From contig CBDCDZ010000004.1 of assembly GCA_965215565.1 (NCBI GenBank), positions 512,001-576,000 on the forward strand: DNA of 64,000 bases, read 5' to 3'. The position numbers and the translations under genes are program-made. Shown here one piece after another: positions 1-64,000 of the stretch; within the stretch, counting starts at the first letter, position 1; each line of letters opens with the position of its first letter. The DNA is from Trueperaceae bacterium (GTDB lineage: Bacteria; Deinococcota; Deinococci; Deinococcales; Trueperaceae). A model generated the notes under the pieces. That model was given only the letters and a program-made list of their open reading frames with translations, searched no databases and had not been told where the DNA came from.

Positions 1-221
1 CAATCCAGCCCCAACCAGCGCAACTCCTCCAAGTTTCCCATGACGGCTTCGGCTACCGTACGCGGTCCGTCCAAATCCTCGACGCGCATGACGAACGCGC
101 CGCCTTGTGAACGGACACGTAACCAGGCGACTAACGCGGTGCGGGCGTTGCCTAGGTGCAACCATCCCGTCGGCGAAGGGGCGTAGCGCCCTCGTACGGA
201 GCGACTTGTAGAGGCTGACAT
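1..221 (-). CDS. gluQ: tRNA glutamyl-Q(34) synthetase GluQRS, 5' part (runs off window start)
   Basis: Manual translation from ATG at 221 gives MSASTSRSVRGRYAPSPTGWLHLGNARTALVAWLRVRSQGGAFVMRVEDLDGPRT...LRWLGLD. It has the HIGH-type motif and the GluQ-like RVEDLD motif. Not in the ORF track because it is truncated. Confidence 0.85.
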   Translation of the reverse strand, partial: MSASTSRSVRGRYAPSPTGWLHLGNARTALVAWLRVRSQGGAFVMRVEDLDGPRTVAEAVMGNLEELRWLGLD

Positions 222-529
222 CAATGTGAGTTTACCTTGTTGAAAGATGGCGGTGAGGTAGGGGCTGCGCGGGGAGAGCGATTGGACGAGGCGACGGAGA
301 AGTCAGTAATCAGTGACCGCCTTCCTACTGACTCCTGGATGCTAGCTACTGTCTACTTGCTAAGCATTTGTAACGCGATGTACTTTCATACTCGAGTGAG
401 AACGCCCACAATGGAAGGTAAGTAAATAGGGGGAGGGGTCTGCCACGACCTGAAAGTCTCATTTCCTTACTATCTTCGAGTGCCAACGTTGAGTACCAAA
501 GAGCCTTGCGGCTCGGAATGGAGACGCGC

Positions 530-994
530 ATGTCCGATCAAAACCAGAACAAAGACACCTCGCAGCAAGCCAAAGAGCAGGCGCAAGAGGCGAAGGGCAA
601 AGTAGAGGGTAAAGCGCAAGAGGCGCGGCGCGAAGCCGAACAGAGCGCCGAGCAAGAGGCGAAAAAGCGCAAGAGCCAAGTCGTCAGTCAAGTCAGCAAC
701 GTCGCGCAAGCTCTCCACAAGGCGAGCGAGCAGCTCCGCGAGGACAATCAGGACGACTTGGCGGGCTACACCGAGCAGGTGGCGAACCGCGTCGAGCAGG
801 TGTCGGATTACTTAGAGGAACAAGGCGTCAGGGGCGTCGCGCAGGATGTCGAGAAGTTCGCGCGGCGGCAGCCGAGCCTCTTTATCGGCGGCGCGGTGGC
901 GTTAGGGCTCGTCGGCGCGCGCTTTTTGAAAAGCTCGAAGCCGAGTGGTGGGGGTAGCTCCTACGATTCTGGTAGCAACCGGGGGCGCTACTAG
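530..994 (+). CDS. Hydrophilic LEA-like/helical stress protein with ElaB/YqjD-like C-terminal membrane anchor
   Basis: Q/E/K/A-rich helical N-terminus and C-terminal FARRQPSLFIGGAVALGLVGARFLK. Start moved to ATG 530 after GGAG. Confidence 0.65.
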   Translation: MSDQNQNKDTSQQAKEQAQEAKGKVEGKAQEARREAEQSAEQEAKKRKSQVVSQVSNVAQALHKASEQLREDNQDDLAGYTEQVANRVEQVSDYLEEQGVRGVAQDVEKFARRQPSLFIGGAVALGLVGARFLKSSKPSGGGSSYDSGSNRGRY

Positions 995-1411
995 ATGGCG
1001 GACAAAACGGATAGAGCGGATAAGCCCGACCCCAATGAGCGTCCCTTAGGCGAACTCTTCGCAGATTTGGCGGACGACTTAGGGCTCCTCATCCGCCAAG
1101 AGGTGGCGCTCGCTAAGTCCGAAATCGGTCACGAGATTTCTAAAGCGGTGGGCGGCGCAAGCTCGGTGGTCTACGGCGGCTTCATCGCCATCGCGGGCGT
1201 GTTCGTCCTCTACGCCGCGCTCATCTTGCTGCTCGCGCTCGTGGTGCCCACCTGGGCGTCCGCGCTCATTATCGGCGGTATCTTTTTTCTCATCGGCTTG
1301 ATTCTAGCGATTCGCGGCTGGGCGGACATTAAAAACATGGACCTGACGCCGAAGCGAACGGTCAGGACCTTAGGCGAAGACGCCAAAGAAGTAACAGAAA
1401 GATTGCGGTGA
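995..1411 (+). CDS. Phage holin family (holin-X/YqjE-like) membrane protein
   Basis: ERPLGELFADLADDLGLLIRQEVALAKSE followed by two TM segments and PKRTVRTL. Confidence 0.8.
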   Translation: MADKTDRADKPDPNERPLGELFADLADDLGLLIRQEVALAKSEIGHEISKAVGGASSVVYGGFIAIAGVFVLYAALILLLALVVPTWASALIIGGIFFLIGLILAIRGWADIKNMDLTPKRTVRTLGEDAKEVTERLR

Positions 1412-1418
1412 GGCTAAG

Positions 1419-2393
1419 ATGAGCGACCAAAACAACAAGGATTCGAATAGTAGGGACGCAGACGACATCGAGTCGAACATCGAACAGACGCGCACGCAGT
1501 TAGGCGACGACGTCGAAGCGATCACCTATCAGCTCAGCCCGGAGCGCTACAAAGAGCAGCTCAAGCAGCGCACCGAAGGGGTGCAGAGCGCGGTGTCGCA
1601 AGGGCTCACAGACGCGGTGGACAACGCGGGGGCGTACTCGAGGCGCGCCAGCCGAGGCTTCTTAGAGCGCCTAGAAGACGACCCACTGCCCGCTGTTTTA
1701 GTGGCGCTAGGCGTGAGCGTGCTCGCGATTGGTGGAGCGTTGAGTGGCTCGAGCACAAATGACGAGCTTGATTTAGACTACCCGCGCGACCGCTTTCCGC
1801 AGGACCGTCCGGGCGGGGGCAACCTTCGCAACAGCCTAAGCGGTCCCGAGTATGGGCGCACCATCGGCGACGCCCCGAACGCAGGCGCACTCTCCGGCGA
1901 CCAGAACCTACCGACTAGTGGCGTAGATGAGTACGACTACACGGGTGACGGTCCTAGCTATGACCCCGACCACGACGAAGCGAGTCGCGAAGCTGAGCGC
2001 AGAGCCAGACGCGAGGCGTACAGGGCGAAGCGCGGTTTAGCGCGGCTCGTCGGCGACCACCCGCTCATCGCCGGGTCAATCATCACCTTAGCGGGCATGG
2101 CGCTCGGTCTTTCCGCCCCGAGTACCAAGCAAGAGGACAGACTCATGGGGCGCGAGAGTGACAAGTTCAAAGCGCAAGCCGAGCGCAGCGCCCGTCAGAC
2201 CAGGAGGGTGGCAGCGAAAAGCTACAAGAGCGCGAAGGAAACGGCGAAAGAGGAAGCAGACAGGCAAGACTTAAACGAAGGACGAGAGTCTGCGCGAGGC
2301 GCAGGCTCTAAAGTTCAGGCTGTGGCTAAAGAAGCCACAAAGGACGCGAAGAACACCGCTGAAGAGAAGGGGAAGAAGGGCTCTAGACGCTGA
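1419..2393 (+). CDS. DUF3618 domain-containing protein
   Basis: N-terminal DIESNIEQTRTQLGDDVEAI motif, internal membrane anchors and the PSTKQEDRLMG motif. Typical partner of holin-X genes. Confidence 0.75.
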   Translation: MSDQNNKDSNSRDADDIESNIEQTRTQLGDDVEAITYQLSPERYKEQLKQRTEGVQSAVSQGLTDAVDNAGAYSRRASRGFLERLEDDPLPAVLVALGVSVLAIGGALSGSSTNDELDLDYPRDRFPQDRPGGGNLRNSLSGPEYGRTIGDAPNAGALSGDQNLPTSGVDEYDYTGDGPSYDPDHDEASREAERRARREAYRAKRGLARLVGDHPLIAGSIITLAGMALGLSAPSTKQEDRLMGRESDKFKAQAERSARQTRRVAAKSYKSAKETAKEEADRQDLNEGRESARGAGSKVQAVAKEATKDAKNTAEEKGKKGSRR

Positions 2394-2411
2394 CGCTCAC
2401 TTAGAGGTGAT

Positions 2412-2440
2412 AAGGCGGGCTATCCAAAGCCCGCCTTTTT
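2412..2440 (+). terminator. Intrinsic terminator
   Basis: AAGGCGGGCT/AGCCCGCCTT stem followed by a T-run. Confidence 0.75.
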
Positions 2441-2492
2441 CTTGCACCATTTAGCACTTCCAGAACTTACTGAGACGGATTGCCGCAGCTTA

Positions 2493-2879
2493 ACGGAACC
2501 TCATCTCTGAAGGTGGGTGCTCATCAATGTTTTCTACAGCGAGAGTGTTGCTTCGCTTACGAAGTTTCCCTTTCGCATACAGGTGATCACTGAACAGGTA
2601 AAGGCTAAGAGCCTGGTGAGCTTTGCTCTAACCTGAGGTGAAGGCTAAGAGCCTAGTGAGCTTTGCTCTAACCTATGCGAACGGTTTTCAACCGTAAGGC
2701 TAAGAGCCTGAACGATAACCGGGAGCTTTGCCCAAGCTGACCAGTTGCGAACTGACTTTTTGCTAAACCGTAACCTGTGCGAAAACGGTGCCCCCTTTTG
2801 GGGATGAACGATAACCGGGAATGGCTTCGCCCAAGCTGACCAGTTCCGAACGAAGTGAGACTGACTTTGATACCTGCTA
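2493..2879. repeat. Expanded copy of the GCAGGTATCA intergenic repeat family with internal tandem modules
   Basis: Ends in TGATACCTGCTA (2868-2879) and shares GAGAGTGTTGCTTCGC (2541-2556) with 43385-43400. Contains 34-bp direct repeats at 2601-2634 and 2641-2674. Confidence 0.65.
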
Positions 2880-2920
2880 ATTACTGTAGGTCTACTCTCT
2901 CATTGATGAGCCAATAAGCG

Positions 2921-3406
2921 CTACACATCTTCCTTCTCTTTACTCGAGCGCGCATAGTTAAACGCGGCGAGTGACAAGATCACAAGTGCCGCCGCGCTAC
3001 CCAGAATCAAGATATCAAGGCCGCCCTCCCGTTCGACCATGCTGGTGAAAAAGTCGACCGCTGTGACCACGACGACCACGCTGATGAGCTTATCTTTAAG
3101 ATCGTTTAACGAGGTGATGTCGAGCCAAGGGGGTAGGTACTCCAAGCGCCCGATAAAGAGCCCGTAAAGACCGATGCCGATAATGAGCAGCGCCGCCGCA
3201 ATCAGCGCAGCGTCCGCCTGTTTAACAGCGGCAACGATGAGCGTCTCAGTCGTGTCCTTGCTGCCTAAACTGAGCCAGAGGTCTCGGTTCATATAGAGCG
3301 TTACGACACGTGCACCAACCGCTAGTGAGAGCAGTAAGGCAATGAGGAGGCTCGAGACGGAGCCAATGATCACAATAAAACGGCTTAGACCGACGATGCG
3401 CCTCAC
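2921..3406 (-). CDS. YqhA (UPF0114) family membrane protein
   Basis: Four TM segments and the family motif GLYGLFIG...LPPWLDITSLNDLKDKL. Confidence 0.85.
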   Translation of the reverse strand: MRRIVGLSRFIVIIGSVSSLLIALLLSLAVGARVVTLYMNRDLWLSLGSKDTTETLIVAAVKQADAALIAAALLIIGIGLYGLFIGRLEYLPPWLDITSLNDLKDKLISVVVVVTAVDFFTSMVEREGGLDILILGSAAALVILSLAAFNYARSSKEKEDV

Positions 3407-3537
3407 AGTCGGTGAAATTCCCGGAGCGGATGGTGCGTAGTTTGCGCCGCAGCATAGAATTTTTGCGTCATGGAACCTAGTCTAACGCACGTGACGTCCC
3501 AGAAGAACCGCGACTCCTCTGCAAGCTGATTGAGTTA

Positions 3538-3613
3538 GCAGGTATCATCTGGTTTGAAACGCTCGCACTGTAAATAGTGCTGTCTAGCGCGCACGTTTTA
3601 GGATGATACCTGC
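3538..3613 (+). repeat. 76-bp intergenic repeat element with 12-bp terminal inverted repeat
   Basis: GCAGGTATCATC (3538-3549) and GATGATACCTGC (3602-3613). Homologous to 17020-17095 in reverse orientation. Confidence 0.8.
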
Positions 3614-3822
3614 ACTTTTCTGTCTCAGTATACTATGGAACTGCTAAGCGTAAGAAAGTTTTTGAAAGATGTTTGAACTGCCCTACGGGTTTAGTTACAG
3701 CGTAAAGCTTTTGGTTCAAATCAAGTACTGTCTCCTTTCAGAAGGGAGCTGAAAAGCTCTACGGGCTGCCAAAAGGCTAAGTCTGAAAGCACACGAGGTA
3801 TTTCACCTTTCAGCCTCTTCAG

Positions 3823-3851
3823 TTGACACCTCCCCCACGCCCACGTATACT
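3823..3851 (+). promoter_or_regulatory. sigma70-type promoter of the leu operon leader
   Basis: TTGACA-N17-TATACT. Confidence 0.85.
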
Positions 3852-3859
3852 CATGAGCA

Positions 3860-3919
3860 ATGTTCACCCTAGCCGCCAACCTACAGCTACAAATTCGCTT
3901 CGGGGTTGTCGCCGCGTAG
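3860..3919 (+). CDS. Putative leu operon leader peptide (19 aa, [19 protein letters not shown])
   Basis: ATG lies 8 nt after the -10 box. All three Leu codons are CTA. The 3' part overlaps the antiterminator arm. Confidence 0.7.
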
Positions 3920-3944
3920 AACTTTTTTATTTCACGCTTCACAG

Positions 3945-3976
3945 ACACCCTCGGACCCAACCGAGGGTGTTTTTTT
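3945..3976 (+). terminator. Attenuator terminator upstream of leuC
   Basis: Perfect ACACCCTCGG/CCGAGGGTGT stem followed by 7 T, 14 nt before the leuC ATG. Confidence 0.85.
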
Positions 3977-3989
3977 AGAGAGGACGAGC

Positions 3990-5426
3990 ATGTCAGACAG
4001 TACGTCTAAAAACTTATACGAAAAGGTGTGGGACGCCCATAAGGTGCGCACCTTGGGGAGCGGACAAACTCAACTCCTCATCGGCACCCACCTCATCCAC
4101 GAGGTCACGAGCCCGCAAGCCTTTGGGATGCTCCGCGATTTAGGTGTAGGGGTCAAGATGCCGCACCGCACCTTTGCGACGGTGGACCACATCGTCCCCA
4201 CGGACCAGCGCGAAGAACCGTTTGCTGACCCGCTGGCGGACGCAATGATTAAGGAACTCGCTAAGAACTGCGAGGAGTTCGGGATTACGTATTTTGACCT
4301 CTCGAGCGGCAGGCAAGGCATCGTCCACATGGTCGGCCCCGAGCAGGGCATCACCCAGCCCGGCACCACCATCGCCTGCGGCGACTCGCACACCGCCACC
4401 CACGGCGCGTTCGGGGCCATCGCCTTCGGCATCGGCACGAGTCAGGTAAGAGACGTTTTAGCCACCCAGACCATCGCCATGAACAAGCTCAAGGTGCGGC
4501 GCATTAACGTAGACGGAAGGCTCGGACCCGGCGTCTACGCTAAAGACGTCATCCTGCACATCATCCGCACGCTCGGCGTCAAGGGCGGGCTCGGCTTCGC
4601 CTACGAGTACGGCGGTGAGGTCTTTGACCGGATGAGCATGGAAGAGCGCATGACGGTCTGCAACATGTCCATCGAGGGGGGCGCACGCTGCGGCTACGTC
4701 AACCCGGACGAGACGACGTTCGAATATTTGCAAGGACGCCCGTACGCGCCGACAGGTCAGGAATGGGACGAGGCGGTAGAGCGCTGGCGCTGGGTTGCTT
4801 CGGACGAGGGCTGCCACTACGACGACGTGGTGAATATCCGCGCCGAGGACATCGCGCCTACTGTCACCTGGGGCATCAATCCGGGACAAGCGATTTTTAT
4901 CGACGAGAACGTGCCGACTGTGGAAGGTGCGAAAGAGAGCGAGAAAGCCGCGATTGAAGAGGCGCTAGAGCACATGAAGCTCACGCCCGGCGCACCGATT
5001 CAAGGTACACCCATTGACGTGGCGTTCTTTGGAAGCTGTACCAACGGGCGGCTCACGGACTTTGTGGAGGTGGCGAAGTACTTAGAAGGCTACAAGGTTA
5101 AGGAGGGCATCAAAGCCATCGCCGTACCGGGTTCGCAGATCGTCGGGAAACTCTGCGCGGAGATGGGGATTGACCAGGTCTTCCGCGACGCGGGCTTCGA
5201 GTGGCGCGAGGCGGGCTGTTCGATGTGCTTGGCGATGAACCCCGACAAGCTCGTGGGCGATCAGCTCTGCGCGAGTTCGAGTAACCGCAACTTCAAAGGG
5301 CGGCAAGGCTCGGTCACGGGGCGCACGGTCTTGATGAGCCCGGTGATGGTGGCGGCGGCGGCGATTACGGGGGTTGTGAATGATGCGAGGGAGGTTTTTG
5401 GCGTGAAGGAAGCGGTTAGCTCTTAG
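3990..5426 (+). CDS. leuC: 3-isopropylmalate dehydratase large subunit
   Basis: [31 protein letters not shown] and [10 protein letters not shown] motifs. Start set at ATG 3990 after GAGGA. Confidence 0.97.
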
Positions 5427-5441
5427 CCAAAACTTAGCACC

Positions 5442-5588
5442 ATGTCATTCTGAACGGAGCGTTAGCGGAGTGAAGAATCTCTGCATTCGCCTACTCTGGT
5501 TGAGATTGCAGAACGAGACCCTTCGCATTCGCAAGGCTCCGCGTCGCGTGGATCGCTCCCGCTAGCGACTTCGTGAACAGGGTGACAT
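5442..5588. repeat. TGTCA/CGTC-type REP-like palindromic element
   Basis: ATGTCATTCTGAACGGAGC...GAAGAATCTC...GAGACCCTTCGC...CAGGGTGACAT, with imperfect terminal inverted repeats. Confidence 0.7.
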
Positions 5589-5613
5589 CTAAGAGGTCAC
5601 TAGAAAGAAATCT

Positions 5614-6228
5614 ATGAGTATCAAAGAGAAAAAATTAGCACCCGAAGTCTTGGAATCTCTCCAACACGCCGCCAAAGACGCGGGCTTCGATATGATGTCC
5701 GACCCGCTCACAGGCAACCTCTTAGCGACTTTAGCCGCGAGCAAACCGGGCGGGCGGCTCTTAGAGCTTGGCACGGGCGTCGGCTTAGGTACGGCGTGGC
5801 TGCTGAGCGGGATGGATAAAAAAGCGAGCCTCGAGACCGTCGAACTCAATGCTGACTTGACCTCCATTGCTGAGGAGCATTTGGGAAGTGACGAGAGGTT
5901 GAAAATTTGCACGGAGGATGGGCTCGAGTTTCTCAACCGCGCACAGGGTCAAACATACGACCTCATCTTCGCTGACACCTTCCCCGGCAAAATCGACCAG
6001 CCCGAGTTGGCGCTGAACTTAGTCGCACCGGGCGGCTTCTACATCATCGACGATCTCAACTTAGCGTGGCAAGAACGGGACGAAATCGAAAACCCCGACG
6101 ACTTCATCCTCAACATCTGGCAGGGTCAGCGGCGGGTGATTGAGGTGCTCAAGGAGCGGGAGGACTTCATCTCTACTGAAATGCGTTGGTCTACAGGCAT
6201 AATGATAAGTACAAAGAGAAAAGATTAA
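5614..6228 (+). CDS. Class I SAM-dependent O-methyltransferase
   Basis: LELGTGVG motif I, YDLIFAD and PGGFYIIDD. Confidence 0.88.
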   Translation: MSIKEKKLAPEVLESLQHAAKDAGFDMMSDPLTGNLLATLAASKPGGRLLELGTGVGLGTAWLLSGMDKKASLETVELNADLTSIAEEHLGSDERLKICTEDGLEFLNRAQGQTYDLIFADTFPGKIDQPELALNLVAPGGFYIIDDLNLAWQERDEIENPDDFILNIWQGQRRVIEVLKEREDFISTEMRWSTGIMISTKRKD

Positions 6229-6311
6229 AGGGAAAAGTAAAAAACCTCTTTTCTCTTTGACCTTTTCTCTTTAACCTTTCTTCTCTAATTTCACTCTCTC
6301 TGGAGGAAAAC

Positions 6312-6914
<603 letters not shown>

Positions 6915-6931
6915 CGTATTGAACTGTTCTT

Positions 6932-7150
6932 ATGATTTCCTTAGAGCACAGCCCCATCCACTCCGACCCCGATATTTTGGGCGGAACCCTCGTTTTTAGA
7001 GAGACGCGCGTTCAGGCGCAGACGCTTTTGGACTATCTGGACGACAGCTATACGTTAGAGGAGTTTCTGGAGAACTTCCCCTCCGTAAAGCGCCAAGACG
7101 CGGTGGACTTTTTGAGGTTGGCTAGGGCGAGTGAATATCCTTCTGGATGA
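6932..7150 (+). CDS. DUF433 antitoxin-like protein
   Basis: DPDILGGTLVFRETRV...EEFLENFPSV is typical of DUF433. Confidence 0.88.
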   Translation: MISLEHSPIHSDPDILGGTLVFRETRVQAQTLLDYLDDSYTLEEFLENFPSVKRQDAVDFLRLARASEYPSG

Positions 7151-7255
7151 AAACATCCCTCGCTACTTCAAGCGCGTACTCAAGGACTACAGCGTTACAA
7201 CGGTGCAAGAACTCGGTCTCTCTGGCACGAAAAATGGCGCACTCCTCTCGCTTCG
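7131..7255 (+). pseudogene. Truncated DUF5615/PIN (VapC45-like) toxin fragment
   Basis: MNILLDENIPR...VTTVQELGLSGTKNGALL matches a DUF5615 N-terminus and overlaps the DUF433 gene. Similarity stops after about 40 aa. Confidence 0.7.
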
Positions 7256-7271
7256 TATAGGAGATAACGTG

Positions 7272-7994
7272 ATGAAAACAGTTAAAGTTCTACTGATCGG
7301 CGCAGTTTGTTTCATCCTCAATGGTTGCGAGTCTGAGATTGATAAGTCAGGTACGTGGGAAGAAGTCGATGAGCAGACGCTGCGCTTCGTGGGCACTATT
7401 GATGAGCACACTCATGAGCGATTTCTTGAGACGATCACCCCGGAAATCACCACGCTACAAGTTCGCACTGATGGGGGCGAAGTCGAGCCAGGCTTAGCTG
7501 TCGGACAAGAGATACATAATCGTGAGCTTGACATCATTGTAGATGGCATGTGCAGCTCCTCTTGCGCGAACTATTGGTTTCCCGCAGGTAACAAGAAAAC
7601 CGTGCCTCTCGGCTCATGGGTAGGGTTTCATGGTAATCCTAGGGCTTCATCATATTACTCATCAGAAGATGCAGATATTGACGTTAAAGAAATGATTGAT
7701 AAGTTTACAGAACGTGAAGCCGCCTTTTACGACCTCATCGGTGTCAGGACAGACATTCTATATTTTTCGTCTGAAGTAGCACGTGCGTTTGAGAGGGGTA
7801 TGTACTTCCCCTCACCTGAGCAATTTGAGTGCTATGGCGTGAGTAATTTAGATGTGGATTACCCAGAAGGGTCTACCGATCATCTCTTTCTAGAGGTAGA
7901 TAGCCTCTTGTCCAGTTCCATTTACGATTTTCCTGTCACAACACAAGAGGTTAGAACTCGTCCCGAGCTTGCCAAAGGTCTGTGTAAAACCTGA
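7272..7994 (+). CDS. Lipoprotein with ClpP/crotonase-like domain
   Basis: Own RBS (AGGAGA) before GTG/ATG 7269/7272, lipobox LNGC, and TDGGEV...IVDGMCSSSCANY...VGFH. Lower GC than flanking genes. Confidence 0.7.
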   Translation: MKTVKVLLIGAVCFILNGCESEIDKSGTWEEVDEQTLRFVGTIDEHTHERFLETITPEITTLQVRTDGGEVEPGLAVGQEIHNRELDIIVDGMCSSSCANYWFPAGNKKTVPLGSWVGFHGNPRASSYYSSEDADIDVKEMIDKFTEREAAFYDLIGVRTDILYFSSEVARAFERGMYFPSPEQFECYGVSNLDVDYPEGSTDHLFLEVDSLLSSSIYDFPVTTQEVRTRPELAKGLCKT

Positions 7995-8066
7995 GTATCG
8001 TTTGAGTTTTAGATGCGGCTCGAAGCTAGTCAAAAACCTTCTCCAATTCGGTATAAGAGGTCAAAT

Positions 8067-8852
8067 GTGAACAGCGTGATACAGCCCAACGCCCAACCCG
8101 ACACCTGGTCTGAACGCACCGAAGGCTACACCAACGACGCGCTCTTTAGGGAGGGCTCTGACCTCTTCAAACTCGTCGCCTTAGCTCGCCCTACGTGGAG
8201 CGACATCTGTTTGGACATCGGCACGGGCGCGGGTCACACCGCCGCAATGCTGGCGAAGGGGACGAGCAGGGTCTTAGGCTTAGACCCCGCCGAGGGGATG
8301 GTGCGGAGCGCGATGGAAGCGCACGCGGGCGCAGGCAACTTAGAGTTCGCCTACGGCTTCGCGCACGACACGGGCGTGCCGAACGACTCCTTCGACCTCA
8401 TCACCGTGCGGCACGCGGCGCATCATTTCAACAACGTGCCGAGCTTTTTGAAAGAGGTCTCGAGGGTTCTCAAACCGGGCGGGCGCATGGTTATCGCCGA
8501 TGAAGTGACGCCGAATCCGCAGGTGGATGAGTGGTTCGACGCTTTGGAGCGGCTCCGCGACCCGAGCCACCACCGCGCCTACCTCATGCGCGAGTGGCGC
8601 GAGTACGTTCAGCAGTCGGGGCTGACGTGGGTTGTGGGCGACAGCGAGACGAAGCTGCATATCGACGTGAATTTGTGGTTGGCGCGGGCGAACTTATCGC
8701 ACGAGGACCGCGCCGCTGTGTACGAGCACTTTCTCATCGCCTCACCCGAAGAGCGCTCAGCTCTCAAAATCAAGTTCGAGGGCAACACCGCGATGAGTTT
8801 CGAGTTGAGTGTCGGCATGATGCTCGTTACGAAACCTCTTGAAGCTAGCTGA
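8067..8852 (+). CDS. Class I SAM-dependent methyltransferase (YcgJ/UbiE-like)
   Basis: LDIGTGAGH, FDLITVRHAAHHF, RVLKPGG and RLRDPSH motifs. GTG start after AAGAGG. Confidence 0.88.
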   Translation: MNSVIQPNAQPDTWSERTEGYTNDALFREGSDLFKLVALARPTWSDICLDIGTGAGHTAAMLAKGTSRVLGLDPAEGMVRSAMEAHAGAGNLEFAYGFAHDTGVPNDSFDLITVRHAAHHFNNVPSFLKEVSRVLKPGGRMVIADEVTPNPQVDEWFDALERLRDPSHHRAYLMREWREYVQQSGLTWVVGDSETKLHIDVNLWLARANLSHEDRAAVYEHFLIASPEERSALKIKFEGNTAMSFELSVGMMLVTKPLEAS

Positions 8853-9935
<1,083 letters not shown>

Positions 9936-10032
9936 ACGAGAACGAACACGCAATGTGTTGAGCAAGGGACCGGGTAGTCTCTTGCTCTTCTCGTTCTTAT
10001 CAATCTCAGAAGAGTGGAAACGGGAACAAGCG

Positions 10033-11946
10033 TTAGACCTGCTCGAGATACGTGTACCCCACCAACTCCGTATTATAAGTCTCCAAGAGGTCCTGCGCCT
10101 CTCGCCCACTCATCGTGCCAGCCTCTAACCTTTCGTCCACCTCGTCTTTGAGCCAGCCGTACAGCTCGGACGCCTCGTAGCCCATGTTCTCGATCACGCG
10201 CCGCGCCTTTTGACCGTTGACGAAGCGCTCGAGCACGAATTCACCCTCGTCCGTCACGCGCACGTGCGCCTCGTTGACCCGCCCGAAGAGGTTGTGCGAA
10301 TTGGCGAGCACGTCTTGATACGCCCCGGTCAAGAAGATGCCCAGGTAGTAGGGCTCGCCCCCCCGCAGCGCGTGGAGCGGCAGCGTCGCTTTGACGTCGC
10401 GCAGGTCGATGAACTTGCTGATCTTCCCGTCAGAGTCGCAGCTTATATCCACTAGGGTGGCGTTTCGAGTGGGTTGCTCGTCCAGGCGGCTCAGGGGCGC
10501 GATTGGGAAAAGTGCGTCAATCGCCCAGCTATCGGGCAGGCTCTGGAAGAGGCTGAAGTTGCAGATGTATTTGTCGGCTAGGAGCTTGGGTAAGTCTTCG
10601 AATTCGTCGGGGACGTACTCGAGCCCCTGAATCACCCTGGCGACCTCCGCCAAAATGCGGCTGTGGAGGCTCTCGATGTGCGCCCGTTCCAAAAGGCTCA
10701 AGTAGCCTAAGTCGAAGAGGTTGTGCATGGTGTCTTTGTTGCTCGCCGCCTCAAAGTAGACCTCGCGGTAGTTTTTGAGGGTGATGTCCGCTAACAGCTC
10801 GCGCATGTCCGCGACGAGCGTGTGCGGGGACCCCTCCAACTCGGGTAGGTCGGGGGGCGCTCGGGTGGGACCGATAGCGTCCACGACAGGGAGCACGACG
10901 AGCGCGTGGTGCGCGGTGAGCGCCCGCCCTGACTCGGTGACGAGGTGCGGATGGGGCACGCCCGCATTCTCGCAGACCTCTTGCACGGCGTAGACGATGG
11001 CGTCGGCGTACTCCTGCAGGCTGTAGTTAGCGGAGACGTAAAAGGTGGTTCTCGAGCCGTCGTAGTCCACGGCGAGCCCGCCGCCCACGTTGAGATACTG
11101 AACCGGCACGCCCGCGAGACGAAGTTGCGCGTAGGCCTGCGCCGCCTCGCGCACCGCCACGCGGATTTTGCGGATGTCGGTGAGTTGGCTGCCGACGTGA
11201 GCGTGGAGCATCTCGAGGGTGTGCACGAGCCCGCGCGCCCGGAGCTGCTGCGCCACCTGGACCATCTCGGCGGCGGAGAGCCCAAACTTGGCGCTGTCGC
11301 CACCCGAGTCCGCCCACTTGCCCGAGCCTTTCGCGTGGAGCTTGAAGCGCAACCCTAGCGCGGGCTCCACCCCTAGCTCCTCGCTGATGCGCAAGACCCG
11401 CGCTAACTCGGTATATTTTTCCAGGGTGATGACGACGTTCTTGCCGAGTTGCCGTCCGCGCAGCGCCAGGCGGATGAAGTCGTCGTCCTTGAAGCCGTTA
11501 CAGCAGAGCAGCGCGTCAGGGTGGAGGTCTTGCGCTAGACAGATGGCGAGTTCAGCCTTGCTGCCCGCTTCTAGGCCCGTGCGGTAGCGCGCGCCGTACT
11601 CGGCAATCGCCTCGACGACGACGCGGCGCTGATTGACCTTGATAGGAAAGACGCCCCTGTAGCGTCCGCCGTAGCCGGCTTCGCGAATCGAGGCGCTAAA
11701 CGCGCCATTCAGCCGCTCCAAGCGGTGCTCTAAAATCTGCGGAAAGCGCAGCACGGCGGGCAGCGCGTGCCCCTCGCTCTGGAGGTGCTGCACGATGTCG
11801 CTCAGCGCGGCGCTCCCGTTTTCGGCGTAGGGCGACACGCGCATCTGTCCATCTTCGGAGACGCGAAAGTAGCCCCCGCTCCAGGTGGCTACCCCGTACA
11901 ACTCGGCGGCGTCGGCAGCAGAGAAACGGTGTGCAATTAAACTCAA
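10033..11946 (-). CDS. speA: Biosynthetic arginine decarboxylase
   Basis: FPIKVNQ (PLP Lys), EAGSKAE, HVGSQ, GGGLAVDYDG, NFSLFQSLPD and DISCDSDG motifs. Likely TTG start at 11946 after AAGGAG; the ORF track starts at 11973. Confidence 0.95.
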   Translation of the reverse strand: MSLIAHRFSAADAAELYGVATWSGGYFRVSEDGQMRVSPYAENGSAALSDIVQHLQSEGHALPAVLRFPQILEHRLERLNGAFSASIREAGYGGRYRGVFPIKVNQRRVVVEAIAEYGARYRTGLEAGSKAELAICLAQDLHPDALLCCNGFKDDDFIRLALRGRQLGKNVVITLEKYTELARVLRISEELGVEPALGLRFKLHAKGSGKWADSGGDSAKFGLSAAEMVQVAQQLRARGLVHTLEMLHAHVGSQLTDIRKIRVAVREAAQAYAQLRLAGVPVQYLNVGGGLAVDYDGSRTTFYVSANYSLQEYADAIVYAVQEVCENAGVPHPHLVTESGRALTAHHALVVLPVVDAIGPTRAPPDLPELEGSPHTLVADMRELLADITLKNYREVYFEAASNKDTMHNLFDLGYLSLLERAHIESLHSRILAEVARVIQGLEYVPDEFEDLPKLLADKYICNFSLFQSLPDSWAIDALFPIAPLSRLDEQPTRNATLVDISCDSDGKISKFIDLRDVKATLPLHALRGGEPYYLGIFLTGAYQDVLANSHNLFGRVNEAHVRVTDEGEFVLERFVNGQKARRVIENMGYEASELYGWLKDEVDERLEAGTMSGREAQDLLETYNTELVGYTYLEQV

Positions 11947-12473
11947 TGAGGTCTCCTTACGCTGAAGTGGCATAGTTTAAGGGTGAAGCGACGTGACCTA
12001 CTCGAACGCCCCACAGGTAGCAGCGCTGACCTAATCGCGTGGCGGTTTCCCTATTTCAGCTTCGGACTGTGAAGCAAAGTCGCGGCGCAAACAGACTAGA
12101 GCGTAGCACTCTCCAGCCTATGTGAATGTGTGGAAGGCGCGCTGGGCTCGAGCACCACTTACCTCTACATAAACGCCCTGCTCAGCCTAGTTGTGTAGTC
12201 TTTAGCTCTGTACACACTGCCCGTCAGAGCGCGCAAACGAGCGCGAGCCAAGGTATGACGCAAGCGGTAAACCGTTCCGAACGACGAACGGCTTTGACTC
12301 AAAACCGATAGAAACAAAGGGTTTAACCTGCGACTATAAAGCAGAATTTACCCCTGCGAACCAAAAACGCACCCGTTACCGAGGAGGCGAATATGCTTGA
12401 CGAAACCGAGAATTTTGCATTTTAGCGTTTCTCCTCAACTCGAAAAGCAACTTTGACGTCTATCGCTCATAAA

Positions 12474-12489
12474 TGTTAGATTTCTCACA
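12474..12489. promoter_or_regulatory. Putative CRP-family (DdrI/SdrP-like) binding site
   Basis: aaaTGTTA-N6-TCACAt, a 9/10 match to TGTGA-N6-TCACA, upstream of the lipoprotein-protease operon. Confidence 0.45.
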
Positions 12490-12701
12490 TCTGCTCTGTC
12501 TCGTGCCAAGATTTTCGCGTAAATTTGGTTTAATGTCAGCGGCGCAAGAGTGAAATATTTCATTTTGGGAGGTACGTCGGGTTCGGCAAGCAAGGGTGTA
12601 TAGGCGGAGCACCGGGGCAGCGCTGAGTGAAAGGCCCCGAGTAAGACGCTTCAGAGACGCACCCCGGTCATTCTTTCACAACGTCTACGAAGGAGAAAAC
12701 C

Positions 12702-14396
12702 ATGAACACCCAACTGAGGGTTGTCCTCGTCGCCCTGCTGTTTTTGCTGGCAGCGTGCACGGAAGTAGGGCAAGAGGACGCGAGGCAGGAGACGCAGCAG
12801 CGGGAGCTAGGTACGGTTTCGGGCTACGTCTCGCTGCGCAAAGCCGGGCAGCCCGTCGAGGGCACCACCGTGAGCGTCGTCGGCAAAAACATCACCACCC
12901 AGACCGATGAGGACGGCTTTTATAGCCTGCTCGCGCCCGAAGGCGTGCGCATCTTGGAGTTCCGCCAGGACGGGTACGCAACCTCGCGAGTCGAGGGTTT
13001 GCGCGTCGAAGCGGGCGAAGAGACCTTTTACGACACGATTCAGCTCGAAATCTTCGATCCCTTTTTGCCCACTGAGCCCCCCGAACTCAACACGAGCGTC
13101 CACAACGGCGACAGCTTTACGGGCAGCGGCGAAGAGGATACCTTCACCTTTTTAGTTGACGGCGAACTCGCTGAGCCTGAGGTCAACGGCTTCACCTTCA
13201 CCTCCGCCGCGCTGGGTCAAAGCCGCGGCAACTCGGGCTACCTCAACCAGTTCGTGCCGGGCGTCTCCTTTGACTTCAACGGCAGCGAGACCGAGGTCAG
13301 CCTCTCGGCGGCAGGCTTCGAGGGCGACACCACCTTGCACATCGTCACCTACGACCTCAACCAGAACCGCACCGAAGTCATCCGCTACGTCGAGGTCTTT
13401 TCGGGCGCGTCCAACCTCGCGGAGCTGACGGACCTCACCGGGCAAGCCATCACCTTTAACGACGTCGCCGTGTTCGGCGCGCTGGGCGTCGACTCGGGAG
13501 AGGGTGCGCAGGGCAGGGTAGCGTTCACGACGGCAGAATTCATGGAAGCCGTGCGAGCGAACGATACCGAAGCGTTAGGACGCATGGCGCAGAGCTTCAC
13601 CCGGGGCGAGCTAGGCACGCAGGACTTCTTGGACGAGTACATCATCTGGGTTGACCTCTTCTTCAGTTACGACTTCACGGCGGGCGCGGACTTGCCCACC
13701 GCCTTTCAGATATACCGGCAGTTAGAGGGCGAGGACGACTTCCGCCTCATCGGTCAGGTGAGCCCGGCGCAAGCGGACTTAGACCCCGATGACCTGCAGA
13801 GCACCGCGTTCGGCTACCGCGACGCGACGCCCGCCCTGCAGCCTGGTCTGGACGCGACGTACCGCGTTGTCGCGGTGCGCGGCGAGAACGAAGTCCAAAC
13901 CGATACCTTTAGCGTCACGCCCCTAGAAGCCTTTTTCGTCGACGCCGATTCGCCCGAAAACGGCGCGACGGGCGTGCCTCTATTGCCCGAATTTGAGATC
14001 ACCTTCCGCGAACGCAGCAACTTGGTCTACTACGGCGCATTGGTGCTCGACCGCGTCCACGCCGACGACAACTTCCAGGAGTGGCTCGCCGCGTTCTTGG
14101 TGGATAACTCGGGCATCACGAGCGCGTCGATTCCGCACAACTTCAACGGCACTGCCACAACCGAGACGCTGCAACCCTTCCACACCTATGACTGGCAGCC
14201 TATCGCCATTACGACGAACGGCGAGTTGACTGACGACGGCGTCGTAGACGAAACGGCTATTTCAGTCGCGGCTGACTTCTTCGACCTCTTCGGCGTCGGC
14301 TTCGGCGTCGAAGACGGTCCGGTCAACACCTTTACAACGGGCGACGGTAGTGATGACGACAGTGACGACGACGCGGACCGCGCAGAAAGCAACTAG
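12702..14396 (+). CDS. Acidic lipoprotein with carboxypeptidase-regulatory-like and Fn3/Ig-like domains
   Basis: Lipobox LAAC, PVEGTTVSV...TDEDGFYSL...GY prealbumin-like motif, and AAGGAG RBS. Confidence 0.75.
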   Translation: MNTQLRVVLVALLFLLAACTEVGQEDARQETQQRELGTVSGYVSLRKAGQPVEGTTVSVVGKNITTQTDEDGFYSLLAPEGVRILEFRQDGYATSRVEGLRVEAGEETFYDTIQLEIFDPFLPTEPPELNTSVHNGDSFTGSGEEDTFTFLVDGELAEPEVNGFTFTSAALGQSRGNSGYLNQFVPGVSFDFNGSETEVSLSAAGFEGDTTLHIVTYDLNQNRTEVIRYVEVFSGASNLAELTDLTGQAITFNDVAVFGALGVDSGEGAQGRVAFTTAEFMEAVRANDTEALGRMAQSFTRGELGTQDFLDEYIIWVDLFFSYDFTAGADLPTAFQIYRQLEGEDDFRLIGQVSPAQADLDPDDLQSTAFGYRDATPALQPGLDATYRVVAVRGENEVQTDTFSVTPLEAFFVDADSPENGATGVPLLPEFEITFRERSNLVYYGALVLDRVHADDNFQEWLAAFLVDNSGITSASIPHNFNGTATTETLQPFHTYDWQPIAITTNGELTDDGVVDETAISVAADFFDLFGVGFGVEDGPVNTFTTGDGSDDDSDDDADRAESN

Positions 14397-14407
14397 GAGG
14401 ACGCTCA

Positions 14408-16984
14408 ATGACTTTACGTACCATAACGCTACTGCTCCTAACGCTCGCGCTCGCCGCGTGTAGCACGGACCTCGCGACACCTGACGCTCAGCCAGGTAAG
14501 AGCCAACCCAACAAACCCGACGTAAGCGTCGACAAAAGCAAAGACCTCGTCGAGGGTCAGCTCATCATCGGCTATCAAGAGGGCGTCGACCCGGCAGACT
14601 TGGCCGCGAAACTTGGCGCAAGCGTGCTGACCGACTGGACGCAGCTCAACGCGGCGCTTTTAGAGCTGCCCGCAGACCTTAGCGTCGCCAAAGCCGAGGC
14701 GAGCGCGGCGCGCCTCAAAGGTTTGCGCTACGCGCAACCGAACCGCGTCGTTTTCCAGGAGCCTATGCGCGGTGATGAGGTGAGCGCGGCGGACCTTAGC
14801 GCGCAACAACTCGACATCGAAGACCCCGAATACGACAAACAGTGGATGCACCGCCAGATGGATTCGGAGGGCGCGTGGGCAGAGGGCGTCAGCGGCGCGG
14901 GCGTGCGCATCGGCGTCCATGACGAGTTCATCGACCACCGTCACCCCGACTTGGTAGACAACATGTTCTACCCCGGCTACGACGGCTTTTCGAACACGCT
15001 CATCCAGCCGGACACGCCCTTTGACGGCATCGGCGAGCACGGCACCTGGGTGGCGGGCACGGCGGCGGGCGTCGCCAACGAGTTGGGCGGGCGCGGCACC
15101 GCGTATGGCGCGAGCATCGTTCCCTTGGCCATCAACGACCCTGAAAGCGGCGGGCTGCTGCTCAACGCTATTATCAACGCGGCAATTTTTGCCGCCATCG
15201 GTCCCGACGGCGACTTGGGCGGCGACGACCGCGCGCCCGGTACGGACGCCGACACCGGACCCTACGTGCACATCGTCAACATGTCGTGGGGCAGCGCGGG
15301 CTACGACCAGATCGTCAAGGACACGATGGACTTCATGCTCTCTTCGGGCATCGTGCTCGTGACCTCGGCGGGCAACACGCCGACGGAAGGCTTCGCCGAA
15401 CCTGCCTGGCACCCTGGGCTCATCAGCGTCGCGGCGACGCTGCCCACCGACAGGCGCACCGACTTCTCCAACCGGGGTCTGCACTTAGACGTGGCTGCGC
15501 CCGGCGAAAACATCTGGACCACCGCCTCACGCGACTGCGCGCTCGCCACACCGGACTTCTCCTCATGCGACCCGGAGAGCCCCGAAGCGAAGTACCAGTT
15601 CGTCAGCGGCACCTCATTCTCGGCACCCGCGACGGCGGGCACCGCCGCGCTCATTTTAGAGGCGAGCGCCGAGCGTGACGAGGACGGCAACATCACCGAG
15701 GTCTTAGGCGCGGCGCAAGTACGCAAAATCTTGGAAGAGACCGCCATGAGACCCGCCGGCTACGACTTCAACAACTTAGGTTTTGGCATCGTGAACTCCG
15801 AAGCTGCGGTGAAGCGCGCATTGGAGGTTGGCGAAGGCACGCGCCGCGTCAAAGCGGGCGGCACACTGGTAGTGCGGACCACCCTCGAGGGCGACGAGAG
15901 CGTCAATGTACCTAAAGTTGGCTTAACGCTGATCCCCCTGGGCAGCCAACCCGGACCTACCGAATACACCCAGACCTCCGACGGACGCTTGGTCATCCCT
16001 TCGGGCACCGGACTCTTCCAACAGATCGACTCGGGCGCTTATCTGCTCCAGGCGAGCGGACCCCACACCGCTACCACGGGCTTAGCAGCGATTACCGCTG
16101 AGACGCGGGTGGACGTCGCGCCGGGTGAAACCGAAGTCGTCAGCTTCGAACTTGACGTCGAGACCTTTGACGACCCCTTCGAGCCCAACGGCTCGGTAGA
16201 AGAAGCCGCCGAGGTTCCCGAGTTGGGCATCACCGCTAGAGCGAGCCTCTACGATCCCGAAAGCGACACTGACGTGGACGTGTACGCGCTGCAAGTCGAA
16301 GAGGGCACGCCCTACCGCGTAAACCTAGAGACCATCGCGGGCACGTTCGATACCAACTTGCGCGTCCTCGCTGAAGACGGCTCGGTCATCGCCGAGAATG
16401 ACAACAACCAGGATGAAACGCTCGGCACGGACTCGCTCGTAGATTTCACCGCGCCGGAGACGGGCACGGTCTACGTCGAGGTCACAGAAGTGAGCGGCGC
16501 GCAGGGCGCACCGGACACCAACAGCCCCTTCAACCTTTACGACATGGACGCAGCGCCCTTCATCGGCGAAGAGGAGGAGCCTAACGGCAGCGCCTCGGTA
16601 GACGGCACGACCATCGAGAACGTCGACCTCACAGGCGCGCAAGAGGTTCCTTTTGGCAGCGCTTTGGACGCCGAACTCGATGTCGCTTCCGACGTGGATA
16701 TCTTCACCTTCGAGGTGCCAGAGGGCGCGACGATTGTCGCGGACGTCGAGACGCTCTCCTCCGGCGCGCCCGACACCCTCTTAGCGCTCTACGACGCTGA
16801 AGGTCAGCAAGTCGCCTTCAACGACGACTTCACCGGACGCGAGTCCCGCATAACCTACACCTCCGAAGAGGGCGGCACCTACTACGCCGCCGTCACCCCT
16901 TGGGACGCGGTGGACCCCGACAACGCAACGACGGGCGAGTACGGCTTTACCGTCACGAGCTTCCTCAACCCGCCAACCGAGTAA
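14408..16984 (+). CDS. S8 subtilisin-family lipoprotein protease with two C-terminal PPC-like domains
   Basis: Lipobox LAAC and triad motifs IGVHD, HGTWVAG, TSAGN and GTSFSAP. C-terminal DVDVY...DTNLRV...ENDN and DVDIF...DTLLAL...FNDD repeats. Confidence 0.92.
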   Translation: MTLRTITLLLLTLALAACSTDLATPDAQPGKSQPNKPDVSVDKSKDLVEGQLIIGYQEGVDPADLAAKLGASVLTDWTQLNAALLELPADLSVAKAEASAARLKGLRYAQPNRVVFQEPMRGDEVSAADLSAQQLDIEDPEYDKQWMHRQMDSEGAWAEGVSGAGVRIGVHDEFIDHRHPDLVDNMFYPGYDGFSNTLIQPDTPFDGIGEHGTWVAGTAAGVANELGGRGTAYGASIVPLAINDPESGGLLLNAIINAAIFAAIGPDGDLGGDDRAPGTDADTGPYVHIVNMSWGSAGYDQIVKDTMDFMLSSGIVLVTSAGNTPTEGFAEPAWHPGLISVAATLPTDRRTDFSNRGLHLDVAAPGENIWTTASRDCALATPDFSSCDPESPEAKYQFVSGTSFSAPATAGTAALILEASAERDEDGNITEVLGAAQVRKILEETAMRPAGYDFNNLGFGIVNSEAAVKRALEVGEGTRRVKAGGTLVVRTTLEGDESVNVPKVGLTLIPLGSQPGPTEYTQTSDGRLVIPSGTGLFQQIDSGAYLLQASGPHTATTGLAAITAETRVDVAPGETEVVSFELDVETFDDPFEPNGSVEEAAEVPELGITARASLYDPESDTDVDVYALQVEEGTPYRVNLETIAGTFDTNLRVLAEDGSVIAENDNNQDETLGTDSLVDFTAPETGTVYVEVTEVSGAQGAPDTNSPFNLYDMDAAPFIGEEEEPNGSASVDGTTIENVDLTGAQEVPFGSALDAELDVASDVDIFTFEVPEGATIVADVETLSSGAPDTLLALYDAEGQQVAFNDDFTGRESRITYTSEEGGTYYAAVTPWDAVDPDNATTGEYGFTVTSFLNPPTE

Positions 16985-17019
16985 TAAAGCGATTCACAGA
17001 AGTACTGAATTGGAATAGC

Positions 17020-17095
17020 GCAAGTATCATTTAAGAATGTGCGTGCTCGTCGATGTTCTCCAGCGTGAGACTGGCTCAAACCAAATGATACTTGC
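17020..17095 (-). repeat. 76-bp intergenic repeat element with 13-bp terminal inverted repeat
   Basis: GCAAGTATCATTT and AAATGATACTTGC. The reverse complement aligns with 3538-3613. Confidence 0.8.
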
Positions 17096-17182
17096 TATAC
17101 AGATTCCGGTTAATTCGGATAGGTGAAACTGAGAGCCTCACCCGTTTGCAGGGTGAGGCTCTTCTTCGTGGGAGCGTCTGGG

Positions 17183-19147
17183 TCAGGACTCGAGCAACAC
17201 CACACCGCACGCCTCGAGTTCACTGCGGCCCGTAAGCGCGGCAAATCCACCCTCGAGCCCGGCGCTGTGCGGATTGAAATTCATGAGGTAGGTTCCCTTA
17301 CCTCGTTTCGTGAGCCGCACCCCTTCAGGGAGCGACGTGAGCGAGAGGTCCGCAGCCTCTAAGATTTGCGTGAAGAGCGTCCGGTGTAGTGCGTCACCTC
17401 CCCACATCCCTAAAACCGTGCACCGCCCCTCCCCTACCTCTTGACGGGTCACGGCGGCAGCGTCCGGGTAGGCGTTTGCCCGGTACGTCGCCAAAACTTC
17501 AGCGGAGGTTGGCGTCAGCACGTCCGCCCAGGTGTGATAGGCGTAGGTTTCGCCGCCGAGTTCAACCTCTTCACGGACGCCGGGCCGCAGCCCGTCCACG
17601 TGGTCGATGCGCACGCCCGTCAGCTTAGAGAGTGGACCCGGCGCAGGAGCGTGGGCGATGTTCGTGCGCGTCTTCGCGCCGCTGCGCGGTCCCAACACGA
17701 GGTGCCCGCCTGCTTTCACGTAGTCCGTTAGATGCTTCGCCAACGTTTCGTCTACGAGATGCAGCGCAGGTGCAAAGACGACTTTGTAACCGTCCAAATC
17801 TTCACTCGGGTGAAGGACGCTGACCTCTAGCCCCGACTCTCTCAGCGTTTTGTAATGGTCGAGCAGGAGCGCCCAGTAGTTCCAGCCCTGCGCGTGCGGC
17901 TGTAAGTGCGTCGCCCAGAGATTTTCGATGTCGAAAAGCAGCGCGACATCCGCCGTGACCTCTTCTGAAGCCACCCACTCTCCCGCAACCTCTTTCGCCA
18001 CCTCTTTTGACTCTGTGCTCGCCCTGTCCGCCCTTCCGTCATGCAAGTTCATGCCCGCGTGCATCAGCTCCTGTGCGCCCCGCGCCGAACGCCACCGGAA
18101 GTACGCCACCACATCCGCCCCGTGCGCAAACGCCTGATGCGACCAGAGCCGCACCGCGCCGGGCATGGGCAAGGGGTTTGAGGGAGCCCAGTTGACCTGT
18201 CCGGGCTGCTGCTCCATGACCCAGAAAGGTTTGCGCTTTGCACCGTAGTAGAGGTCGTGCATCATGGAGGTGAGGTCGGGGTGGGCGGTGCGCATGTAGC
18301 GCGTTTTCACCTCTTCGGGCAGGAAGCTGGTCTCGAGCGTCCCCAGCGGGTAGTTATCCCAGGTCAAAACGTCTAAGTTTTTCGCGAGCTTGTGGTAGTC
18401 GAGGTCAGCGAAGTAGATCATCGCGTTGTGCGTAATCGGCTTGTCCGAAGAGTTACGGATGAGGTCACACTGCACCTTGTCGTAGTCCACTACCGAATCG
18501 GACGAGAAGCGGTAGAAGTCCAAGCTGTGGCTCGGATTGGCTTCGGTCACAGTTAAGTTGGGCAGGTCAACCTCTTCAAAAGAGGTGTACTCCATGCTCC
18601 AGAAGACGTTCCACCAGGCTTCGTTGAGCGTTGCGACGTCGCCATACTTTCGCCCTAACCAGACGCGAAACGCCCGCTCACAGTTCGGGCAGTAGCAGCG
18701 AATCGTGTCGTGACAGCCGTACTCATTATCGGTCTGCCACGCCTGCACCGCCTCATGCTCGCCGTAGCGTTCGGCTAAAAGGGTGACGATGCGCTCAGTT
18801 TCCTGACGGTAAGAGTTCGAGTTGAAGCAGTAGTGGCGGCGCGAGCCAAATTTACGCACTCTCCCCTGCTCGTCTACTTGTAAAACGTCGTCGTACTTGT
18901 CAATAAGCCATTTGGGAGGCGTCGGTGTCGGCGTACCTAAAACTACCTTCAAACCTGTGTTACCGAGAATGTCAATAGAGCGGTCCAGCCAGTCAAGCTC
19001 GAGCCTCCCGTCCTCCGGCTCTATGCGGCTCCACGCGAATTCGCCGATGCGCACCCAGGTGAGCCCTAGCTCTTTCATCCGCTTCGCGTCAGGTTGCCAG
19101 GTGTCTTCGGGCCAATGTTCGGGGTAGTAGCAGGTGCCTAGTGTCAT
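17183..19147 (-). CDS. GH42 beta-galactosidase
   Basis: LGTCYYPEHW, RIGEFAWS, WQTDNEYGCH, WVMEQQPG and YFRWR motifs. Start at ATG 19147 after a TAGACT-N7 -10 box. Confidence 0.95.
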   Translation of the reverse strand: MTLGTCYYPEHWPEDTWQPDAKRMKELGLTWVRIGEFAWSRIEPEDGRLELDWLDRSIDILGNTGLKVVLGTPTPTPPKWLIDKYDDVLQVDEQGRVRKFGSRRHYCFNSNSYRQETERIVTLLAERYGEHEAVQAWQTDNEYGCHDTIRCYCPNCERAFRVWLGRKYGDVATLNEAWWNVFWSMEYTSFEEVDLPNLTVTEANPSHSLDFYRFSSDSVVDYDKVQCDLIRNSSDKPITHNAMIYFADLDYHKLAKNLDVLTWDNYPLGTLETSFLPEEVKTRYMRTAHPDLTSMMHDLYYGAKRKPFWVMEQQPGQVNWAPSNPLPMPGAVRLWSHQAFAHGADVVAYFRWRSARGAQELMHAGMNLHDGRADRASTESKEVAKEVAGEWVASEEVTADVALLFDIENLWATHLQPHAQGWNYWALLLDHYKTLRESGLEVSVLHPSEDLDGYKVVFAPALHLVDETLAKHLTDYVKAGGHLVLGPRSGAKTRTNIAHAPAPGPLSKLTGVRIDHVDGLRPGVREEVELGGETYAYHTWADVLTPTSAEVLATYRANAYPDAAAVTRQEVGEGRCTVLGMWGGDALHRTLFTQILEAADLSLTSLPEGVRLTKRGKGTYLMNFNPHSAGLEGGFAALTGRSELEACGVVLLES

Positions 19148-19282
19148 GAGGTGTAGTCTACGACGGGTGGCTTGAGGGTCAGGGTGTATACCCAAAAAGC
19201 ACTTCAGTCGGTCAGCATCTTAGGAGAAACGGAAGAGGTACAAATCAGCACGCTGCCAAGGTCTGTATATTAAACTGTAACT

Positions 19283-20455
19283 ATGAATACTACCCCCCTC
19301 AGTTGTCAGAAACACCTCTTCTCTTTACCCAAGGACAGCCACTACCTCAACTGCGCGTACATGTCGCCGCTTTCGCATAGGGTCGAGGCGGCAGGATTGG
19401 CGGGCGTACGGCGGAAGTCTGTACCCGCGCAGATTACGCCGGCGGACTTCTTCAGGGAGGGTCACAAGGCGAGAGACCTCTTTGCGCAACTCGTCAACGC
19501 CTCACCGGAGCACATCGCCCTTGTCCCCTCCGTTTCTTACGGGATGGCGACAGTGGCGAAGAATTTGCAGATCGAAAGAGGTCCCCGTGCGAAAAACCGT
19601 ATCGTCACCTCGGCGGAGCAGTTCCCCAGCAACATGTACGTGTGGCGGCGGCTGCGGGACGCGGGAGCAGATTTACAGGTTGTGTCAGCGCCGGAAGGAA
19701 CACCGCGTTATCAAGGGTGGAATGAGGCGCTTTTAGAGGCGATTGATGAAACCACGACGCTCGTCGCCTTGCCTCACGTGCACTGGGCGGACGGGACGCG
19801 CTTCGACTTGGAGGCGATTGGGGCGAAGGCAAGGGAGGTCGGCGCAGCCCTCATTATCGACGGCACGCAGTCGCTCGGCGCGCTTCCCTTTGACGTGGCA
19901 AAACTGCAACCCGACGCGCTCATCGCCGGGTCGTACAAAACGCTGATGGGTCCGTATGGGCTCGGTTTCGCATATTACGGTGAGCAGTTTTTGGACGGGA
20001 CACCTTTAGAAGAGACCTGGATAGCCAGGCGCGGCAGCGAAGATTTCAGCCGCTTGGTGGACTATCAGGACGAGTACGCGGACGGCGCGGTGCGCTTCGA
20101 CGTGGGCGAGCGCAGCAATCCTATCCTTTTACCGATGCTCGTGGCTGCCTTAGAAGAATTGTTAGAACGTCGCCCTGAGCGGGTTCAGGCGTACTGCGCA
20201 GACCTCTTCCGTGAGCCGATTAGGGCGCTCTGCTCGCACGGCTACCGCGTGGAGGACGAAGCGAGTTCATCACGGCATCTCTTCGGGGTGAGGTTGCCGC
20301 AAGAGGTTGACTTAGAGACTTTGCGCACGGCTTTAGAGGCGCGTCACATTTACGTCTCCGTGCGCGGCGACGCGGTGCGGGTTGCGCCGAACGTCTATAA
20401 CGACGAAGCGGACGCGGCGGCGCTCGTGGAGGTATTGACGGAGGTTATCGGCTAA
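19283..20455 (+). CDS. Class V PLP-dependent aminotransferase (cysteine desulfurase/lyase-like)
   Basis: YLNCAYMSP, EQFPSN, IDGTQSLG and GSYKTLMGPYG motifs. Confidence 0.88.
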   Translation: MNTTPLSCQKHLFSLPKDSHYLNCAYMSPLSHRVEAAGLAGVRRKSVPAQITPADFFREGHKARDLFAQLVNASPEHIALVPSVSYGMATVAKNLQIERGPRAKNRIVTSAEQFPSNMYVWRRLRDAGADLQVVSAPEGTPRYQGWNEALLEAIDETTTLVALPHVHWADGTRFDLEAIGAKAREVGAALIIDGTQSLGALPFDVAKLQPDALIAGSYKTLMGPYGLGFAYYGEQFLDGTPLEETWIARRGSEDFSRLVDYQDEYADGAVRFDVGERSNPILLPMLVAALEELLERRPERVQAYCADLFREPIRALCSHGYRVEDEASSSRHLFGVRLPQEVDLETLRTALEARHIYVSVRGDAVRVAPNVYNDEADAAALVEVLTEVIG

Positions 20456-20719
20456 GGTGAGCGTGAAAAGACGGGGAAGTCAGCCGTTCACGGATTCCAA
20501 AGTTGACCCTACGCAGAAGAGGTATAGTCTAAAGCCCAAAGACTGGTTGCTCGAGTACAAGGATGACCCAAGCTAGCTCGAGAAGTCACAACGAGGTCAG
20601 CTTTCGTGTCTTTCACAAAGAACTAATTTTCACTGAAAAGAGCATACTACGCTTCATGAACCCATAAGCTGACAAAACGATGACTGGGGTTCGGTAGCCT
20701 CTCTTTCGGAGGTTACAAA

Positions 20720-21706
20720 GTGAAAAAACTCATTGCATTAGCCATTCTTGCCCTCGCTTGCGCTTCCTTTGCGCAGGATACCAGCGTGCGCATCGACGGC
20801 TCCTCGACGGTCTACCCCATCTCCTTGGCAGTCGCCGAAGAGTTCCAGATCATCAACCCTGACGCGCAAGTGACCGTGGCGTTTTCGGGTACGGGGGGCG
20901 GCTTCGAGAAGTACTGTAACAATGAGACCGACGTCAACGACGCGAGCCGCACAGTGCGTGAGGAAGAACTCGCCGAGTGCGCCCAAGAGGTCATCGAACT
21001 GCCCGTTGCCTTCGACGCGCTGACTGTCGCGGTCAACAACGAGGCGGACTTCGTAGACTGTTTGACCACGGACGAACTCGCGACGATCTTCGAGCCGAAC
21101 TCGAGCATCACTAACTGGAGCGACGTCCGCTCGGAATTCCCGGAGGAGCCGCTCGAGTTCTTTATCCCCGGCACCGACTCGGGCACGTTCGACTACTTCA
21201 CTGAAGCGATCAATGGCGAGTCCGGCGCGAGCCGCACCGACGTGACGCCTTCTGAAGACGACAACGTCTTGCTGCGCGGCATCTCGGGCAGCCAATACGC
21301 GCTCGGCTACTTCGGCTACGCCTACTACATCGAGAACCAGGGCGCGGTCAAGGCGCTTTCTATTGACTCCGGCGACGGCTGCGTCGAGCCCAGCGCCGCG
21401 ACGGTCGAGGACGGCACCTATCAGCCGCTCGCCCGCCCCTTGTTTATCTACGTGAGCCCAACCTCGGCAGAGAACAAGCCTATCATCGGTGAGTTCGTGG
21501 ACTTCTACTTAGGCGAAGATGCGCGTCCCTTAATCGAGGACACAGGCTACGTGCTCCTCAGCGACGAGGCGTACAGCGCCGCGCAGGAACGCTTTGATAA
21601 CCGCGTTACAGGCAGCGCCTTTATCGACTTCGCGCCGGGTAGCTCGGTGGTGGACACCATCCGCGAAGGCATGAGCGGTAGTGGCAGCAGCACGGGCGGC
21701 AACTGA
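20720..21706 (+). CDS. pstS: Phosphate ABC transporter substrate-binding protein
   Basis: Signal peptide plus DGSSTVYP, SGTGGGF, DSGTFDYF and YQPLARPLFIY motifs. Confidence 0.95.
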   Translation: MKKLIALAILALACASFAQDTSVRIDGSSTVYPISLAVAEEFQIINPDAQVTVAFSGTGGGFEKYCNNETDVNDASRTVREEELAECAQEVIELPVAFDALTVAVNNEADFVDCLTTDELATIFEPNSSITNWSDVRSEFPEEPLEFFIPGTDSGTFDYFTEAINGESGASRTDVTPSEDDNVLLRGISGSQYALGYFGYAYYIENQGAVKALSIDSGDGCVEPSAATVEDGTYQPLARPLFIYVSPTSAENKPIIGEFVDFYLGEDARPLIEDTGYVLLSDEAYSAAQERFDNRVTGSAFIDFAPGSSVVDTIREGMSGSGSSTGGN

Positions 21707-21755
21707 GTCAAGCTGACACTGCGCTGACATAACACGAGAAAGAATTCGTTATTCT

Positions 21756-21784
21756 AGTCCTCAGGGGATGCTCTGAGGACTTTT
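21756..21784 (+). terminator. Stem-loop/terminator after pstS
   Basis: AGTCCTCAG/CTGAGGACT stem followed by T's. Confidence 0.65.
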
Positions 21785-21932
21785 CCTGTCGGTATCCATC
21801 ATACTTAGCTGAACTTCTAACGGTAATCTTGGTGTAGGTAGCGCTTCGCAGAGGTCGATCTACTCCGCACACCAATTACCACGCGCCCAGAAAAGCGCCC
21901 TCACTTATAAACTCATTCACAAAGGAGACTGT

Positions 21933-22871
21933 ATGGCGACAAGTCGAGCGGGCAAGGACGCGGCGAAAGCGGCGGGGCTCTCCAAGAGCGGCAACCGCAA
22001 CGCGAAGGAGACGGTTATAGCCGGGCTGCTCTTCGTCTGCGCCGCTATCTCAATCTTGACGACGCTGGCGGTGGTCTTCGCGCTCACCGAGGAGACGATC
22101 TCTTTTTTCCGTGAGGTCTCCGTCATCGAGTTCTTCACCAATGACCAGTGGACGCCGCTGTTTATGGAGAAAAATTACGGCATCGCCCCGCTCGTCGCGG
22201 GCACGCTGCTCGTCACGGGCATCGCGCTCATCATCGGTTTGCCCCTCGGTTTAGGGTCGGCTATCTACCTTTCAGAGTTCGCGGACGATAAGACGCGGCG
22301 CAGAATCACCCCTATTCTGGAGATTTTAGCGGGCATTCCTACAGTTGTCTTGGGTTACTTCGCGCTCCTTTTCGTCACGCCTATTTTGCGTAGCTTCATT
22401 CCGGGGGTGGACCTCTTTAACCCGCTCTCCGCCGGGTTGGTGATGGGCTTTATGATCTTGCCAACCGTCTCGTCTATCTCCTCTGATGCGATGCAGTCCG
22501 TGCCGCAGAGCCTGCGCGAAGGGGGCTACGGTTTGGGCGCGTCCAAATACGAAGTGGTTACCAAAATCGTCGTGCCCGCCGCGCTGTCGGGCATCGTGGC
22601 GTCCTTTATCCTGGCGATGGCAAGGGCGATTGGAGAGACGATGATCGTGACCCTAGCCGCCGGGCAGAAGCCGACGTTGACCTTTGACCCGCGCGACACC
22701 ATCGCGACGATGACCGCTTACATCGTGCAAGCGGGCACGGGCGACGCGCCTGCGGGCTCGCTGGCGGCCCGCTCGCTCTACGCGGTCGCCGCGACGCTCT
22801 TCGTCATGACCTTAGGACTCAACCTCATCGCGCAGCAAGTGGTGAGCCGCTTTCAGGAGCAGTACGAATAA
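21933..22871 (+). CDS. pstC: Phosphate ABC transporter permease PstC
   Basis: LEILAGIPTVVLG and RAIGETMIV motifs, in operon position. Confidence 0.95.
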   Translation: MATSRAGKDAAKAAGLSKSGNRNAKETVIAGLLFVCAAISILTTLAVVFALTEETISFFREVSVIEFFTNDQWTPLFMEKNYGIAPLVAGTLLVTGIALIIGLPLGLGSAIYLSEFADDKTRRRITPILEILAGIPTVVLGYFALLFVTPILRSFIPGVDLFNPLSAGLVMGFMILPTVSSISSDAMQSVPQSLREGGYGLGASKYEVVTKIVVPAALSGIVASFILAMARAIGETMIVTLAAGQKPTLTFDPRDTIATMTAYIVQAGTGDAPAGSLAARSLYAVAATLFVMTLGLNLIAQQVVSRFQEQYE

Positions 22872-24157
22872 TGGACACGCCCGCCAACAAACAAGCGCAG
22901 TCCGCCCCACCTCAGAAGAACAACAAGAGCCTCCTCAGTGACGAGGAAAAAAAGCGCTTAGCCGCCCGCAAACGCGCGGGGAAAATTTTCCAAGTCGTCA
23001 CCTTTATTCCGATAGTCCTAGCCATTGCGCTTATCGCCATACTCTTTTTCGATGTGATTAGAGATTCCATCTCGTGGCAGGTCATGGAGCCCGCGAATAG
23101 CGGCGAGACCTACGCCTGGAGCGTCGCCCCGTTTGGACAAGACGAGCCCATTTTGCGTCGCGAGTTCGCCGCACAGGGGGACAGCCCCGAAGAGGTCGAC
23201 AGGATTCTCAATGACGCCGAAGAGAAGCGCCTCTTCTACGCCCGCAACCGCATCGAGCTGATGTGGTACACCCAGGACGGTCCCTTCCGCTGGGTAGTCA
23301 CGAGTTCGCGTGACGACAACGTGCGCGCCGAAGACCGCAGCGTCTTGCAGTATGGACCCTTCGAGGGCTGGGCGCGGTTGGATGAGTTGAGGTCAGGGCT
23401 CGAGGAGGGGCAAAACCTCTACCTGAACCCCTGGCTCGACGTTTCATTTTTCAACAAGAACTCCTCGCGCAGCCCCATCGTCGCGGGTATTCGCACCGCG
23501 ATTTTGGGCAGCCTCTGGGTTATCGCCTTCGTCATGCTCTTCTCGATTCCGGTAGGTATTGGCGCAGCCGTTTACTTGGAGGAGTACGCGCCGGACAATA
23601 TGTTTACGCGCTTTATCGAGATCAATATTCGTAACTTGGCGGGCGTGCCGAGTATCGTCTACGGGATTTTAGGGCTTTACTTCTTCGTGCGGCTCGCGGG
23701 GCTCGGTCCGGTCATTCTATCCGCCGCCATCACGCTCTCGCTCCTCATCTTGCCAGTGGTCATTATCGCGGCGCGCGAGGCGATTAAGTCCGTGCCCAGC
23801 TCGCTCCGCCAGGCGAGTTACGGCTTAGGCGCGACGAAGTGGCAGACCGTGAGCCGCGTGGTGGTGCCCAACTCGGTCGCGGGCATCACGACGGGCGTCA
23901 TCTTGGCGGTTGCTAGGGCGATCGGCGAAACCGCGCCGCTGCTCTTAGTTGGCGCGGCGGCGTTCGTGCCCTTCTTGCCTGACGGTCCGATGTCGCGCTA
24001 CACAGTCATGCCCATCCAAATCTACTCTTGGGTCGCGGAGAACGACGTCGAATTCATCCACGTCGCCTCGGCTGCCATCATCGTCCTGCTCACCGTGCTG
24101 CTGTTGCTCTACGCCTTAGCCTTTTACGTTCGCCGCCGCTTTGAGCGGAAGTGGTAG
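22871..24157 (+). CDS. pstA: Phosphate ABC transporter permease PstA with large insertion after TM1
   Basis: YLEEYA, NLAGVPSIVYG and RAIGETAPLL motifs. At 428 aa it is longer than usual. Confidence 0.93.
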   Translation: MDTPANKQAQSAPPQKNNKSLLSDEEKKRLAARKRAGKIFQVVTFIPIVLAIALIAILFFDVIRDSISWQVMEPANSGETYAWSVAPFGQDEPILRREFAAQGDSPEEVDRILNDAEEKRLFYARNRIELMWYTQDGPFRWVVTSSRDDNVRAEDRSVLQYGPFEGWARLDELRSGLEEGQNLYLNPWLDVSFFNKNSSRSPIVAGIRTAILGSLWVIAFVMLFSIPVGIGAAVYLEEYAPDNMFTRFIEINIRNLAGVPSIVYGILGLYFFVRLAGLGPVILSAAITLSLLILPVVIIAAREAIKSVPSSLRQASYGLGATKWQTVSRVVVPNSVAGITTGVILAVARAIGETAPLLLVGAAAFVPFLPDGPMSRYTVMPIQIYSWVAENDVEFIHVASAAIIVLLTVLLLLYALAFYVRRRFERKW

Positions 24158-24159
24158 AA

Positions 24160-24260
24160 GCGGGTATCAAAGTCGGTCTCACTGACGTTCGGAACCAGTC
24201 ACAAACGCAATCAGTTTAGACAGCGCCGCTCGACATTGACGTTGAAATGGTGATACCTGC
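24160..24260 (+). repeat. Member of the GCAGGTATCA intergenic repeat family
   Basis: GCGGGTATCA...TGATACCTGC. The first ~42 nt align with the reverse complement of 2837-2877. Confidence 0.75.
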
Positions 24261-24304
24261 GTCGTTCAAACACAATTACTATAATTATTTCTGGAGCCCC
24301 CACT

Positions 24305-25114
24305 ATGCCCATGCCCGACATCGACAACAACCACGAAACCATCCACACCGACGTACCCGACGACAGCGAAGTCGCTGTCCATATCGAGGATTTCAAACTC
24401 TGGTACGACAAATTCCAGGCGCTCCACGGCGTTTCGGTCAAGTTCCCCAAAAACCAAGTCTCGGCTCTGATTGGCGCGTCGGGCTGCGGCAAGACGACGC
24501 TCTTGCGCTGCATCAACCGGATGAACGACCTCATCCCCATCGTCAAGACTGAGGGACGGGTCATCTATGAAGACGTCGACGTTTACGACAGCTCCGTCGA
24601 CCCGGTCGAAGTGCGCAGGCGCGTCGGGATGGTCTTTCAGAAACCGAACCCCTTTCCGAAAAGTATTTACGACAACGTTGCGTTCGGTCCTCGGCTAAAC
24701 GGTTATAGCGGCGATATGGACGAGCTGGTTGAGAAAAGCCTCAAGGGAGCCGCTGTGTGGGACGAGGTTAAGGACAAGCTAGGGCAGTCGGGGCTCAGCC
24801 TTTCAGGTGGGCAGCAGCAGCGCCTCTGCATCGCCCGCGCGATGGCGACCGAGCCCGACGTTATCCTGATGGACGAGCCGACCTCGGCCTTAGACCCCGT
24901 CGCGACGGACCGCATCGAAGAGTTGATTCACGAGATCAAGAAAGACTATACGGTCATTATTGTGACGCATAACATGCAGCAAGCGGGGCGCGTGGCGGAC
25001 CGCACGGCGTTTATGCACTTAGGTGTGATGGTGGAAGAAGGGCCCACCGATCAGATTTTTACGAACCCTAAGCATGAGATGACCGAAAGGTATGTGGAGG
25101 GGCGGTTCGGGTAA
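24305..25114 (+). CDS. pstB: Phosphate ABC transporter ATP-binding protein
   Basis: [29 protein letters not shown] and YVEGRFG motifs. Confidence 0.96.
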
Positions 25115-25126
25115 GCAAACCCGCCC

Positions 25127-27049
25127 CTACTCAACTTTGACCTTTTTCATCGGGGCGAGCGTACACTCCTTAGCTAAGAACCGCTCTGCCCCATCTTTGT
25201 CCAGCGGTTTTGAGAAGAGATAGCCCTGCACGAAGTCGCACTGCAAGCGCTTGAGCTGCTCGAGCTGCGCGGGCGTTTCAACTCCTTCCGCCACCACGTG
25301 CATCCCCAAGGTGCGAGCCATCGAGAGGATGGTGCTCACGAGTTCCGCGCCCGCTCTGCCGTCCATCTTTTCGATGAAGGAGCGGTCGATTTTAAGGGTG
25401 TCGGTGGGCAACTCTTGCAGGTAGGATAAGGACGAGTAGCCCGTGCCGAAGTCGTCGATGTGGAGCTTGACGCCTAGCTCGCGGAGCCCGTTCAGGACAG
25501 CTTGCGCGGCGGGACTGCGGCTCATCATGATGCCCTCGGTGATCTCCAACTTGAGGTGCTCGGCCTGGAGCCCCGTCTCCTCTAAAACTGACCCGACAAG
25601 GGGCACGAGGTCGGTGCGTGTGAACTGCTGCGAGGAGAGGTTGACGCTAAGTGTCAGCGGGGGCTGCGCCGGGTAGCGAGCTTGCCACGCGGTCACTTGC
25701 GTGCAGGCTTCGCGCATGACCCAGCGGTCGATGGCGATGATAAGGTCGGACTCCTCGGCGACGGGCACGAACTCGGAGGGCGCGATGAGGCCGTATTGGG
25801 GATGATGCCAACGCACCAGGGCTTCAAAGCCGATGAGCGCGTCACTCTGCGCGGAGAGGATCGGCTGATAGTTGATCTGCAACTCGCGGCGCTCCACGGC
25901 GAAGCGCAAGTCGGACTCCAAGGTCATGAGCATCAGGGCCCGCTCGCGCATCTCGGTGTCGAAGAGGGCGTACCGCGCTTTGCCGAGCGACTTGGCGCGG
26001 TACATGGCGAGGTCGGCGTCGCGCAAGACCTCGCCGACGCTGCTATAGCCAATTTGACTCGAGACGATTCCGATGCTCGCCGACGTGTAGACCTCGTGCT
26101 CGCCGAGCTGAAAAGGCGTGAGCAGTTCGCGCTGGATGCGCTCGGCAATCTTCACGGCTTCGTCTATACCGCTTATATCCTCGAGCAAAAGGGTGAATTC
26201 GTCGCCACCTAATCTAGCGACGGTGTCCGCCGGACGCACCAAATTACAGAGGCTTTCAGCGATTCCTTTTAGGAGCGCGTCGCCCACCGTATGCCCAAGG
26301 CTGTCGTTGATAACCTTGAAGCGGTCGAAGTCCAGGAAGAGCACCGCAAATTCGTTGTCGGCGTCGCGCTTCTCGCGCTCTAGGGCGTGCGCTAAGCGGT
26401 CGCCAAAGAGCGCCCGGTTCGCTAGACCCGTCAAGCTGTCGTGAAAGGCGTCATAGAGAAGTTGCTCGTTGGCCTTGACAAGCTCAGCAGTGCGCTCCGC
26501 GACGCGCTGCTCGAGCTTGCGGTTCGCGTCCGCCAAGGCCTCGTTCGCTTGAGCAAGGGCCTCCTCCGCTTCGACACGCGCCGTGATGTCTTGCTGCACG
26601 CCGATGAAGTGCGTGAGTTCGCCCTCATCACTGTAAACGGGCGAGATGACCAACTCGTTCCAGAAGGGTACGCCGTCCTTACGGTAGTTTTTGAGAACGA
26701 CTTTGCAGCCTTCGCCGCAATGAAGCGCGTCGCGAATCACCTGCACAGCCTCCGGGTCAGTTTCCGGGCCTTGCAAGAAGCGGCAGCTTTGACCGAGCAC
26801 CTCGCTGGGCGTGTAACCCGTCATCACCGTAAAGGCGTCGTTGCAGTAGATTAAGGGGCGCTCGCTCTGGCTCGCGTCGGCAATCGTGACGCCGCTACTC
26901 GCCGCCGCCAACGCGCGTTCTTGGACGCGCATGATCTCGTCCGTCCAGCGGGCTCTCTCCGCCGGGTCACTTAGGTCCAGGTGGCAGTGCCAAAGGGACT
27001 CGAGCGCCGTACGCTCGTTATGGGTTAGTTGCGTTTTCTCTCCCGTCAT
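25127..27049 (-). CDS. LOV-GGDEF-EAL protein (putative blue-light-regulated c-di-GMP enzyme)
   Basis: GQSCRFLQG, NYRKDG..FWN and FIGVQ (LOV), then a coiled coil, RLGGDEF, GFEALVRW, DDFGTGYSS and AEGVE. Confidence 0.9.
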   Translation of the reverse strand: MTGEKTQLTHNERTALESLWHCHLDLSDPAERARWTDEIMRVQERALAAASSGVTIADASQSERPLIYCNDAFTVMTGYTPSEVLGQSCRFLQGPETDPEAVQVIRDALHCGEGCKVVLKNYRKDGVPFWNELVISPVYSDEGELTHFIGVQQDITARVEAEEALAQANEALADANRKLEQRVAERTAELVKANEQLLYDAFHDSLTGLANRALFGDRLAHALEREKRDADNEFAVLFLDFDRFKVINDSLGHTVGDALLKGIAESLCNLVRPADTVARLGGDEFTLLLEDISGIDEAVKIAERIQRELLTPFQLGEHEVYTSASIGIVSSQIGYSSVGEVLRDADLAMYRAKSLGKARYALFDTEMRERALMLMTLESDLRFAVERRELQINYQPILSAQSDALIGFEALVRWHHPQYGLIAPSEFVPVAEESDLIIAIDRWVMREACTQVTAWQARYPAQPPLTLSVNLSSQQFTRTDLVPLVGSVLEETGLQAEHLKLEITEGIMMSRSPAAQAVLNGLRELGVKLHIDDFGTGYSSLSYLQELPTDTLKIDRSFIEKMDGRAGAELVSTILSMARTLGMHVVAEGVETPAQLEQLKRLQCDFVQGYLFSKPLDKDGAERFLAKECTLAPMKKVKVE

Positions 27050-27127
27050 AGCTGCACTCTAAAAGAACCCCTATCACGAGATTCTTACAGGTGAACGTTC
27101 GCAATAGCTACATAACTAGATTTTTAG

Positions 27128-27156
27128 TTGACAACACGTTATCTCTCTGCTACGCT
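27128..27156 (+). promoter_or_regulatory. sigma70 promoter of leaderless arsR, with possible operator upstream
   Basis: TTGACA-N17-TACGCT-N6-GTG. The imperfect palindrome AACTAGATTTTTAGTT (27114-27129) overlaps the -35 box. Confidence 0.75.
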
Positions 27157-27162
27157 AGACCT

Positions 27163-27477
27163 GTGAAACACGATCAAGCTGCTGCTGCTTTAGACGCGCT
27201 CGGCAACCCGGTGCGCCTCCAGCTCTACCGCACCTTGGTTCGCGCCGGTTCACCGGGGCTCAACATCACCGAGTTGCAGAGTAGGGTAGGCGGCGTCCCC
27301 CGCTCGACTTTAGCGCATCATTTGCAAAAACTCCTTTTAGCAGGGCTCATCCAGCAAGAGAAGGACGGCGCGAGCGTCCTGAGCCGCGCTCACTACTCTG
27401 TAATGAACAAGCTTGTCCGCTACCTCACGGAAGAATGCTGCGTGGACCAGTGCCGCCCGGGAGAGGAGACCGCTTGA
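27163..27477 (+). CDS. arsR: ArsR/SmtB repressor with C-terminal Cys motif
   Basis: ALGNPVRLQLYRTLVRAG, STLAHHL and C-terminal YLTEECCVDQC. Confidence 0.82.
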   Translation: MKHDQAAAALDALGNPVRLQLYRTLVRAGSPGLNITELQSRVGGVPRSTLAHHLQKLLLAGLIQQEKDGASVLSRAHYSVMNKLVRYLTEECCVDQCRPGEETA

Positions 27478-27549
27478 CCTCTTAAACACTTCAGATTTAT
27501 TTTTTGACCACAAATAACGAATAAATTAGTGATTTAGTTAAGGAGAACG

Positions 27550-28104
27550 ATGAATACTCGAGACTTTCTCACCACCCTAGACCCTTACCAAGACCGCGCC
27601 CTCACCTTTGAGATAGGGGGTGAAATAGGGGGCGAGATAGAGGACGGGCGCATCCAACCCGGCTATCACGTCACCGAAGTCAAAGCGGTGAGCGTTCGCA
27701 GCGTGGACTGCGGCGGACAGGAGAGCGCTTGGGCTGAAACCGTCGTTCAACTCTGGACGCCTGAACGCTCAAACGAACACGCCATGAGCGTCGGCAAGTT
27801 CTTGAGCATTTACCGCCGCGCAGCGTCGCGTGTTCCTACCGAAGAGGATGCGGAGGTGAGGCTCGAGGTTGGCGAGCACGGCGCGCCCGCCGTCAGCTAC
27901 TTTGCCACAAACATCCGAGCCGAAGGTCAAGAGGTCGTCGTGAAGCTGGAGCCACCCTTCGTGGCGTGTAAAGCGTTGGGGACCCCAAGCCTCACGACGC
28001 TCGAGAACGCGGCGGATGACCTTCCCGTTATCCGTAGAGCCTCCGACTGCTGCACGCCCCCTTCAGCGCAAAAGTCAACGAAACAAGGCGCGTGCTGTGG
28101 CTAG
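27550..28104 (+). CDS. DUF6428 family protein (ars-associated, Cys-rich tail)
   Basis: GYHVTEVK...VDCGG...WAETVVQLW, ACKA, and tail DCC...GACCG. Confidence 0.8.
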   Translation: MNTRDFLTTLDPYQDRALTFEIGGEIGGEIEDGRIQPGYHVTEVKAVSVRSVDCGGQESAWAETVVQLWTPERSNEHAMSVGKFLSIYRRAASRVPTEEDAEVRLEVGEHGAPAVSYFATNIRAEGQEVVVKLEPPFVACKALGTPSLTTLENAADDLPVIRRASDCCTPPSAQKSTKQGACCG

Positions 28105-29197
28105 CTCCGCCACTCAAACTAAACCTATGCGCGTCGGTCTTTTCATGCAGCCCGTCCATCACCCCAGCGAGAACCCGACATTGGCCTTGGAGCGCGACTT
28201 GCAACTCACCGAACATCTGGACACGCTCGGCTACGACGAGGTGTGGATAGGCGAGCACCATTCGACGGGCTGGGAGACCATCGCCTCACCTGACGTGTTC
28301 ATCATGGCGGCGGCGGCGCGAACGCGCCACATAGAGCTGGGCAGCGGCGTCGTGCCGCTCTCCTTGCACCACCCCTTGCTCGTCGCGGACACCTACGCGC
28401 TGTTGGACCATCTGACGAGAGGGCGCGTGATGCTGGGCATGGGACCAGGCGGCGGCTTGCCGAGTGACCCTCACGTGTTCGGTTTGGATAAAGAGGGGCA
28501 GCACCGCCGCTACGTCGCCACTCTGGACGCGATTTACCAGCTTCTCACCTCCACCGAGCCGCTGAGCTTGGAGACCGAGTGGTTCACCTTGCGCGACGCC
28601 GTGCTGCAACTCAGACCTTACACACATCCGCACATGCCCCTGGCGCTCGTCACCGGCACGAACCGGGACACCTTAGCGCGCATCGGACGCTACGGCGCAC
28701 GCTGGTTTGTCGGGACGAGCTTGGATAACTTCGAGGAGGCTTGGGCAGTCGTTGAGCACAGTGCGCAAGAGATTGGACGCAAAGCAGACCGTTTCGACGC
28801 CTATCTCCCCGTGACGATGCACCTCTCTGAAACGCGCGAGCAGGCTATAGACGACATCCGGGCGGGCGCGGCGCAGGAGCGCTACGACTTCTCTACACCC
28901 GTTACGGGCTCTCCCCAACCTGACGTGCCGCGCGAGGCGTGGGCGGAGCACCTCGCCGAGAGACCGACGAGCCTCATCGGGACGCCCGACGACGCGCTAG
29001 CAAAGATTCGCGCGCTGCGGGAGAAAACAGGCGCGGGCGGGCTGCTCATCACGAGCAAAGAGTGGGCGTCGCGTGAGGCGAGTTGGAAAAGCTACGAGCG
29101 TTTCGCCCGCTACGTGATGTCCGAGTTGACAGGCTCGCTTGAGGGGCTGAAAAAAGCTGAAGCGGTGGCTAAGCGGTTAGTGGAGCAGGCGTCCTAG
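28097..29197 (+). CDS. LLM-class (luciferase-like) flavin-dependent monooxygenase
   Basis: LGYDEVWIGEHHS, AAARTRHIELGSGV and LDHLTRGRVMLGMG motifs. Start is GTG 28097 or ATG 28127. Confidence 0.9.
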   Translation: MASSATQTKPMRVGLFMQPVHHPSENPTLALERDLQLTEHLDTLGYDEVWIGEHHSTGWETIASPDVFIMAAAARTRHIELGSGVVPLSLHHPLLVADTYALLDHLTRGRVMLGMGPGGGLPSDPHVFGLDKEGQHRRYVATLDAIYQLLTSTEPLSLETEWFTLRDAVLQLRPYTHPHMPLALVTGTNRDTLARIGRYGARWFVGTSLDNFEEAWAVVEHSAQEIGRKADRFDAYLPVTMHLSETREQAIDDIRAGAAQERYDFSTPVTGSPQPDVPREAWAEHLAERPTSLIGTPDDALAKIRALREKTGAGGLLITSKEWASREASWKSYERFARYVMSELTGSLEGLKKAEAVAKRLVEQAS

Positions 29198-29201
29198 CGG
29201 C

Positions 29202-30407
29202 GTGGCGCACGGCTGGCGCACCGCTTGGGCTCTAGCCGTAACGCAGACGGTAGGCTACGGCGTCCTTTACTACACCTTTAGCGTCATGGTCGCGCCGATG
29301 GAGCGCGAGCTTGGCTGGTCGAGGAGCGAACTCTCAGGCGCGTTTTCGTTGGCGCTGCTCCTCTCCGGTCTCGTCGCGGTGCCGGTAGGTAGCTGGGTAG
29401 ACAAACATGGGGCGCGGGGGGTGATGACGTGGGGCTCGAGCCTCGGTGCGCTGCTCTTACTCGCCTGGTCGTTCGTCACGAACCTCACCGCGTTCTATCT
29501 CATTCAAGCGGGTATCGGGCTGGTGATGGCGGCAGTCCTCTACGAAGTGGCCTTTACAGTCATCGCGGTGTGGTTCCGGCGCGAACGCACCGCTAGGGCG
29601 CGGGCGATGCTCCTGGTCACGATGGTGGGAGGATTGGCGAGCACGATTTTCGTTCCGCTCGCCACCTTTTTGGTCGAGGTGATGACCTGGCGCGAGGCGC
29701 TTAGAGTACTCGCACTCGTCTTGGCAATCGTGACAGTCCCGCTTCACGCGCGCGTGCTGCGGCGTCCGCTAGTATTCAGCAACGCGGACTCGAGCACCTC
29801 GAGCGTACGCCGACGAGACATCAGCCCTACCGAAGCCCTGCGCGCCCCGACCTTCTGGTGGCTCACCTGCGCCTTCGCACTCGGCCGCGCTGCAACCGTC
29901 ACCATCGCCGCACACGGCGTTCCCCTTCTGACGGGTCGCGGCTATTCGCCCTCGCTCGTCGCGGCGGCGGTGGGGTTAGTCGGGCTCATGCAGGTCCTCG
30001 GGCGTTTTGTCTTCACACCGCTCATGGCGGTCGTTTCCCTCCGCACCTTGAGCGCTTTCACCTTCTGTCTTCACGCGCTGGCGCTCACCTCTTTGCTCGT
30101 GATCTCGAGCGCCTGGAGCATCTGGCTCTTCGCCGCCCTTTTCGGCGCGGCAAATGGCGCGAGCACCCTCGCTAGGGCTGCGCTCATCGCGGAGATTTAC
30201 GGGTCGGCGCATTACGGCAGCATCAGCGGCAGCATGGCGACGGTGATCGCCGCCGCGCAGACCGCCGCGCCTCTCTGCGCGGGCGTCCTTTTTGACCTCA
30301 CGGGAGACTATATGCTCGTCCTTTGGGGGCTCACGCTCAGCACGCTCCTTGCAGCGGTGGCAGTGATGCGGGTACGCGTCGTTGACGTGCTGGGCTACAC
30401 CAATTGA
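29202..30407 (+). CDS. MFS transporter, ArsK-like
   Basis: About 12 TM segments. N-terminal TQTVGYGVLYYTFSV...ELGWS and GGLASTIFVP resemble ArsK-type exporters, and it lies in an arsR operon. Confidence 0.75.
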   Translation: MAHGWRTAWALAVTQTVGYGVLYYTFSVMVAPMERELGWSRSELSGAFSLALLLSGLVAVPVGSWVDKHGARGVMTWGSSLGALLLLAWSFVTNLTAFYLIQAGIGLVMAAVLYEVAFTVIAVWFRRERTARARAMLLVTMVGGLASTIFVPLATFLVEVMTWREALRVLALVLAIVTVPLHARVLRRPLVFSNADSSTSSVRRRDISPTEALRAPTFWWLTCAFALGRAATVTIAAHGVPLLTGRGYSPSLVAAAVGLVGLMQVLGRFVFTPLMAVVSLRTLSAFTFCLHALALTSLLVISSAWSIWLFAALFGAANGASTLARAALIAEIYGSAHYGSISGSMATVIAAAQTAAPLCAGVLFDLTGDYMLVLWGLTLSTLLAAVAVMRVRVVDVLGYTN

Positions 30408-30445
30408 AGAGGTCAGGGAAGGGTGCACAACACTTTGCGCTCGTC

Positions 30446-31600
30446 TTATTCCCGCGCCATCGCTACCGCCACCGGAATCCGCGCCGCCCGCGCCGCAGGT
30501 AAGAGCCCTGAGCCCAGCCCCATCACGAGCGCAATCGCCACCGCGAAGAGCACCAAGCGCAGCGTCAACGCTGCCACCTCCAAGCCGATGAGGTCATCCG
30601 TGATGCGGTTGATCGCGAGGATGCCGAGCCGTCCGAGCAGCACGCCGAACGCCGCCCCGACAAAACTCAGCAGTGTGGACTCGGCGAGCACCAGCCCGAA
30701 CAAAAAGCGCGGCTTCGCGCCCAAAGCCCGCACCACGCCGAACTCCCGCGTGCGCTCGAACACGCTCATCAAGACGGTATTCGCCACCGCAATCGCCCCG
30801 ACGATGAGCGCAATCGCGCTGATGCCGAGCCGCACCACGTCGCTGATCTGGATGCCTTTTTCGATGACGCCCAAGACCTCACCTCTCGTTTGGAAGCCCA
30901 GCTCCGGGTAGGCTGCGGAGAGCGCTTGCGCGGTCTCTTCCGCCCTGGCGGGCTCCGCTAAGTCGAGCGCGAAGAAGGTCACGCGGTCCGGGATGCCGAT
31001 GGCGTTTTGCAAGAGCGTAAGCGGAACCAGAATCGCATTGTCGATGAGCCCACCCCCCGAGCGAGCGATGCCGACGATCTGAAAGGTGTTTTCGGGGTTG
31101 AGGCGCAAGGTGTCGCCGATGCTCAGCTCGTTGCGCTCCGCCGTCTGCACGCCGACGACGGCTACCTTGGCGTCTCTATCGTCCGCCGTCAGCCCGCGCC
31201 CCTCTATCACCTCGAAGTCGTAGTAGATTGCGCCTACGTCCGTCTCCGGCGGCAAACCCTGAAAGAGAAAGGAGCTGCTGAGGCTGAAGCCGCCCCGCGC
31301 GTAGAGAAGAAGCGGCGTCACGTCGGTGATGCCATACGTTTGGGCGTCGGCGCGGAGTTCGTCGGCGTAGCGAAGCGGCAGCTCGGGCACGGCGGTCAGC
31401 GAGGTCGCGTCGAAGGGACCGAAGCTCACCTGCAAATCGGGTCCGATGTTGCCGATTTCGGTAGCGAAGACCTGCCGCAACCCCTCCCCGAGCGAGAGGA
31501 AGATAACCGTTGAGCCCACCGCGACGGCGATGCCCAAAGCAGTTAAAAAGGTGCGCAGCGGGCGCAGGCGGAGCGAGTTGAGGGCGAGAGGCCAGATCAT
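30446..31600 (-). CDS. MacB/FtsX-family ABC transporter permease
   Basis: [38 protein letters not shown] and PAARAARI motifs. Confidence 0.9.
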
Positions 31601-31912
31601 GAAAGGATCACACGTCAGTCTATGACCTCACCTCTTTACCTGTGAGATTCGGCGTTACGGTTGTCAGAGGCGTCTCAGCGGATCAGCATGTTATACGAGG
31701 TTGCATGGCTTAGTTTGCAAAATTAAGTCATGTCCTTCACGGATGGGACGTAAACTCGGCGCGACCCACTAGCTAAAGCTGAGTCGCTGAAAAGCTCTAT
31801 GCACAAAGTATTGCGAAGCAACGCCCTCAGTAAGGGTAAGTAAACCATGCAATTCCGTATTAGCTGGTCAGGAAAACTCAAAAACCTGAAGTGCTGACCT
31901 GCTGAAATGCTC

Positions 31913-33088
31913 CTAAGGCAGGGCGCGTCCTGTCACCTGCCCGTCCGCGCCCAGTGTCCCTCTGTCCTCGCCGTCAACAGCGAGGCTCACGCCGCCGCCG
32001 TTGCCCGTATGGACGTACACGGGTAGGTCAAAGATGAGCGTTTCACCCGCTTCAGCGGTGCCGTAGTAGAGCCTTTCGCCCTCACCTCTGGCGGGACCCG
32101 CGTAGACCTCGAGCCAAGCCGGAGCGCCCACTACGAAGACCGCCGTTCCCCGCGCCGAGGTAGCTGCCGTCTCGCCCGGCGTAGACGCTGTATTTGCCGC
32201 GTCCGGCGCGATCAGTCCTCCCGCAACGCCCGCCGTTTCTTCAGCAGGATTGACAGCGCCAACAGCAGGGCTCAGCGAGATATTCAGGTTGCGGCTCCGC
32301 GTGAGATCAATAGTTTGCTCCACGCTCCCGTAGCCCGCCAGGCTCACCCGCACGGTGCGGCGCGCGCCTGCGCGCACGGGCGCATCTGTGACAGGGCTCA
32401 CCGCGTTGAAGGGCAGGCCGTCCACGCTCACGTTCGCCCCCGGCGGCGTGGTGTTGACCGACAAGAGGATGAGACCGGCGGGGGCGCTCGCTGACGCCGC
32501 GTTCGGTCTGACGGGGTCCGTGCTGGCTCCAGCGGGCGTAGTAGCCACCAACGCCTCGGACTCCGGCGCAGCCTGGGTGGAGGGCGTCGGTCCGAAGAGC
32601 AGCGCGTTAAAGCCCCATAGCGCCAGCACGACGACGCCGACGACGAGCATGAGCGTCGTCGCGAAGCGCCCGAACGCGCTTATCACCGGCCCGGTGGCGC
32701 GGTGGGGGGAGGAGGTGCGCTCACCCTCGTAGAACCCTTCGTCCTCAGACCCATCCTCCTCCATCTCGAACGCTGAATAAGCGGTGGACGCCGCTTTGGG
32801 CGCGTCCACCTCGGTTTGCGCGGCGCGGCGCTGTTCCTGGCGGAAGATGTGGAGCATCCGCGTCACGTCTAAGCCGACGGCTTGTGCGTAGAGACGCAGG
32901 GCTTTCTTGGCGTAGCTCGCCTCGGATAGTTCGGCGTGATGCCCCGACTCCAATGCGATCAGATACGAGCGCCTCACGTCGGTCAGCTCGACTAAGTCGT
33001 CTAAACTCAGCCCCTTCGCCTCTCTCGCTTCGAATAAAATATCGCCGAGTTCGTTTCCTCTTCGCTTCATGCTCATACCGTCCATCAC
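31913..33088 (-). CDS. RodZ-like protein (XRE HTH, TM, PEGA-like, DUF4115-like)
   Basis: LGDILFEAREAKGLSL...YLIALESG...YAQAVGLD, a single TM, SVNTTPPGANVSVDG and HTGNGGGV. Start is uncertain. Confidence 0.75.
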   Translation of the reverse strand: MMDGMSMKRRGNELGDILFEAREAKGLSLDDLVELTDVRRSYLIALESGHHAELSEASYAKKALRLYAQAVGLDVTRMLHIFRQEQRRAAQTEVDAPKAASTAYSAFEMEEDGSEDEGFYEGERTSSPHRATGPVISAFGRFATTLMLVVGVVVLALWGFNALLFGPTPSTQAAPESEALVATTPAGASTDPVRPNAASASAPAGLILLSVNTTPPGANVSVDGLPFNAVSPVTDAPVRAGARRTVRVSLAGYGSVEQTIDLTRSRNLNISLSPAVGAVNPAEETAGVAGGLIAPDAANTASTPGETAATSARGTAVFVVGAPAWLEVYAGPARGEGERLYYGTAEAGETLIFDLPVYVHTGNGGGVSLAVDGEDRGTLGADGQVTGRALP

Positions 33089-33214
33089 CTTCTATGCTGT
33101 CTGGCTATATCGTCTAGTTATACTTTCTGGCTATATTGCCCGGCCATCTCTAAAAGCGGTGAATCCAAGTTTATCACCTCTTCGGCTTCTCGGTGAGGCT
33201 CGAGTCGAAACTCT

Positions 33215-34135
33215 CTAAGCGAGGCGAACCTCGAGCGGTTGCGCCGCGAGCGCTAACGCCACCTCCGCCGCGAGCTGCGCGTTCTCCGCTAAAAGCCGCG
33301 TGTTGACCTCCGTCGTGCGCCCGCCGGAAAGCTCGCCGAGCCTAGCGAGGAGATAAGGTGTCACGTCCTTGCCGCTCAGCCCGCGCGCGTCCGCTTCGCG
33401 CTGCGCCTGCTCCAACCAAGCGTCGACCTCTTGGGAACTCAGCCCCACAGAAACAGGTTTCGCCACGAGCAGCGAGGTGCGCAAGCCGAGGTCTCGAGCC
33501 TGCCTAAAAAGCGCAGCCACCTCTTCTGGGCTGTCGCAGCGCACCGGAACTTCAAAAGAGGTCTCAGACACGTGAAAGCCTGCTAGCTTGTTCGTTTTGT
33601 AGCCTACCAGCGGCACGCCCAAGCTCTCCAAACGCTCCTTCGTCGCTGCGATGTCGAGGATAGACTTTGCGCCTGCACACACGACGATAATGGGGTAACG
33701 CGCTAACGCTGTGAGGTCGGCGGATGCGTCGAGAGGTGCGCTATTAACCTTTCTGTGAACGCCGCCGACGCCACCCGTCGCGAAGACATGGACGCCAGCT
33801 AAAGAGGCTGCGTGCAGCGTGGTCGCGACAGTTGTACCGGCATCCTTTTTCTGCGCCGAAAGTGCGGTCAGATTCCACAAGGACGCCTTGTGCGCCTGTG
33901 TGGTGGCGAGGTGCTCGAGTTCACTTTCAGCCAACCCGACGACGAGTTCGCCCGAGAGCATCCCAACCGTTGCTGGAACTGCGCCCGCCTCGCCGACAAC
34001 TTGTTCTAAGCGCCGAGCCAAGGTTAAATTATTGGGTTTTGGTAAGCCGTGGGTGATGACGGTGGACTCTAAGGCGACGACGGCCCGCCCCTCTGCTAGC
34101 GCCTTTTTGACCTCTTGACGAATGCGTAGTGACAT
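33215..34135 (-). CDS. psuG: Pseudouridine-5'-phosphate glycosidase
   Basis: VALESTVITHGLP, FATGGVGGVHR, CAGAKSILD and GKDVTPYLL motifs. Confidence 0.93.
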   Translation of the reverse strand: MSLRIRQEVKKALAEGRAVVALESTVITHGLPKPNNLTLARRLEQVVGEAGAVPATVGMLSGELVVGLAESELEHLATTQAHKASLWNLTALSAQKKDAGTTVATTLHAASLAGVHVFATGGVGGVHRKVNSAPLDASADLTALARYPIIVVCAGAKSILDIAATKERLESLGVPLVGYKTNKLAGFHVSETSFEVPVRCDSPEEVAALFRQARDLGLRTSLLVAKPVSVGLSSQEVDAWLEQAQREADARGLSGKDVTPYLLARLGELSGGRTTEVNTRLLAENAQLAAEVALALAAQPLEVRLA

Positions 34136-34323
34136 TTAGGTATCCTAGCCCATAGCGAGTGTTGGGGAGGCGGCTCGAGCGAGTCAGCAGTTCAGTGAGT
34201 CAGAAAAAGCTGAGACGCCGATGTGCTGACCCACTGCTTTTTTACCCCTGCTCTTTTACACGGTGACAAAAGCCTGCGTTCCTTGACTTACAGCCCTCAA
34301 ATTATCGCGTGATACACTCCCTC

Positions 34324-34671
34324 GTGGCTTCGTCATCATCCATTTCTATTCCCGGCATCGAGACCATCGCGCCCTACGCCAGCCAACTCACCTTCGGCGG
34401 CGTGGCGGGGTTCGCGTCCGGTTACGCGCTTAAAAAGATCGGTAAGCTCGCCGCCATCGTGCTCGGCTTACTCTTCATCGGCGTTCAGATACTCGTGTAT
34501 ATCGGCGTGGCTGAGGTGGACTGGCTGCGCATTCAAGAGAGCGTCAACCCGCTACTAAGCCCCGAAGCGCTCAACAAAGCGTGGCGCAACCTCATCAAAC
34601 TTCTGACGGGCAACGTGCCCTTTGCGGCGGCGTTCGTACCGGGCTTTTTGCTTGGCTTTCAGCGCGGCTAA
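34324..34671 (+). CDS. FUN14 family membrane protein
   Basis: QLTFGGVAGFASGYALKKIGKLAA...VDW...FVPGFLLG. GTG 34324 follows a TACACT -10 box. Confidence 0.8.
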   Translation: MASSSSISIPGIETIAPYASQLTFGGVAGFASGYALKKIGKLAAIVLGLLFIGVQILVYIGVAEVDWLRIQESVNPLLSPEALNKAWRNLIKLLTGNVPFAAAFVPGFLLGFQRG

Positions 34672-34709
34672 GATAGCAAGTAGCATCTGGGATAGCAGGT
34701 AGCATCTGG
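34672..34709 (+). repeat. Tandem 19-mer, duplicated end of the GCAGGTATCA repeat family
   Basis: GATAGCAAGTAGCATCTGG followed by GATAGCAGGTAGCATCTGG. Confidence 0.65.
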
Positions 34710-34816
34710 TTACGAACACCTCGGTAACCTTAGCGTTATCTCAGCTCAAACGCTTGTAGAGTCTACCTACATGGTTTAGCTGTCTTCGCGACTCAACCGC
34801 CTTCTAGCTCACGCAT

Positions 34817-34837
34817 CTTGAGCGAGTGTGACTCAAG
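34817..34837. promoter_or_regulatory. HAIR element (HspR operator)
   Basis: CTTGAGC-N7-ACTCAAG versus consensus CTTGAGT-N7-ACTCAAG. Confidence 0.8.
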
Positions 34838-34841
34838 GTAC

Positions 34842-34870
34842 TTGACAAACCGCCAGATTTTTCATACTAT
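34842..34870 (+). promoter_or_regulatory. groESL promoter
   Basis: TTGACA-N17-TACTAT. Confidence 0.8.
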
Positions 34871-34879
34871 GTGAAGCAG

Positions 34880-34906
34880 TTGGCACTCGGTAAGTGCGAG
34901 TGCTAA
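34880..34906. promoter_or_regulatory. CIRCE element (HrcA operator)
   Basis: TTGGCACTC-N9-GAGTGCTAA versus consensus TTAGCACTC-N9-GAGTGCTAA. Confidence 0.9.
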
Positions 34907-34949
34907 AAAAATGCCAAATTACGTAAGAAGAATCAAGAGGAGGACGTGA

Positions 34950-35237
34950 ATGACACTCAAACCCTTAGGCGACAAAGTAGTAGTAGAAGTCATCGACGAG
35001 CCACAGACCACCGCGAGCGGCATCGTTTTACCCGATACGGCGAAGGAGAAAAGCCAGCGCGGTAAAGTCGTCGCAGTCGGTAGCGGCAAGCTTTTAGACA
35101 GCGGCGAGCGCATCAACTTAGAGGTCAGCGAAGGTGACACGGTTGTGTTTGCCAAGTATGGCGGCACCGAGATCAGCTTAGATGGTAAAGACCTCATGAT
35201 CTTGAGCGAGCGTGACATCCACGCAGTTGTTGCGTAA
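34950..35237 (+). CDS. groES: Co-chaperonin GroES
   Basis: [24 protein letters not shown] and FAKYGGTE motifs. Confidence 0.98.
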
Positions 35238-35260
35238 AGCAGGTCTCAGCCGACAGGCTA

Positions 35261-35338
35261 GCGGGACCTCATCTGGTCAGCTACGCTCTCATTTTAGACG
35301 AAATTTGACCAGTGCGCATGTCAAGTGATGATACTTGC
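35261..35338 (+). repeat. Degenerate member of the GCAGGTATCA repeat family between groES and groEL
   Basis: taGCGGGACCTCATCTGGT...ACGCTC...GCGCA...GATGATACTTGC, 78 bp, collinear with 3538-3613. Confidence 0.65.
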
Positions 35339-35395
35339 GGAACACAAGATCACGCCGAATTTTCACTCAACCCCTTAAATTCAATCTTCCACTAA

Positions 35396-37075
<1,680 letters not shown>

Positions 37076-37114
37076 AGGAAGTTACGCTCAGACTAGCTAT
37101 ACAGCTAAACAGAG

Positions 37115-37143
37115 GAGAGGCGGCTTTCGGGCCGCTTCTTTTT
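37115..37143 (+). terminator. groEL intrinsic terminator
   Basis: AGAGGCGGC/GCCGCTTCT stem followed by a T-run. Confidence 0.75.
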
Positions 37144-37240
37144 CATGCCTACCCTGGATGAAGACTCTCGATATTTACGCTGCGCGTGAAAAGCAGTAGG
37201 ATTTAGAGAGGTCAATTTTGTAGATGTGGTAGACAGATAC

Positions 37241-37495
37241 ATGGCGAGGCATGAAAAGCTAGTTCAGCGTCTACTCAGCAAACCAAAAGACTTCACATGG
37301 CGAGAGGTGCAAAGACTTATGAACGGTTTTGGCTATACTGAATCTTCTAAAGGAAAGACAAGTGGGTCGCGCATCCAGTTCTATAAAGAAGGTCGAAAGC
37401 CTATTGACCTCCACAAACCACATCCCTCACCCTATTTGAAAACTTATGCACTCAAAGATTTGATTAACCAGCTAAGACAAGAAGGCTTGGCATGA
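37241..37495 (+). CDS. hicA: HicA-family toxin
   Basis: PKDFTWREV...GKTSGSR...LHKPHP. Overlaps hicB (ATGA). Confidence 0.88.
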   Translation: MARHEKLVQRLLSKPKDFTWREVQRLMNGFGYTESSKGKTSGSRIQFYKEGRKPIDLHKPHPSPYLKTYALKDLINQLRQEGLA

Positions 37496-37833
37496 GCGAC
37501 TTACTTCATTATAAGGGATGCTTAGGCTCGGTAGAGTACAGCCAAGAGGACGACGTTCTACACGGCAAGTTGCAGGGTATCGGCGCTTTAGTCAACTACG
37601 AAGGCGAGGACCTGAAAACGCTAAAAGCGGCGTTTGAGGAGGCTGTAGACAGCTACTTGGAATTTTGTAAAGAGGTCGGCGAAACACCTGAGAAGCCATT
37701 TGAACAAGCTATCCAGTACCAGCCGGACCCCATCCACTATCAACGGGCCATCAACTACGCGAAAGAGCACGACCTCTCTGTTAAAGCAGTGCTTGATAGG
37801 GCGCTTGAGGAGTTTCTAAAGAAAGCCGCATAA
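37492..37833 (+). CDS. hicB: HicB-family antitoxin
   Basis: YKGCLGSVEYS...HGK...AFEEAVDSYLEFC...PEKPF plus an RHH-like tail. Confidence 0.88.
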   Translation: MSDLLHYKGCLGSVEYSQEDDVLHGKLQGIGALVNYEGEDLKTLKAAFEEAVDSYLEFCKEVGETPEKPFEQAIQYQPDPIHYQRAINYAKEHDLSVKAVLDRALEEFLKKAA

Positions 37834-37959
37834 ACCACGAGTAGCACGTTCAGAATTGGCGGTTCTTTTGAAGACAGATGGAGCGTGTAGCAGTTAGTAA
37901 CAAAGTGATTGTGCTGACCGCTAGAATTATGTACGCCTATGTACAGAACGAGGAGAATT

Positions 37960-38244
37960 ATGTCCTCCGAAAAAATCAAAGCGGTTGGCGTCAAAGAGTT
38001 CAGGGACAACCTCACGGTGCATCTCTTAGCAGACGCGCCCGTCGCGGTCACTAAACATGGGCTCACGGTGGGCTATTACATTCTGACGCATCATCCCGTA
38101 ACCTCAGACGACAAGCGCGGTTTGAGAGAGGCGGCGGAGTGGCTTAACCAACTCTTAGAGGCGCAGGGGCTCGCGCCCGAAACGCTCATCCGAGCGGCGC
38201 AAGAGCTTAGGAAGAAGGACAAGCAGGCGTTGAGCTTTTTTTGA
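37960..38244 (+). CDS. Phd/YefM-like antitoxin, orphan
   Basis: AVGVKEFRDNL...PVAVTKHGLTVGY and an AGGAG RBS. No cognate toxin follows. Confidence 0.7.
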   Translation: MSSEKIKAVGVKEFRDNLTVHLLADAPVAVTKHGLTVGYYILTHHPVTSDDKRGLREAAEWLNQLLEAQGLAPETLIRAAQELRKKDKQALSFF

Positions 38245-38318
38245 AACGCTCGAGGCGTTTCTAAAGCAAGTCGCCTAACTGTAAAAGAGGTCAAGAAAAG
38301 GTTCTCTCCCCATTCAGG

Positions 38319-38792
38319 CTAATTGGATTGCTGCTCGCCAAGCTCGAGCAACACACTTACGGCTTTATCGTAGATTGCAATGTGGTCTGCTCGAGTTGGT
38401 CTGGGGTAATAACTGATATCAATATCGTTGAGACTCACTTCATAGCCTTGCAAATCTTCTACTTCAGAAGATATGTAGATGGAAAATGTGTAAGTGGGGA
38501 ACGAACCTTGCAGTTTTTCAACGAGAGGATACGCGAGCGGAAGAGGTGCAGAACCGAGAATTCCAGCACTTCGTTTTCGCGGACCGTACAAAACACTTGT
38601 TCTCGAGTTTTCCTTCAAGTGATCTTCTAAAAAGAACCAGCGAATGATTTGCTTACCCCGGTACCTCTTGGCGATAACAGCGCCAGGCGCTGTGATGAGC
38701 GGGTCTTCTTGTTCTTTCAGCTTCGTTTCCAACCACTCGTCCAAAATCTTTTTCATCCATGCGTCATGTTTGCGGCGAGCTTTGTCGTTCAT
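38319..38792 (-). CDS. Hypothetical protein (AT-richer)
   Basis: 157-aa ORF downstream of mrp with no recognised motif. Confidence 0.5.
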   Translation of the reverse strand: MNDKARRKHDAWMKKILDEWLETKLKEQEDPLITAPGAVIAKRYRGKQIIRWFFLEDHLKENSRTSVLYGPRKRSAGILGSAPLPLAYPLVEKLQGSFPTYTFSIYISSEVEDLQGYEVSLNDIDISYYPRPTRADHIAIYDKAVSVLLELGEQQSN

Positions 38793-38848
38793 TGCCGCAA
38801 ACCACCTTGCTCGAGAATCTCAAACCTCAACTTTTAGACCATCAGCCC

Positions 38849-39907
38849 CTACACAACAGGAAACGTCATCATCGCCTGAATACTCACCTGCCCCGCTAAG
38901 GTCCGCGCCGCACTCCGCAACGCTTTCGCGTCTGGGCTCTCCGGCTCAGCAATGACTAGCGGTTGCCCCTGGTCACCACTCTCGCGCATCCGCCGGGTGA
39001 CGGGAATCTCACCAAGAAGCGCCAGCTTCTCCTCCGCTGCAAATGCAGCCGCGCCCCCTTCACCGAAGATGTAGTCGCGTGTACCGTCAGGTAGCGCGTA
39101 GTACGACATGTTCTCTACGACGCCCAAAATCGGCGTGTGCAGCTTGCGAAGCATCGTGTAGGCGCGGCGCACATCTATCAAAGCGACGTCTTGGGGTGTC
39201 GTCACGAGCACTGCGCCCGTTAAGGGTACGAGTTGCGACAGTGAAAGCTGCACGTCCCCCGTGCCGGGCGGTAAGTCTACGATGAGATAGTCGAGTTCGC
39301 CCCATACAGTCTGTTTGAGAAGCTGTGTGAGCGTGCCGTGCAGGATGGGACCGCGCCAGGTGAGCGCTTGGCCGTCCTGGACCAAATTCGCAATCGAGAT
39401 AACTTTGACGCCGTAGTTGCGGAGGGGAATGATGTTCTTTTCGTCGTCCGCCATGAGGCGTTTGCCCTCGACGGCGAACATCTTGGCCTGGCTGGGACCG
39501 TAGATGTCAGCGTCTAAAAGACCGACTTTGGCACCTTCTAACGCCAAGCTCGCCGCTAAATTCGCGGCTACCGTAGACTTACCCACACCACCCTTGCCCG
39601 AGCCCACCGCGATCACGTTTTTCACGCCGGGCAGATCGTTATTCTGCGCGCTCTTGACCTGCGAGCCGAAGGTGATGTCCACACGTTCGACGCCCAGATA
39701 TTTCAGCAGCGCCGCTTTGATGTCGGCTTCGATCTTTCCTTTGAGGGGGCACGCCGGAGTGGTGAGGTCGATCTTGAGGGCAACAGCCTCCCCCTGAATG
39801 TCGACCTCTTTGACCATGCCCAGTGAGACGAGGTCTTTATGAAGTTCGGGGTCGTCCACCGTGCGCAGGGCTCGGATAACTGCGGCTTCGTCGATTCCGT
39901 TTGTCAT
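38849..39907 (-). CDS. apbC: Mrp/NBP35 (ApbC) Fe-S cluster carrier ATPase
   Basis: DPELHKDLV, LTTPACP, GKGGVGKST, DADIYGPS, DLPPGTGD and ENMS motifs. Confidence 0.93.
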   Translation of the reverse strand: MTNGIDEAAVIRALRTVDDPELHKDLVSLGMVKEVDIQGEAVALKIDLTTPACPLKGKIEADIKAALLKYLGVERVDITFGSQVKSAQNNDLPGVKNVIAVGSGKGGVGKSTVAANLAASLALEGAKVGLLDADIYGPSQAKMFAVEGKRLMADDEKNIIPLRNYGVKVISIANLVQDGQALTWRGPILHGTLTQLLKQTVWGELDYLIVDLPPGTGDVQLSLSQLVPLTGAVLVTTPQDVALIDVRRAYTMLRKLHTPILGVVENMSYYALPDGTRDYIFGEGGAAAFAAEEKLALLGEIPVTRRMRESGDQGQPLVIAEPESPDAKALRSAARTLAGQVSIQAMMTFPVV

Positions 39908-40075
39908 AGGTCAAGCGTAGCAACTTGAGAAGGGGTTCACAAGGGGTGAGGTGACACCTCTTCCAGCCGCCCGGCGCGTTTGCACCATATTAGAACAGGC
40001 GCGTCCATTAAAACCTTCACCTTTTTCCAGGTATACTCTAAGCGTGCGTAAACTTTACACTTTAGGGACGCGCCT

Positions 40076-41431
40076 ATGACTCAGGTCGCACGCTATCAAC
40101 CGCAGCGGCTCTTCGCCGAGCACGAGGCGGTGAAGACCTTTCACGGTTTGGACCCGCTGACGGGGCTGCCTGTGCTGATTTATAGGTTTGCAGGCAGACC
40201 TACGGCGAAAGTCGGCGAACTCAAGTCCGAGGCGATTCCGACAATTTTAACGTCGAAGGTGGAGGGCGGGCGTGGTCAGCTCGTCGTCGCGTACGCGAAA
40301 GGGTACGAGCCGCTCCGCGAGCGCGTCGAGCCGCAAGAGGTTAGTGGGCTGCTGCGCGACAGCGCGACGGCGCTTTACGACGCGGCTAGGACGAGCGTCG
40401 TCCACGGCGACTTACGCCCTGAGCGCCTTTTGAAGGCGAACGATCACGTGATGGTGGAGGGCTACGGCGTGCCTTGGACCACCTGGGACGCCGCCTCGGA
40501 ATTCAGCGCGCCCGAGCGTATCGGCGGCGCGTCCGCCCCGGCCGACGTCTTTTCGTGGGCGCGCACCGTGCAGTTTCTGGCGGGGCAGCACCTCCCTCGT
40601 GAACTGAGCGAGATGATCGCCGCATGTCTAAACGCTGACCCTAAATACAGACCGAACGCCGAGACGATCTACAAGCAGATTGTGCAACCTGAGCGCGTAG
40701 GGGCGGCGGCGAAGGCGTCTCCTTTCGACAACCTCAACTTCGCCGAGCCTGGCGAGGAGACGTTCGCCCACAATCCTTTCGTCACTTCTATTTCCGACGA
40801 TAAGCCCGCCCAAAGCGAGACGGAACGCCCACGCGCCGCACGAGCGTTCCCTGTACGCGAAACGTCTGAACCTCTTACCGGCGACGATGACCCCTTCGGA
40901 TTCGGCGGCGAGATCGACGAACGCCCGCTGCGCAAAGGTGCCAGAGGACGCCGCACGGTTCTACTTATCGCCCTGCTCATCGCCCTTTTGGTCCTCGGCG
41001 CGCTCGCGCTCTTCAACCGGGATACGCTCAGCGCGTCTATAAGCGAAGCGGTGAGCGGCGTCGCGGGCGCAGGGCTAAGCGAGCGCTTGACAGCGGGCGT
41101 GGGCGCGGGGCTGTCTACGTTTGCGGGCATCATTACCGGCACGGGCGCAGCCTCTCAGAGCGGCTCCTACCTCGTCCGCGTGGAGGTCATCCCGGCGAAC
41201 GTGCAAGCTGAACTGTTCGTCGTCGAGGGTCCGGCGGGGTCTTCCCTGCCCTCGGCGCGCCCCATAAGCGTCGTGCCGGGCTCCGCTGTACTAGATAGGA
41301 CAGGGCTGTGGCGGCTCCAAGCGCAGGTTGACGGGCGGCTTTCCGAGGTTCAAGAGGTGCGCGTGCCCGAAGAGCGCACCGTGACCTTTAACGTTCCCTG
41401 GCGGAGCGCGCCCGCCGCGGAGGGTGAGTGA
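40076..41431 (+). CDS. Membrane-anchored Ser/Thr kinase-like protein (probable pseudokinase)
   Basis: HGDLRPE, SAPE, DVFSW and CLNADPKYRP present, with EGYG at the DFG position. One TM followed by a beta-rich C-terminal domain. Confidence 0.7.
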   Translation: MTQVARYQPQRLFAEHEAVKTFHGLDPLTGLPVLIYRFAGRPTAKVGELKSEAIPTILTSKVEGGRGQLVVAYAKGYEPLRERVEPQEVSGLLRDSATALYDAARTSVVHGDLRPERLLKANDHVMVEGYGVPWTTWDAASEFSAPERIGGASAPADVFSWARTVQFLAGQHLPRELSEMIAACLNADPKYRPNAETIYKQIVQPERVGAAAKASPFDNLNFAEPGEETFAHNPFVTSISDDKPAQSETERPRAARAFPVRETSEPLTGDDDPFGFGGEIDERPLRKGARGRRTVLLIALLIALLVLGALALFNRDTLSASISEAVSGVAGAGLSERLTAGVGAGLSTFAGIITGTGAASQSGSYLVRVEVIPANVQAELFVVEGPAGSSLPSARPISVVPGSAVLDRTGLWRLQAQVDGRLSEVQEVRVPEERTVTFNVPWRSAPAAEGE

Positions 41432-41495
41432 CCTCACCCTCCCTCTAACGACGTCCTGACCGGCGGAGCATCGGCGAGACGTTATAGTGAGACGC

Positions 41496-43058
41496 ATGGC
41501 AAGCGTCCCCTCCAGTATCGTGGTCCTCGACTACGGCTCGCAGTACACGCGGCTCATCGCGCGGCGGCTACGCGAGCTGAACATCTACTCGGTGATTTTA
41601 AGCGCGCAGACCTCTTTGGAACAGATTCAGGCGCATCAGCCTGGGGGCGTCATCCTCTCCGGGGGTCCTAGTAGCGTTTACGACGAGGGCGCGCCGCGCT
41701 TACCGGCTGGGCTGTTAAAGGCAGACCTCCCGATCCTCGCCATCTGCTACGGGATGCAGCTCGTCGTGAAGGAAGCGGGCGGCGAGGTTAGGGCGAGCGC
41801 GGTGCGCGAATACGGTAAGGCGACGCTCACGCGCTATCACGGCAGTCTCTTTAGAGGTATCGAGGGTGACTTCGTCGCCTGGATGAGCCACGGCGATTCG
41901 GTGAGCACGTTGCCGACGGGCTTCGAAACGGTGGCGAGCACAAGCGACACGCCCGTCGCCGCGATGGAGAATAGAGCGCGGCGTCTTTACGGCATCCAGT
42001 TTCACCCGGAGGTGCGCCACACGCCTAAAGGGGATGTCCTCTTGGAGAACTTCGTGCGCGAAACGGGCGTCCTTAGGGACTGGACGCCCGAGAGCATCTT
42101 GGAGACGATGATTCAAGAGGTGCGCGAAACCGTCCGCAGCGAGCGCATCCTCTTAGGGATTTCGGGCGGGGTGGACTCGAGCACCCTGGGCCTCCTCCTG
42201 AATAGAGCCGTCGGCGCTCAGCTCTCCGCCGTCTTCGTCGATCACGGGCTGCTGCGCCTGGGCGAAGCGGAAGAGGTCGAGACGGCGCTACGCGGGCTGG
42301 GCGTCAACCTCACGGTGGTGGAGGCGTCGGCGCGGTTTTTGGACGCCTTAAAAGGCGTCACCGACCCCGAGCAGAAGCGCAAGATCATCGGGCGCGAGTT
42401 CATCGAGGTTTTTAACGCCGAGGCGAAAAAGCAGGCGGCGGGGGGCGAACTGACTTTTTTAGCGCAAGGGACGCTCTATCCGGACGTCATCGAGTCGGCA
42501 GGCGGACACGGCGCGGGAAGTCAAGCGGGCGGCGCAGCCAACATCAAGTCACACCACAACGTCGGCGGCTTGCCCGGAGAGCTGAACTTCAAACTCTTAG
42601 AACCTTTTCGCACGCTCTTCAAAGATGAGGTGCGCGAGTTGGCGAGTGTCCTCGGGCTGCCGCCGCACCTTTCAAGGCGTCACCCCTTCCCCGGTCCCGG
42701 TTTGGCGATTCGCTGCATCGGTGAGGTGACGCGGGGGCGCTTGGAGGTCTTGCGCCGCGTGGACGATATTTTCATCAGCGGCTTACACGAGTTCGGGCTC
42801 TACGACGAGACCTGGCAGGCCTTGGCTGTCTTGACGCCGATTCGCTCAGTCGGGGTCATGGGTGACGGGCGCACCTACGCGAACACGGTGGCGCTCCGGG
42901 CGGTCTCGAGCAGTGACGGCATGACCGCCGACTGGACACGCCTTCCGCACGACTTCTTAGCCACCATCTCTAACCGCATCGTGAACAGCGTTGCGGAGGT
43001 CAACCGAGTGGTCTTCGACATCACCAGCAAGCCGCCGGGGACGATCGAGTGGGAGTAG
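41496..43058 (+). CDS. guaA: GMP synthase (glutamine-hydrolysing)
   Basis: [35 protein letters not shown] and [10 protein letters not shown] motifs. TATAGT-N7-ATG. Confidence 0.98.
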
Positions 43059-43123
43059 CTACAAATTTGCTGAGTGCGCTATAGCCGGTAAAGCTTTAAT
43101 GATTCACAGTTCGACGCCGATTC

Positions 43124-43154
43124 CGTAGGGGCGGATTCCAAAACTACTCCTACG
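43124..43154. repeat. GTAG-type REP-like hairpin
   Basis: CGTAGGGGCGG...CTACTCCTACG. Confidence 0.5.
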
Positions 43155-43313
43155 CCGTTTGCACTTCGAACACAGTTTGGTGCGCTTTCTCAAATCCCCT
43201 GTCGTGGGGATTTTTGCTTTTTCTACTCTTAGCACTTCCAAAACATACTGAGATAAAGGGGCGCAGATCTCTGTCCGCAAGGACTAGCGTTACGGGCAGG
43301 CCGCCCTGCCGTT

Positions 43314-43434
43314 GCGGGATTTCATCTCATAATGTGCGTGTTGATTACGGAGTTTTCGCAAGGCGAAACAGTGTTTTTTATAGTGAGAGTGTTGCTTCGC
43401 ATCGCTTCGCGCACTCAAACCAGATGGTACCTGC
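43314..43434 (-). repeat. 121-bp member of the GCAGGTATCA repeat family
   Basis: GCGGGATTTCATCTCATAATGTGCGTG...CTCAAACCAGATGGTACCTGC(TA), collinear with 17020-17095. Confidence 0.75.
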
Positions 43435-43761
43435 TATCTTTTTGTTCAGGTACGTTTGCCCCAAAGTAGAAGAGGTGGGGTGAATTTTCTTCGGGCTCGA
43501 GTCGCCCCAAAACCCGTTCACTACACCCGCTTCGGCGTTCATCCTTTGCTGAAAAACGCACAAAGTGGGCGTCTTCACCGTTATTTTTTCACAACTTGCC
43601 CACCTCTTGTGACATTTTAGACATTCGGCGTGCACCTGCACTTGACGTGTGAAAGATGCTACCGGACAGGTACGGCGGTCCTTCGTAAGCTACTTGTCAG
43701 TGCACTTTATGAGAGTTCTTTCTACACAAAATTTAACGTGCACCTGAGAAGAGGAGGCTAC

Positions 43762-44271
43762 ATGCAACACTACCGGTCCGCCCTGGGTTTCTTTTGCGTC
43801 TGCTGCGTCATTGGGATGTCCCTGAGCGCCGCCTACGCGCAAACACCGCTCGCGGTCACCTTGGAGAGCTATCTCGTGACGGAAGTGACCCTGGAGGACG
43901 GCACCACCGAGGAGCAACTCGTCCCCACCGAGACTGCCGAGCCCGGTCAGGTCTTGGAATATCACCTCACGCTCCAGAACGAGAGCGAGACGGCGCTCTC
44001 GGAGGGCGTCGCGGCGACGGGTCCAGTGCCGGAGCGGACCCAGTACCTCGCCGAGTCCGCGACGGACGGGGCGGGATCTGACCTCACCTTTAGCGCCGAC
44101 GAGGGCGAGAGCTTTAGCGCCGCGCCTACTGTCACCGTGACGGACGAGAACGGCGACGAGCAAGAGGTGGCAGCCGAGCCGGGGCAGTATGACGCCGTGC
44201 GCTGGAAGCTGCTGAGCGGGCTCGAGCCGGGTCAGACGCGCATCTTCGTCTACCGCGTGGAGGTGCTCTAA
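43762..44271 (+). CDS. Small secreted single DUF11-like domain protein
   Basis: GGAGG RBS, signal peptide ending AYA-Q, PGQVLEYHLTLQN, and end LEPGQTRIFVYRVEVL. Confidence 0.8.
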   Translation: MQHYRSALGFFCVCCVIGMSLSAAYAQTPLAVTLESYLVTEVTLEDGTTEEQLVPTETAEPGQVLEYHLTLQNESETALSEGVAATGPVPERTQYLAESATDGAGSDLTFSADEGESFSAAPTVTVTDENGDEQEVAAEPGQYDAVRWKLLSGLEPGQTRIFVYRVEVL

Positions 44272-44361
44272 GCCTAACCTCTTTCAGTGTGTAACTTCGC
44301 TCGTCAACCCTTAACCCTCTCTAACCGCCCCGCCCTATTTTCACGCTCTCTCGGAGGAAAG

Positions 44362-47094
44362 ATGACCCTTGTACGCTCCGTTTTCGCGGTCTTGCTCGCG
44401 CTCGCTTTAGCAGTCGCCTTCGCGCAGCAAACCCCCGCCGGAACCCAGATTCAAAACCAAGCCACCGCCCAGTATGTCGATTCATCGGGCGAAACCCAGA
44501 CCACGAACTCCAACCAAGTCGTGACCATCGTCCAGCAGGTTTACGACGTGGCAATTACACCCGACAGCACCGGCACGCCCGGTGAAACTGATTTCGTGTC
44601 AGGTCAGTCCCAAGACGCCACGCCCGGTAGCACCGTGTACTTCCCGTACACGCTCACGAACGAGGGTAACGGCGCAGACAGCTTCGACTTAACGAGCGAT
44701 GTTGCCGTAGACAGCACGGGCGCTATCGCGGACACGACGCCTATTTTCTACCTTGATGAGAATAACGACGGCAAAGTGCAATCAGGTGAAGACATCGTTA
44801 CCTCTATAGATAACGTCGCTGCAGGCGAGTCCGTCAAGTTCATCATGGCGTACCAGATTCCTACGGACGTTGACACCACCGACGCAACAGCGGACACGGT
44901 GATCGCCAGCCCTATCGGAACGAGCCAGGGTGACACCGAAGCCCCTGTCGCCAGCGACAGCAACAACTACCACCAGACCAACGTTGTGCAGGGCGCAGCT
45001 CTCCGCGCGACGAAGACCGTGGACCAGGCGAACGCCGACCCCGGCGACACGCTTACCTACACTGTGACCGTCACGAATACAGGTTCGGCAGACGCAACCA
45101 ACGTCGTCATCTCCGACGAACTGCCTGGCGGCGTGACTTACGTTTCAGCGACAGCGACCCCTGCCAACACCGTTGACTTTGATGCAGGCACGTCAACCGT
45201 GAGCACGACCTTTGCAACCATCAATTCAGGTCAGGCTGTAGAGCTAGAGATTACGGCAACTGTCAATGACGACACCCTCCCCGGCGACTTAGCGAACACC
45301 GCCACTATCACTTATGACGATGATCAAGGCAACCCCAGAACTCCTGTAGATACCAACACCACGACCACGACGGTGCTACCAGAAGCAGGTGTGGCAGTCG
45401 GTCCGAACGGCGACCCGCTCGACGGGCTAGACGGCGACGACGACACCGCCATCAGCTACACCACGAGCGAGGGCTATACCATCACAGGGGCGGACAACGC
45501 CGACACCCAGGTCTTAGCCGAAGCGAACGCAGGCACCAACGTCAGCTTTATCAACACGGTTCAGAACACCGGAACCGACACCGACACCTTCAACCTCTCG
45601 ACCACGCCCACCCTTCCTGACGGCGCGTCCGTCATCCTGACCCGTCTCGACGGCACACCCCTAACCGACACCGACAACGACGGCACGGTGGACAGCGGAC
45701 CGCTCGCACCGGGTGAAAACTTCAGCTTCATCACCAGAGTTGTTTTACCGTCAAACGTTCCGGCTGAAGGCGACGCGGCTGTTAACGCTGCTGAAGTGAC
45801 CGTGACGGCGACCTCGAGCCTCAACCCAGACGTAGACGACGACACGACCAATGTCATCCAAGACATCGCCGGACCAGGCGTCGATATTGGTAACGATAAC
45901 GGCGACACAGAGGTCGATGGCGACGACACGGCAAGCGACATCGGCGTAAACCAAACCGTCGAGCCAGGCGAGAGTGCCTCGTTCCCGCTAGATATTGTTA
46001 ATACGGGCGGCAGCGACGACAGCTTCGACCTTACGGGTACCGTGGACTTCACCGACAACGAGGGCAACACCGTCACCGTCCCAGTGACCTACTACCCGGA
46101 CACGGACGGCGACGGCGTCTTAGACCCAGACGAGCTTACGGCTGGCCCGATCACCAACACGGGCACGATCGACCCAGGCGAAGAGGTCAGCGTCATCGCA
46201 GTGGTGAACGTTCCCGCAGACGCCGTGCCAACCGATGACCCTTCAACCGTCACGCTGATCGCGGACTCACCAAATTCGGGCGCGCAAGACACCTTCACGA
46301 ACAACACCGTCACCGTAGCCGAAGACGCCACCTTCACCTTCAGCCCCGACCGCAACGGCACAGCGCCAAGCCCCGGTACGGTCATCTACCAGCACACGCT
46401 CGAGAATACGGGCAACGTCAACATCACCGATATCGACTTCTCTGAGGTCTCGAGCGGTAACGACACCGGCTTCACCTACACTTATTCGTATGACGGGACG
46501 ACGTACTACGCCGTAGACGCGCTGCCCACTCTGACGGACGCAGCCGGACCGGGTGTCATCGCACCAGGCGACAACCAGTCCTTCTTCGTACAGGTCAACG
46601 TGCCTGCAGGCGTACCACAGGGCGCGGTCAACGTCGTCGAAGTTACAGCCGCAGCGACCTTCACTGCCGGAACCGCGACTCAGATCGTTACCGACACGAC
46701 TATCGTTGTCGGCGGTGAGGTCAGGGTTGAAAAAGAGTGGAGCTTAGACGGTGCCACCTTCTACCGAGGCGACGGCACCGACACCGATAATCTCCCTGTA
46801 CCCGAAGTCGCGCCAGGTGAGGACATCACCTACCGCCTCACGGTTACGAACATCGGCACGGCGGACGTTACTGAAATCGACGTCTTCGACCCCGTTCCAA
46901 CCTTCACTGACTTCGTTGAAGACTCCACCTCGGGCGGCGACGGCGTGGAATGCTCCACCGACGGCGGCACGGGCTACGGTGCGTGCCCGACGGGTGGCGA
47001 CATTGATACGGACGTCACCACACTCCGCTTCGACATCGCGACCTTAGCGCCTGGTGCGGAAGTCGTTCTCGAGTTCGACGTGCGCGTTCAGTAA
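44362..47094 (+). CDS. Secreted DUF11-repeat protein (putative major filament subunit)
   Basis: GGAGG RBS, signal AFA-QQTPAGT, repeated PGxTxTY..NTG Ig-like modules, acidic DxDxDG loops, and end FDVRVQ. Confidence 0.85.
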   Translation: MTLVRSVFAVLLALALAVAFAQQTPAGTQIQNQATAQYVDSSGETQTTNSNQVVTIVQQVYDVAITPDSTGTPGETDFVSGQSQDATPGSTVYFPYTLTNEGNGADSFDLTSDVAVDSTGAIADTTPIFYLDENNDGKVQSGEDIVTSIDNVAAGESVKFIMAYQIPTDVDTTDATADTVIASPIGTSQGDTEAPVASDSNNYHQTNVVQGAALRATKTVDQANADPGDTLTYTVTVTNTGSADATNVVISDELPGGVTYVSATATPANTVDFDAGTSTVSTTFATINSGQAVELEITATVNDDTLPGDLANTATITYDDDQGNPRTPVDTNTTTTTVLPEAGVAVGPNGDPLDGLDGDDDTAISYTTSEGYTITGADNADTQVLAEANAGTNVSFINTVQNTGTDTDTFNLSTTPTLPDGASVILTRLDGTPLTDTDNDGTVDSGPLAPGENFSFITRVVLPSNVPAEGDAAVNAAEVTVTATSSLNPDVDDDTTNVIQDIAGPGVDIGNDNGDTEVDGDDTASDIGVNQTVEPGESASFPLDIVNTGGSDDSFDLTGTVDFTDNEGNTVTVPVTYYPDTDGDGVLDPDELTAGPITNTGTIDPGEEVSVIAVVNVPADAVPTDDPSTVTLIADSPNSGAQDTFTNNTVTVAEDATFTFSPDRNGTAPSPGTVIYQHTLENTGNVNITDIDFSEVSSGNDTGFTYTYSYDGTTYYAVDALPTLTDAAGPGVIAPGDNQSFFVQVNVPAGVPQGAVNVVEVTAAATFTAGTATQIVTDTTIVVGGEVRVEKEWSLDGATFYRGDGTDTDNLPVPEVAPGEDITYRLTVTNIGTADVTEIDVFDPVPTFTDFVEDSTSGGDGVECSTDGGTGYGACPTGGDIDTDVTTLRFDIATLAPGAEVVLEFDVRVQ

Positions 47095-47106
47095 ACCCTC
47101 TCATCC

Positions 47107-47159
47107 TGTGGGAGCTTAGGCTCCCACACCCCTTCTTGGAGGGCTGCATAGGGCAGCCC
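47107..47159 (+). terminator. Two intergenic stem-loops after the major DUF11 subunit gene
   Basis: TGTGGGAGC/GCTCCCACA and GGGCTGC/GCAGCCC, without a long U-run. Confidence 0.55.
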
Positions 47160-47230
47160 CCACTATCTCACTAACTCTATTTTATGAACCTTATCAATCC
47201 CTTTACGAACCCTCTGGAAAGGCACCCCTT

Positions 47231-50050
47231 ATGACGCGACTATTCATCACTCTGAGCGTGCTGCTGAGCGGCTTGGTGCTTGCCATCACCCCGGCGGGGA
47301 CGGAGATTCGCAACCAGGCGAGCGCGGTCTTGAACGGCGAAACGTACCTCTCTAATGAGGTGAATACAGCGGTGCGTTCTCTCTGTATCCCCGAACTGAC
47401 GCCCAACGGCACACAAACCGCGCCGGGGCAGAGCGTCAGCGTGAGCGCGGGGGGGCGGGCGTACCTGCCCTATACGCTCACCAATGCGGGCAACGACCGC
47501 TTCACCTTCGACCTCTCGGTTGTGCAGGGCGCAGGCGACTGGACGCCCGGTGAGACTACGCTCTACCGCGACGCCAACCGCAACGGACGCTTGGACGCGG
47601 GCGAGACCGCCGCCCCGTCCGTCACGTTGGAGAGTGGCGCGGACGCTGCGCTCATCCTCGAGGTCGTGACGCCTGCGGGGGCGACGGGTGAACGAACCTT
47701 CTCACCCGTCGCGATTTGTGGAGGGACGAACGAAGCGGACGCGGAGAACTACGCGCTCGTACAAGTCGTCGAAGGTCCGGCGTTGCAACTCTTCAAGACG
47801 GTTGGAGGCTCCACCTTTGACCCCGGCGAGACCGTCCGCTTCGAGGTGCGCCTACTGAATAACGGCTCGCAGCCCGCCGAGAATCCCACCTTGACCGACG
47901 ACTTCGGATTCGCTGACTTAGATGGTCTCACCTTTGTGGGCGGTTCCGCAACAGCAACGCAGGGAACCGTTGAGTATTCAGACGGCGCGACCTGGACGCA
48001 GACGGAGCCGGGCACAGTGCGCAGCGTGCGGGTGCAACTCGCCTCTCTCGCCGTCGGTGGAGAGGTTATCCTCAGCTTCGAGATGCGCGTTTCGCCGGAC
48101 GCCGCGCCCGGCGAGCGGCAGAACCGCGCCGTCGCGACCGGACCCGGCGGACCCGCTGAAGTCACGGCGGACTTCACGGTAGGGGCGAGCTACCAGCACT
48201 TCTTGGGACCGGACGGCGACCCGAGAGCGCTTCCCGGCGGCGAAGGCAGCGCCGACGATTTACAGGTCAAAGACCGCTTGATTTACGGGCGCACGAGCTG
48301 TTTCGCACACACGCTAGAGAACGCGAGCACCGTTCAAGACCGCTACGAGATCGCCTTTAGCGGGCTTCCGGCGGGCGTCGCGGCGACGCTCAACACGGTT
48401 GACGGCGAGCCGCTGCCGCGCACCTTAGAACTACAAGCGGGCGAACGCCGCGACTTCAGGCTCTGCTTAACGGCGAGCGACGTCGTCCCGCCTTTCACCG
48501 TCACGCTCACCGCGACCTCACTCGCCACCGGTCAGATGAACCTCACCCGTGACCGCGTCGAAGAGGTCATAGCGGCAGGTCCCGAGCTAGACCTCGTCAA
48601 GAGCGCCGACCCCGTGGGTTCTATCGGCGAAGGCGAGGTGCTCACCTACACCCTCACGGTGACGAACAACCACGACTTCGATTTGAATGACGTGCGTATC
48701 ACTGACACCTTGGAAGGCTTCGAGCGTTCGGATGGACGAGCCGCCGAGATTCCCGCGTCCACGTTTGTCTCTGCCTCGGATGGCGGCGACTACGACGCGG
48801 AGACGCGCACCGTTTCATGGCGCGTGCTGAACCTACCCGCAGGCGAAAGCACCCGCTTCACCGTCCAGGTGCGGATGCCTGAAGACGTACCGGATGACAC
48901 CCTCTTCGTGCTGCGCAACCGTTTTAGCGTCGCGGCGCAGGAGTTGCCTGCGCCCAAAGCCTCCAACGAGGTCACGCACGCTTTCCCGCTCTTGTCGCTC
49001 ACCATCGAGAAGACGGTGGCGGAAGAGGTAGTACGCATCGGTGACACGCTGCGCTACACCGTGACGGTCTCCAACCCGAACGACGTGCCTTTAGACCTCA
49101 CAGTTGTGGACACGCCGCCCGAGCGCACCGCCTACGTAGCAGGAAGCGCGGTGGTGACGAGCGGCGCGAACGAAAAAGCGGTTGAACCCGAAGCGCGCGG
49201 CGACGAGTTGGTGTGGGACTTAACAGGCGACCCCGACTTCCGCTTGGAGCCTAGAGGCGCAGGCGGGCGCGACCGGGTGAGCATCTCTTACGCGCTCACC
49301 GTGCTACCCGGCGCGGAGGGTCCCCTGCAGAACACCGCCTACGCCCTCGGCACCTTTGGCGACGGCGACGGCGCGGTCTCGGGCGTCGTCATCGTGAGCG
49401 ACGAGGTGCAAGTGGACGTCACGTTAGACGAGCGTATCTTGAGCCAGCCCGACGCTCTCCTGAGCGGACGAGTCTACTTAGATGTCAACGAGAACTGCGT
49501 CTACGAGCACGGTCTCGACGTGCCGCTACCCGGCGCGAGGGTGCTCCTGCCGAACGGGTGGCAGACCTTGAGCGACGCAGAGGGCCGCTACACCTTCCGC
49601 GACTTAGAGCCCGGCGCGTGGTCCGTCACACTCGACGCGCGGTCCGCGCCCTTTGCGCCCGTGCCGCATCCCGAAGGCTTGGGGGAGGGCTACCAGCACC
49701 GCGTCGTCTTACAAGGTCTTACAGTGAGCGACTTTCCCTTGGTTGCACCCGCAGGCGCGATTCGCGCTTACCGGCAAACGACACTGCGCTTCGGTCCGCT
49801 CAACGTGGAAAAGCGCCTTATCGCCTTGCCGAGAGAGGACGGAACTGAAGGCGTGCGCGTGGTGCTCACGGTGACGAGCCCCGAACCCCTCCCCGAACTG
49901 GTCATCAGCGACCCCGTGCCCGGCGCGGAGCCGCGCACCTTTACCTTTGAGACTTTCGAGGGCGAAGAAACCCTGACCTACGACCTCGAGACCCCTGGGG
50001 ACGAGCCGCTACCCCTAACCGACCCCAACGCCCGCTGGAGATACCCATGA
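47231..50050 (+). CDS. Secreted DUF11-repeat protein with SdrD-B-like domain
   Basis: Signal VLA-ITPAGT, three K-[TS]...TY...N...D...N DUF11 repeats, and SGRVYLDVNEN...PLPGARV...SDAEGRYTF. Confidence 0.85.
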   Translation: MTRLFITLSVLLSGLVLAITPAGTEIRNQASAVLNGETYLSNEVNTAVRSLCIPELTPNGTQTAPGQSVSVSAGGRAYLPYTLTNAGNDRFTFDLSVVQGAGDWTPGETTLYRDANRNGRLDAGETAAPSVTLESGADAALILEVVTPAGATGERTFSPVAICGGTNEADAENYALVQVVEGPALQLFKTVGGSTFDPGETVRFEVRLLNNGSQPAENPTLTDDFGFADLDGLTFVGGSATATQGTVEYSDGATWTQTEPGTVRSVRVQLASLAVGGEVILSFEMRVSPDAAPGERQNRAVATGPGGPAEVTADFTVGASYQHFLGPDGDPRALPGGEGSADDLQVKDRLIYGRTSCFAHTLENASTVQDRYEIAFSGLPAGVAATLNTVDGEPLPRTLELQAGERRDFRLCLTASDVVPPFTVTLTATSLATGQMNLTRDRVEEVIAAGPELDLVKSADPVGSIGEGEVLTYTLTVTNNHDFDLNDVRITDTLEGFERSDGRAAEIPASTFVSASDGGDYDAETRTVSWRVLNLPAGESTRFTVQVRMPEDVPDDTLFVLRNRFSVAAQELPAPKASNEVTHAFPLLSLTIEKTVAEEVVRIGDTLRYTVTVSNPNDVPLDLTVVDTPPERTAYVAGSAVVTSGANEKAVEPEARGDELVWDLTGDPDFRLEPRGAGGRDRVSISYALTVLPGAEGPLQNTAYALGTFGDGDGAVSGVVIVSDEVQVDVTLDERILSQPDALLSGRVYLDVNENCVYEHGLDVPLPGARVLLPNGWQTLSDAEGRYTFRDLEPGAWSVTLDARSAPFAPVPHPEGLGEGYQHRVVLQGLTVSDFPLVAPAGAIRAYRQTTLRFGPLNVEKRLIALPREDGTEGVRVVLTVTSPEPLPELVISDPVPGAEPRTFTFETFEGEETLTYDLETPGDEPLPLTDPNARWRYP

Positions 50051-53000
50051 AGGTCTTATTTATCATTCTGACGCTACTCTCGCCCTTCGCTTTTGCTAAC
50101 GACGACGACACGGTCAAAGGTATCGTCCCCGGCGACGCTCTGGGCTGGGAGATCGAAGAGGTCGTGATGACGCTGTCGCTCGGTCAGGACAGCCCGGTGA
50201 AGCTCGAGATTTATTCCCCCGGCTTCGATCCGGACGACTACCGCGCCGCTTTGGACGGGCGCACCGAGCTGGGCGACGAGAATTACGGCGATCTTCCCCT
50301 AGCAGGTGAATTCGTATTAGAGAGCGGCGACACCCTCGCCCAGGGGCGCTACGAAGCCCAGCCGCACGAGTGGGAGACCCTTTATGAGGGCACCTTAGAG
50401 AAGGGCGCGTACACCCTGCGCAGCCGCTTTACCGGAAGGGGCAAAAACGCCTTTGTGGTGCGCGTGACGACGCCCGACCCGAGCATCAGCTCGCTCCGCT
50501 TCGCCGAAGGCACCGAACTTTTCGACGTGCGCTCTACCGAGTGGGTTCAAGCCTTTGAGGCCAAACTGCCCCGCGCGGGCACGCCCGCGCGTTACGCGCT
50601 CTACGACGGCGACGGCGCAAGCGAGCTAGAAGCGAAAGTCGTCATGGCGGACGGCAGCGAGCGCACCCTGCCCGTCTCGGAAGATTTGGAGTGGCAGGTC
50701 TGGGAATTCACTGAAGCGGGCACGTACACCGTCTACCTCCGTCAACCCGAAAGCGCGTATCAGTATTCCAATACCGTCGCGACGAAGACGCTCTACCCCG
50801 AGCCCGTTGTCGTAGACGTCGTGGACACGGCGGGCACCGCGCTCGGTATTCCCGCCCGCATCACGGGCTACAGCGAACGCACCGTGACGCTGGACGTGCC
50901 GAGCGAGTACCGACTCGTCGAGATTCAAACCGGCGGCGCGAGAGGTGACGGAACGCGAGTCAGCTTCGGCTTTGAAGGCGGACAGGTGCGTTACGTGCTG
51001 GAACAAAGTGCCGAAGCGGAGCCGGAGCCCGTAACGCCGCAGCCTGAGCCGACGCAGCCCGAAGCGCAAGACGCCACCGTGACCTTGACCAGGGACCTCG
51101 ACTTAAAAGAGGTCTTGCCCGGTGAAGTCGTGACCGTTTCTTTGACGGTCAGCCACGACAGCGACTCGCCCGTGACCTACACCTTGGAGGACACGCCGCC
51201 CGAGTGGTTGGAGCCGCTCGAGCCCACCACGTTCGAAGGCACCTTGGCAGCGAATGGTTCCGTTACGCACACCTACGGGGCGTCGGTGCGCTTCGGCGCG
51301 GAGGCGACGGGCGAGTTTACGGCGCGGCTGACCTCGTCTATCGGCGACGCGACTGCCGTAGACACCCTTGCGCGCCACCTGCTTCTCGTCGAAAAGAACG
51401 CCGCGTCTGAGACGGTGTTAGAGGGTCAAGCCACCTCGTTCACCGTGCGCGTGACGAACCCCTTGGGGCGCACCGTCTCCTTCGAGCTGCGCGAGTCGCC
51501 GCAGAGAGGCTTAGGCCTGGAAGGCGAGCCCGTCATCGACGTGACGCTGGGGGCGAACGAGAGCGAGTCCTTCGAGTTCACGGCGACGCCGGGGCGCACC
51601 GGCTCGCTCGATAACCAAGCGTCCGTCTTCATCAACCGGACGCCCGCCGGTTTCCCCGCTGGCGCGAGCTTAAACGTCAAGCCTATCCTCGTGCCCGAGC
51701 GCACCTCCTTAGTGACGCTGCCCTTTAACGTCGAAGCGGAAGGAAGAGTCGCCGAAGTCGAGGAGACAGAGGGCGGCACGCTCCTCATCCGCCACCGCGT
51801 CCCTTCGGATGCAACCTATGAGGTGGGCTCCTCGAGGCTGAACGGAAACCCTACCCCCGAGCCCTTAACGCAAACAGTGGAAGAAAGCGGCGAAGAGGTC
51901 ACCTACCTCTACTGGCAACTCCCCTACCTGACCGAGGGAACCCTGAGCTACGCCCTCGCCCACCAGGAGAGCTTGGACGCCTTGGCGGAGCCCGCTTTAA
52001 CTTTCAAATTCGGCAAGCGCGAGCTTTTCTTAGCGGGCGAGGTGCCCTTTGGAGAGGTGCGGGGTGCGCGAGAGGTCGTCCCTGCTAGGCGCAACGGGCT
52101 CATCCGCGAGCCCTTTCCCGGTACGGTTTACCGCACGACGGACGCGGCGAAAGTCGTTTTGGAGGGTCCCATCACCGAAGAGGTCACGCTCCTCTTAAAC
52201 GGCGTGAGCGTGAATAGCGACGCGCTAGGTAAGCGCGTGATTGACGAACAGAGCGGCGTGCAGCGCCTCGAGTACTACGGCTTGCCCTTAGAGGTGGGCA
52301 GCACCCTCATCGAAGCGACGATGGGCGGCGCACGCGACCAAGTCGAGGTCTTCCGCGCGGGCAACCCGACCTCTTTGGAGATCACCCCGACGATGTTGGA
52401 GGCGGACGGCGTCACCCCCGCCCAGTTCGAGATTCGCGCCCTAGATGAGTTCGGCGTGACGAACGGCTTCGGCGCGGTGAGCGTGCAGACCGATCTGGAA
52501 CCTCTAGACGACGACGCTTTCCCCGCCGAATCCGGCTACCAAGTTCTCTTAGAAGATGGCGTCGCGACCGTTCGCCTAGAACCCGTTCTAACGCCGCAGC
52601 AAACCAACTTACAGGTCCGCTTCAACGACTTGGACACGCGAGCGTCCTTTTACCTGGGCGGTACGGACGAACCCCTTTACCTCTATCAGGGCAGCGTGAG
52701 CGTGAAGCTGAGCCAGGGCGAGTTGAGCACTACGGGCGTGGCGAGAGGGTACGTCGAGACGCCTCTCGGGAACGGCACGCTGCAAGGCGCACTCGACACG
52801 AACGGCGGCGTCGCTGAGCAGGATGACCCTTCAGGGCGCTTTCCCATCACGGGCAGCGGCAACGCCGCGCAGCCCGCGCTACGCTCCGATGACCTCGTCG
52901 CGGTGCGTTATGGCGACGACACCTTTAGCGTCGGCTACTACGCGGACAGCTTGGGCGTGCCGGGTTTAGAAGGTGTAGCCAGTGGTACGGCGTTACAGGG

Positions 53001-54707
53001 CGAAGTGCGTACCGACTTTGTAGGCGGCGAACTCGTCGGCAACGCCTACGCGAGCCTCCTACCCACCGATCAACTGAGCGAGACGATTGTTCCCGACGGC
53101 ACGCGGCGCTACACCTTGAGCGCCGCGCCCATCAGACCCGGCAGCGAGAGCGTGACGGTGCGAACGGGCGCAGAGGCGCGCGTGTTGGAGCGCTTGGAAG
53201 ACTACACCTTAAATGATGTGACGGGCACCCTTACGCTCGCTCAACCTCTTTTCCCGACTGACGTAAGCGGCCTAGAAACCCGCCTCGAGGTCTCCTACGC
53301 ACCTGCTGAGAGCCCCCGTGACACCCTTTCGGCAGGGGGCGGCGTTCAATATTCGTTCGGTGATTGGGTGCTGGGTGCGGGCATCGCTAGCGTGGGCGGT
53401 GTCCAGTTAGGCGCGTACGCGGACTATGTAGGGGCGGGCTCGAGCTTTAGCCTCACCTACCGCTACGACGAGGCGTTGCGCTCGCAGATCGGTCTTTCGG
53501 GCACCCTGACGCAAGGCTCTTTCAACGCGAGCGCGAACATCAGCTACACGGACGCGCTACAGGGACAAGCCCGCGCCGCTTACAGCTTTAGCGAAGGGCA
53601 ACGCGCCGCCCTCGAGCACAGCGCCCGCAGCACCCGCAACCAGACAAACGCCTTGTACGAACTCGATTTGGGCGACTTCACCTTAGGTTTAGGGGCGGGC
53701 TACTTGTGGGAAGCGCAGACCTTTAGCGCCGTCGCCCGCGCTGGGTATAGGACAGGCAACGCCGACTTCCGCCTCACCCACACGCAACCCTTTGGCGATA
53801 CTGCGCCGATCAGCGACTTCCGCGTGAACTACCAGATCGGCGAGAGTTTGGCGGCGGACTTAGGACTCGTCTACACCTGGGGGGGCGAACTCGTCGGGAA
53901 CGTCGCTTTAGTCCAATCTTTAGGGCGCGGCAACCTCTCGGTTTCGTATCAACTCCCCGGCGCAGACGGACGCGGCAACCGCGCCCGCTTCGGGATTGAG
54001 ACGCCCCTACCCCTTAGCGACGCCTGGAGCTTGGATCTCTCCGCGAACATAGATCAAGGGTTTAGTGACGGCACCACCTTGGCGAGCGCGGGTGCGGGCG
54101 TGCGCTACAGCAAGGGACTTCGTGGCTACTGCCTCCTCCGAAGTGAGCTACGACAGCGCGCAGGACTCTCCCTTCAAACTCACCTTTAGGGGGGGCGCAA
54201 CCGGACAGTTGGACCATCAGCAGACCTTATCCTTCGACGCGACGTATAGGCTCATCCCCGAAGCCGAGGGGGAGTTCACGGCGGCGTACGCACTTAGAAG
54301 CAGCTACCTCACCCTCTTGACCTATCACCGCTTAGAGACGGGCGGCGACGAAGGCAGCGAGTTAGAGGGCGAACTCGCCCCGACGCTGCACCCAAACAAA
54401 GGGTGGCAACTGCGCCCCGGCTTCGCCTACCGCATCCCCTTGTGGAACGACCGGAAGAGCACCTTTTTAGCCTCGTTGGGCGGACATTACTACCTTACGG
54501 ACTACGCGGGCGTGGGCGGCTCGGTCTATCACGAGTGGCAGCCTGCGACGAACAGCAGCGCCACCGCCTTTGGCGTCGAGGGCTCGGTGCGCGTGATTGA
54601 CGAGCTGTGGTTGGCGCTCGGGTACACCTTTGAGGGCTTTGACGGGCTCAGTGAAGATACGAAGAGCGGGCTACTTACGCTTTGAACTCTTAGGCGGAGG
54701 TCAGTGA
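50047..54707 (+). CDS. Large DUF11-containing protein with C-terminal outer-membrane beta-barrel (frameshifted at ~54115 and ~54671)
   Basis: Signal AFA-N. Amphipathic G/aromatic beta-strands continue from ORF 50047-54189 into ORF 54065-54685 and end YLRFELLGGGQ-TGA (54705-54707) in a third frame. Confidence 0.75.
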
Positions 54708-54789
54708 TGCGACCCGTAAACGCCGCTAACACCCGCATCCGCAAGAACGGCGACACCTCTTGTCTCACATAAACGAAAGACCTATTCCC

Positions 54790-57700
54790 ATGACTCCAGA
54801 CCTCTTTTACACGCTTCACCCGGTATTTTAGGTGCGCTCATCCTCTTCGCCTCTCTGCGCCTACCGTCCACGCCGAGGGCAGTAAAGACCTCATCCGCAA
54901 CGGCGGCAACCGCGCCTTTTTAGAGCACCGCACAGGCACGAGCGGCTCCTATCAGACGGCAGGCATTCCGCGCGTCACGGTCATCAGAGTGTATGCTAAC
55001 GCGGGCGAAGTGGTGGCGCTAGGCTCCTCCGCCAACGGTGTCGGGAACGGTACGATCCGCGTGCGTGGGCCGAGCGGGTTCACACCTTTTGCGTGCCCAG
55101 CCCCGGGCACAAACAATACGGGTAAAATTCTTAACCGAGCGCAAGAGGTTGCGGGAGCCAACTATAACGGCGTTAATCCCGGCGGCTATACGCCCTGCAC
55201 CTTTCGTCGCGCTTGAGTACGGGTATCTATGAGGTGGACTTCATCCAACCCGCGACGGCGAACAGCACGAACCCCACAACGCTCGCTGTGAGCGCTAACT
55301 GGCCCGCGCAGGCCAGCGCGGACAACTGGGTCACCGCTTGGGACGTCACAGTCTTCGATGGCAACGTAGCGCAGAGCGGGCGCGTCTTCGCCCGCTACTA
55401 CGCGCTCAACCTCGGGAGCGCCAACGCGAGGGTCAACTTAGACGTCATCGTACAGACTATCGACGGCTACCGCTACGAACTCGAGCAAGACATCGAGCCC
55501 TTCGGCTTCATCTTCTTCGCCAACCGCAAGGGCTTTAGAGATGGGGAGGGCAACGCCATCTACCGCTCGATTCAGCTCAACGACGACGACACGCTTCAGC
55601 CGGGTCAGACCTTTAACGCGCCCGACCAACCCGACGACATCGACAACAACGAAGTGACGCACAAAATCTTTTTGAACGAGCCGGATGGCAGTATGCCAGC
55701 TACCGCCGCCACACCGAGCGGCACCGACACCTGGCTCTACCGCCCCGACGCCAAAGCGCCGCCCATTCCGCAGGACTTCGCCTTTACAGGCGTGGACGGA
55801 ACCCAGGACCAAGCGGGCACGGGCTTGGGGGGTACGTTCTCCTTCGTCAACCCCTTAGACGGCACCGACGACGCCCCTGCGCCCAACGCCTACAACATCA
55901 CGCTCGAGTTCTCGAGCGGCGCAACCAAGCGCGTGCTCGCAGGCACCGCCGACCCCGACGTCACCACCGAAGTCTTCTGGGATGGTCAAGACGGCGACGG
56001 CAACGACGTACCCGCAGGCAGCGGTGACTTCACCGCCACGGTCAGACTCTTCGCGGGTGAGGTTCACTTCCCCTTCCTAGACGTGGAGGACGCGCCCACC
56101 GGGATAAGCATCACGCGCCTCAACACACCTGCAGGCAGCGCCACCACTGGCATCGCCGACCCTGGACGCATCTACTACGATGACAGCATCTTTACGAATG
56201 GGCAGAAAGAGCTTGACGGTATCATCACACCCCCTGCCGCGCACACCTTTACGGGCGACTTCGGCAACCATAGAGGCATTGACACCTGGGTCTACTACCC
56301 GACCTCTGAGCCCGAACAAGCGAGCATCGTCATCCGCGAGGCGGACCTCTCGGTTGCGATGACGGACAACCCCGACCCTATCTTGGCAGGTGGTCCTACC
56401 TCCTACACCTTTACGGTGAGCAACCTTTCAGATGGCTCAGCGGGAACGGTGGACGCCGTGGACGCCGCCGTCACAGACGCCTTTCCAGCCGAGTTGACGA
56501 ACGTACAGTGGCGCTGTGAAATCACGGCGGAGGGCACGTTCGCGAATGAACCCCTAGCGGCGAGTAGCTGCGCGATCAATTCAGGTGCGGGCGACATCAG
56601 CACGACGGTGAACTTGAAGCGCGGCGCAACCGCGACCTTCACCGTCACGGCGACGGTAGCTCAAAACGCGAGCGGCATACTGACGAACACGGCTACCGTA
56701 GGACGAGGAACCGACGCCAGTGACCCTGATGCGAGCAACAACGAAGCGAGCGAAACGACGACGATAGACGCGAACCCAGGCGTCGCGGGAAGCGTCTTCG
56801 ACGACGCAAACGGCGACGGCATATTCGACGCGAGCGAGAGCGGTTTAGCGGGTGTAACGGTGGTGCTCTATGACTCAAATGCAAATAGCTGCCGCGCCGC
56901 TCAAACGAACGCAGCGGGCGACTACGTCTTTACGAACGTCGCGGACGGCTCCTATCAGCTTATCGAAGCGGCGTCCGAAACTGTACCGACCCCAGCGGCA
57001 TGTCCACCCGCCGAAGAGGACCCAGCCGGATACGGCTCGACGACAGCGAACACGTTAAATGTGAATGTGGCGGGCTCGAGCCTCTTCGCGCAGAACTTCG
57101 GCGATACGACTGGTTTTGACTACGGCGACGCCCCCGCGACCTATACCGAGGCTGAAATTGTCGCAAGTGACAACATCTACTTGGGCTCGACGCCACCCGA
57201 TATTGACGCGGGCAACTGGCACGACGGTGTCGATGACAGCCAAAACGCCACCGACGACGACACGAACGACACGCCCTCTGCGTTTACAGCGGGCAGCGGC
57301 GAGGAGGACAGCGTCATCTTCGGTCCTTTGGATTACACGATGGCGGGCGAAACCTTTAGCCAGGACGTGAGCGTCACGAATGACAGCGCCTCTCCCGCTT
57401 ACGTCCGCGGCTGGATAGACTTCGACCGTAACGGCACCTTCGATGCCGACGAGGTCTCAGACGAGGTGACGGTGGCGGCGAACGCAGGCACGACCACAGC
57501 TAACGTGACCTTCAACATTCCCGCGAATAGCGCTAATACCTACGACGGTATCAACCCCGGTCCGAGCTTCGCGCGGGTCATCGTGTCGGACACGCCCAAC
57601 ATTCCCCTCACGGGTCAGGGCGCAGGCGAGGTGGAAGATCTGCGGGTCAACATCGCCGACGTGGACTTCTGCACCTTCGCACCCGGCGAAACCTTTTCAG

Positions 57701-60700
57701 GGTTTGACTTTACCAACGTTACAGGTCTCACAAACGACGCGAGCGGCGCGAGAGACGCGGTTGCCCTGTTCGAAAACGCCGCCGTTGCACCCGACGGAAC
57801 GCCCTTAGACGTGCGGATGACGGTCAACATGCCCTCGGGCAGAATCAATTCGTTCGGTAACGGCACCCTCAACCAAAACGTCGAAGATACCGGAGCCTAT
57901 TTGAGCATCACAGGAGACAGTGACCAGGACTACGCGGCGGAGGTGCGCCTCGAGTTCCTCCTCGCCAACACCTCAGTCCCTTACGCCGTGTCCGGTCAGT
58001 TCTCCACGAATGACATCGACGGAAAGAGCAACCGCACCGAGGCGCTCCTCTTGAATATTGAGAGCTTCGACGGTTTCGCGCTCGGCGACCCGACCACGAT
58101 TCGAGCGCCCTACGTCGAGGGTGACTATACGGCGTTCACAGGCACGGGGGACCGCGACAGCGAGCCAGACAGCGCAGTTGTCTACACCTTTTCGAACCAG
58201 ACCCGCGTGGACCTGATCGTGCGAGGTACCGACATTGTAGGCGAAACAACCGCAGGTTTCGGCATCAATGGACGCCTCGCCAGCCAGCAACTCGGCTCAC
58301 CCGTCTGCAGTTCGATACCGCCGCCCGCCGATTACGGTGACGCACCCGCAAGTTACGGCGACGCGGGACACGCCGTGTCCCAAATGCCCGAGCTTTACCT
58401 AGGCGCGGTAGCCCCCGACGAGGAAAGCCAGCCTCAAAACGCAGCCAATGGCGGCGCAGACGGAACAGGCGACGACGCCAACGGGACGGACGACGAGGAC
58501 GCCTTTGACACGCTACCCCCTCTCGCTACGGACAGCAGCAGCTACACCCTAGAGGTGCCTTTGACAAATCCGAGCAGCGCCGCGACGCTTTACGGCTGGG
58601 TTGACTTCGACGGTGACGGGCGCTTCTCAGCGAGCGAGGCGGCAACCGCTAACGTGGCTGCCGGGGCGAGCACGGCGACGCTCAGTTGGAACAGCGCCAA
58701 CGGCAACGCACCCGCAAACCTCAGTGAGGGTACGACCTTTGCCCGCTTGCGCCTGACGACGGACAGCCTCACGGACGAGGCGAGCACCACCAGCCAGGAC
58801 GAACGCGCCAGCGTCGCCGCGACTGACGGTGAGGGCGAGGACTACCCCGTCGAGGTGCTCGGGCGCGTCTACACCTGCCCTACTGCTAGGGCTGACCTCT
58901 GGTTCGCCAATGACGAATCGGGCAGCGTGAGCGACGCCGAGTTCAACGACGCCCTCGACTTCCTCTACCAAATCTCTGACGAATTTATCTACGACGATGT
59001 AACGGGTGTAAAGGCCGGCGTGACCGCTTGGATTAACCTTGAGAATTCGCTCGAGGTTGTTATGCCCATCACGGAAACTTTCGGTGATCCTGGCGACTCA
59101 GGGTTGATCGGCTCAGGCGGAGTCACTACGGACGGTGACGGACGGGGGCTGCGTGAGCTTTACAGCGCTAGACAAAACCCCTCGGGTCGGGGTACGCGCT
59201 TGGATTACGCCACAAACTACCTCGCTGACCTCATCATCGCCGGCAATGGTCGCAGGGCGGACACCCCACAAGTCGCCGTTATCCTGACAGATGCTAATGA
59301 GGGTCAGTTGACCGTGGCAGATCAAGGGGGCGGCAGCGCCTGGATCGATGAAGCTAACCGCTTGAGAAATGCGGGTCCTGACGGCACGAACATCCTCGTG
59401 ATCGTTACTCAGGAAGCCGCAGCCGCCTATAGCGACCCGGACAGCGAAGCTAAGTCCGTCGTTGACGCCGTTGCAGGCGCGAACGGACTCGTTCTTGTTG
59501 TACCGACCTACGTTGAGGCTGCAGAAGCCACCAATGGGTACGTCCAGCAAACAGTAAACGCGATCTGTGAACTCACCACGCGCGAGCCCACCCCGGAGAT
59601 CGACCTCGAGCTGACCCAAGCTGCGCCAAGCGTAGCCACGCAAGGTGAAAGCGTCACCTTCACCCTGACGTTAGAAAATAAAGGGCCAGACAGCGCCACC
59701 GGGATAGAGGTCACGGACCTCTTACCGAGCGGTCTCACATTCCAGTCAGCCTCCTCTACGAACTACAACGCGAGCACGGGTGTATGGAACGTCGGCGCGT
59801 TGGCGAGCGGTGACAGCGTGGTGCTCGAGATTACAGCCACCGTCGATGAGGGCGTACCTGCGCAGATCATCAACAGCGCCGAAGTCACTGCCGCTGAGCA
59901 GACCGACACGGATTCAACGCCGGACAACCGCGCCGATGCGCCGGATGAGGACGACACAGTCTCCGCTACCCTAGATGTCTACAGTCTCTCCCCTAACGAG
60001 GGCAACATCGTTATCAATGAAGTGCTTTTCGACCAGAGCAGGAGCGGCAACGTGAGCGCCGCAAATAACGACGAGTTCATCGAACTCTATAACGCAGGGG
60101 ACATAACCGTTGACCTCTCCGGCTGGGAACTCATCGACGCTAACCTCATCGCTGGCGACTTCGACGGTCCGAATGGGAATATCAATGGCGCAGAGCCCTA
60201 TACCTTCCCCGCTACCCAGCTTGCGCCGGGCGAATACGCGATTATTTGGATCGGTCAGAGCGCCGCGAGCCGTGACGCGCCGACCGCTGCCTTTCAGACC
60301 TGGTTAGGTAGAAACATAAGGCTTAAAAACAGCGGTGACGACGTGTGGCTCTACGACAACGAAGGGCGCATTGTAGACTACATCGCGTACGGCAACGATA
60401 CGGCGGTGAACACGCCACCCCCCGCCTCGCTAGGACTGTGGGACCCTCAGTACAACGCCAACCTCGACAGCAGCGGCAATAGCAACGGTACGAACGGCAC
60501 CGTTAAGGGTCAGTCCATCAGCCTGACGCCCAATGGCGCAGATAGCAACACGAGCGCCTGCTGGGAGCCTACCGCGAGCGGTGAGGCGGACGGACGCTGC
60601 GCGAGTTATCTACCTACTATCGACAGCGACGCAAGGGAGGATAGCGGCACACAGCTCGTCACCAGCGTTGCTCAAAACAACAACGCCTTCATCTCGGGTA

Positions 60701-61788
60701 CGCTCTTCTACGACGACGGCTTAGAAAATGGAGACGCGAACAATGCTTTTCGGGAGGGCAGTGAACGGGGTGCATTCGGCATCGTCGTTACAGTCACCGA
60801 CGGCGCGGACACCGTGAGCACAACAACGGACGGCGCGGGCAACTACAGTCTTATCGTTCCTGGTTCGTTCAGCAACAAACAACTCACGCTCTCTCATTCA
60901 AGGCAGCCCACGACGGGATACAACGACGGAACAGATGAGGTACTAGCAGCAGTTTACGCAGATGCAGACGCCGCTAGCGTCACCTTCTCCTTCACGGGCA
61001 GCAGCGTCACCTACAACTTCGGCGTCGCGCGTCCCAGCACTCTGCGCCCCGATCAAAACGGACAGGTAGGTCCCGGCAGCGCGATCAGCTACACCCACCT
61101 CTTCACGCCGGGCACGTTGGGTGAGGTCAGCTTGAGCGTTTCAGGAACGTACAGCTATCAGGTCTTCAGAGATGTGGATTGCGACGGCATCGTCCAGCCG
61201 GACGAGCAGGCGGATGTGATCGCCGCAGGGTTTGACGTTGACAATACCTGGCCCCGAACAGAGGCCGGCGCTCTAGCTCCTTGCGCCCTGGAACTGCGTG
61301 TATTCGTCCCCGAAGGTGAAGCGAGCGGACGCATCGACTTGGCGACGCTGAGCGCCAACCTCGCCTACGCCGATAATTCGGCTGTGGTAGACAGCGTCAG
61401 CGTGACGGATGTGACGACAGTAACGACGGGTGGACAGCTCGAGCTAACCAAGCGCGTCGCCAACGTCACGCAAGGCGCGGACTTTGGCACCGTCGGCGAG
61501 GGTGAGCCGGGGGATGTGCTCGAGTACTGCATCAGCTACCGCAACTTAGGCACTGAAACCTTGACGCAAACCCTCTTTAGCGACCCCGTCCCCTTCTTCA
61601 CAACATTTGTAACTGGAGCTTACAACAGTCAAGACATCTTGTGGACCCACAACGGCGCGGAAAAGCCCCTGAGCGCCACCACAAACGACGACGAAGGTGA
61701 ACTGAGTAGCGGCGTCGTGCAGGTTGATATTGGCGAGGTGGCAGCGGGTGAGGCAGGCGAGGTCTGCTACAGAGTACGCATTAGATAG
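54790..61788 (+). CDS. Giant multidomain adhesin (DUF11, SdrD-B, GEVED x2, vWA, lamin-tail); 5' end frameshifted
   Basis: ORF 55213-61788 has GEVED/GEGEDY, DESGS MIDAS and IVINEV...EFIELYN...DLSGW motifs. The N-terminal part VHA-EGSKDLIRNGGNRAFLE...VYANAGE lies in another frame (54794-55216) and the signal peptide in a third. Confidence 0.8.
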
Positions 61789-61794
61789 CTTTAG

Positions 61795-61830
61795 CGCGCC
61801 CGCACTTCGGATGCTCGAAGTGCGGGCGCG
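61795..61830. terminator. 15-bp perfect hairpin closing the DUF11 operon
   Basis: CGCGCCCGCACTTCG-6nt-CGAAGTGCGGGCGCG between convergent genes. Confidence 0.7.
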
Positions 61831-61902
61831 TGATACGAGTTTCAGTTGATTTACTGTGATAGCGGACTAAACGGAATCCGTATCACCCCTTGCAACGTCT
61901 AG

Positions 61903-62130
61903 TTACGCAGCGATGACCCTCACGTGTAAGATTTCGTCTCGAGCAAGCGGACGCACATCCTTTAGTTCTAGCGTCTCCACGCCTATGGTCGCCCCTGCAC
62001 CCGACACGAACTCCACTTCCACAGCAACCTGATCGCTATAAACGTGAACAACTGCTCCAACATCGCCTCGCTCCAGACCGAGCGTAGGCAGATCGCGCAC
62101 TAGCACTACGGTATCGTGTTCTTGAATCAT
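61903..62130 (-). CDS. DUF4926 domain protein
   Basis: MIQEHDTVVLVRDLPTLGLERGDVGAVVHVY...EVEF. Confidence 0.85.
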   Translation of the reverse strand: MIQEHDTVVLVRDLPTLGLERGDVGAVVHVYSDQVAVEVEFVSGAGATIGVETLELKDVRPLARDEILHVRVIAA

Positions 62131-62168
62131 GCTTATCCTCTACAGGATATGCGGGAAAATCTCTGCCT

Positions 62169-63050
62169 TCAGATCAATTCATATCCCAAAGCCTTCAGTT
62201 CTTTAGTTATGCTATACGCGACCTCTTCGATGCTGTTACTGAACTTCTTATAAATCATCCCACTAATATCACTAGGAAGCTCAACTTCTCCGGTATACAA
62301 GCAGCAGGTACGGGAACGACCTAGTTTACCGACAAAATAGCCAAATTCAAAAATTACATTCGGCCTAGCACGTAAGCTTTTGGCACGCTCACCATCTGCC
62401 TTCTCCTCTTCTTTAGCAAGATAAGCAACCTCATCTGGGGTCAAAAGTATGAAGGCGTAGCCGACATCACTATGTTTTTCAAACTTCTCTATAATTGTTA
62501 AACCTTCATCTGCTTGACGATGCAATACGATAGGTTCTAAGCCAATCTCAGATAGAAATATTTCAAGATTTGTTTTAGCAACTTCATCGTGACCGTGTAC
62601 TAAAAATACGCGCTTCGATAGACTTACTGATTCATCTTCTGAAAGGTTTTCGCGTGGCTGAGCTACCACTGATGGAATTAACTCTAGTCTACCTAAGATG
62701 GATTTGAGGCTACGAATTTGCCTATCAATGTCTCTATGTAAATCCTTAATCTGCCATCCAAGCGAAGATGAGCGCCCAGGTACAGCGACTCTAACATACC
62801 CAGGACTGTACTCTTTTGAAACTTCATCGGTTGTGAATATGCGTTTAAGCATTTCTTCGTTGTAGTCATCCCACAAACGGTATTCTTCTTTAGCGCTCTC
62901 ATAGGAATCTTGAGTATTGACCAAAGCGCTTTTTAGCTCAGAACCTTTGACGATGCGGTCTTCAATTCTCGACGCTGCCTCTTCCCTTGAAATTTTAAGG
63001 CTAGCAGATTCGTTCATTTGCCTAGTTTCTTGTTTACGAGTATTGGGCAT
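62169..63050 (-). CDS. TIR-like (CAP12/PF10137-type) nucleotide-binding protein with N-terminal helical domain
   Basis: RVFLVHGHD, GLEPIVL, TIIEKFE, AFILLTPD, RARPNVIFEFGYF and ELPSDISG motifs. AT-rich. Start may be ATG 63017. Confidence 0.88.
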   Translation of the reverse strand: MPNTRKQETRQMNESASLKISREEAASRIEDRIVKGSELKSALVNTQDSYESAKEEYRLWDDYNEEMLKRIFTTDEVSKEYSPGYVRVAVPGRSSSLGWQIKDLHRDIDRQIRSLKSILGRLELIPSVVAQPRENLSEDESVSLSKRVFLVHGHDEVAKTNLEIFLSEIGLEPIVLHRQADEGLTIIEKFEKHSDVGYAFILLTPDEVAYLAKEEEKADGERAKSLRARPNVIFEFGYFVGKLGRSRTCCLYTGEVELPSDISGMIYKKFSNSIEEVAYSITKELKALGYELI

Positions 63051-63194
63051 TTGCGCTCTCCATTCGTCCTAACATTCGACCATCATCCGTAGAATGCGAA
63101 GAACTTCTGATAGCCACATATACAGCTATAGCTCAAGGCGAAGGCTACTCATCCCCTCGAGCAGCCCTCTCCTATCTCAACTCAAGACCAAACC

Positions 63195-64000
<806 letters not shown>

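Follow-up and report, generated by a model that had tools for sequence, protein, structure and literature searches.

A five-gene operon of a Trueperaceae bacterium carries a divided DUF11 domain and is a candidate assembly system for a surface fibre

Five genes on the + strand occupy positions 43762..61788 of the window, the whole 64,000-nucleotide stretch of Trueperaceae DNA that was analysed. The genes and the features within them are as follows.

43762..44271, + strand: gene 1, a secreted single acceptor-type DUF11 domain of 169 aa, missing its two final strands and the Lys that would form the bond
44362..47094, + strand: gene 2, a 910-aa multi-Ig subunit with an N-terminal donor and a C-terminal acceptor; candidate major shaft subunit
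44425..44538, + strand: donor hairpin of gene 2, two strands; Asn codon 44455-44457
46711..47091, + strand: acceptor domain of gene 2; Lys codon 46732-46734, Asp codon 46888-46890
47107..47162, + strand: two RNA hairpins 3ʹ of gene 2 (z -2.84); candidate attenuator or mRNA stabiliser
47231..50050, + strand: gene 3, 939 aa; candidate terminator and base adaptor
47285-47374, + strand: N-terminal donor of gene 3, from a profile match
49796..50047, + strand: variant C-terminal DUF11 domain of gene 3, with Lys and Asp kept and one extra strand
50047..54707, + strand: gene 4, Ig-like domains followed by a predicted outer-membrane barrel at about 52680-54704
54707..61788, + strand: gene 5, a large, variable adhesin-like protein with an acceptor at its end (open frame 55213-61788); candidate tip
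61429..61785, + strand: acceptor domain of gene 5, with Lys and Asp and a frequent Cys pair

A preliminary description of this DNA had listed five + strand genes, three short C-termini and two donor-like N-termini, and inspection of the ORFs found all of them at the positions claimed. Its start for gene 5, at 55213, has to be moved: the true start lies near 54707, and the frame is broken in the 5ʹ part, near 54790-54860 and 55202-55213. Gene 4 is likewise spread over three frames, with shifts of -2 at 54116 and -2 at 54673. Both genes are whole in a genome of the same genus (G002). At several of the breaks the frame is intact in contigs of related strains, which does not tell whether the breaks in the window are real.

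Genes 2, 3 and 5 match the DUF11 family (PF01345) with 94.6, 89.1 and 139.3 bits, respectively, and gene 1, with 19.4 bits, stays under the curated cut-off of 24.6. Gene 2 comprises about seven Ig-like domains; gene 3 comprises the donor, three whole DUF11 repeats, an SdrD_B-like domain and the variant C-terminal domain; and gene 5 has SdrD_B, GEVED, vWA-like, lamin-tail and DUF11 domains ahead of its terminal acceptor. The signal peptides, judged by eye, appear to be of the ordinary Ala-X-Ala type, and the C-termini of the subunits are β-strands with neither a membrane tail nor an LPXTG sorting signal. The operon's proteins gave no Pfam or NCBIfam match to a two-domain PapD-like chaperone, no match to the chaperone, usher and fimbrial families of Pfam, and no family match to a TasA-family subunit or SipW peptidase. 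Promoter and terminator scans gave results at chance level.

The DUF11 domain is divided between the ends of these proteins. Against a profile of 123 positions built from 95 complete internal DUF11 repeats only, the C-terminal domains of genes 1, 2 and 5 align to positions 10-91, 11-91 and 14-91, and the alignment ends with the protein. Among homologues, the window included, protein and alignment end together at positions 89-92 for 11 of 13 gene 1 proteins, 13 of 17 gene 2 proteins and 15 of 16 gene 5 proteins. Conversely, the mature products of genes 2 and 3 begin with segments that align to positions 94-121 and 95-121, with scores equalled by 1/1000 and 6/1000 shuffles, respectively, and in homologues the donors again fall in the final third of the profile (17/17 for gene 2 and 10/10 for gene 3, including the window). 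Both halves of the original proposal, that three C-terminal repeats lack their last two strands and that two N-termini supply them, are therefore borne out. The other three genes (1, 4 and 5) gave no donor-type match to the profile at their N-termini, and no second donor-bearing gene was found among the 14582 ORFs of the genome; searching the genome contigs with only gene 2 gave no match. On profile evidence, the acceptors of genes 1, 2 and 5 and the donors of genes 2 and 3 are complementary parts of one DUF11 domain. The description of gene 3 as a donor with no acceptor is correct as to the donor and only roughly true of the rest, since its C-terminal domain is derived from DUF11 (HHalign 89%), with one extra strand, Lys in 16/18 rows and Asp in 18/18.

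A predicted complex of the gene 2 N-terminal peptide with the gene 2 C-terminal domain, as the preliminary description had suggested, scored 0.91, and the best of three controls scored 0.06; the high value may reflect resemblance to CnaA-type folds already solved. The mark set for this score is reached by 116 of 157 solved pairs and by 2 of 215 mismatched ones. At least 99% of contacts are shared between runs, with a partner pLDDT of at least 91, and the model pairs donor residues 13-17 with acceptor residues 818-822 and donor residues 29-34 with 768-772. Together, profile complementarity and the complex model support donor-strand complementation between gene 2 ends, with the predicted gene 2 donor completing the gene 2 acceptor. 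The two modelled pieces come from one protein, and pairing between chains and within a chain are indistinguishable in such a model.

The cut also divides the DUF11/CLIPPER isopeptide triad, leaving Lys and Asp on the acceptor and Asn on the donor, a feature that the earlier reading of the split domains had missed. The terminal domains break off at position 91 of the profile and do not reach the Asn strand, so the triad is not within one domain. In a match of the gene 2 profile to the CLIPPER structure 9IFR (E 0.00049), all of Lys, Asp and Asn are in register, and that structure has a Lys-Asn bond (PMC12617251). All three residues are kept in 119 of 136 homologue rows. The two rows that are without Asn are also without Lys, probably a loss in a single lineage. 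The gene 5 acceptor has Lys in 17/17 rows, Asp in 16/17 and, frequently, a Cys pair. The window has six internal repeats, and by eye, in the register of the 9IFR match, four of them have the full triad; the two without Lys are both in gene 5, and we count them against the fibre reading favoured below. In the complex model, Lys770-Asn11 is outside the 25 best-defined contacts listed, yet both residues lie within the interface. The division of the triad between acceptor and donor suggests covalent links between subunits. There is a reasonably good chance, judging from these residues, that each junction would join Lys and Asp of an acceptor with Asn of a donor in an enzyme-free isopeptide bond.

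Could gene 2 instead complete its own fold, forming a ring or a circularly permuted monomer, with the proteins acting separately? The use of two pieces of the same protein in the complex model leaves room for this. We nonetheless regard it as very improbable: about 725 residues of Ig domains separate the ends of gene 2, genes 3 and 5, with only one of the halves apiece, would remain incomplete, and at one locus (L045) loss of the gene 2 Asn accompanies loss of the gene 5 acceptor Asp.

Gene 4 was modelled on the whole orthologue from G002. The model (pLDDT 91) has N-terminal Ig-like domains and a barrel, for which its secondary structure gives a count of about 38 strands. The SprA barrel has 36 strands, and we know of no other barrel as large as that of gene 4. 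Fold searches with gene 4 returned generic barrels (rmsd 6-11 Å) and, among the matches listed, no close solved one; FimD and PapC gave query TM values of 0.11-0.17, similar to other barrels, and none of 13 gene 4 proteins matched an usher family. SprA, the giant barrel of the type IX secretion translocon, had been suspected from a motif; it is absent among the fold-search matches listed, and there was no SprA family match. PDB searches with single sequences gave no useful match, PDB searches with gene 4 and gene 1 profiles gave chance-level matches only, and an Atlas search gave unnamed clusters only. The gene 4 profile itself collects 1098 representatives at E up to 1e-30.

The survey of synteny that had been proposed for the five-gene set found the order conserved across operons, with a gene 4 homologue in 20 of the 20 gene 2 loci examined. 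Genes 3 and 4 are fused in some loci, and in a Gemmatimonadales locus gene 4 is fused behind a donor. The operon is common in Deinococcota, with homologues in other phyla, and is patchy, often multicopy and often on plasmids; the Thermus thermophilus HB8 megaplasmid has it whole (TTH_RS10905, 10910, 11750, 10920, 10925). No published description of it was found in the literature searched, which consisted mainly of papers outside subscription, taken without supplements. Two candidate reports were set aside: PMC3711429 concerns DUF111 rather than DUF11, and DR_B0037 in a proteomics table (PMC5382914) is an old tag not tied to the operon.

Gene 1 is a candidate donor-shielding chaperone or cap. 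Its rows lack the triad Lys altogether (0/31) and have Asp in only 4/31; its model (pLDDT 94) aligns to residues 20-109 only of 9IFR, and a Foldseek search with that model gave no match at E up to 0.001. The model folds with high confidence alone, which we count against a need for a donor. Moreover, a stand-alone paralogue of gene 1 is present in the host genome and in all five family genomes tested that have no gene 4 match. Hence, a domain may be truncated without any donor being recognisable for it, and the paralogue complicates the role of cap or chaperone given to gene 1. Whether gene 1, which has no Lys and could not lock, would hold donors reversibly until assembly is a question on which we are evenly divided.

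The wider occurrence of gene 1, in 97 of 102 family members versus 35 of 102 for gene 4, would also suit a polymer in the periplasm or S-layer zone that is tethered to gene 4 and forms no pilus. Envelopes in this phylum are unusual (PMC13721041), and the N-terminal Ig-like domains of gene 4 could keep a chain at the periplasmic face. Such a scaffold is improbable, since gene 5 is long and variable with adhesin-type domains, the barrel is wider than a tether needs, and the operon has the patchy, multicopy, plasmid-borne distribution described above.

RNA hairpins with z below -2 follow gene 2 in 16 of 19 operons, as compared with 0/14 after gene 1, 1/16 after gene 3 and 2/15 after gene 4. The hairpin is a candidate element for raising gene 2 over the downstream genes, and its conservation suggests that gene 2 is made in excess, as for a major subunit. 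This bears on a third alternative, that the same joints build a finite gene 3-gene 2-gene 5 stalk, a short modular adhesin rather than a long pilus. With about seven Ig-like domains in gene 2, few copies would suffice for reach, and three loci (L056, L057, L059) have several different gene 2-like genes. We consider this unlikely, albeit the least so of the three alternatives. Gene 2 holds both halves of the domain with a near-invariant triad, which permits unlimited repetition, and excess of gene 2 is what the conserved hairpin suggests.

How would a fibre be built? We favour, at a probability of roughly three in four, a surface fibre assembled by donor-hairpin complementation of the split DUF11/CLIPPER domain, a reading that draws on sequence and on the complex model; the broken frames of genes 4 and 5 in this assembly weigh against it. 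Subunits would be exported by Sec. Gene 5 would be the tip and start the chain, with a gene 2 donor entering the acceptor at its C-terminus; gene 2 would then repeat head to tail with N-termini outward, the fibre growing from its base. Gene 3 would fill the last acceptor, stop growth and tie the fibre to gene 4, whose barrel would serve as outer-membrane conduit and anchor. The likely use would be adhesion and biofilm formation. The roles of shaft, tip, base and pore first suggested for these genes fit the domain content, the gene order, the gene 3-gene 4 fusions and the hairpin after gene 2.

Parts of this scheme have precedents. CLIPPER/DUF11 domains (PF01345, 9IFR) form the stalks of secreted adhesin-like proteins and have Lys, Asp and Asn at the same positions, but the bonds treated in PMC12617251 are those inside a single chain, and its main text nowhere uses the word "donor"; in the operon the domain is cut before its last two strands and Asn is on another protein end. 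Chaperone-usher pili (Fim, Pap) offer an analogy in their acceptor-only tip, donor-plus-acceptor shaft, donor terminator, small periplasmic helper and outer-membrane barrel. The operon differs from them in its two-strand donor, multi-domain subunits of 300-1000 aa and probable covalent lock; its helper, gene 1, is acceptor-like, whereas theirs is a strand donor, and its barrel has about 38 strands versus 24 in an usher (PMC13721041). BsaA fibres of Clostridium perfringens (TasA family; 10.1101/2024.11.04.621531) likewise exchange and lock a donor with Asn and an acceptor with Lys and an acid, but BsaA is TasA-like, SipW-dependent and from a monoderm without an outer-membrane barrel, and its catalytic acid is Glu, where the acid residue in the operon is Asp. 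Sulfolobus threads (Saci_0406; PMC11607397) combine donor-strand complementation with intermolecular isopeptide bonds; these are archaeal, with a single N-terminal strand and no outer membrane. In AbpX, tafi, TLP-1, CPR Pam pili and enterococcal WxL pili, an Ig-like fold is completed by the neighbour's N-terminal strand; the available parts of their descriptions mention neither DUF11 halves nor a barrel like that of gene 4. AbpX weakly matches the first domain of gene 2 (E 0.003).

Donor-strand fibres and exchange-and-lock chemistry are thus already known; the parts list and the assembly route are new. The odds are about even that the operon represents a previously undescribed diderm pilus and secretion class, spread over at least seven phyla, that would combine enzyme-free covalent locking, a dedicated outer-membrane barrel of about 38 strands for passage of the subunits, and an acceptor-type chaperone that caps donors, in reverse of what PapD does. 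The barrel offers new material for work on how folded proteins are exported, and self-ligating protein tags may be obtainable from the natural donor-acceptor pairs of thermophiles. T. thermophilus HB8 is genetically tractable, which makes the operon directly testable. If true, our reading would mean that two-membrane bacteria have a further pilus class, non-homologous and probably covalent, and would give roles to the large unannotated gene 4 family.

The five genes lie on a contig of a near-complete genome of 4.49 Mb, and all seven DUF11 matches of the whole genome fall inside them. Judged by its named homologues, the genome belongs to Deinococcota and probably to Trueperaceae. The five genes are flanked by guaA-like and gyrB-like genes, named from sequence reading. 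In window positions, the region reads:

40076-41431, + strand: protein with a membrane segment and a degenerate, kinase-like N-terminal region; the guaA-like gene follows downstream (sequence reading)
43762..44271, + strand: gene 1, proposed chaperone or cap
44362..47094, + strand: gene 2, proposed shaft
47231..50050, + strand: gene 3, proposed base adaptor
50047..54707, + strand: gene 4, proposed outer-membrane barrel
54707..61788, + strand: gene 5, proposed tip
62169-63050, - strand: lone TIR-domain gene in lower-GC DNA, between the operon and the gyrB-like gene

The TIR-domain gene matches PF10137 (CAP12/Pycsar effector type; E 5.6e-35), and no cyclase gene was seen adjoining it in the window.

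The preliminary description held that the C-termini of genes 1, 2 and 5 are truncated DUF11 domains (acceptors) and that the N-termini of genes 2 and 3 supply the complementary last two strands (donors). This was borne out by a DUF11 profile of 123 positions, made from 95 complete internal repeats, none located at a protein end. The C-terminal domains of genes 1, 2 and 5 in the window cover profile positions 10-91, 11-91 and 14-91, where the proteins end; in genes 2 and 3, the mature N-terminus covers positions 94-121 and 95-121, respectively. Shuffled sequences scored as well as the donors in 1/1000 cases for gene 2 and 6/1000 for gene 3, and three control N-termini had no match at the donor region of the profile. 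Donors fell in the last third of the profile in 17/17 gene 2 proteins and 10/10 gene 3 proteins. Acceptor alignments reached positions 89-92 at the protein end for 11 of 13 gene 1, 13 of 17 gene 2 and 15 of 16 gene 5 proteins, the remainder being partial local alignments. At the level of sequence, the DUF11 split is real and conserved.

The proposed pairing of the gene 2 N-terminal peptide with the gene 2 C-terminal domain was also recovered by structure prediction. We modelled residues 1-38 (mature numbering) with residues 763-889, using 65 alignment rows per partner; 64 of the 120 gene 2 homologues were hand-picked by similar length, and the row without Asn was not included. The complex scored 0.91, against 0.06 for the best of three controls, although the halves of a split domain may reach such a score by resembling folds already solved, and between-chain and within-chain pairing would fit the model alike. 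Of 157 solved pairs, 116 attain the score mark, as do 2 of 215 mismatched ones. The runs shared at least 99% of their contacts, and partner pLDDT was at least 91. In the model, donor residues 13-17 pair with acceptor residues 818-822, and 29-34 with 768-772, the register expected of the last two DUF11 strands.

Could the junctions be covalent? PMC12617251 renames DUF11 as CLIPPER and demonstrates a Lys-Asn bond with an Asp nearby. Aligned to the CLIPPER crystal structure 9IFR (E 0.00049), the gene 2 profile has all three residues in register; by our own count, the gene 2 Asp falls one position off the number in that paper. In the terminal domains, the Asn is on the donor and the Lys and Asp are on the acceptor. 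All three are retained in 119 of 136 gene 2 rows (the window, 120 homologue matches and 15 locus proteins). The exceptions are nine rows gapped at the Lys column, two with Glu and one with Ala for Asp, two fragments, one longer fused protein without Lys, and two without both Asn and Lys. Gene 5 acceptors have the Lys in 17/17 cases and the Asp in 16/17. The Lys-Asn pair was absent among the 25 best contacts listed for the gene 2 complex, so it is homology that points to the bond. On this basis, we consider an isopeptide lock at the junctions fairly probable.

In locus L045:823-16391 (genome G007) and protein P0224, the gene 2 donor Asn and acceptor Lys are both gone; L045 has also lost the gene 5 acceptor Asp and retains the gene 3 donor Asn. 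These rows probably represent one lineage, so the co-loss is only suggestive; judged by its residues, the lineage may be a naturally occurring non-covalent variant.

In the case of gene 1, the Lys is present at the equivalent position in 0/31 proteins (own alignment) and the Asp in 4/31; gene 1 should therefore bind a donor without being able to lock it. Modelled alone (pLDDT 94), gene 1 superposes on 9IFR residues 20-109 (Z 8.3, rmsd 2.4, 90/123 residues), a score equalled by other Ig-like folds, and about 30 C-terminal residues are left unmatched. Within the family of the window, gene 1 has a match in 97 of 102 genomes, whereas gene 4 has one in 35 of 102. Stand-alone paralogues of gene 1 likewise stop short of the last two strands:

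G000:C4:4352820-4353338, - strand: stand-alone gene 1 paralogue, same contig as the window
L060:6818-7348: stand-alone gene 1 paralogue, locus L060

A lone paralogue occurs in 5/5 tested family genomes without a gene 4 match, and 4/5 tested family genomes carrying one had no other gene 2-like match. It adjoins a Sel1-repeat gene in 3/3 checked. The genome of the window also has the paralogue, and no donor-like N-terminus was found there outside the operon. The truncated fold thus persists where no donor can be recognised. Gene 1 might act more broadly as a chaperone or play no part in the fibre; we regard the chaperone role as an even bet.

Gene 4 was modelled from the whole orthologue of a same-genus genome, G002 (residues 544-1546, 52-row alignment; pLDDT 91, pTM 0.73). 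Three Ig-like domains come first, followed by a series of strands: 7 were counted ahead of an inserted domain and 31 beyond it, about 38 in the model. Porin superpositions cover model residues 325-1000, as a closed barrel would. No close solved structure was found (query TM <=0.17; best Z 13.5-14.7 at rmsd 9-10 A). The gene 4 profile has 2668 representatives, 1098 of them at E <=1e-30. The first core domain is DUF11-derived and lacks its first strand (HHalign 93%); it shares a strand motif with the last domain of gene 3 (HHalign 74%), and one idea is that these two domains pair.

At least five small indels within 1.1 kb (54116-55217) disrupt genes 4 and 5, the only split genes among 28 genome places tested (26 intact). 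Both frames are kept in G002 and in related-strain contigs; gene 5 is split as well in another genome, G001. Decay in the strain of the window is possible, but the tight clustering of the indels favours a local assembly error. The 90 bases 3' of gene 2 fold with z < -2 relative to shuffles in 16/19 operons (window, z -2.84). The same test after genes 1, 3 and 4 gave 0/14, 1/16 and 2/15, a comparison weakened after genes 3 and 4 by controls that are mostly coding DNA. The pap operon has a hairpin after its major subunit gene, and the gene 2 hairpin is a hint about expression.

A gene 4 homologue lies on the same strand in 20/20 regions fetched around gene 2 matches, which, being picked that way, are no random sample. 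Among 301 Deinococcota genomes, the gene 4 profile matches 203 (E <=1e-30) and the gene 1 profile 264 (E <=0.001), the latter count taking in paralogues, a few weak matches and an unpublished genome, G255. Thermus thermophilus HB8 has all five genes. On pTT27 of strain HB27 (L050:8414-14901), only gene 4 and the 3' part of gene 3 are left; the two strains offer a possible natural comparison. A D. radiodurans plasmid carries genes 2-4, and a Synechococcus plasmid carries all five in the order 2-1-3-4-5. A gene 1 scan gave eight loci, seven outside Deinococcota (Geobacteraceae, three Gemmatimonadota, Pseudomonadales, Nitrospirota and Epsilonproteobacteria); at least six of the seven have a short gene 2-like neighbour and at least five a gene 4 homologue. 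In locus L054, the gene 4 homologue is fused C-terminal to a donor N-terminus.

The layout of genes 1-5 resembles that of a chaperone-usher pilus, and the lock chemistry that of BsaA and of the Sulfolobus threads (PMC11607397), as far as the available parts of those accounts go; family tests placed the operon with none of the three. No description of the operon was found in the literature searched, and no DUF11-based system was seen in the available portions of accounts of tafi, TLP-1, Pam pili and WxL pili or of a 2026 review (PMC13721041). We put the probability that the operon encodes a donor-complemented surface fibre at roughly 0.75. The principle is already known; the machinery appears not to have been described before, and may be a new variant among donor-strand pili, possibly a new class.

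Follow-up and report, generated by a model that had tools for sequence, protein, structure and literature searches.

Gene 2 of a five-gene cluster in this Trueperaceae genome holds one whole CLIPPER (DUF11) domain and one further copy of that domain, whose two parts lie at opposite ends of the protein. Copies of the gene 2 product probably plug together head to tail, with a predicted Lys790–Asn31 bond locking the resulting surface chain. The parts of this reading differ in strength. Complementation of the C-terminal acceptor by the N-terminal hairpin in trans is very likely; once such complementation is granted, the covalent bond is likely in its turn; and a long fibre is somewhat favoured over a short chain. 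The cluster occupies 43762–61788 on the + strand of the window (the whole 64,000-nucleotide stretch of DNA that was analysed), and the finding concerns the mature part of gene 2, which begins at 44425 with the first residue past the predicted signal peptide. The features are as follows.

43762..44271, + strand: gene 1, with its ATG at 43762 and a length of 169 aa, a stand-alone acceptor fold, candidate chaperone or cap
44365 (ATG) to 47094 (stop), + strand: gene 2, 909 aa, likely major (shaft) subunit
44431..44544, + strand: gene 2 donor hairpin, residues 23–60 (corresponding to CLIPPER strands F and G); codon of N31 at 44455–44457; motif IQNQA at 44449
44992..45378, + strand: whole internal CLIPPER/DUF11 domain of gene 2, about residues 210–338; K217 at 45013, D251 at 45115, N311 at 45295; motifs ATKTV at 45007, SDELP at 45112, LANTA at 45289
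46711..47091, + strand: gene 2 acceptor, residues 783–909, a CLIPPER domain without its last two strands; K790 at 46732–46734, D842 at 46888–46890; motifs VRVEKEW at 46720, FDPVP at 46885
47231..50050, + strand: gene 3, 939 aa, candidate base or anchor subunit, with an N-terminal donor (N28 at 47312; motif IRNQA at 47306), three DUF11 domains and an SdrD_B-like domain
50047..54685, + strand: gene 4, predicted to encode a large beta-barrel protein of the outer membrane, with frame breaks near 54116 and 54673
54791..61788, + strand: gene 5, candidate adhesin of the tip, with a C-terminal acceptor whose K is at 61450 and D at 61582; motifs LELTKRV at 61438, SDPVP at 61579; open frame only from 55213

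The whole and the split CLIPPER domain of gene 2

The protein runs from a signal peptide through the donor hairpin, four plain Ig-like domains and one whole CLIPPER domain to the C-terminal acceptor. The internal domain matches PF01345 at 94.6 bits against a cut-off of 24.6 (residues 213–323). Its model superposes on 9IFR with a Z of 13.9 and an rmsd of 2.7 over 121 aligned residues, which places it in the CLIPPER/CnaA fold, and on SpaD (4HSS) with a Z of 13.8. Through the family profile, the internal Lys, Asp and Asn align to SpaD residues spaced 37/112. This spacing equals that of the solved SpaD triad, K187/D224/N299 (PMC12617251, Table 1), and the three residues are thus taken to occupy isopeptide triad positions. 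The name CLIPPER replaced DUF11 once a crystal structure had revealed an intramolecular K715–N806 bond with D748 nearby (PMC12617251). As described there, 9IFR likewise has a CnaA-like fold with a first-strand Lys, a catalytic Asp and a penultimate-strand Asn, and its triad spacings are 33/58, those of the internal gene 2 domain being 34/60. In 9IFR, however, a single chain holds the whole triad, which serves to stabilise a stalk domain, whereas the second copy in gene 2 is divided between the ends; in the passages of that paper covered here, neither "donor strand" nor "split" occurs.

The division is exact. By hhalign, the acceptor profile covers positions 15–93 of the 132-residue internal domain and ends there (E 4e-18), while the donor profile covers positions 97–131, with N31 falling on N311 (E 2e-6). 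Since the two profiles are exactly complementary on the internal domain, they represent one domain cut in two. When 13 windows of the family were compared with the donor, a match was found in just 2, those with the internal F–G hairpin, and in none of the other 11. The Pfam DUF11 match in the acceptor spans model positions 11–84 of 114 and reaches the stop codon. The acceptor does not qualify as a complete domain, for the Asn strand is missing and the triad is not within one chain, which makes it a split member of the family. It carries no strand-F Asn of its own, and its last strand is the C-terminus of gene 2, with no sorting signal behind it. In shuffles of gene 2, the donor pattern occurred twice with P 0.0002 and the strand-C pattern twice with P 0.001; these values are rough, as the patterns were drawn from the same sequences. 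No solved relative of the whole gene 2 protein turned up when the PDB was searched by sequence, and Foldseek with the whole gene 2 model returned generic Ig chains only.

The initial annotation had proposed that the acceptors of genes 2 and 5 keep a strand-A Lys and a D-P-V-P Asp, and that the matching Asn sits on the donor segment (IQNQA, IRNQA), as in the complete internal repeat. All of these motifs were located in the sequence. The donor segment does carry the Asn as proposed; as a refinement, it is a two-strand hairpin of about residues 23–60 and not a single strand. A second SDPVP, absent from that annotation, occurs in gene 3 at 49907.

Conservation, natural fusions and the predicted complex

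The split triad is strongly conserved. Among 120 homologues from a whole-protein search, at about 30% identity, the residue is kept 116 times for N31, 118 times for K790 and 119 times for D842; gaps account for all the other cases, and substitutions are zero. The internal K217 (109/120) and N311 (110/120) are more variable. A profile search gave a further 76 full-length proteins of 800–1000 aa, in which N31, K790 and D842 are each found in 75. One of these proteins, P0197, has lost Lys and Asp together, and another, P0221, has lost the Asn. In both full-length proteins without the Lys, L045 and P0197, the Asp is gone as well. In the merged set of 181 sequences, two of the nine Lys-majority columns exceed 0.55, namely K790 and K217. 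The strand-A Lys was scored by multiple alignment, because local profile alignments missed it across a variable insertion. At the level of loci, drawn from 80 genome loci and the window, 68 have a complete gene 2; Lys is retained in 67, Asp in 66 (one with Glu) and Asn in 68, the last count being partly circular since the donor profile was used in the selection. Covariation by MI-APC (181 sequences, Neff about 111) gave no donor–acceptor signal, and its top pairs track ancestry.

Two other Asn residues were considered as partners of the Lys and rejected. The equivalent of N829 is N238, which is invariant in the internal domain and is also present in gene 1; the equivalent of N50 is N331, likewise invariant in the internal domain. 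Both residues therefore look structural.

Natural fusions were found in 3 of 182 proteins over 1500 aa, where an acceptor gives way to the next donor within 2–4 residues and no signal peptide intervenes. P0121 has four such junctions, P0122 has one, and P0363 has one, in which gene 2 runs into gene 3 and then the barrel. Lys, Asp or Glu, and Asn are retained at five of the six junctions; in P0363 both Lys and Asn are replaced. The Pfam DUF11 match spans one P0121 junction, to model position 98. In P0121, a single chain comprises three complete and two partial units. The fused units share 44–50% identity with one another and 34–36% with gene 2, and the mutual divergence argues against duplicates of assembly. 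All three fusions are known as protein sequences, P0121 and P0122 being singleton metagenome gene calls. At the level of sequence, they support an order in which acceptor n is followed by donor n+1, as well as a link from gene 2 to gene 3. Ordinary DUF11 repeat adhesins dominated the search for longer relatives, which gained one fusion, P0363.

In a predicted complex, the acceptor (residues 781–909) and the hairpin (residues 21–61), each supplied as an alignment, scored 0.80, and the best of three controls scored 0.01. The mark for this score is attained by 116 of 157 solved complexes and by 2 of 215 mismatched pairs. Contacts agree between runs to at least 98%, and the partner pLDDT is 84–85. 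Donor residues 33–38 pair antiparallel with acceptor residues 837–842, in the register of the intact domain. K790 is predicted to contact residues 33, 49 and 52, and D842 residues 33 and 34. Both thus touch A33, two residues from N31, which itself lies within the predicted interface. Read as contacts and not as distances, they fit the triad, since A33 and N31 are on the same face of the strand; the pair K790–N31 is missing among the 25 best. A passing score speaks for fit and not for bond formation, because the halves of one domain may pass through their likeness to solved CnaA folds. In the single-chain AlphaFold2 model of full-length gene 2, the hairpin has a pLDDT of 85–93.

The other genes and the proposed assembly

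The Pfam scan placed DUF11 (PF01345) above its cut-off in genes 2, 3 and 5, with a weak match in gene 1, and neither Pfam nor NCBIfam assigned a family to gene 4. Gene 1 is the acceptor fold alone (hhalign probability 99.3); it is present in 56 of the 68 loci, and is a separate gene in 55 of the 66 with room upstream. At the positions of the reactive residues, Lys occurs in 1 of the 56 proteins, Asp in 6 and both in 0, the residues being mostly small or hydrophobic; the Lys-equivalent column was placed by the L-x-L-x pattern, as the hhalign alignment of that strand is not firm. With the same fold and both residues in none of 56, gene 1 indicates that the acceptor fold does not require Lys and Asp. 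That it serves as a chaperone stands at an even chance.

The gene 3 donor was scored in 63 of the 68 loci, and 53 reach at least 8 bits, of which 49 have the Asn (two have Ser and two Ala). Among the 10 under 8 bits, five have the Asn, and L032 is a clear donor with Ser. Together with the single gene 2 homologue, out of 76, that has lost its Asn, these five replacements (four among the 53 gene 3 donors, and L032) mean that a part of the links do without this residue. In Deinococcota, genes 3 and 4 are separate, and in most other loci they are fused. In an intact gene 4 from another locus (L004), the C-terminal 679 residues are modelled as a barrel of at least 31 consecutive strands with a pLDDT of 86. 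The best structural matches of the barrel have TM scores of 0.17–0.24, to LptD, MtrB and FimD (0.22 for FimD), and an atlas search with it found unnamed clusters only.

Gene 5 contains DUF11, GEVED, LTD and SdrD_B domains and a weak VWA match. Across the loci, 23 genes end in an acceptor without being the gene 2 of their locus; two of them are truncated gene 2 fragments, and the other 21 form the tip set, all with both Lys and Asp. Where a tip gene has any donor match within the first 200 residues, its score stays below 1 bit, compared with 36.9 bits or more for gene 2. In the window, no donor motif was seen in the frames upstream of the break in gene 5, whose true start lies before the break. 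The five genes would together make up the parts of a polar chain: a tip, a shaft, a base, a pore and an unreactive acceptor.

Assembly may be pictured as follows. Subunits would be secreted through Sec, and gene 1 would shield their free donor hairpins in the periplasm, reversibly, as its lack of Lys and Asp suggests. At the barrel, each new hairpin would complete the previous acceptor, beginning with that of the adhesin. The burial of K790, D842 and N31 would then allow Asp842 to catalyse the Lys790–Asn31 bond, in a reaction that releases ammonia (17 Da), known from solved CnaA-type domains. The chain would run from the tip adhesin (gene 5, acceptor only) through n copies of gene 2 to the donor of gene 3, which would terminate it and tie it to the membrane at the gene 4 barrel. 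Complementarity, the alignment of the internal triad to a solved one, conservation, predicted docking and fusions all support the triad split across subunits that the initial annotation put forward, in which the bond itself is a prediction. The description of the polymer as enzyme-free in that annotation fits the bond, but gene 1 and the gene 4 barrel are likely used in the assembly.

Head-to-tail complementation could alternatively be non-covalent, in the manner of chaperone-usher pili, with Lys, Asp and Asn retained for packing or as a relic. The Asn-less gene 3 donors (4/53) and the missing Lys and Asp of L045 and P0197 are in its favour, as is the existence of some DUF11 domains without the bond, as noted in the part of Costa et al. 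drawn on here (PMC12617251). We nevertheless regard it as improbable, since the buried Lys and Asp are near 100% across phyla, more tightly kept than in the internal domain, while gene 1 has mostly small or hydrophobic residues at the same places, and a strand-F Asn is absent from the acceptor itself. Docking of the hairpin into the acceptor of its own chain, or in a closed dimer, would instead give a cyclised monomer with an intramolecular bond. The high pLDDT of the hairpin in the AlphaFold2 model may reflect such docking in cis. Five domains separate the halves, however, the fusions link acceptor n to donor n+1, and the acceptor-only tip genes and the gene 3 donor make sense only in trans; this arrangement is very unlikely.

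A short stalk, formed of the adhesin, one or a few copies of gene 2 and the anchor, differs from the locked chain preferred here in length alone. The subunits are large, with six domains, and the fusions P0121 (three whole and two partial units hard-wired) and P0363 (one gene 2 unit joined to gene 3 and the barrel) indicate that short chains appear to be enough in some organisms. On the other hand, both ends of gene 2 are free in 68 of 81 loci, which allows unlimited repetition, and the dedicated barrel and the separate gene 1 suggest a controlled assembly of many steps; a short stalk is rather unlikely. The family might also function as proposed while the copy in this organism decays and forms no fibre, which is less likely than not. 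Compared with the congener G002, whose five genes all stay open, the window shows indels that break the frame near 54116, 54673 and 55202–55213; the start of gene 5 is broken as well. With genes 4 and 5 frameshifted in this assembly, the organism may not build the structure. Genes 1–3 are nevertheless intact, and gene 2 is 91% identical to that of G002. One contig of a public run, which may stem from the source sample, matches 43752–49220 (genes 1 and 2 and most of gene 3) without a difference. The breaks are indels of 1–2 bases clustered within 1.1 kb of a four-contig assembly and resemble read errors; the public contigs across these sites come from diverged strains.

Distribution, known systems and significance

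The nearest named relatives are from Trueperaceae and other Deinococcota. A relative is encoded in 388 of 649 stretches scanned, and record titles name Deinococcota, Pseudomonadota, Verrucomicrobia, Acidobacteria, Krumholzibacteria/Latescibacteria, Desulfuromonadales and others. Among kin genomes, 21 of 41 have any match, many of them to DUF11 repeats alone, and the distribution is patchy. In Thermus thermophilus HB8, the five genes are intact on pTT27 (TTH_RS10905–10925; TTH_RS10910 is the counterpart of gene 2), with the same pattern of Lys, Asp and Asn and with a gene 1 that lacks them. Searches with Pfam and NCBIfam, limited to genes 1–5, found no sortase family and neither a TasA-family subunit nor a SipW peptidase. 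Fimbrial usher and PapD-type chaperone families had no match in the five genes with the same libraries, or in the intact barrel of a relative. No description of the operon or of a split DUF11 domain was found in the literature within reach of the search, beyond which lay subscription papers and supplements. A search for cross-linked fibres in work on Cupriavidus or by CryoSeek found nothing relevant in the papers it covered, most subscription papers being outside it. The structures in papers on tat-fimbriae and on Litorilinea DUF11 were considered and set aside, as those described in the parts seen are different ones.

Covalently polymerised pili are, in the textbook case, Gram-positive and made by sortases. 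The present five-gene cluster is unlike them, having neither a sortase nor an LPXTG sorting signal on gene 2. Reactive pairs of a peptide and a catcher, such as SpyTag, SnoopTag and DogTag, are man-made by cutting isopeptide domains of the CnaB type, and DogTag is an Asn-bearing hairpin. The halves of gene 2 would be a natural pair of the CnaA type, serving polymerisation.

The closest working parallel is BsaA of Clostridium perfringens, for which an "exchange and lock" by an autocatalytic intermolecular Lys–Asn bond is supported by models and the mutants N35A, K74A and E56A (bioRxiv 10.1101/2024.11.04.621531). As presented in the portion of that preprint used here, the Asn is on the N-terminal donor and the Lys and catalytic acid are on the receiving subunit, as in gene 2. 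BsaA is, however, a Gram-positive, TasA-family subunit of a single domain, with one donor strand, a Glu catalyst and a SipW peptidase, whereas the gene 2 system has the CLIPPER fold, a two-strand hairpin, an Asp, a six-domain subunit, an outer-membrane barrel and a dead-acceptor protein; gene 2 is no member of the BsaA/TasA group. Chaperone-usher pili, in the part of the account drawn on, share an acceptor-only tip, shaft subunits with an N-terminal donor, a large barrel and a small periplasmic helper (PMC13721041), and in gene 2, too, an N-terminal donor completes a C-terminally truncated Ig fold. Their links are non-covalent, their usher has 24 strands and their chaperone donates a strand (PMC13721041); the present system differs in its barrel model of at least 31 strands, in a helper that resembles a strand acceptor and in two donor strands instead of one. 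In the archaeal thread Saci_0406, subunits also join head to tail through donor strands, and an isopeptide link has been proposed, although the subunit is different and, in the section consulted, the link is between Asn57 and the N-terminal amine of subunit n+2 and is not a Lys–Asn bond with an Asp catalyst (PMC9715654).

The principle of the lock thus has a precedent in BsaA and a looser one in the archaeal thread, while for outer-membrane bacteria no description of the proposed surface fibre was found in the literature within reach. The pathway as a whole may be a new class of pilus, distinct and widespread in outer-membrane bacteria, with two-strand complementation between multi-domain subunits, autocatalytic Lys–Asn locks without sortase, an "inverse" strand-accepting chaperone that would hold the subunits back, and their threading through a barrel larger than any usher; we hold this tentatively, at slightly less than an even chance.

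If the proposed locking is true, a sortase-free covalent fibre would exist across many outer-membrane phyla. It would give a function to many operons annotated as "DUF11 / hypothetical" and to an uncharacterised giant barrel. The hairpin and acceptor would also constitute a natural thermostable Catcher/Tag pair, and the operon of T. thermophilus HB8 could supply a heat-stable CnaA-type pair for protein ligation.

The C-terminal end domain of gene 3

The gene 3 product, the candidate base or anchor of the predicted fibre, ends in a compact domain.

49790-50050, + strand: CLIPPER-like compact end domain at the C-terminus of gene 3

Both the strand-A Lys and the D-x-x-P acid are present in this domain in all 14 real split-type proteins, those in which gene 3 is separate from gene 4, one spurious ORF having been excluded from the count. 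The acid is D in 13 and E in the remaining one, and a conserved TDP..W motif closes the domain. The domain may be cross-linked in cis by a Lys-Asp bond; alternatively, it may serve as an additional acceptor.

Frame breaks and other genes of the window

Genes 4 and 5 are broken by several indels, all lying inside 1.1 kb, which may represent either real decay or assembly error. Two further features lie elsewhere in the window, the TIR gene being located between the five-gene operon and gyrB. The ORF pair may be of the HicA/HicB toxin-antitoxin type, which it resembles.

54116, 54673, about 54790-54860 and 55202-55213: indels of 1-2 bases in genes 4 and 5
62169-63050, - strand: TIR effector domain protein of the CAP12/Pycsar type, stand-alone (PF10137, E 6e-35)
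37226-37833, + strand: two small neighbouring ORFs following groEL

Variants of the shaft and the tip

The pre-polymerised multi-unit proteins P0121 and P0122 retain a free N-terminal donor and terminate in a weak dockerin-like repeat, which suggests an anchor or cargo link of another kind. P0205 of Cetobacterium ceti (3376 aa), with the donor at its N-terminus and the acceptor at its C-terminus, is by its sequence a giant shaft variant of Fusobacteriota.

The shaft acceptors of gene 2 in the related operon L045 and of the related protein P0197 have lost both Lys and Asp, with the donor Asn kept. The tip acceptor of L045 is intact, and therefore the tip link alone would be covalent in this operon. 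In loci L001, L003, L004, L007, L011 and L014 the tip genes share the position downstream of gene 4 but are wholly unlike one another in their N-terminal parts, a pattern as for exchangeable adhesins.
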